A stretch of 26,783 bases of DNA from an uncultured delta proteobacterium. Its GTDB lineage: Bacteria > Desulfobacterota > Binatia > UBA9968. The translations under genes were made by a program, and so were the position numbers. Positions 1 through 26,783 of this stretch are shown here, piece after piece. The stretch lies in NCBI GenBank assembly GCA_963840855.1, contig CAWJBB010000019.1, positions 1 to 26,783 on the forward strand, read 5' to 3'. A model generated the notes under the pieces. That model saw only the letters and a program-made list of their open reading frames with translations. It did no database searches and was not told the origin of the DNA. Position 1 is the first letter of the stretch. Every line of letters begins with the position of its first letter.

Positions 1-160
1 GCTCGTCCCATGCCGAGACGCTATATCGTGACAGGGCAAAGGCGGTCAAGCGCGAGAATCACCTGCCATTCAATCTCGGACAATGATCGTCCACCGCGTT
101 GAAGAGCGTTTGATTGAACGCGGCATTTCCGTATATGAATCGTTCGAGGGAGGATTGTCG

Positions 161-1210
161 ATGTTGAGAAAAGTTGGCTATGGGGTGCTTATTGCCTTTT
201 CGATTCTCTTACTGGGCGCAAATCTTTCGTCCGCCCAGGACGCTTATTTCAACGGCAAGACGATTCGAATCCTCGCTGGATTTCCTAGCGGCGGTGGGGT
301 GGACGCTGAGGGTCGGATGCTCGCCCGCTTCTTACCGCCCCATATTCCGGGAAATCCGACGGTCGTCGTGCAAAACATGCCCGGGGCGGGAGGCACGGTC
401 GCAAGCAACTGGTTTGAACAATTTGCCAAGCCTGACGGTTTGACGCTTCACTACACAAGCACGACCAGTATCAATCAACAGGCCATGGGCGTTAAAGAGG
501 CCAAACATGATCTCCGGCATTGGCCGGTGATCGGCAGCGTCCGCCGCGGGACTTCGGTGGCTCTGATCCGAAAAAAAAGTCTCGATCGCCTCACGAGTTC
601 CGGTGAACCTCTCAAAGTCGGAGTTCGATCGGGAGACGAAAGCTGGAACGCGATCTTTCTGTGGGGCGCGGAGTTCCTTAAATGGAACGTGCGCTGGGTG
701 CAGGGGTATCCCGGCGGTGGAGAAATACTCCTTGCCTTTGAAAGAAACGAAACTGACATCTACCCGACCGCGACTCTGCCCACTCTGCGCCAGCTCGTCG
801 GCCAGGGTTTCCATCCGTTCATTCAGCAGGGCATGCTGACCCCAACGGGCACGTTCCAAAGACGTTCCGAGTTCCCCGACGTGCCGGTATTCGAGGACGT
901 GGCGAAGGAACGACGCCCGAGCGGGATTCCGTGGCAAGCCTATATAATCTTGGCGGGCTCGGACAGCGGCGGACGTCCGCTCTATGCGGCGCCAAAAACG
1001 CCGGCGCAGATCGTGCGCGTCTTGCGCGAGGGCTTCGCGCGCATGACGGAAGGGGCGGAGTTCAAGGCTGAATTGAAAAGGGTCAGCGGTGAAGATGCCG
1101 AGATGCTTCTGGCCGAGGAAGCGGACCCAATCCTGCGCCAGCTCATTACCGTGTCTCCGCCGATGCAAGACTATATCAATGGCCTGATGAAAAAATATTT
1201 GAGCCGCTAA
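161..1210 (+). CDS. Tripartite tricarboxylate transporter (TctC/Bug-like) substrate-binding protein
   Basis: Signal peptide followed by YFNGKTIRILAGFPSGGGVD, VVQNMPGAGG, KPDGLTL and GYPGGGE, all typical Bug/TctC motifs. Start moved to ATG 161 behind GGAGG. Confidence 0.85.
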   Translation: MLRKVGYGVLIAFSILLLGANLSSAQDAYFNGKTIRILAGFPSGGGVDAEGRMLARFLPPHIPGNPTVVVQNMPGAGGTVASNWFEQFAKPDGLTLHYTSTTSINQQAMGVKEAKHDLRHWPVIGSVRRGTSVALIRKKSLDRLTSSGEPLKVGVRSGDESWNAIFLWGAEFLKWNVRWVQGYPGGGEILLAFERNETDIYPTATLPTLRQLVGQGFHPFIQQGMLTPTGTFQRRSEFPDVPVFEDVAKERRPSGIPWQAYIILAGSDSGGRPLYAAPKTPAQIVRVLREGFARMTEGAEFKAELKRVSGEDAEMLLAEEADPILRQLITVSPPMQDYINGLMKKYLSR

Positions 1211-1246
1211 GGGGTTGTTAAATATTAAATATTCCAAATCTCTAAC

Positions 1247-1339
1247 CTGTCATTCTGATGAACATAGCGTAGCGGAGTGAAGAATCTCGACCGAGATCCG
1301 GAGTTTATCCTGAGCACAGCCGAAGGACCGCGATGACAG
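1247..1339. repeat. REP-like palindromic intergenic element (TGTCATTCTGA...GAAGAATCTC...GAGAT...ATGACAG type)
   Basis: Terminal inverted repeat CTGTCAT 1247-1253 / ATGACAG 1333-1339. Internal ATCTCG/CGAGAT palindrome at 1284-1297. Also contains TATCCTGAGCACAGCCGAAGG. Confidence 0.55.
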
Positions 1340-1468
1340 AAACTCACGTGACAACTTATTTGTAATCTTCATTATGTTCTCAGTCCCTTCAGTCGAGGTT
1401 GACGGGCCTTCAGTCGCATGGTTAGATTCACCGCACGGTCCGAACTCCTGCGAAAGGAGATAATTTTT

Positions 1469-1894
1469 ATGGCGGATGCGCATATTTTGAAAATCGATTC
1501 GCTGCCGGTTGTCGAGCGCGGCAACGGCATCCGAACGATCCCCTTGGTCACCAAGGAGATCGGCGCAAAGGACATGACGACCGGTCTGACCCGCTTTCCG
1601 GCCGGCGCCAAAGTTCCGCTCCATTCGCATAATTGTGACGAGCAGGTGACGGTCCTCGAAGGAGAGGCCGAGGCAGAGGTCGACGGGCAGCGTCACCTCC
1701 TGCGTCCTTTTGATACAACACTGGTTCCCGCAAATAGGCCTCATCGATTCATAAACGTCGGGGCGTCACACCTCACGATTCTCTGGATATATACAAGCGC
1801 CGAGGTGACCCGAACCTTCACGGAGACCGGCGAAACAGTTGCTCATCTTTCCGATCGTGATCTCGTCAGTCCGCTACCTCCCAAGGGAGAATAA
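1469..1894 (+). CDS. Cupin domain protein
   Basis: Cupin motifs PLHSHNCDEQVTVLEG and VPANRPHRFIN. AAGGAG RBS before ATG 1469. Confidence 0.9.
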   Translation: MADAHILKIDSLPVVERGNGIRTIPLVTKEIGAKDMTTGLTRFPAGAKVPLHSHNCDEQVTVLEGEAEAEVDGQRHLLRPFDTTLVPANRPHRFINVGASHLTILWIYTSAEVTRTFTETGETVAHLSDRDLVSPLPPKGE

Positions 1895-1949
1895 AATCGA
1901 TTACAAGGTTGGCAGCGGAGGAGAAGGACCCCGGTAGTTGCGTGACGTA

Positions 1950-2951
1950 TTATGGCAGCTGAAAAGTGTCTCGGTATTCGCGCGCGTAGCGTGTGTAATT
2001 CTGCGCTTCTTGGTCATACTCTATTTCAAGAAGCTTGATCTGAGCTAGCCGCGGAATTGGTTGGGAAGCGTCCATCCGACTAGGACTTCTTTTTTGCTGG
2101 TATATGATTTCTTGTGCTTCGGCCGATAGCGCGAAATCGATAAACAGTTTACCGGTGTTAGGACGGGGCGCGTTTTTTGGGAGGCTGATACATACCGGCG
2201 GTTCGGGCGCGAGAGGCTCAATCGCTACCCAGTCGACCGGTGCTCCCTGCCGCTTTGCTTCCTCGACTCGATGGACCCGAGCCGTCGGGGCCAACCCGAA
2301 TTCTCCCCCAGTCAGCAGTTGCGCGATCAGATTGTGTCCGCTCCTAAACTGCGGCTGCTGCCGCGCAAGCTGCTGCAAAAAAGCCCTGCCTTTTTCCTGC
2401 CCCATCAAATGGAGGACAAACACGTACCAGCTCACATCTTCCGCCTCCAAGCCAATCTGTCCTTTCCAACGCGGCTGCAGGAGATCTTGCCAGGTCTTGG
2501 GAACCGCTCCTGGGGCGACAATATTCGTGTTGTATCCCAACACGCCGAGATTCCACAGCACTCCGGTCCAGTACCCTTGACGATCTCGTAAGGCGGGTCT
2601 GATCTTCGCGCGTTCAGGGGAGTTATAGACGGCCAAATGGCCCATGTCCTTGAGAAGCCATGTCTGAAGGCCGCTAATAAGATAAGCGTCGGCCAGATCC
2701 CGACCCGCGCGCAGCTCCGTTATGATTCTTTGAATCAATTTCACGCTGGATAATCGATGGTTCTCAACCTGAAGGAATGGATAGCGCTTGCGAAATCGAT
2801 CAATGATTTGCTGGGTATCGTCAATGCCGGTGCTGTGATAGAGGACAAGTTTTTTTTCTTCCCGAGCTTTGGCGACCAACTCCTGTGAAAAGAGCGGCGC
2901 GCCGGGCAACAGACAAATTAGAACCAGCGTTGCAACCATGAACGCATTCAT
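1950..2951 (-). CDS. ABC transporter extracellular solute-binding protein (Fe3+/thiamine AfuA-like family)
   Basis: Signal peptide, then AREEKKLVLYHS, YNTNIV..PKTWQDLLQPRWKG and APRPNTGKLFIDF. Start is 2951 or 2999. The longer ORF-track start overlaps the Rieske gene. Confidence 0.85.
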   Translation of the reverse strand: MNAFMVATLVLICLLPGAPLFSQELVAKAREEKKLVLYHSTGIDDTQQIIDRFRKRYPFLQVENHRLSSVKLIQRIITELRAGRDLADAYLISGLQTWLLKDMGHLAVYNSPERAKIRPALRDRQGYWTGVLWNLGVLGYNTNIVAPGAVPKTWQDLLQPRWKGQIGLEAEDVSWYVFVLHLMGQEKGRAFLQQLARQQPQFRSGHNLIAQLLTGGEFGLAPTARVHRVEEAKRQGAPVDWVAIEPLAPEPPVCISLPKNAPRPNTGKLFIDFALSAEAQEIIYQQKRSPSRMDASQPIPRLAQIKLLEIEYDQEAQNYTRYAREYRDTFQLP

Positions 2952-3121
2952 TCTGCGCCACGGGGAGTTGTTGTAAGTTTTTCTCGTCAGGTTGCTCATG
3001 GGAAGCTCGCTAAGAATTGGACCGGCTCCAATCCAGTGGTAAGGTATGCGATACCTTGATTTTATTCCAATGTCGACGCGGCGCTGTTGTGTTGAAATGA
3101 ATTCATCACGTTGACACCTGC

Positions 3122-3583
3122 TCAATTTTTTCTGTCGCCAGCCTCGCAAACGACCGTCCCGTCTGCGGCGGTTTGGGTCTGAAAGGTCTCGCACGGGTAG
3201 GTTTCCGTCGGGTGTCTTATACAGGCACCCGTACGAATGTCAAACTGTCCGCCGTGAAAGGCGCATGTGAGAGTGTAGCCCTCCAGCTTGCCCTTATGAT
3301 GAAGCGGAAAGCCCCGATGCGGGCACCTGTCGCTCAAAGCGTAAATTTGCCCCTCGACTTTGGCCCACAGAACCGGGGTGCCGTCCAGTGAGGCGCCCAT
3401 CATCTCACCCTCGCCCAGGTCGCCCAGTTCAATCGCTTTCTCCGGCGTACGCTGCGAGAACTCCTCGATAAAATGCCGCCGCACCTTCTTAATCTCTTCA
3501 TCTTCCCGCGCGAGCTCGGCGGCAAGCTCGATTAGCTCCTCATAACTCAACTTTTCCAATTCAGCCCGCGTCGGCGTCTTCAT
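3122..3583 (-). CDS. Rieske [2Fe-2S] ferredoxin with N-terminal helical extension
   Basis: Rieske ligand motifs CPH...CAFH, followed by FDIRTG. Confidence 0.9.
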   Translation of the reverse strand: MKTPTRAELEKLSYEELIELAAELAREDEEIKKVRRHFIEEFSQRTPEKAIELGDLGEGEMMGASLDGTPVLWAKVEGQIYALSDRCPHRGFPLHHKGKLEGYTLTCAFHGGQFDIRTGACIRHPTETYPCETFQTQTAADGTVVCEAGDRKN

Positions 3584-4041
3584 AGCTTCTCCCCGATCTT
3601 GACCGTACCGTCGTCGGTCAGCGCGACGCGAAACCGCTCAATCGGCTTGAAGTTGCGACCCGTGGCAAGAACTGCGCCGCTGCGCACGTCGAACTTGGCC
3701 TCGTGCCACCGGCAGGTGACGACGTAGCCGTCCAATTTCCCCTTGTGCAAGGGATAGCCTGAATGACCGCAGGCGTTATCCATGGCGTAAATTTTTCCTG
3801 CCACTTTTGCCAAGAGAATCTCCCTTGTCCCTGCTTTCGTGGTCGCCATCCCGCCTTCCGGAATATCCCCGGACTTCACGCGGCGCTCGGGAGATTTCTT
3901 ACGCATCATTCTCTGCACGTCCTCGCGCAGGCGCTGTCTATCAGTGGAAAAAGCCATGAAGTGTTTCCACTCGTCCTCCAGACGATCATCGGAAAGCTGG
4001 GAGATTTCCTGCCTTGTATACTCAAGCATGTTCGACTTCAT
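3580..4041 (-). CDS. Rieske [2Fe-2S] ferredoxin with N-terminal helical extension (paralog)
   Basis: CGH...CRWH ligands and FDVRSG. GAGG RBS before ATG 4041. ATGA overlap with the downstream Rieske gene. Confidence 0.9.
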   Translation of the reverse strand: MKSNMLEYTRQEISQLSDDRLEDEWKHFMAFSTDRQRLREDVQRMMRKKSPERRVKSGDIPEGGMATTKAGTREILLAKVAGKIYAMDNACGHSGYPLHKGKLDGYVVTCRWHEAKFDVRSGAVLATGRNFKPIERFRVALTDDGTVKIGEKL

Positions 4042-4490
4042 CGTAGCCTCTTTCAATACCGGAGTTGGGTGGTGTTATGCAAATGTGAGGAAGGCACCGC
4101 GGCCAAAAGGGTTCAAAAAGTTTGCCTGACCGCGCAAATTCAGCGGACTATTCGGTCGCTTTCCGACGCCGCTTGAAGGCCAGCATAACTCCGGCCTATT
4201 TTAGGCCTTCTTGCGCATGGCGGATTAAGCTGGGTTTCCCGTTCGGTCGGCTCAATGATCGTGCGTGAGAGTGTGGGCGGGAGTGTCGCCTTTCACTTCT
4301 CATAACTCCCCGGCGTCTGGCGAGTGGGCGTCGCGCTGCTCCTTTTGATTTTGAATTGCGGGCAGAGCTGGACAGCTGTCCGTAACTGCGATAACTCTTA
4401 TATCAGCTGGCATCTGAATATTTCAGTCGAGTTAACACTCGTTCGTGGCTGCGCTGAGCAGCCACAGCGGGTGAATCGAATGCGCCGCAC

Positions 4491-5432
4491 ATGAAAAGGG
4501 TAACACTCTACAGCTCCAGTCGAACGTCGATAACCGGGCGGGCAACCCCGACCAGCCCTCCGCAGCAACTCAATAGTCCCGATCAGGCGCACGAAAGTCC
4601 TTCCACTCAAGTCGCTACTCAGCCATCCCGCTTCCCATGGCGAAATTTCTACACGCGCCATGCAAGGCTCCTGTGGGTCGCAGCCGGAGGGCTATTGGCG
4701 CTCCTCGTGGTTTTTACCTATGCCGCGATCAAGCCTTCGACACGCCAGATCACCCAGGACGATATCCGCGCCGCGGTGCTTTACACACTCGAAAATAATA
4801 TCCTTCCCTCGCCCGCGGCGAAGGCCTACGAGGTCATTCGACCGTCCATCGTTCGCGTGCGCGGGCTGGAACCTGACGAAGACGGCGAGGACATAGAGAA
4901 GAGCGTCGGCACCGGGGTCGTCATAGTCGACAAAGGCATCATCCTTACCAATCTCCACGTTGTGAACGGCGCCAAGCGGGTGCAAGTGGTGTTCGCCGAC
5001 GGGCTCGAATCCGATGCCACGATCACCGGCGTGCGTCCGGAGCACGACTTGGCTGTGCTTCAGGCGCAGACGATTCCCGACGATCTTTTCGCCGCCACCA
5101 TGCGATCCACCGCGGATCTCGCATTGGGCGACCAAGTCTTTGCCGTCGGCTTTCCTTTCGGTATCGGTCCTTCGGTGACGGCGGGAGTAGTTTCCGGATT
5201 GCGGCGCGAATTCCGATCGCCGGAGGGGAAGCGCCTGCTGACGAATCTCATCCAGTTCGACGCCGCGGTGAATCCCGGAAGCTCCGGCGGGCCGCTGGTG
5301 ACCGCAGAGGGCGCGGTCGTTGGCATCGTCACCGCCATACTGAACCCTACAGACCAGCGTTTCTTCGTGGGCATTGGGTTTGCGGTTCCCATCGAGAATG
5401 CAGCCGCGGCCGTGGGAATACCGCCATTCTGA
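4491..5432 (+). CDS. Membrane-anchored trypsin-like S1C (HtrA/DegP-like) serine protease without PDZ domain
   Basis: TM helix LLWVAAGGLLALLVVFTYAAI. Catalytic triad in TNLHVV, DLAVL and NPGSSGGP. Protein ends right after the protease domain. Confidence 0.9.
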   Translation: MKRVTLYSSSRTSITGRATPTSPPQQLNSPDQAHESPSTQVATQPSRFPWRNFYTRHARLLWVAAGGLLALLVVFTYAAIKPSTRQITQDDIRAAVLYTLENNILPSPAAKAYEVIRPSIVRVRGLEPDEDGEDIEKSVGTGVVIVDKGIILTNLHVVNGAKRVQVVFADGLESDATITGVRPEHDLAVLQAQTIPDDLFAATMRSTADLALGDQVFAVGFPFGIGPSVTAGVVSGLRREFRSPEGKRLLTNLIQFDAAVNPGSSGGPLVTAEGAVVGIVTAILNPTDQRFFVGIGFAVPIENAAAAVGIPPF

Positions 5433-5440
5433 CCGGGATT

Positions 5441-5507
5441 GTTCAAGGTTCCAGGTTCAACGTTCAATTCGTTTCGGACCTTGAACCTTGAACATTGAAC
5501 GTTGACC
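5441..5507. repeat. Inverted heptamer arrays (GTTCAAN x4 / NTTGAAC x4) forming an intergenic hairpin
   Basis: gttcaag gttccag gttcaac gttcaat, an 11-nt spacer, then cttgaac cttgaac attgaac gttgacc. Confidence 0.8.
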
Positions 5508-5519
5508 TCGCGAGGATTT

Positions 5520-6536
5520 ATGGACAGCAAAGAAACAAGCCGCAGCGAAATTGCTTCACTCATGGAGCGCATCCTCTACGAAGTGAAGAAGGTCATCGTC
5601 GGCCAGGATCATTTCCTGGAGCGTGTGCTCGTGGCCGTGCTGGCGCAGGGACACCTGCTCGTCGAGGGCGTGCCGGGGCTCGCCAAGACCCTTACGGTCA
5701 AAACGCTCGCTAGAACCATGCGCGGGTCGTTCAAGAGAATTCAGTTCACTCCGGATCTCGTGCCGGCGGATCTGGTGGGAACGCGCATCTACAACCAGAA
5801 GACCGGCGATTTTAGCACCTCGTTGGGTCCCGTTTTTACCAATCTCCTTCTTGCCGATGAGATCAACCGGGCTCCGGCGAAAGTGCAAAGCGCGTTGCTC
5901 GAAGTGATGCAGGAACGCCAGGTCACGATCGCCGGGGAAAGCTACCAGGTTCCCGAGCCGTTCCTGGTTATGGCGACGCAGAATCCTATCGAGACGGAGG
6001 GAACCTACCCGCTGCCCGAGGCGCAGGTGGACCGGTTCATGATGAAGGTGCTCGTCGGGTATCCAACCGAGGAAGAGGAGTTTGTCATCGTCGATCGGGT
6101 CACCGGCATTGCCAATGATGTCGTGCCCATGGCCACCACCGAGCAATTGAGCGCGCTTCAGCGTGAGTGCCGGAGCCTGTACGTGGATCCGTCGCTCAAG
6201 CAATACGCGGTGCGGCTGGCCGCCGCTACGCGGGATCCGGATCGCTACGGCGTCGGCGACGTAGCGAAGTACATGTCATTCGGCGCGAGCCCTCGCGCCT
6301 CGATCAACGTCATCGAGGGTGCGCGAGCGCTGGCGTTCCTGCGCGGCCGCACCTACGTCTTGCCCGAGGACGTGACGGATCTGGTGCCCGACGTATTTCG
6401 GCACCGGCTCGTGCTGACGTATGAGGCTCTGGCCGAGGGGATGACGGCAGATCAGCTGATCCATCGGATCATGCAACATATATCGGCTCCCGATAAGCCG
6501 CTGGAGACCCATGTCAAAATCGCCGCCAGCTCGTAG
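5520..6536 (+). CDS. moxR: MoxR family AAA+ ATPase
   Basis: Walker A EGVPGLAKT, RIQFTPDL, Walker B LLADEINRAP, ATQNPIE..GTYPLPEAQ.DRF. GAGG before ATG 5520. Confidence 0.95.
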   Translation: MDSKETSRSEIASLMERILYEVKKVIVGQDHFLERVLVAVLAQGHLLVEGVPGLAKTLTVKTLARTMRGSFKRIQFTPDLVPADLVGTRIYNQKTGDFSTSLGPVFTNLLLADEINRAPAKVQSALLEVMQERQVTIAGESYQVPEPFLVMATQNPIETEGTYPLPEAQVDRFMMKVLVGYPTEEEEFVIVDRVTGIANDVVPMATTEQLSALQRECRSLYVDPSLKQYAVRLAAATRDPDRYGVGDVAKYMSFGASPRASINVIEGARALAFLRGRTYVLPEDVTDLVPDVFRHRLVLTYEALAEGMTADQLIHRIMQHISAPDKPLETHVKIAASS

Positions 6537-6554
6537 GCGATCACTGAAATTCAT

Positions 6555-6625
6555 CGTGATCGTGTTCGTGAAACGTGACCGTGAATTCAACACGAGCACG
6601 AACACGTTCCACGAACTCGAAATCG
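6555..6625. repeat. Inverted hexamer arrays (CGTGNN x5 / NNCACG x4-6) forming an intergenic hairpin
   Basis: cgtgat cgtgtt cgtgaaa cgtgac cgtgaa, then aacacg agcacg aacacg ttccacg aactcg aaatcg. Confidence 0.75.
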
Positions 6626-6650
6626 AGCGAGGCCACTCGCGAGCGCACCT

Positions 6651-7616
6651 ATGAGTCTTTTTCAGCAGCCTGCAACTACCGCTGGAGCCGAGAACATCCT
6701 GCGGCGATTGGAGTGGACCGTGATTCGTCGTCTGGACGGGCTGCTTCATGGCGATTACCAATCCTTGTTTCGCGGTTTCGGGCTGGATCTGGCCGATTTG
6801 CGCGAGTACCAATATCACGACGATGTCCGTTACATCGATTGGAACGTCACCGCGCGTCTGATGACGCCCTATGTCAGAGTGTACAATGAAGATCGAGAAG
6901 TCACAGCGTGGTTCCTGCTGGACCTGAGCCCGTCGGTGGATTTTGGCTCCCATGTCAAGAAGCGGTCCGTGTCGACCGAATTCGTCACCGTGCTGGCGCG
7001 GCTCTTGACCCGTCACGGCAATCGCGTCGGGGCGCTGTTCTATGGCGACAGTGTCGATACGGTGATTCCGACACGGAGCGGCCGGCGCCACGCGCTCCAC
7101 ATCCTGCACAGGATGCTTTCGCGGCCCGAGCGTTCCGGTTCGGCCGCGACGAACCTGCGCGATTTCCTGCAGAGCGCTTTTCGGGTCATGCAAAGACGAT
7201 CCCTCGTTTTCGTCGTCTCCGATTTCATCAGTACGCCCGGCTGGGCCGAGCCGCTGGCCTATCTTGCGCGGCGCCATGAGGTCTTGGCGGTGCGGCTCTA
7301 CGATCCGTTGGAGATGGAATTGCCCGATCTGGGGCTTGTCGTGATGCGCGACGCCGAGACCGGAGAACAGTTATTTGTCGATACCCACGATCGGGCTTTC
7401 CGGAAGCGTTTCTCGGCTCTAGCCGAGCGGCGCGAGAAGGAGCTTCGGTCGGCGTTTCGCCAGGCGGGCGTGGACGCGCTGGAGTTGTCGACAGACGATG
7501 ATCTCGTCGATACGATTCTGCGCTTCGCCGATCTGCGCAAGCGGCGCAGCCAGTTGGCAGCGGGCGGAAGCCTGCCAAAACACCTGAGAGGAAGCCATGA
7601 AGTTTCTATGGCCTGA
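6651..7616 (+). CDS. DUF58 (VWA-like) MoxR partner protein
   Basis: G.DLADLREYQ..DDVR.IDWNVTAR, LLDLSPS and VVSDF motifs. Located downstream of moxR. Confidence 0.92.
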   Translation: MSLFQQPATTAGAENILRRLEWTVIRRLDGLLHGDYQSLFRGFGLDLADLREYQYHDDVRYIDWNVTARLMTPYVRVYNEDREVTAWFLLDLSPSVDFGSHVKKRSVSTEFVTVLARLLTRHGNRVGALFYGDSVDTVIPTRSGRRHALHILHRMLSRPERSGSAATNLRDFLQSAFRVMQRRSLVFVVSDFISTPGWAEPLAYLARRHEVLAVRLYDPLEMELPDLGLVVMRDAETGEQLFVDTHDRAFRKRFSALAERREKELRSAFRQAGVDALELSTDDDLVDTILRFADLRKRRSQLAAGGSLPKHLRGSHEVSMA

Positions 7617-8640
7617 GATGCTCTGGCTTCTCCTGATTGTACCGGCGCTGGTTGCCGCATACTTTTTCCTGTTGCGCCGAAAGAAAGAGGCCGCGCTCAG
7701 ATATGCCAGCTTGAGCATGGTGAAAGAGGCTTTGGGCGCGGGCCAGAGATTCCGCCGTCACATTCCACCGCTGCTTTTCTTGGTTGCGCTCATCGTGATG
7801 ATCGTTGGCATTGCCCGTCCCGCCGCCGTTATCACCTTGCCGTCCCAACACCAAACGATCATCCTCGCCATGGACGTCTCCGGCAGCATGCGCGCCGTCG
7901 ACGTGCAGCCCAATCGAATTTCCGCGGCGCAGGCCGCCGCAAAGGCCTTTGTCGCCGAGCAGCCCTCAAACGTACGCATCGGCGTGGTGTCTTTCGCCGC
8001 GACGGCGTCGGTGGTGCAAATGCCCACGCGAAATCGCGAGGACATCCTCGCGGCCATCGATCGGTTCCAACTGCAACGCGGCACGGCGATTGGCAGCGGC
8101 ATCATCGTCTCTCTTGCGACGATCTTTCCCGAGGAAGGCATCGATGTGAGCTCGTTGATTTACGGGCGCGATGCCCCGCGCGGCGTACCTCTCGATCAGC
8201 CTGGCAAAGCGGAGAAACCGGCGTTCAAGCCGGTTCCACCCGGCTCGTACACATCCGCCGCCATCATTTTGCTCACCGACGGCCAGAGGACCACGGGCCC
8301 CGACTCCATGGAGGCGGCCCGCATGGCCGCCGACCGCGGCGTTCGTGTCTTCACCGTGGGTTTCGGCACCACAGGCGGAGAGACCATCGGCTTTGAAGGC
8401 TGGTCCATGCGTGTGCGTCTCGATGAGGAAACCCTCAAGGCGATCGCCAAGATGACACATGGCGAGTATTTCTACGCGGGCACCGCAACTGATCTACAAA
8501 AGGTCTACGATTCCCTTAACGCGCGGCTCGTACTGGAAAAGAAGGACATGGAAATCAGCGCTCTGTTTTCCGCAGCGGCGGCCGTTGCGGCGCTCGTTTC
8601 GGCTTCGCTTTCACTGCTGTGGTTCAACCGCATCCTATAG
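7597..8640 (+). CDS. BatA-like VWA domain membrane protein
   Basis: N-terminal F.WP..LWLL BatA segment, MIDAS DVSGSM, TAIG, LLTDG and a C-terminal TM helix. Confidence 0.92.
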   Translation: MKFLWPEMLWLLLIVPALVAAYFFLLRRKKEAALRYASLSMVKEALGAGQRFRRHIPPLLFLVALIVMIVGIARPAAVITLPSQHQTIILAMDVSGSMRAVDVQPNRISAAQAAAKAFVAEQPSNVRIGVVSFAATASVVQMPTRNREDILAAIDRFQLQRGTAIGSGIIVSLATIFPEEGIDVSSLIYGRDAPRGVPLDQPGKAEKPAFKPVPPGSYTSAAIILLTDGQRTTGPDSMEAARMAADRGVRVFTVGFGTTGGETIGFEGWSMRVRLDEETLKAIAKMTHGEYFYAGTATDLQKVYDSLNARLVLEKKDMEISALFSAAAAVAALVSASLSLLWFNRIL

Positions 8641-8815
8641 CCGTCCACAAGCCGCGCCGATCTTGCATCCAGGATTTATGATGGAGTTGAGGATCGTTCC
8701 GGCCGGTGTAAGTGGGTTTCACTCGGCAATTTAGTAATTGCCTGGCGGAATCTCAACCAGCCTACCAGTATCCAGCTCTGGTCTTGTTTCTGACTTGACC
8801 ACTCCGATTTAGGGC

Positions 8816-10830
8816 TCAGTCGGGAAGGGCGCCAAATCCCGCGGGCGGGCGGCGATGTCGTTTGACCTTTTCAAAGGCGGACGCGATCTCGAACAGCTTT
8901 GCCTCCGCAAAGGGCCGCCCGAGAAATTCCAATCCAACCGGGAGCTGAACTTGCTTGGGCCCTTCCAACTTGCTGCCGTTAGGATCTTTTTCGTCCGGCA
9001 CGCGGTCATAGACTTCTCTCGTAAAGCCGGCCGGCACGACGATGGCCGGGAGTCCGCCGGCCTCGGGACTGAGATTGACCGCCCAGCTTGCGCCCGAGCC
9101 TCTGTAGGTGTCGAGATCGGTTTTCAGTACCGGCTCCTCGGGCACGAGGGTTGGATCCGACATGACCGTTCCTGCCTTCAAGTTTCTGGGCTCGGTGCGC
9201 GTCGCCACCGTCTCTGCCGAGCGATTCGGCAAGATGATGTGAGGAGGCACAGTTGTGTAGACGTAAACCAACGCATCCAGATTATTCTCCGCCATGACCT
9301 GGAGAATCACCTGTCTGCAGTGTCTGCATTCGCAGGAGGTGATCCGTCTGCGGCGGCGTGTCCAGAGTCGTGGCGGTATCGCTAAACGCTCTTTTTAGGT
9401 TGTCGAGGCTGCCGGAAAACATGGGCATCGCGAACATGTCCTGAACGCTTTTAAATTTGGCATCGCCACGCTCGCGAAAGTACCGGCTGATGGCGTAGCG
9501 GGCCTCATTACCGCGCGGCTGCGCGGCGAGCAGGCGCAGATTCACGCCGCGGACGCCGGCAGGAACCAGGTTGTGATCGAACGCCATCGAAACGATATGA
9601 TCGATGGGATTCCCGAGACTTTGGAAAGACAGCCGGAAAATTGTTCGGCAACAAACCGGGCTCGAGGTAGGGAACCAGATCGGCGATGACTTTCTGAATG
9701 TTCACCGGATCCACGATTACCGCGCCCGCCTTCTTCATGTCGGCAATCGCCTCGTTGGCGACTCGAATGCTGTCTCTATCGGCAAGGCTCGCTTCGATCA
9801 TCAAATCTCGTAACACGCCGATCCTTTTGTCGGCGAGCGATTTTTGTTTCGCAAAGCGCGAGTAGGCGACCTTGGGCAGCGCAGCGGAAGCCGCTGTGAC
9901 CGGATCCTTGGGATCGTAGCCGGCAAGCATTTCCAGGAGGATAGCTGTGTCTTGGACGGTGCGGCAGAGGGGACCGCCGCGATCTCTGGAGAACGAAAGA
10001 GGAATAATGCCATCGCGGCTCACCAGTCCCTGCGTGGCAACCATGCCGACAAGATTGGTGCAGGCCGATGGGTAGCGCACGGAGCCCGACGTGTCCGTAC
10101 CCAGGGCGCACATCGCGAGATTAGCCGCCGCAGCCGCGGCGGAGCCGCTGCTCGAGCCGCCGGGAATCCTAGTCGTGTCGTAGGGATTGCAGGTCTGGCC
10201 GCCGAAGGCGCTGCGGCCAATGCCAGCCGGGGCGTACTCGTCCATGTTCGTCTTGCCGAGAATAATTGCTCCGGCGGCGCGGAGTTTCGCGACCATGGTC
10301 GCGTCATCAGGCGGCCGATCATTGGCGTAATCCGCCGCTGCCGCCGCCGTGGTGCGCATGTCGAAGGTATCGTAGTTGTCTTTAACGGCGATGGGAATGC
10401 CGTGAAGCGGGCCGACAAACTTGCCTGTGCGGGCGAAGTGAAGGTCGAGCTCGCGCGCGCGATCCAAAGCATCGGGGAATTTTGCATCGTCGGGTCCGGT
10501 GTGCGTCCGCTTTACCTTATCGGGAAAACCCAGGGCAATACGTTTGTCTTCCTTTAAGTTCAAAGTAACGAACGCGTTAAGCTGGCCGGCATTCGCGATC
10601 GGTGTGATATCTCCCAAGTGCAACCCGGTAGCAGGATCAAGGGCGCCCTCGACGCAGGTGCCGTTATAGGCTTTGATGCGTTTGAGATAGAGATTTACGA
10701 GTTGGGTTGCCGTCAGCTTTTTTGCGCGAAAAGCGCGGTGAACGTCGGCAATCGTCGCCTCTTCGAGGCGGAAGCCCTTGGTTTCCGCCGCACTGCCGTC
10801 TGATCGTGATGATTTTCGCGGTAATCGCAT
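8816..10830 (-). pseudogene. Amidase signature family protein, split by at least 2 frameshifts (about 9615 and 9318), possibly assembly errors
   Basis: GPLHGIPIAVKDN, GKTNMDE, GGSSSGSAAA and GTDTSGSVRYP in 9508-10830. Continues as NPIDHIVSMAF... (9282-9587) and then ...LPVGLEFLGRPFAEAKL (8816-9310). A signal-peptide-like N-terminus may start at ATG 10934 in another frame. Confidence 0.85.
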
Positions 10831-11195
10831 CGCTTCACTGCCTGGCAGGGGCCTGACGACAGAATGCCAACATTAGCAACCGCAACCGCGGCACGCAATC
10901 CTTTTGTGTTCAAACGATCGCCAAGACGACACATAGGATTCTGCTGAAAAACCCTAAGAATACTTCGACTAGACCGCATCCTATAGCCGCCGACAAACTC
11001 CGCGGACTTGACGTTGGTCGACGGGCGTTTTAGGCTGCCGCCTATGGCCATATAACCCGACTCGCGACGGCGATAATGGCCAATCTCGCTGGGCTAATGC
11101 AAGATAATGGAGAAAATCCCATCGCCATTGCCGTCAGTGACACGGTTAACAATGCTAGTTGGCTGAAGGGCCGCATATCTTCGAAGGAGAAATCA

Positions 11196-12688
11196 ATGAA
11201 ACGAACCTACAAACGGGAAATACGACTCCTGCTCCTGATCGGGCTGGTTATTGGCTCGCTCAGAATCGTCTTACCGCCGGCCTCGATTGCGGCCGAGAAA
11301 CCCAGTCCCGGTTTACAGAAAGTCAACGTCGCCTACAGCTCTATCTCCGGAAACAATGCTCCGCTCTGGGTCACGCAGGAAAGAGGATTCTTCAGAAAAT
11401 ACGGATTGGACGTGCAAGCGATCTTGATCGAATCCGGGACTACCGCCGTTCAATCCCTACTTTCCGGAGAGATAAGTTTTGCTCACATGGCCGGCGCCGC
11501 CGTCATGCAGAGCAACCTCCGCGGCGCTGATGCGGTCATGATCGCCGGAGTGGTCAACACCCTTATCTTCCAGTTGTACACGGACAAAGGCATCAGCCGG
11601 CCTGATCAATTAAAAGGCAAGGCCGTCGGAGTCACCCGGTTCGGTTCATCGACCGATTTTGCCATGCGCTACGCTTTGGAAAGATATGGTCTCGAGGCCG
11701 ATAAAGATGTGACGATATTGCAGTTGGGAAATGTGCCGGCCATTTTGTCCGCTCTGGAAGCCGGTAAATTACAAGGAGCGATGCTTTCGCCGCCAACCAC
11801 GCTGAGAGCTAAAAAAGCGGGATTTCCGGTTTTAGCGGATCTGCAAATGCTTGGATTGGAATATCAGCACACCGGGATCGCCACAACCCGATCGTTGATT
11901 AAATCCAAACCGGAACTGGTTCGCGACTTTATGAGAGCCTACGTGGAAGGGATTCATTACGCCAAGACGCACCGCAAGGAATCGTTGGATATCCTCGCGA
12001 AATATCTTCGGACCGACGACAAGGACGTGTTGGAAGAGACTTATGAAACCATCATGGTCACCTTGGTTCCCGAAAAGCCTTATCCGACGCTCAAGGGTAT
12101 ACAAATTATGTTACGTGAGATGGGGGTTAAAGATCCGGTGGCGCGCTCGGCTAAACCCGAGCAATTCGTGGACCTCACTTTTGTCAAAGAACTCGACGGC
12201 TCCGGTTTCGTTGATCGTTTATACAAACCCCAAGCAGTGGCAAAAGCGGCGCCAGCGAAAGTAGAACCTACGCCGGCTCCCGCGGTTGCAAGTAAGCCTG
12301 CGCCAGCGAAAGTAGAACCCACGCCGGCTCCTGCGGTTGCAAGTAAGCCTGCGCCAGCGAAAGTAGAACCTACGCCTGCCCCTCGGTTGCAAGTAAGCCC
12401 GCGCCGCCGGCCAGTGACAAAGTCGCTTCCATCGCCAAACCCGAAGGGTCACGGGAGTCGTCGACCCAAGCGGCGGCCAAACCCAGTCAGGTCTTAACGG
12501 CACAAGCAGCCGCAACCACTCCTTATGTCGTAGCGGCCGGAGATAACCTGAGCAGAATAGCGCAAAAGTTTTACAACACGAGCCAGAAGTGGGTCAAAAT
12601 CTATGAAGCCAATCGAGACACGGTGCAGAATCCGCATTACATTTATATCGGACAGAATCTGAACATTCCGCCTGATGACGGGCGGTAA
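11196..12688 (+). CDS. NMT1/THI5-SsuA-type ABC substrate-binding protein with Pro/Ala/Lys linker and C-terminal LysM domain (1-bp frameshift near 12384)
   Basis: SBP motifs GFFRKYGLDV and LKGKAVGVTRFGS. AAGGAG RBS before ATG 11196. The shifted frame from 12386 is open to TAA 12686-12688 and encodes YVVAAGDNLSRIAQKFYNTSQKWVKIYEANRDTVQNPHYIYIGQNLNIP (LysM). Confidence 0.85.
12249..12400 (+). repeat. Three tandem 51-bp coding repeats (APAKVEPTPAPAVASKP)
   Basis: Units at 12249-12299, 12300-12350 and 12351-12400. The third unit is 50 nt, missing one G. Confidence 0.95.
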
Positions 12689-12854
12689 ACGCGCAAGGAG
12701 AGTGCCGGCTGTGGTCATTAGTCGTGATCGCGGATTGTGATTATCCTTTTGGCCGCGTTTTTCGCCAACTGTAATTGCTCGAATAGGGGGACCTCCGTAG
12801 CCTTGGCGAAGGATCTTCAAGTCGCAAGATACCACGGACTTTGCTTCCAAAGTT

Positions 12855-13148
12855 TTATTTTTTCAACTCCCGGCTGAGCTGGCGGAGTATTTCGTTGAAT
12901 TGACGCTGCATGGCGATCATCTGCTCGCGCATGTGGAGCGCCACCTCAGCGCCTTCCAGGTTGACTCCCATTTCATCGATGAGCAGGCGGGCCACGCGCA
13001 CCCGATCGACCTGATCCATCGGATAAAGTTTCCGACTGCGCCGGACGATCGGGTGGATCAGCTCTTCCTTCTCCAAGCGTATGACGAACTTTGCGTCAAC
13101 GCCGCAGATTTTCGTGACCTCGGTAATGCGCAGATATTTTCGCGGCAT
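12855..13148 (-). CDS. cbpM: Chaperone modulator CbpM / HspR-like MerR-type HTH protein
   Basis: MerR-like N-terminus and L..EMGVNLEG motif. Directly downstream of the J-domain gene. Confidence 0.8.
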   Translation of the reverse strand: MPRKYLRITEVTKICGVDAKFVIRLEKEELIHPIVRRSRKLYPMDQVDRVRVARLLIDEMGVNLEGAEVALHMREQMIAMQRQFNEILRQLSRELKK

Positions 13149-13163
13149 TTTTCGCCCTTTCCC

Positions 13164-14198
13164 TTACAGCCGCATGTTTTTGCGCACGTCTTCACCATAA
13201 GCCTGGTCGATCTTCTCGATGACATCATGGGCAATAGTTTCAGTCGGCACGCGCACCATGAGCCGCAAATATAAATCGCCGGCTGGAGTTTGCCCGTGGG
13301 CGGCGACTCCTTTGCCCTTGATACGCAGTCGCTGGCCGCTCTGCGCGCCGGCAGGAACCTTGACCTTGATCGTTCCGTCCGGCGTTGGCACATCCACGTT
13401 GGCGCCACGGACTGCTTCGCCGACCGTAACCGGCAGTTCCATAGTTAAATCTCGATCCGAGCGCGTTAGTATCGGATGCGGTCGGATGCGCGGCACGATG
13501 TAAAGGTCGCCAGCCGGGCCGCCACGGACGCCGGCTTCGCCTTTGCCGCGCAAGCGAATACGCTTTCCCGGGTCGGCTCCGGGCGGGATGTTGACGCGAA
13601 TCGTATCCGGCCGCAGCACTCGGCCGGCGCCGCCGCATACCGCGCAGGGATCGCCGGACAGCTGTCCGCCCTTCGGCCTGGTACGTGATTTTGCCCCGGT
13701 CCCCTGGCAGGCCTCGCAAGCGACCGGCCGCTGAAGCATTATCGAGGTCTGAAAGCCGCGCACCGCGTCGAGGAAATCGATTTCCATACTCGACTCGATG
13801 TCCTGGCCGCGCCGCGGCCCGCTTTGCGCTCTCGGGCTTTGCCGGAACATGCCGCCGAGACCGCCGAAAAGATCGCCGAGGTCATCCATGTTAAATTCGT
13901 AGGTGCCACCGGCGCGCTCCGACTGCTGCCGCCACTGCTGATAGCTCCGCGCCTTGTCGGCATCAAACCCGGCGGCCAGGCCGGCCTCGCCGAATTCATC
14001 ATAAAGTTTTCGTTTCTTTTCGTCGCTCAGGACATCGTAGGCGACCGAGAGATCCTTGAATTTGTTCTCGGCGTCTTTGTTGCCCGGATTGATGTCGGGA
14101 TGATATTTGCGCGCAAGCTTGCGGTAGGCCTTGCGGATGTCTTCGTGGGAAGCGCCGCGCTGGACGCCAAGAATCTGATAGTAATCGCGGTCTGCCAT
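13164..14198 (-). CDS. DnaJ/CbpA-like J-domain co-chaperone
   Basis: DYYQILGV and HPD J-domain, G/F region, two CxxCxGxG motifs, DnaJ C-terminal domain. Start moved to MADRDYY. Confidence 0.92.
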
Positions 14199-14348
14199 GG
14201 TATCTCTAAAATAACCACGACGGCGAGAGAGTTGCAAGAGAAAGTAGGGACGTTTGGCAGGCTGCTGAACGGCGGCCCTCATTCGCGAGCTGGCAGCGCC
14301 GGAGTGATGGGTTCGAAGACCCAATGCTCCGTTACTCCAACGCTCGCA

Positions 14349-14591
14349 TCATCGTTTAGAGCTATGGCCTCGCGCGCGCATGCATCTATTGAAAGCTTCC
14401 GCCTTACTGCCGGCGCCGGACAGGGCGGCCTCGCGCTCGCACTCCTGTGCATCCTGGTTCACTGTGTTTGGGGTAGTCCTGCTTTCACTCGTTGGCGGTG
14501 TGCCAGCAGTCCTGTTGCCGGAAGGGCGCGATGTTTGCGGCGGAGAGCATGCCGCCAAAAGTATTAGCGCAGCGAATAGTCCAAGTTTCAT
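14349..14591 (-). CDS. Small lipoprotein
   Basis: Lipobox LLAAC, Pro/Thr-rich linker and a C-terminal ECEREA...FNRCMRARG two-Cys helical motif. Confidence 0.75.
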   Translation of the reverse strand: MKLGLFAALILLAACSPPQTSRPSGNRTAGTPPTSESRTTPNTVNQDAQECEREAALSGAGSKAEAFNRCMRARGHSSKR

Positions 14592-14719
14592 GAGTCACCC
14601 TTGTTGGCAAAATTCACCAGACTTCCACGGAAACCCTTCCTCTCTTATTTGTAACATTTCTCAGTGACGAGGCGAACAGGAGGTGGCTTCAGTTTCACTT
14701 ATTTCGGGAAGGAGGGGAA

Positions 14720-14766
14720 TGGAACGCCCGGAACGATTGGAACGTTTTGAACGGGAGCGCAGCGAC
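14720..14766. repeat. 9-mer tandem repeat (YGGAACGNN/TTGAACG) with GGAGCGCAGCG tail, same family as 21553-21643
   Basis: tggaacgcc cggaacgat tggaacgtt ttgaacggg agcgcagcg, lying immediately past the OMF stop codon. Confidence 0.7.
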
Positions 14767-14768
14767 AA

Positions 14769-16115
14769 TCAAGACCCGAGGGCTTTGCGCAGCTGGACGA
14801 ACGATTGCAGCTGACCCTGGTTGATCGCGATCTGGTTGTCTTGCGCCTGATACAGGCTGCGCTGGGTTTCGAGCAACGTCAGGTAGTCGATGGCGCCGGC
14901 GTCGAAGCGCGCTTTGGCGATGTCATAGGCATTCTGCGATTCGGTGACAGTAGCGCGCGACAGCACGGCGCGATCGTTGTTACTTTTAAGCGCGGCGAGG
15001 GCGTCTTCGACTTCTTGAAATGCAAACAGCACGGTCTGACGGTACTGCACCGCGAGCTCTTTCTGGCGCGCGGTGACGATTTCCAGATTGCCGGTGAGCC
15101 TGCCGCCGGTAAAGATCGGCGCGAGCAAACTCGACGCGATTGAGGTTGCCGCTGCGGCCGGGCCGCCGAAGCCGGCGGAGATGGCGGTGTCCAGACCCAA
15201 CGTCAGCGACGGGAAGAAGGCGGCGCGCGCTACGCCGATATCGGCATTGGCCGAAAGCAGGCCGGCCTCAGCGCTCTCGATGTCCGGCCGGGCGGTCAAC
15301 AGAGTCGCCGGCGGCGTCAGATTTACCGCCGGCATGGAGAGCGTCGCCAGCTCGGCGGTCGGCGCGGAAAAGTTCTGCGGCGCCAACCCGAGCAGGATCG
15401 CCAGCGCGTTGGCCGTGGTGCTGCGCTGCTCGATCAACGACGCCACCGCAGTGCGGAAGTTATTTACGAATACACGTTGTTGCGATACTTCCAGCCCGGA
15501 CACACTACCCTGGTTGAAACGCGCTTCGGTGATGCGCAAGATTTCTTCGGCGCTTTTGAGATTTAGCTCGGCGATGCGGATGCGGTCGTTGAGGCTCAAA
15601 ATCTGCGAATAGAAATTCGTCGCGTCCGAGGTGACGACGAGGCGCAGCGCCTCGCGATCGAACTCGGTCACGTTGATCCGATAGTCGGCGGACTTCGCCG
15701 CGTTTCGATTCTTTCCCCACAGATCGACTTCGTAGCTGATGCTGCCGCCGCCGCGCGCCGAATTGGTGTCGCGCGGATCTTGGAAGGTGCGCGAGGCCGA
15801 GCCGCTGGCACTGATCGTCGGATAGAGCGGCGCGGCGGCGCTCTTCGCCTGGGCGCGCGCCTGCTCGATGCGATGGAGCGCGGCTTCGAGATCGAGGTTT
15901 TGCGCCAAAGTATTGTCGATCAGGCGATTCAACTCGGCGCTGCCGAGCTCCTGCCAGAAGGGCGTGGGCGGGTTCTGCTGCGCGACGCCGACGCCGGCGA
16001 CGCTGCTCCAACCAGTGGGCAGAGCCATCTGCGGCCGCTCGTAGGTCGGCGCGAAACTGCAAGCCGACAACGCCAATGAAAGGGCGACTGTGCCGTTCAA
16101 TAGATGTTTACGCAT
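14769..16115 (-). CDS. Efflux outer membrane factor lipoprotein (NodT/OprM/TolC family)
   Basis: Lipobox LSAC-SFAP.YERP, YEVDLWG, P.TLL..RPDI, ARAAFFPSL and AFQEVEDAL. Confidence 0.95.
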   Translation of the reverse strand: MRKHLLNGTVALSLALSACSFAPTYERPQMALPTGWSSVAGVGVAQQNPPTPFWQELGSAELNRLIDNTLAQNLDLEAALHRIEQARAQAKSAAAPLYPTISASGSASRTFQDPRDTNSARGGGSISYEVDLWGKNRNAAKSADYRINVTEFDREALRLVVTSDATNFYSQILSLNDRIRIAELNLKSAEEILRITEARFNQGSVSGLEVSQQRVFVNNFRTAVASLIEQRSTTANALAILLGLAPQNFSAPTAELATLSMPAVNLTPPATLLTARPDIESAEAGLLSANADIGVARAAFFPSLTLGLDTAISAGFGGPAAAATSIASSLLAPIFTGGRLTGNLEIVTARQKELAVQYRQTVLFAFQEVEDALAALKSNNDRAVLSRATVTESQNAYDIAKARFDAGAIDYLTLLETQRSLYQAQDNQIAINQGQLQSFVQLRKALGS

Positions 16116-16123
16116 AGATCATC

Positions 16124-18064
16124 TCACTCCGAAGCTAAAGCTACGACCGGATCCAACTGCGCCGCTTTGCGTGCCGGCAGATAACCGAACGCCAGGCCGG
16201 TGGCGGACGCGCAGGCGAAGGCGAGCGCCGCGGGCGTCACCGAGAAGACCACGGTCATGCCGCTGTAGCGCAGCACCAGGCCGGCGATCGTGCCGACGAG
16301 AATGCCGAGGAAGCCCCCAGCGGCGCACACCACCGCGGCTTCGATGTTGAATTGCAGCATGATGTCGCGCATGCGCGCGCCGGTGGCCATGCGGATGCCG
16401 ATCTCGCGGGTGCGCTCGACCACGCTGACGAGCATGATGTTCATGACGCCGATGCCGCCGACCAGCAGAGAAATCGCGGCCACCGTGCCGAGCAGCAAAG
16501 TAAAGGTGTCCTGGGTTTCCATAGCCGCCTGAAGAAACGACGCCATGTTGCGCACGCTGAAATCCTCGGCGTTATGGCGCGCCTTGAGCAGCGTCTCGAC
16601 GCGCGCCTGGGTGGCGTCGATGTCCGCTGCGTCTTTGACCTTGATGGTGATGCTGCTCAGGTAGTTCTTGCCGAAGAGGCGAACCAAGCCGGTATTGATC
16701 GGAACGAAGACGACGTCGTCCTGGTCGCTGCCGTTGGGCGACGCGCCTTTTTCCGTCATGACGCCGATGACGACGAACGGCACGCTGCGCATGAGGATGT
16801 ATTTGCCAACCGGACTGCTGCCGTCGGGAAAGAGCGTTCTCGCCACCGTGCGGCCGAGCACGACGACGGCGGCATACTGCTTCATGTCGTCGCTGTTGAA
16901 GAACTGGCCCTCGGCTACCGGCCAATCGCGCGCCGACGGAAAATCTTCGCCGGTGCCTTGCGCCGAAGTCTGATAGTCCATGTTGCCGTAGCGCACCGTC
17001 AGCCGGCTGCTGCGCTCGGCCAGCGCGGTTTCGATATTGGGCAGCGCCTTGATCGCGGCGGCGTCGTCGGGCACCAAGGTGGCGATATCGCCGGCGTTGC
17101 GAATGCCGGCGGCGCCGGGGCGGATCAACATCAAATTGGTCCCGAAGGAGCTGATGCGATCGAGCACCTTCTGCCGGCTGCCTTCGCCTACCGCCAGCAT
17201 GGCGACCACGGCGGCGACGCCGATGATGATGCCGAGCAAGGTAAGCATGGTCCGAAAGATGTTGACCTGCAGCGAGCGCCAGGCGGTGACGAGCGCTTCC
17301 TGCACGCTCGCCATCAAGCCGACGGCGCTTTCGAAACTGCGATTGTTTGCCGCGACACTTTCCGTCGCGTCGTCGGTGAAGATTCCGGTGTCTTCAAGAA
17401 TTCGGCCGTCCTGGATGCGCACGATGCGGCCGGCGTGCTGGGCGACGTTTTCGGCGTGGGTGATCAATATGATCGTCCGCCCTTCGGCGTGAAGTTGCTT
17501 GAGCAAAGCGAGGACTTCGTCGCCGCTCTTGCTATCCAAGGCGCCGGTGGGCTCGTCGGCGAGAATCACCGGCGGGTCGTTTACCAGGGCGCGGGCGATG
17601 GCGACGCGCTGCTGCTGGCCGCCGGAAAGTTCCGAGGGGCGGTGCGCGGTGCGGTCGCCGAGGCCAAGGCGTGCGAGCAGGCTCGCAGCGCGCTCGGCGC
17701 GCTTGTGCTTGGGCAGGCCGGCATACACCGAGGGAATCTCGACGTTCTCACCGGCGCTGGCCGTGGCCAACAAATTATATTTCTGAAAGACGAAGCCGAA
17801 GGTTTCGCGCCGAAGCGACGCCAGCTCGTCTGGTTCGAGATTCGCCGCTTCTCGGCCGAGCACCTTATAACTGCCCGCAGTGGGACGATCGAGGCAGCCG
17901 AGAATATTCATCAAGGTCGACTTGCCGGAACCGGACTGCCCCATGATCGCGACAAATTCACCGCGGTGGATCTTCAGCGACACGCCGTCGAGGGCGCGCA
18001 CGGTGGTATCGCCGTTCTTATAGTGCTTCTCGATACCGCTCAGCTCTAGGATGGTCCCGTTCAT
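16124..18064 (-). CDS. macB: MacB-family ABC efflux ATPase/permease
   Basis: Walker [18 protein letters not shown] and ILADEPTG, fused to a FtsX-type permease ([21 protein letters not shown]). Confidence 0.95.
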
Positions 18065-19279
18065 AACTGCGGTCCTCGGTTGAAGCGCGGCGCGTTGCCG
18101 GCGCCCCGCTGCTGGTTATTCGCTTGACTGGCCGTCCGGTTGGCGGCGCCGGCGGGACGATTCACCGCGATCTTTTCGCCTTCTTTAAGTCCATCGACGA
18201 CCTCCGCCTGAGTGCGCGTCTGCAAGCCGACGTGAATGACGCGCTGTTCCCGGCCGGTCTCGGTGATCACCGCGACGCGATAGGCCTTGCCTTTGTCGCT
18301 GTCTTCACGCGCCGAGCGGCGGGTGAGCACTTCGGCGGGTATCACGAGCGCGTTTTCCGCCTTGCCGAAGATGAAGAACACCTGCGTCGTCATGCCGGTC
18401 ATGAGCTTGTGGGCTTCGTTTTTCACGTCGATCAAGACATCGTAGAGCACCACGTCGTTGACGATCTGCGGCGTCGGCAAGACCTGGCGCACCTTGCCCG
18501 GCCAGCGCCGCTCGTTATTGCCGAGGGTGGTGAAGTAGGCCGGCATGTTTTCCTTGAGGCGGCTCACGTCCGCCTCGGCCACCTGGGCGCGCACGGTCAT
18601 GATATCGAGATTGGCCACTTGCAAAACTACTGGCGCGGTCTGGTTGGCGTTCAACGTCTGCCCTTCCTTGGTCGGCAAAGTCGTCACCGTACCGGCCATC
18701 GGCGCGAAAATTTTAGTATAGCTAAGGTTGGTGCGGCTCGCGCTTACATTGGACTGCGGTTTCCTGAATCTGCGCGATGATCGAGTCCACTTGGGCTTTG
18801 GCCACCGCGGCCTGGGATTCCGTCTCCTGCAGAGCCTGCTGGCTGACGGCATTGACGGCGATCAGATTTTGATTGCGCTTGAGATTCTGTTCGGCCAAAA
18901 CCGCCTCGGCCTTCTGCTGGTTGAGCTGGGCGCGCAAACTATTCAGCCGGGCTTCGCCCGCTTCCACCTGGGCCTGGTAAACGCGCGGGTCGATTTCGGC
19001 GAGAAGCTGGCCCTTGGTCACGGTATCGCCGATGTCAACGTGGATCGCCTTTAATTGGCCGGAGACCTGGGTGCCGACGTCGACGTACTGCTTCGCCTCG
19101 AGCTTGCCCTGCGACGTGACGACTTCCTCGATGTTACCCCTGATAACGGTTATAGGTTGATTGGTGTCTTGCGGCTCCTGGGAGGCGATGCTGTACCAAT
19201 ACCAGCCGCCCGCCATTGCCGTCACCAGGGTGACCAAGAAGATGGTTTTGCTGAGCCGGGATTTGATTGTCCATTTCAT
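18061..19279 (-). pseudogene. macA: MacA-family periplasmic adaptor, split by one frameshift near 18758 (probable assembly error)
   Basis: N-part VDVGTQVSGQL...GQLLAEIDP and C-part NLSYTKIFAPMAGTV...GQTLNANQTAP lie in adjacent frames. Confidence 0.9.
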
Positions 19280-19354
19280 CGCAGTTTGCCCTTTCTCGGA
19301 AAGGTCCTTATCCCCTAATACGACCCGAAACGGCAAAGTCTTCGCTGCCGGCGC

Positions 19355-19383
19355 AAAAAAAAGCGCCGGTATAACCGGCGCTT
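19355..19383 (-). terminator. Rho-independent terminator after the ECF sigma operon
   Basis: Perfect 10-bp stem AAGCGCCGGT/ACCGGCGCTT with a 3-nt loop. Followed by a T-run on the minus strand (A-run at 19355-19362 on plus). Confidence 0.8.
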
Positions 19384-19407
19384 ACAAAACCGTAAGGCGT
19401 GATAAGT

Positions 19408-19848
19408 TCAGTTTTTGCGGTCCGGCGGCCGGGGCCGGCGCAGCATTTCGGCGAAGCGACGGCGCTCGTCGGCCGGCAAGCTCATCACGGCCTCTTTTGC
19501 GACTTTCGATAGGTGATCCGTCGACTCCATCCGTAAGCGGTTTATTTCAACGATTTTACGGTTGTAGACGGCTTCATCGAATGGCTCGGCGCCGAGAGCG
19601 CGGGCCGCCTCGTCTTGTGCCGTTCTAATCCGTTCAAATAGCGGTTGAGCAGCCGACCGAATCTGCGCAATTTTCTCGCGCAGGCGGGACTGCGCCTCTG
19701 GGGGCAAGCCCTCGAGTGCCTGATCCAGGCGCTGTTCCCGCCTCGCCGCTCTGTCAAAATGGCGCGGCGACTGACCCAAGAAAACTCCGATCAAGACGAC
19801 GTTCAATATAAGCGACGCGAGAAACGCCAGTTTTAGTTTTTTACTCAT
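19408..19848 (-). CDS. Periplasmic heavy-metal sensor / Spy-CpxP-ZraP-like protein
   Basis: MSKKLKLAFLASLILNVVLIGVFLG anchor, AEPFDEA and LPADERRRF motifs. Has its own GAGGAG RBS before ATG 19848. Confidence 0.8.
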   Translation of the reverse strand: MSKKLKLAFLASLILNVVLIGVFLGQSPRHFDRAARREQRLDQALEGLPPEAQSRLREKIAQIRSAAQPLFERIRTAQDEAARALGAEPFDEAVYNRKIVEINRLRMESTDHLSKVAKEAVMSLPADERRRFAEMLRRPRPPDRKN

Positions 19849-20160
19849 AGGAGCTCCTCGTCGGCGGAGAGGAATCCCTGTGTGTTTGAGGCGTTGCCAT
19901 CTTGCACCGCCGGGGCTGTCCCATGGCGTATTGAAACCCACGACTATTCCCAGGGCCAAGGCGCCGGCGAGAACATAAGCGGGCTTGGGCAGGTGAAATT
20001 CGGCGCAAAGATCCCGGACCAACTGCCAAAGAGAAGCGTTTTGTCTCTGCGTGATTCCTCGCGCCGTTAGAATAATCCTCGCTGCCAGTTCCGGGCTCGC
20101 CGCCTCCTGGCGGCGCGAGCGCAGCATCGATTCTAGTTTTTCGTCACGATTATCGCTCAT
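19845..20160 (-). CDS. Putative membrane anti-sigma factor (frameshift near 19910 makes it appear fused to the next gene)
   Basis: LESML...SPELAARII plus TM LAGALALGIVVG. The alternate frame ends QGFLSADEELL-TGA with an ATGA overlap on the next start. Located downstream of the ECF sigma gene. Confidence 0.65.
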
Positions 20161-20167
20161 AATAACC

Positions 20168-20729
20168 TCACAAATGCGCCTTCATGCGCTCTTTCAGCGT
20201 CGTTTTGGCCCGCATAATCAGAGATTGGAGCGCTTTCAATTTCAGCCCCATCACGTCGGCAGCTTCCTGATTGCTCAATCCCTGCGTCAAAACAGAGATT
20301 CAAGGCTGTGCGCTGGCGTTCGGGCAGCGCCGCGATCTCTTTTTCCAACATTAATTGTGCTTCGGCTCCGCATCATGAGTTCGTCGGCCGTCGGCCGTTC
20401 ATCGGCCAGCGGCATCGTCTTTGTCAAGTACTTCACGGTTCGTTTCCTCTTGAGGCGGTCGAGGCATAGATTTGCCACGACCCGATAAAACCAGGTCGTG
20501 AACTTGTTGCTAAGCTCTGCCATGCCATTTCGCCGGCTCTTCCCATAACTTGAGAAAGGCGTCCTGGACGACGTCTTCGGCGCTCTCCTTGCTCTGTACG
20601 AAGCGATAGGCGATGCGGTAAGAACGCTCGGTGTGGCGCTCGCACCAGCTCGGCGAAAGCCTCATGGCTGCCGTTCTGGATAAGCTCGAGCAGTGCATGA
20701 TCGTCCTTATCAGGCCATGCGGTCGCCAT
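20168..20729 (-). pseudogene. ECF RNA polymerase sigma factor, multiple frameshifts
   Basis: Fragments across frames: DHALLELIQNGSHEAFAELV, AEDVVQDAFLKLW, KFTTWFYRVVANLCLD, LPERQRTALNL, GLSNQEAADVMG..ALQSLIMRAKTTLKE. Confidence 0.88.
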
Positions 20730-20889
20730 TGAAAAGTCTGGAATTTATGAAACTTTTTCATCATACACGCATCGCGCAGCGGAACCAAAACGCCAGGTTT
20801 GAAAGCCCGTTAACCATTATACGAATCAATCGGGAATAGTCTTCGGCGGAAGTTGTAGTGGTCTATTCGCGAACCGGAAGGCCCTCGTC

Positions 20890-20933
20890 GATTCCGGCTC
20901 GCGCTAGCTATCGCCAGCTTGGCCGGAATGACG
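20890..20933 (-). repeat. REP-like palindrome (CGTCATTCCGGC...GCCGGAATC)
   Basis: Perfect 8-bp inverted repeat ATTCCGGC 20891-20898 / GCCGGAAT 20922-20929, with a GTCATTCC head on the minus strand. Confidence 0.55.
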
Positions 20934-20952
20934 TATAAATAGGTCTCCCGAT

Positions 20953-21585
20953 TTAAGAGACACTCGCTACAAGGGCCGTGGGCGCTCGACCCTGCAATGA
21001 CAGCTGAAACAACGCGAGATCCCGCGCTGACCCGCTGTCGAGGGAGCACCATTCCAGCTCCTCGGCGTAAAGCCGCACCGTCGGTTTGAACCCGTTAACG
21101 GTTGGAACGAGATCGCGCAGGGTGTCATACCACGCGCGTCGTTCGTCGCGGTCGATGGGCGTGTCGTCCCGGGCATCGATTTGACGACAGAGTTCTGTCC
21201 AGCGCGGCAGCGGAAAGCCCAGTTTAAGATCATCAGGATAAAGCGACAGAGAGACTAGCCTTGGGCGAGTAAAGTGTTGGCTCTCGTCGAATTCTAGGAT
21301 AAAAGGCGGGTTTGAAACGTAATAATCGCAGGGCGGCACCTGCGCGCTCTTGATGAAGCCGCTATGTCCGCGCAAGTCGCCGAGGGCGGCGCGGATGCGC
21401 GCCAACGAGTTTCCGATGGCGCTCTTTTCGTAATCTTCGGGGCGGGCCGACCACGGAAACAAAACGTTGATCCGGCATTCACCGTAAAGGGCGGTCAGCA
21501 GCTCGCGCACGCGCTCTTTGCAAGGGCGGCAGTGGGCGGAGTGTACGCTGTTGTTCAAAACGTTCAATCGCTTTGCTCTGTTCAA
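20953..21585 (-). CDS. Putative Vsr/DUF559-like PD-(D/E)xK-fold endonuclease, 5' end uncertain
   Basis: CDYY...ILEFDESQHF...R...D..RD arrangement resembles the D-x-E-x-D-x-x-Q-H core of DUF559/Vsr nucleases. The TTG start lies inside a repeat. Confidence 0.55.
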   Translation of the reverse strand: MNRAKRLNVLNNSVHSAHCRPCKERVRELLTALYGECRINVLFPWSARPEDYEKSAIGNSLARIRAALGDLRGHSGFIKSAQVPPCDYYVSNPPFILEFDESQHFTRPRLVSLSLYPDDLKLGFPLPRWTELCRQIDARDDTPIDRDERRAWYDTLRDLVPTVNGFKPTVRLYAEELEWCSLDSGSARDLALFQLSLQGRAPTALVASVS

Positions 21586-21643
21586 ACCGCTGCGCTCCGT
21601 TCAAATCGCCGGATTTTCCAGAAACGGTTTGAACGATTGGAAC
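21553..21643. repeat. GTTCAA-based repeat cluster with inverted arm
   Basis: gttcaaaac gttcaatcg ... gttcaaaccg ctgcgctccgttcaaatcg ... cggtttgaac gattggaac. Perfect 10-bp IR at 21580-21589 / 21625-21634. Confidence 0.75.
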
Positions 21644-21689
21644 CTCGTGAGAATAGCCTAATACAGAATCAGACAAAGGAGAATCTCTA

Positions 21690-23951
21690 ATGGCAAAGAC
21701 AGCACCGATCATAGGCGCAGCTGTAGGGCGGGTTGAAGGCGCGGATAAGGTCAGCGGTCAGGCGACATATGGCGCGGACGTCCATTTTCCGGACGCCCTG
21801 TGGGGAAAGATTCTGCGTAGCCCCTATCCCCATGCCCGTATCAAAAGCATCGATGTGTCGAAAGCGTGGAAGGTCGATGGCGTGAAAGCCATCGTCACGG
21901 GCAAAGATGAGCCGGAGCACTATCAAGGCAAAAGCATTCGCGACATTCCGGTTCTCTGTTGGGACAAAGCGCGTTACATCGGCGACCGGGTGGCGGCGGT
22001 GGCGGCGGAGAGCCGGGACGCGGCGGAAGAGGCGATCGATTTAATCGACGTCGAGTACGAAGAACTGCCGGCGGTCTTCGATATCCTCGAAGCGATGAAG
22101 CCCGGCGCGCCGGTGCTGCACGATAACGCGCCGGGTTACGACGGCGCGCCGGCGGATATCATGGCTCCGGGCGGCGGCAACGTGGTGAACAAATTGACTT
22201 GGGGCAAGGGCGACGTTGAGAAGGGATTCCGCGAGGCGGACATCGTACTGGAACATCAGTTCCGCATCCCCATTCATCATCAAGGTTATCTCGAGCCGCA
22301 ATCGTTTCTCGTGAAAATTGAAGACGACGGCAAAGTCAACGCTTGGGCATCGACGAAAGGCCCCTTCGGCACGCGCGCACAATTTGCCAAGGCGATTGGA
22401 ATTCCGCCGAATCAGATCAGCATTCATGCCGTACATGTCGGCGCCGACTTCGGCGGCAAGAGCGGCGCGGGTGAGCTGCCCATCTGTTATTTTCTCGCCA
22501 AGCGGGCCAACCGGCCGGTGAAGATCCTTCTGACCCACACCGAAGAATTAACCGTTATGAATCCCGACCATTACACGGTGGTCAACGTCAAGACCGGTAT
22601 CAAGCGCGACGGGCGCATGACCGCGCGCTATCTTCAGGCGATTCACGGCACGGGGGCTTATGCGGGCATGAAGCCTGGGCGCGCGAGCATCGGCGGCGCC
22701 GGCTCGGCGGGGCCGTACAAGATCGACAACACTCATATGGAAGCGCTGCAAGTTTATACAAACACGGTTCCCTGCGGTTTTTGGCGCGCTCCGGGAGCGA
22801 TTCAAGCCGTCTTCGCCTCGGAGTCGCACGTGGATCTGATCGCCAAGGAATTGAAAATGGACCCGGCCAAATTCCGCATGATCAACCTGGTCGGCGAGGG
22901 CGAAGAAAATGCTCTCGGCAAGACATGGGGAGGGGTGAAGGCAAAAGAAACCTTGCAGGCCGCGCTCAACGCCTCCGGTTGGAAAACCCCCAAGCGCGCC
23001 AACTATGGGCGCGGCGTCGCCATGTACGAGCGCGGCACGGGGGCGGGCAAAGTATGGGTAAATCTGGCGGCTGAGCTCGATGGAACGTTCACCGTGTTCA
23101 CGGTGGCGGGCGATCAGGGAACCGGCTTGCAGACGGTCTTATGCCAGACGGTTGCCGCGGAGATGGAAGTACCTTACGAAAATGTGCGGTGCCGTATCGG
23201 CGCCACTTCGGATGTTTCCTACAGTGTCGATGTCGGCTTCGGCGGCAGCCGCTCGACGAACATCAACAGCGCTGCCGCCGTGCAGGCGAGCGCCGAGTTG
23301 CGCGGCAAGCTCAACGCGCAGGCGGCGAAGTTGCTCGGCTGCTCCGAGGATCAGGTTGTCTACAAAGGCGGTAAGTTTTCCGCCAAGGGAAGTAAAGGCA
23401 AGCCGTTGACATTGAGACAGGTCGTGCAAGCGAACGAGGGACCGGTGACCGTCAGCATTGAAACCGAAGTGCCGCGCAAAGGCTCGTCGACTTCTTTTAT
23501 CGCGCAGGTGGCGGAGGTGGAAGTCGATCCGGAAACCGGCAGCGTCAAGCTTCATAAATTTATCTCGGCCCACGATGTCGGCACGATTATCAACCCACTC
23601 GGCCACCAGGGACAGATCGACGGTGAGGCGGTCATGGCCATCGGTTCCGGTTTGATGGAAGAGTTGATCGACGATCATGGCAAGGTCACGACGACGAATC
23701 TCGGCGAATACAAAATCCCGAACATTCTCGATGTGCCCAAATTCCAAACCGTGCTGGTCAAAGGCAAGAACGGCCCCGGCCCCTACGAAGCAAAAGGCAT
23801 CGGCGAGCACGCCAACGTTAGCCCGCCGGCGGCAATCGCTAACGCAGTCCATGACGCGGTGGGCGTGAGGGTGTTCGACATTCCGGTGACGGCGGAGAAA
23901 GTGTATCAGGCGCTAAGAGAAAAGGCGCGAGGCACGAGGCGCGAGGCGTGA
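21690..23951 (+). CDS. Xanthine dehydrogenase family molybdopterin-binding subunit (CoxL/CutL-like)
   Basis: RSPYPHARI, VGADFGGK, FWRAPG, DQGTG, GGSRS, GQIDG and AKGIGE motifs. AAGGAG RBS. Confidence 0.93.
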   Translation: MAKTAPIIGAAVGRVEGADKVSGQATYGADVHFPDALWGKILRSPYPHARIKSIDVSKAWKVDGVKAIVTGKDEPEHYQGKSIRDIPVLCWDKARYIGDRVAAVAAESRDAAEEAIDLIDVEYEELPAVFDILEAMKPGAPVLHDNAPGYDGAPADIMAPGGGNVVNKLTWGKGDVEKGFREADIVLEHQFRIPIHHQGYLEPQSFLVKIEDDGKVNAWASTKGPFGTRAQFAKAIGIPPNQISIHAVHVGADFGGKSGAGELPICYFLAKRANRPVKILLTHTEELTVMNPDHYTVVNVKTGIKRDGRMTARYLQAIHGTGAYAGMKPGRASIGGAGSAGPYKIDNTHMEALQVYTNTVPCGFWRAPGAIQAVFASESHVDLIAKELKMDPAKFRMINLVGEGEENALGKTWGGVKAKETLQAALNASGWKTPKRANYGRGVAMYERGTGAGKVWVNLAAELDGTFTVFTVAGDQGTGLQTVLCQTVAAEMEVPYENVRCRIGATSDVSYSVDVGFGGSRSTNINSAAAVQASAELRGKLNAQAAKLLGCSEDQVVYKGGKFSAKGSKGKPLTLRQVVQANEGPVTVSIETEVPRKGSSTSFIAQVAEVEVDPETGSVKLHKFISAHDVGTIINPLGHQGQIDGEAVMAIGSGLMEELIDDHGKVTTTNLGEYKIPNILDVPKFQTVLVKGKNGPGPYEAKGIGEHANVSPPAAIANAVHDAVGVRVFDIPVTAEKVYQALREKARGTRREA

Positions 23952-24095
23952 GTCGGAACTCGGTCAAGAGCTACAAGGATCTGCTTGTTTGGCAGCGAAG
24001 CATGGATCTTGTCGAGAAGGTCTATTTAGCCATGTTGGTTTCAAGACTCTCTTAATGTGTTACTCATGCCTCGCGCCTCAAGCCTCACGCCTTTT
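23920..24095 (+). mobile_element. Internally deleted (MITE-like) four-helix-bundle element bounded by inverted AGGCGYG heptamer arrays
   Basis: Left arm 23920-23953 and right arm 24062-24095 are complementary at 30/34 positions. They enclose a truncated four-helix-bundle ORF. Mobility is inferred. Confidence 0.6.
23948..24055 (+). pseudogene. 35-codon in-frame deletion derivative of a four-helix-bundle gene
   Basis: Translates (M)SRNSVKSYKDLLVWQRSMDLVEKVYLAMLVSRLS*, matching both the N- and C-terminus of 25202-25555. Confidence 0.85.
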
Positions 24096-24109
24096 ATGAA
24101 GGAGAAACT

Positions 24110-25120
24110 ATGAACGATAGCAATTACAGTCGACTGAATTTTCTTTGCTGTGCGTTGTTTTTGCTCATCGTCATCTCATCGGGTGACGCGCAAGCCCAGG
24201 ACAAAATTAAAATCGCCTACAGCTCGACGGACACGCTGAATCAGATCTGGACCATCGCTCAGGAGGCCGGTTTCTACAAAAAGCACGGTTTGGACGTGGA
24301 TCTGGTTTACATCGGCAGCACGACGATCGGCGTCGCGGCCATTGTCGCCCAGGATATTCAGGTTGGTAACGCGGCGGGCAGCGGGGTTGCCAACGCTGCC
24401 GTCCGTGGCGCCGATACCGTAAGCGTCGCCTGCGTGATCAATGTTTTGGCTTACGAGCTTGTGGTACTTGAAAGCATCAAGACTGCCGAGGATTTGAAAG
24501 GAAAGTCGATCGGCATCAGCCGCTTCGGCAGCGCGTCGGACGTGGCCGCGCGGGAGCTATTGAAAGGGCTGGGATTGCGGCCCATGGATGACGTGAAAAT
24601 ATTGCAAGTGGGAGGCGCCTCGGAGCGAGCCGCGGGTTTTAGCCGCGGCGTGATCGCCGGGTTCCCATCGCCGCCCGGAAACGTGCACTTGATTCCCGGC
24701 GGCCTGCCACACCGAGTCCTCGCGGACATGGCCGATCTCAAAAAGCCCTATCCGTTGCCGTTCATCTGCGCGGTGACAACCAAAAGCTACTTGGCCAAAA
24801 ATCGCTCCGTCGTCAAGAGAGTCGTGATGGCGCTGATTGAAGCGTCGCATTATTTCAAGACCAACAAAGAGGGAGCGCAACGGATCGTCGCTAAATACCA
24901 GCGTGGAGCGAACAAGGCTTATCTGGATAGTTCCTATGAGTCCACCGCCAAGACCCTGGAGCGGGTTCCCTACACGACTCGCGAAGGGATGAAAATTCAG
25001 CTCGACGATGCCTTGAAACAGGCGCCCGGGAGCAAAGTCACGGTGGATAGCTTGATCGATGACAGCATCGTGCGCGAGTTGGAAAAAGAAGGATTCATCG
25101 ACCGGGTGTATGGGAAATAG
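24110..25120 (+). CDS. NMT1/THI5-SsuA-type ABC substrate-binding protein
   Basis: Signal peptide, GFYKKHGLDV and LKGKSIGISRFGS. AAGGAG RBS. Confidence 0.9.
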   Translation: MNDSNYSRLNFLCCALFLLIVISSGDAQAQDKIKIAYSSTDTLNQIWTIAQEAGFYKKHGLDVDLVYIGSTTIGVAAIVAQDIQVGNAAGSGVANAAVRGADTVSVACVINVLAYELVVLESIKTAEDLKGKSIGISRFGSASDVAARELLKGLGLRPMDDVKILQVGGASERAAGFSRGVIAGFPSPPGNVHLIPGGLPHRVLADMADLKKPYPLPFICAVTTKSYLAKNRSVVKRVVMALIEASHYFKTNKEGAQRIVAKYQRGANKAYLDSSYESTAKTLERVPYTTREGMKIQLDDALKQAPGSKVTVDSLIDDSIVRELEKEGFIDRVYGK

Positions 25121-25153
25121 GCGTGAGGCATGAGGCGCGAGGCGTGAGTAAGA
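25119..25153 (+). repeat. Left heptamer array (AGGCGTG-type x4) of the four-helix-bundle element
   Basis: aggcgtg aggcatg aggcgcg aggcgtg agtaaga, overlapping the SBP stop codon. Confidence 0.9.
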
Positions 25154-25201
25154 GTAAAAGATAAGAGCGTTCCACAATGCCGAAAGAGTCGCTGGAGTGA
25201 G

Positions 25202-25555
25202 ATGGTTAAAAGCTACAAAGATCTTTTGGTGTGGCAACGGAGCATGGACTTAGTTGAGACTGTGTACCGTTTCACGGGAAGTTTCCCGTCTGTGGAGCAG
25301 TGGGGATTGGTCTCTCAAATGAGGAGAGCAGCGATATCTGTGCCGTCAAACGTCGCTGAAGGTTACGGACGGCAAGCGACTGGCGAGTACAGGCACCATC
25401 TTTCGATTGGTCGTGGTTCGTTGCTCGAGTTGGAGACTCAGGTGCTCTTGGCGAAAAGGTTAAGATACCTGCAACCGGCGGATGCTGATTCTGTTTTGAA
25501 TGAAATTGAGGAGATTAGCAGAATGATTGCTACGCTGGTTTCAAAACTCTCTTAA
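25202..25555 (+). CDS. Four helix bundle protein (23S rRNA intervening-sequence protein / Avd-like family)
   Basis: SYKDLLVWQRSM...FP..E.WGL.SQMRRAA.SVPSN.AEG..R...RGSL.ELETQ family pattern, 117 aa. Confidence 0.93.
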   Translation: MVKSYKDLLVWQRSMDLVETVYRFTGSFPSVEQWGLVSQMRRAAISVPSNVAEGYGRQATGEYRHHLSIGRGSLLELETQVLLAKRLRYLQPADADSVLNEIEEISRMIATLVSKLS

Positions 25556-25559
25556 TGTA

Positions 25560-25590
25560 TTACTCACGCCTCGCGCCTCAAGCTCACGCC
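25560..25590 (-). repeat. Right heptamer array 1 (inverted)
   Basis: 25560-25580 is the exact reverse complement of 25131-25151 (21 bp). Confidence 0.9.
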
Positions 25591-25600
25591 CTTCTAGGGA

Positions 25601-25642
25601 ATTAGCCGTATGTTGGCAACATAGGTGTCGAAACTATCATGA
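25601..25642 (+). pseudogene. C-terminal remnant of another four-helix-bundle gene
   Basis: Translates ISRMLAT*VSKLS*, compared with ISRMIATLVSKLS* in the intact gene. Confidence 0.8.
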
Positions 25643-25645
25643 TAA

Positions 25646-25680
25646 TCTTACTCGCGCCTCATGCCTCACGCCTCACGCCT
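25646..25680 (-). repeat. Right heptamer array 2 (inverted)
   Basis: 25651-25673 is the exact reverse complement of 25119-25141 (23 bp). Confidence 0.9.
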
Positions 25681-25693
25681 TCTTGGAGGAATT

Positions 25694-26392
25694 ATGATTG
25701 ATCTTTATTATTGGACGACGCCCAACGGGCATAAGATCACGATCTTTTTAGAGGAGACGGGCCTGCCTTACACGCTCAAGCCGATAAATATAGGCAAGGG
25801 CGAGCAGTTCGCGCCGGAGTTTTTGAAAATTTCGCCGAACAATCGGATACCGGCGATCGTCGATCTCGAACCGGGCGACGGCAAGGGGCCGCTGAGCATT
25901 TTCGAGTCGGGCGCGATTCTCGAATATCTCGGCGATAAAACCGGCCAGTTTCTGCCCAGAGATGTGCGCGGGCGCGCCGAGGTCATGCAATGGCTTTTCT
26001 GGCAAATGGGCGGTCTCGGACCGATGCTCGGGCAGAACCATCACTTCCGCGGCTACGCCGCCGAGAAAATTACCTACGCCATTGAGCGCTACACGAAGGA
26101 AACCGAGCGGCTCTATGGCATACTCGACGAACGGCTCGCGGACCGCGAGTTTATCGCCGGCGATTATTCGATCGCCGATATGGCGTGTTATCCCTGGATC
26201 GTCTTACACGAGCGGCAGGGCCAGGATTTAAACGATTTTCCCGATCTCAAGCGCTGGTTCGAAACCATTCAAAAGCGCGACGCCGTCAAGCGGGCCTATG
26301 AGGCGGCGCGCAAGGTCAATCCCGATGCCAGAGGGATGAGCGAGGAAGCGAAGAAAATTCTTTTCGGCCAGGGGCGGCGAGCGCGAGTTTAG
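25694..26392 (+). CDS. Glutathione S-transferase / GSH-dependent disulfide oxidoreductase (YfcG/YghU-like)
   Basis: MIDLYYWTTPNGHK, ISPNNRIPAI, FESGAIL, WQMGGLGPM.GQ.HHF and YSIADMA. GGAGG RBS before ATG 25694. Confidence 0.93.
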   Translation: MIDLYYWTTPNGHKITIFLEETGLPYTLKPINIGKGEQFAPEFLKISPNNRIPAIVDLEPGDGKGPLSIFESGAILEYLGDKTGQFLPRDVRGRAEVMQWLFWQMGGLGPMLGQNHHFRGYAAEKITYAIERYTKETERLYGILDERLADREFIAGDYSIADMACYPWIVLHERQGQDLNDFPDLKRWFETIQKRDAVKRAYEAARKVNPDARGMSEEAKKILFGQGRRARV

Positions 26393-26430
26393 AATTTCTT
26401 TGCTTCGGTCGTGATGGAAAGGAGACAGCG

Positions 26431-26783
26431 ATGAGAATTGACATTCACAGCCATACCGCACCCGCCAATTACATTGAAGCAATCAGGCGCGATCCCAAGG
26501 GAATGGGTTGCCGCATTGAGAAGGATGAGCGGGGGAGCGAGATGGTTGTCCAGGAAAATGGCCGGTCGACACGCATTCGCCCCAATCTTATCGATCCTGA
26601 GCTACGTTTGCGCGAAATGGCTGTGGAACAAATCGATGTGATCGTCGAATCGCTGTTGCCGCCGCTGCTGCCTATGTGGGCTCCGACTTCAATTGCCGTG
26701 CGGGTTTGCCAAACCGTTAACGACGCGCTCGCCGAAGATGCCGCGGGTTATCCGGGACGGCTGATTGGCATGGCCATAGTGCC
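26431..26783 (+). CDS. Amidohydrolase_2 family (ACMSD/LigW-like) protein, truncated by the window end
   Basis: AAGGAG RBS, then MRIDIHSH (DxHxH metal motif) ... RLREM...IDV...NDALAE...YPGRLIG. Frame is open to the window end and absent from the ORF track. Confidence 0.85.
   Translation, partial: MRIDIHSHTAPANYIEAIRRDPKGMGCRIEKDERGSEMVVQENGRSTRIRPNLIDPELRLREMAVEQIDVIVESLLPPLLPMWAPTSIAVRVCQTVNDALAEDAAGYPGRLIGMAIV

Follow-up and report, generated by a model that had tools for sequence, protein, structure and literature searches.

The window analysed here, the whole stretch of 26,783 nt, contains an operon with host genes for an XDH-type molybdopterin large subunit, an NMT1-type periplasmic solute-binding protein (SBP) and a glutathione S-transferase (GST; start chosen by homology, from the residues MIDLYYW and the orthologue starts). 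Tandem arrays of the heptamer AGGCRYG, five in all with 4.1–4.3 units each, occupy both the XDH–SBP junction (junction 1) and the SBP–GST junction (junction 2), where they face each other in inverted orientation (Table 1). A preliminary description of this DNA had proposed a candidate element family, a four-helix-bundle (4HB) gene bounded by inverted heptamer arrays and inserted between stop codon and ribosome-binding site (RBS). Our analysis supports a recurring family of this design, with the 4HB gene inside the loop.

Table 1. Features of the two operon junctions and of a gene-less hairpin elsewhere in the window.
Feature	Position	Strand	Evidence
Gene-less hairpin of the commonest genome heptamer family, GTTCAAN x3.9 / complement x4.0	5441..5505	.	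TRF and census
XDH-type molybdopterin large subunit, host gene	21690..23951	+	Pfam PF02738, PF20256, PF01315
Junction 1 left arm, (AGGCRYG) x4.3, period 7, G-rich	23923..23952	+	TRF
Junction 1 loop, internally deleted 4HB gene	23953..24062	+	tblastn, direct repeats
Junction 1 right arm, C-rich complement	24063..24092	+	TRF and inverted repeat
NMT1-type periplasmic SBP, host gene	24110..25120	+	Pfam PF09084, PF13379
Junction 2 left arm, (AGGCRYG) x4.3	25119..25148	+	TRF and inverted repeat
Cassette leader, begins AGTAAGAGTAAAAG, with the 4HB gene's own RBS (GGAG)	25149..25201	+	
Intact 4HB gene, 117 aa	25202..25555	+	PF05635, TIGR02436, NF008911, 2gsc homology
Junction 2 right arm a (inner)	25563..25590	+	TRF; relatives have one right arm, orthologous to this one
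Relic of another, diverged 4HB cassette (3′ end)	25591..25650 (about)	+	Alignment with 4HB 3′ ends
Junction 2 right arm b (outer)	25651..25680	+	TRF and inverted repeat
GST, host gene	25694..26392	+	Pfam GST_N, GST_C

The left array overlaps the upstream stop codon at both junctions, as first reported, but not at the same position: the XDH frame runs through the entire junction 1 array and stops in its last unit (TGA, 23949–23951), whereas the SBP stop codon (TAG, 25118–25120) is shaped jointly with the first unit of the junction 2 array. Contrary to the earlier supposition, the host genes are not left fully intact. XDH gains about 8 amino acids: the arm supplies its final ~8 codons (ARGTRREA) together with the stop codon, and the array-free orthologue in the congener G002 ends ..LRRK*; SBP is 2–3 amino acids shorter than its element-free orthologues, which end GKGN* or GKSG*. 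On the other side, the right arrays end a few nucleotides before the next RBS, with gaps of 6 nt to that of SBP (AAGGAG, 24099–24104) and 4 nt to that of GST (GGAGG, 25685–25689). The inverted pair at junction 1 (23920–23953/24062–24095) has arms of 34 nt that are 88% complementary, and an A4/T4 run prolongs the palindrome. The outer pair at junction 2 (25119–25156/25643–25680) has arms of 38 nt that are 87% complementary, and slipping these by one unit gives 23 nt at 100% complementarity. The target-site duplication expected of a MITE or DNA transposon is not visible at either junction (flanks GAGAAA–arm...arm–TTTATG and GGAAAT–arm...arm–TCTTGG, without direct repeat).

The 4HB gene at junction 2 was correctly called intact. 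Its 117-aa product matches PF05635 (E = 7.3e-37, 126.3 bits; cut-off 33.8), TIGR02436 (E = 1.9e-35, 121.4 bits; cut-off 24) and NF008911 (144 bits; cut-off 137), and is under purifying selection (pN 0.11–0.25, pS 0.66–0.88; dN/dS 0.074 versus L028). By homology with PDB entry 2gsc (E = 9e-28), which comprises five chains, the protein would form a five-part ring. PF05635 is a very large orphan family (5,375 proteins pass E ≤ 1e-5 in a single search, counted among its near-length candidates) with solved structures and no known function, and we found no binding data for any of its proteins. The protein is distantly homologous to Avd of diversity-generating retroelements, with which it has its fold family in common, and the Avd models match below their cut-offs (PF22296, E = 1.7e-4; NF033474, E = 7.9e-5, 22.9 bits against a cut-off of 80). 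The reverse transcriptase (RT) that accompanies Avd in a diversity-generating retroelement is absent from the window; no RT, template repeat or variable repeat lies near the 4HB gene, and the sole RVT_1 match in the genome, located on a different contig, is the broken RT of a group II intron. A scan of the 31 window ORFs agreed with the preliminary description in finding no transposase, integrase or RT family, and no mobilising enzyme for the cassette was identified.

Several copies of the cassette are decayed. At junction 1, 21 N-terminal codons (23963–24025; 95% identity to the intact protein over 21 aa by tblastn) are followed by the last 8 codons and stop of a 4HB gene (24029–24055), and the loop matches the intact copy in two direct repeats (75% and 89%). 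The internal deletion proposed for 23948–24055 is thus real, but the 35-aa ORF is a fusion of these two ends. The C-terminal relic placed at 25601–25642 does align with 4HB 3′ ends, although it extends further on both sides, and it has an 11-nt run in common with the coding-sequence ends of type B cassettes (see below). In the C58 copy, an 87-nt deletion between arrays a and b has removed the relic; this copy also has one unit more and two 1-nt indels, and its 4HB gene is frameshifted. A right end composed of arm a, relic and arm b occurs at both junctions in the lineage of the window: the window and its relative L108 have it at junction 2, and L108 also has it at junction 1, where at least the last 23 4HB codons are retained. 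Its presence at both junctions indicates copying or conversion of the unit between these two sites, which are 1.2 kb apart. In a soil relative, the junction 1 loop is swapped for 58 other letters. Copies gain or lose whole units, and they also change through deletions that run from one direct array to another. The operon is a useful natural experiment, in which a complete cassette stands beside one with a deletion, a relic, and another, nearly identical copy whose arms have slipped.

Arrays of this kind are not confined to the cassette: they are part of a population, spread over the whole genome, of mostly gene-less hairpins and of single arrays. The array pattern has 31 matches in the genome and its reversal none, and an inverted-repeat score of at least 14 is reached by 2 of 1,000 random 350-nt genome intervals, compared with scores of 23 and 19 for the two junctions; chance is thereby excluded. 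The same score is reached at four of the seven PF05635 places in the genome. Across all heptamer families we counted at least 75 tight inverted pairs without a gene, 57 of 75 being richer in G than C in the 5′ arm (7 the reverse, 11 equal), and close AGGCNNG pairs number about 17. The gene-less hairpin in the window sits between a peptidase gene and a MoxR gene.

REP sequences and REPINs are likewise dispersed intergenic palindromic hairpins, few copies of which enclose a conserved RAYT gene, each gene lineage with its own repeat. The likeness extends to the dispersed gene-less hairpins, the few gene-enclosing copies and the matching of repeat to gene lineage; it ends with the gene, which encodes a helical bundle rather than a Y1 transposase, and with the arms, which are tandem heptamers where a REPIN arm is a single palindrome. 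We considered whether a separate enzyme, such as a Y1 or RAYT-like transposase, moves the hairpins with the 4HB gene as a loop passenger. Gene-bearing hairpins are indeed far fewer than gene-less ones, and the genome has 10 PF01797 (Y1) matches, among them a Y1-like gene at C83:29786, with further copies at C83:37182 and C40:83805, that has an AGGC-type array 45 nt upstream of its start. However, no other of the ten matches has a heptamer array directly adjacent (for a second one the distance is about 1.1 kb), no right arm was seen, and the window has no Y1 gene. Moreover, each 4HB lineage has its own heptamer across phyla despite saturated synonymous sites, which would not happen with a random passenger. 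We consider this explanation very improbable.

The association of gene and arms is far wider than this genome. As the preliminary description had suggested, we compared the flanks of homologues and found inverted flanks at 57 of 77 loci from many phyla, compared with 2 of 297 shifted controls; a period-7 signal is present at 43 of the 77, and period 7 is dominant. We defined the cassette class as a PF05635 gene between inverted tandem 7-mer arrays within about 200 nt on each side, a class that includes junction 2. An upstream co-directional stop codon lies at −42 to +39 nt of the arm start at 53 of 65 loci (at −9 to +8 in 36), and a co-directional start within 60 nt past the right arm at 47 of 65. 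Each arm has 3–5 tandem heptamers; fixed-phase AG in at least 75% of units occurs at 42 of 65 loci, and CT at 2 of 65. G outnumbers C in the 5′ arm at 62 of 65 loci, and the same holds for 17 of 18 signed repeat clusters. This constant polarity, a G-rich 5′ arm with AG in phase, offers a tangible hint of the feature that the protein, or selection, is reading. The RGGC heptamer core is retained at 14 of 17 loci with proteins at least 55% identical, despite saturated synonymous sites, compared with 6 of 48 below 55%. Related cassettes at 70–82% amino-acid identity have 12 upstream and 16 downstream context clusters, with at least 11 other contexts. Packaging of PF05635 genes by mirror-image heptamer arrays is general and occurs in many bacterial phyla.

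Occupancy of the two junctions varies among relatives, as emerged from the comparison of filled and empty sites that had been proposed earlier: in G002 the XDH–SBP junction is free of arrays and the SBP–GST junction is without a 4HB gene, and 11 genomes of a sister family have neither gene nor arrays. Sites in relatives are bare, filled by either of two cassette types or down to single arrays. The same arms occur without the gene, and the cassette decays into such forms. In related genera, the same junctions hold unlike heptamer families. The SBP–GST cassettes fall into types A and B, which have different but matching arms and are interleaved on the SBP+GST tree, where sisters supported at 100/100 differ in their cassettes in three cases (A and B in two of them, B and the hybrid L093 in the third), and the AU test rejects a single type B clade (p = 2.7e-9). 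The similarity of the host genes is the same for both types, whereas the 4HB differs (72–75% versus 80–96%). Within one type, pairing is no better with a cassette's own right arm than with a foreign one (20.2 versus 19.6), and the covariation of the arms therefore amounts to one A/B switch.

The SBP–GST cassette persists across hosts with saturated synonymous sites, its gene intact and constrained, a history that would suit a useful resident no less than a selfish element. The hairpins might be a host-serving RNA-processing module and not a selfish element, punctuating operons by processing or stabilising transcripts and uncoupling cistrons, with the 4HB protein as a host regulator or chaperone of these sites. 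Such a role would suit the long residence of the constrained gene at one junction, the siting exactly between stop codon and RBS in co-direction with host genes, the number of intergenic hairpins in the genome (put at hundreds) and the constant polarity, which could avoid exposing a C-rich, putatively Rho-loading stretch. We nevertheless regard it as unlikely, because the 4HB gene is dispensable (lost in G002, frameshifted in C58, deleted at junction 1), cassette types swap between close relatives, related genera differ in heptamer family at the same junctions, and the sister-family genomes have neither component.

The predicted stems of both junctions measure 34–38 bp, with a minimum free energy of −87.1 kcal/mol and z = −7.0 at junction 1 and z = −5.7 at junction 2. 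Stem mismatches have no excess of G.U (46 G.U versus 55 A.C, p = 0.43), so nothing in them shows selection on pairing at the RNA level rather than inheritance from an inverted duplication. Most junction 1 orthologues hold only G-rich arrays, the right arm being missing, which indicates that the stem is dispensable for array persistence. Both results would accord with a function in DNA, the arrays being iteron-like double-stranded sites, or cruciform or G-quadruplex DNA, for a DNA-binding 4HB protein, with no part for RNA. A partial precedent is given by Rehm et al. 2015, who described inverted GGGAATC heptamer pairs in Xanthomonas and GGGGAYT repeats in Nostoc (PMC4692102). In the portion of that paper available to us, the Xanthomonas repeats are intergenic tandem heptamers with 70–75 convergent, stem-loop-capable pairs per genome, the G-rich array comes first and unit number varies between species, all as here, and they are read as G-quadruplex or cruciform DNA; 'S23' has 0 occurrences in that text, which makes no link to the S23p/4HB family. 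In contrast, most units here and in the commonest family, GTTCAAN, have no G-runs and cannot form quadruplexes, which therefore cannot be general. Co-direction with host genes at 53 of 65 loci, with no promoter of the cassette's own, points to dependence on host transcripts, and the rRNA relatives discussed next are known to act as RNA (PMC4990558). We judge a purely DNA-level function to be highly unlikely.

The nearest known counterpart, as the preliminary description had recognised, is the ORF-bearing intervening sequence (IVS) of 23S rRNA. According to the part of PMC4990558 available, the IVS in helix 45 of Coxiella burnetii has a 28-bp stem, an S23p ORF and RNase III cleavage, with tandem heptamers (GACAGAT x3, copy number strain-variable) in the 5′ part before the ORF; ORF-bearing IVSs are regarded there as selfish, the ORF being decayed in some strains, and Leptospira, Brucella and Xanthomonas are cited as other carriers. 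Common to both is a PF05635/S23p ORF in the loop of a terminal-inverted-repeat stem (28 bp in Coxiella, 34–38 nt here). The cassette differs in that its host is an mRNA operon junction and not rRNA helix 25 or 45, both arms are wholly heptamer arrays, the gene is under purifying selection and gene-less copies occur genome-wide. Apart from the Coxiella heptamers and the Xanthomonas arrays, both partial precedents, we found no published description of a heptamer-armed 4HB cassette.

We favour, as the probable reading, that both junctions carry copies of a heptamer-armed 4HB cassette, the ordinary-operon counterpart of the ORF-bearing 23S rRNA IVS. The cassette, in whose leader no promoter-like site was found, would be transcribed along with the operon, and its arms would pair in the transcript to form a 30–38 bp stem that sets it apart. 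By analogy with the IVS, this stem would probably be cut by RNase III. In the G-rich 5′ arm, the AG-anchored heptamers are probably what the predicted 4HB ring recognises, and in doing so it may control formation or processing of the stem, or have a role in copying.

A working analogy, and no more than that, is the trp RNA-binding attenuation protein (TRAP), whose ring binds (G/U)AG repeats set at intervals. The cassette would likewise combine a predicted oligomeric ring (five chains in 2gsc) with purine-anchored short repeats at fixed spacing on one strand, AG recurring in phase every 7 nt over 3–5 units per arm; the 4HB fold is unrelated to that of TRAP. A bolder and doubtful proposal is that the PF05635 ring reads its own repeats in a TRAP-like manner, one AG-anchored heptamer of the single-stranded G-rich arm per subunit (five), and that the cassette in this way recognises hairpins of its own family and copies itself into them without a transposase. 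Gene-less heptamer hairpins, the excess of heptanucleotide repeats long noted in bacterial genomes and the ORF-bearing rRNA IVSs would then all derive from a single, as yet undescribed, type of mobile element. Bacterial heptanucleotide repeats have been reported without explanation in the accessible text of PMC4692102 and PMC4679880, and linking them with PF05635 and rRNA IVSs gives each a testable partner.

The leader start AGTAAG is found again after arrays in relatives. One metatranscriptome contig spans the 4HB gene (25148–25583), although it may merely break at repeats and may be DNA. Junction 2 is covered whole by independent soil metagenome contigs (run X2, 660 nt, 25053–25709).

Five period-7 arrays of AGGCRYG or its complement, each of 4.1–4.3 units, were resolved at two boundaries of one operon by sequence reading of 23700–25900, a repeat finder and Tandem Repeats Finder (TRF). 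The operon's genes encode a molybdopterin large subunit (XDH), an NMT1-type binding protein (SBP) and a glutathione S-transferase (GST). The preliminary description of a four-helix-bundle (4HB) gene between inverted heptamer arrays is confirmed at junction 2, where the arms enclose a PF05635 match; we refer to such a gene in the loop of inverted heptamer arms as a cassette. The solved structure nearest to its protein is 2gsc (XCC0516 of Xanthomonas), an entry with five chains.

Arrays and 4HB gene at the two operon junctions
Feature	Positions	Remark
Junction 1 (XDH–SBP) arrays	23923–23952 and 24063–24092	
Junction 2 (SBP–GST) arrays	25119–25148, 25563–25590 and 25651–25680	
4HB ORF	25202–25555	clear PF05635/TIGR02436 protein

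At junction 1 the arms are 34 nt long with 88% complementarity; those of junction 2 measure 38 nt (87%), and a one-unit slip there gives 23 nt of perfect pairing. Both junctions are predicted to fold into the expected long stem (-87.1 kcal/mol, z -7.0, and -227 kcal/mol, z -5.7, respectively), and no shuffled sequence was equally stable in either case. The 35-aa junction 1 ORF (23948–24055), previously called internally deleted, is indeed a deleted 4HB gene, in which 21 N-terminal codons (95% identical) are joined to the last 8 codons. At junction 2, the stretch 25591–25650, between the inner (a) and outer (b) right arrays, aligns to the 3′ ends of 4HB genes and is the relic of a second cassette. 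The left array had been said to overlap the upstream stop codon at both sites; in detail, the TAG at junction 2 is built jointly with the first array unit, and at junction 1 the XDH frame traverses the arm and stops within its last unit. The right arm ends 6 nt (junction 1) or 4 nt (junction 2) before the next RBS. Junction 2 is not an assembly artefact, because soil metagenome contigs of independent studies span it whole (run X2, 660 nt covering 25053–25709). As originally reported, the window ORFs scanned (n = 31) include no transposase, integrase or reverse transcriptase (RT), and a consensus scan gave no promoter upstream of the 4HB gene and no intrinsic terminator at either junction.

The window cassette is a member of a widespread class without a description that we could find in print: searches of the accessible full-text literature gave none of PF05635 genes between inverted heptamer arrays outside rRNA. 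With one genome per species scanned, 80 homologue loci (37–80% identity) were obtained, assigned by record titles to Chloroflexota, Binatia, Acidobacteriota, Planctomycetota, Verrucomicrobiota, Bacteroidota, Patescibacteria, Bacillota and others. After three with too-short flanks were dropped, an inverted-repeat score of at least 14 between the 200-nt flanks was found in 57 of 77 loci versus 2 of 297 within-locus shifted intervals, which bears out the flank enrichment envisaged at the outset. A summed period-7 signal of at least 20 was present in 43 of the 77 versus 26 of 297 shifted controls, those at ±600 nt overlapping the true arms in part; a few loci have period 8 instead of 7. Arm-based counts cover the 65 loci scoring at least 12 (64 plus the window, with 13 dropped), in which arms have a median length of 30 nt, mainly 3–5 units, and the median loop is 408 nt. 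In 53 of these 65 loci, a co-directional frame of 90 codons or more has its end between -42 and +39 nt from the left arm's first base, and in 36 within -9 to +8 nt; the upstream stop codon lies inside the left arm in 27, and a co-directional start lies at most 60 nt past the right arm in 47, most commonly at 10–23 nt. These frame-end and start positions make the tight fit between stop codon and RBS, first noted in the window, the rule.

Within the window's genome, AGGCNNG arrays of at least three units number 19 as exact matches and 110 with two substitutions allowed, of which some will be due to chance; the reversed pattern gave no match. About 17 form close inverted pairs in intergenic DNA (loops of 20–70 nt), frequently directly 3′ of a stop codon and 5′ of an RBS. 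A second heptamer family, GTTCAAN, is more numerous, at about 275 of 880 non-redundant period-7 rows in a lenient TRF run that also picked up coding periodicity. One gene-less hairpin of this commonest family, with inverted arrays of 3.9 and 4.0 units around a 10-nt loop, lies at 5441–5505, flanked by genes for a trypsin-like peptidase and a MoxR ATPase. Inverted heptamer pairs at most 1.5 kb apart number 100, with loops under 60 nt in 68; two pairs have loops near 500 nt, and both enclose PF05635 matches (on the window's contig, C19, and, with AGGTGTC arms, on C65). Loops of about 1.1 kb were rejected as cargo, their content being ordinary host genes between adjacent hairpins. Flanking inverted repeats score at least 14 at four of the genome's seven PF05635 places, a score of 14 being reached in 2 of 1,000 random genome intervals. 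Two further places score 11 and have degenerate arrays, of GAGRTCR (C12) and of a GTGCTCGT-like unit (C40), and that on C21 is a pseudogene with an in-frame TAG and an array on a single side only. A third type of repeat consists of tandem TGGAAC/TTGAAC words at intervals of about 10–11 nt and occurs inside AGGC hairpin loops (C45:20702–20833, C16:20003–20120 and C40:72413–72530); it interrupts one 4HB gene (C40) and takes the place of the 4HB gene at the SBP–GST junction of a congener (locus L009 of genome G002).

Because a hairpin (X, loop, X′) is the same on either strand, the choice of a G-rich first arm belongs to the hairpin and not to gene orientation. The 5′ arm has more G than C in 62 of the 65 loci (reverse in one, equal in two), which share kinship, so that the trials are not independent, and which cover many unrelated unit sequences; chaining similar units gave 19 clusters, of which 17 are G-rich and one C-rich. 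The gene-less tight hairpins of the window's genome are divided into 57 with G>C, 7 with C>G and 11 equal (n = 75). The dinucleotide AG keeps to a single phase in 75% or more of the units at 42 of 65 loci, and its complement CT does so at 2 of 65. The TRAP ring reads spaced (G/U)AG, and by analogy the 4HB protein may recognize spaced AG anchors on a single strand. The polarity could also arise because a C-rich arm emerging first would be an exposed Rho-loading stretch and be selected against, or because the G-rich arm may give the upstream gene its stop codons (TAG, TGA).

The protein itself is under constraint. Between the window 4HB gene and seven intact relatives, pS is 0.66–0.88 (saturated) and pN 0.11–0.25; dN/dS is 0.074 against L028, the intact relative with an estimable dS, and 0.20 against an eighth relative, L048, which has two in-frame stops. 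An RGGC core is found in the non-coding arms of 14 of the 17 loci with a protein sharing at least 55% identity with that of the window, versus 6 of 48 below 55%. As this core is maintained at 55% protein identity or more despite synonymous saturation, the heptamer core is constrained together with the protein lineage.

Pairing in the RNA gave no comparable signal. The 65 stems hold 1755 Watson–Crick pairs, 46 G·U, 55 A·C and 142 other mismatches, and without an excess of G·U over A·C (p 0.43), selection for pairing in the sense RNA gains no support; arm complementarity may simply reflect inverted copying. Among 19 orthologous cassettes scored, no fine arm covariation was detected past a single switch between the two cassette types (A and B) described below. 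Among the contigs of four public runs, one from an RNA library spans 25148–25583, its ends coinciding with the inner edges of the arms; assemblies break at repeats in just this way, and the contig is therefore no evidence of processing.

Filled and empty junctions could be compared among 40 relatives, 14 of which have SBP orthologues (70–88% identity); these tallies take in two unpublished genomes, G009 and G015, the reading of L016 resting on the latter. In the congener G002 (XDH 93%, SBP 88%), XDH–SBP has no array and the XDH terminus is LRRK*, and SBP–GST has partial AGGC arms around the TGGAAC-type repeat, without a 4HB gene. In genome G020 the left arm is present at the SBP stop, and the sequence then breaks off in an assembly gap. 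Hairpins built of other heptamers stand at the orthologous junctions of G007, G011 and G021, and the remaining relatives compared have no hairpins there. AGGCNNG arrays of three units were detected in 15 of the family's 24 genomes versus 0 of 16 in two sister families, and PF05635 in 23 of 24 in the family and in 5 of 5 and 0 of 11 in the two sister families, G009 and G015 again being counted in both cases.

For context in metagenomes, 39 loci were assembled from the best 24 of 79 scan loci plus L134, L144, L146, L153 and L160–L162, seven genome loci (at least 71% identity) and the window, leaving out further metagenome matches at 70–76% identity. The same SBP lies upstream in 19 of 35 loci with a readable upstream frame, and the same GST downstream in 19 of 39 with a readable downstream frame; other contexts number 11 upstream and 15 downstream, the 4HB proteins all being at 70–82% identity. 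Loci L029 and L030, on genome contigs, are arranged XDH–4HB–GST and lack the SBP gene. A soil contig of run X5 joins 23954 to 25118 likewise, with a short side of 31 nt, and joints with such short sides (23–31 nt) between arrays may derive from other loci. The XDH–4HB–GST form is the expected product of recombination between two direct left arms. The window's assembly (7.1 Mb, 93 contigs, 56% G+C, completeness 94%, contamination 8.3%) contains a second SBP–4HB–GST copy, 97% identical in DNA, at C58:103927–106050, which reaches the contig end and is either a paralogue from duplication or, given the contamination, a second strain in the bin. Its left arm has one unit more than the window's, its 4HB gene has two 1-nt indels, possibly assembly errors in short homopolymers, and an 87-nt deletion fuses array a to array b with loss of the relic.

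Two cassette types occupy SBP–GST: type A, with AGGCRYG arms and protein identity of 80–96%, and type B, with AGGCAHT arms and 72–75%. The right arm matches the left within each type (complementarity 19.6 for A × A and 18.8 for B × B; 9.1 for A × B and 8.3 for B × A, left by right), locus L093 being a hybrid. The host genes resemble those of the window to an equal degree in both types (SBP 84–93%, GST 83–89%). An SBP+GST DNA tree was built from the 15 loci with sufficient host sequence, omitting L109, L113, L114, L146 and L160 (short) and L029 and L030 (no SBP), with types assigned from the arms beforehand. Types A and B are interleaved on it, with 100/100 sister pairs L110(A)+L048(B), L028(A)+L153(B) and L144(B)+L093(hybrid), and type B as one clade is rejected (AU p 2.7e-9). 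This interleaving indicates that, among closely related genomes, one cassette has been replaced by another at a fixed site, possibly via the arms, via flanking genes or through sorting of an old tandem pair. Both the window and L108 (a 96% relative) carry the relic 3′ of a type-A gene, which shows that two cassettes formerly stood together at SBP–GST. In L108, junction 1 retains 23 or more codons from the end of a 4HB gene and, beyond them, arm a, relic and arm b, the same composite right end as at junction 2; from sequence comparison, window junction 1 looks like this form after two deletions. The presence of the composite at both junctions argues for copying or conversion of the unit between the two sites, over a distance of 1.2 kb. 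Most other junction 1 orthologues have one or two G-rich arrays, B-like then A-like, and no right arm. At XDH–SBP of L153, L028, L093 and L144 these tandem arrays each terminate in AGT, with neither right arm nor gene present, so that single arrays can remain at the XDH stop in the absence of a stem.

Partial precedents exist. In Coxiella, the 23S rRNA intervening sequence (IVS) has a 28-bp stem within which RNase III cuts and three GACAGAT repeats, strain-variable in number, 5′ of the S23p start, and its authors consider the S23p ORF decaying (PMC4990558). Xanthomonas genomes each hold 70–75 convergent GGGAATC pairs, interpreted as quadruplex or cruciform DNA in an account that does not mention S23p (PMC4692102), and the TAACTGA repeats of Beggiatoaceae are direct (PMC4679880). 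The proposed likeness to an ORF-bearing IVS, as a selfish cassette in mRNA, is the best available reading, with a putative RNA step and a putative route of spread. Overall, we lean towards a co-transcribed cassette that its stem would close, encoding a constrained ring protein that would act on the cassette's own AG-phased heptamers, and turning over through slippage of units, deletion between arrays, copying between nearby sites and replacement of alleles. The step in which the protein reads the repeat is putative and, on its own, rather doubtful.

Candidate partner enzymes were sought in the genome. An RT partner was rejected, as the sole RVT_1 match lies outside the window's contig and is a broken RT of group II intron type; this frameshifted gene (C87:47500–48560) has an AGGC array downstream, at 48657. 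Y1 transposases were weakly supported as drivers. A multi-copy Y1-transposase-like gene (PF01797; C83:29786–30650, with copies at C83:37182 and C40:83805) is preceded, 45 nt ahead of its ATG, by the array AGGCACG AGGCGAG AGGCAAC AGGCAAT AGT, laid out like a cassette left arm plus leader; no right arm was seen there. In the window, the relic just 5′ of the GST gene contains a promoter-like TTGGCA-16-TATCAT (10/12; 25613–25640), possibly by chance, as two such sites were found around it versus 1.1 expected. Elsewhere, a 51-nt unit is repeated in tandem at 12249–12405 (3.1 copies, 92% matches), in frame (17 codons) within the 3′ part of an NMT1-type binding-protein ORF (11076–12497).
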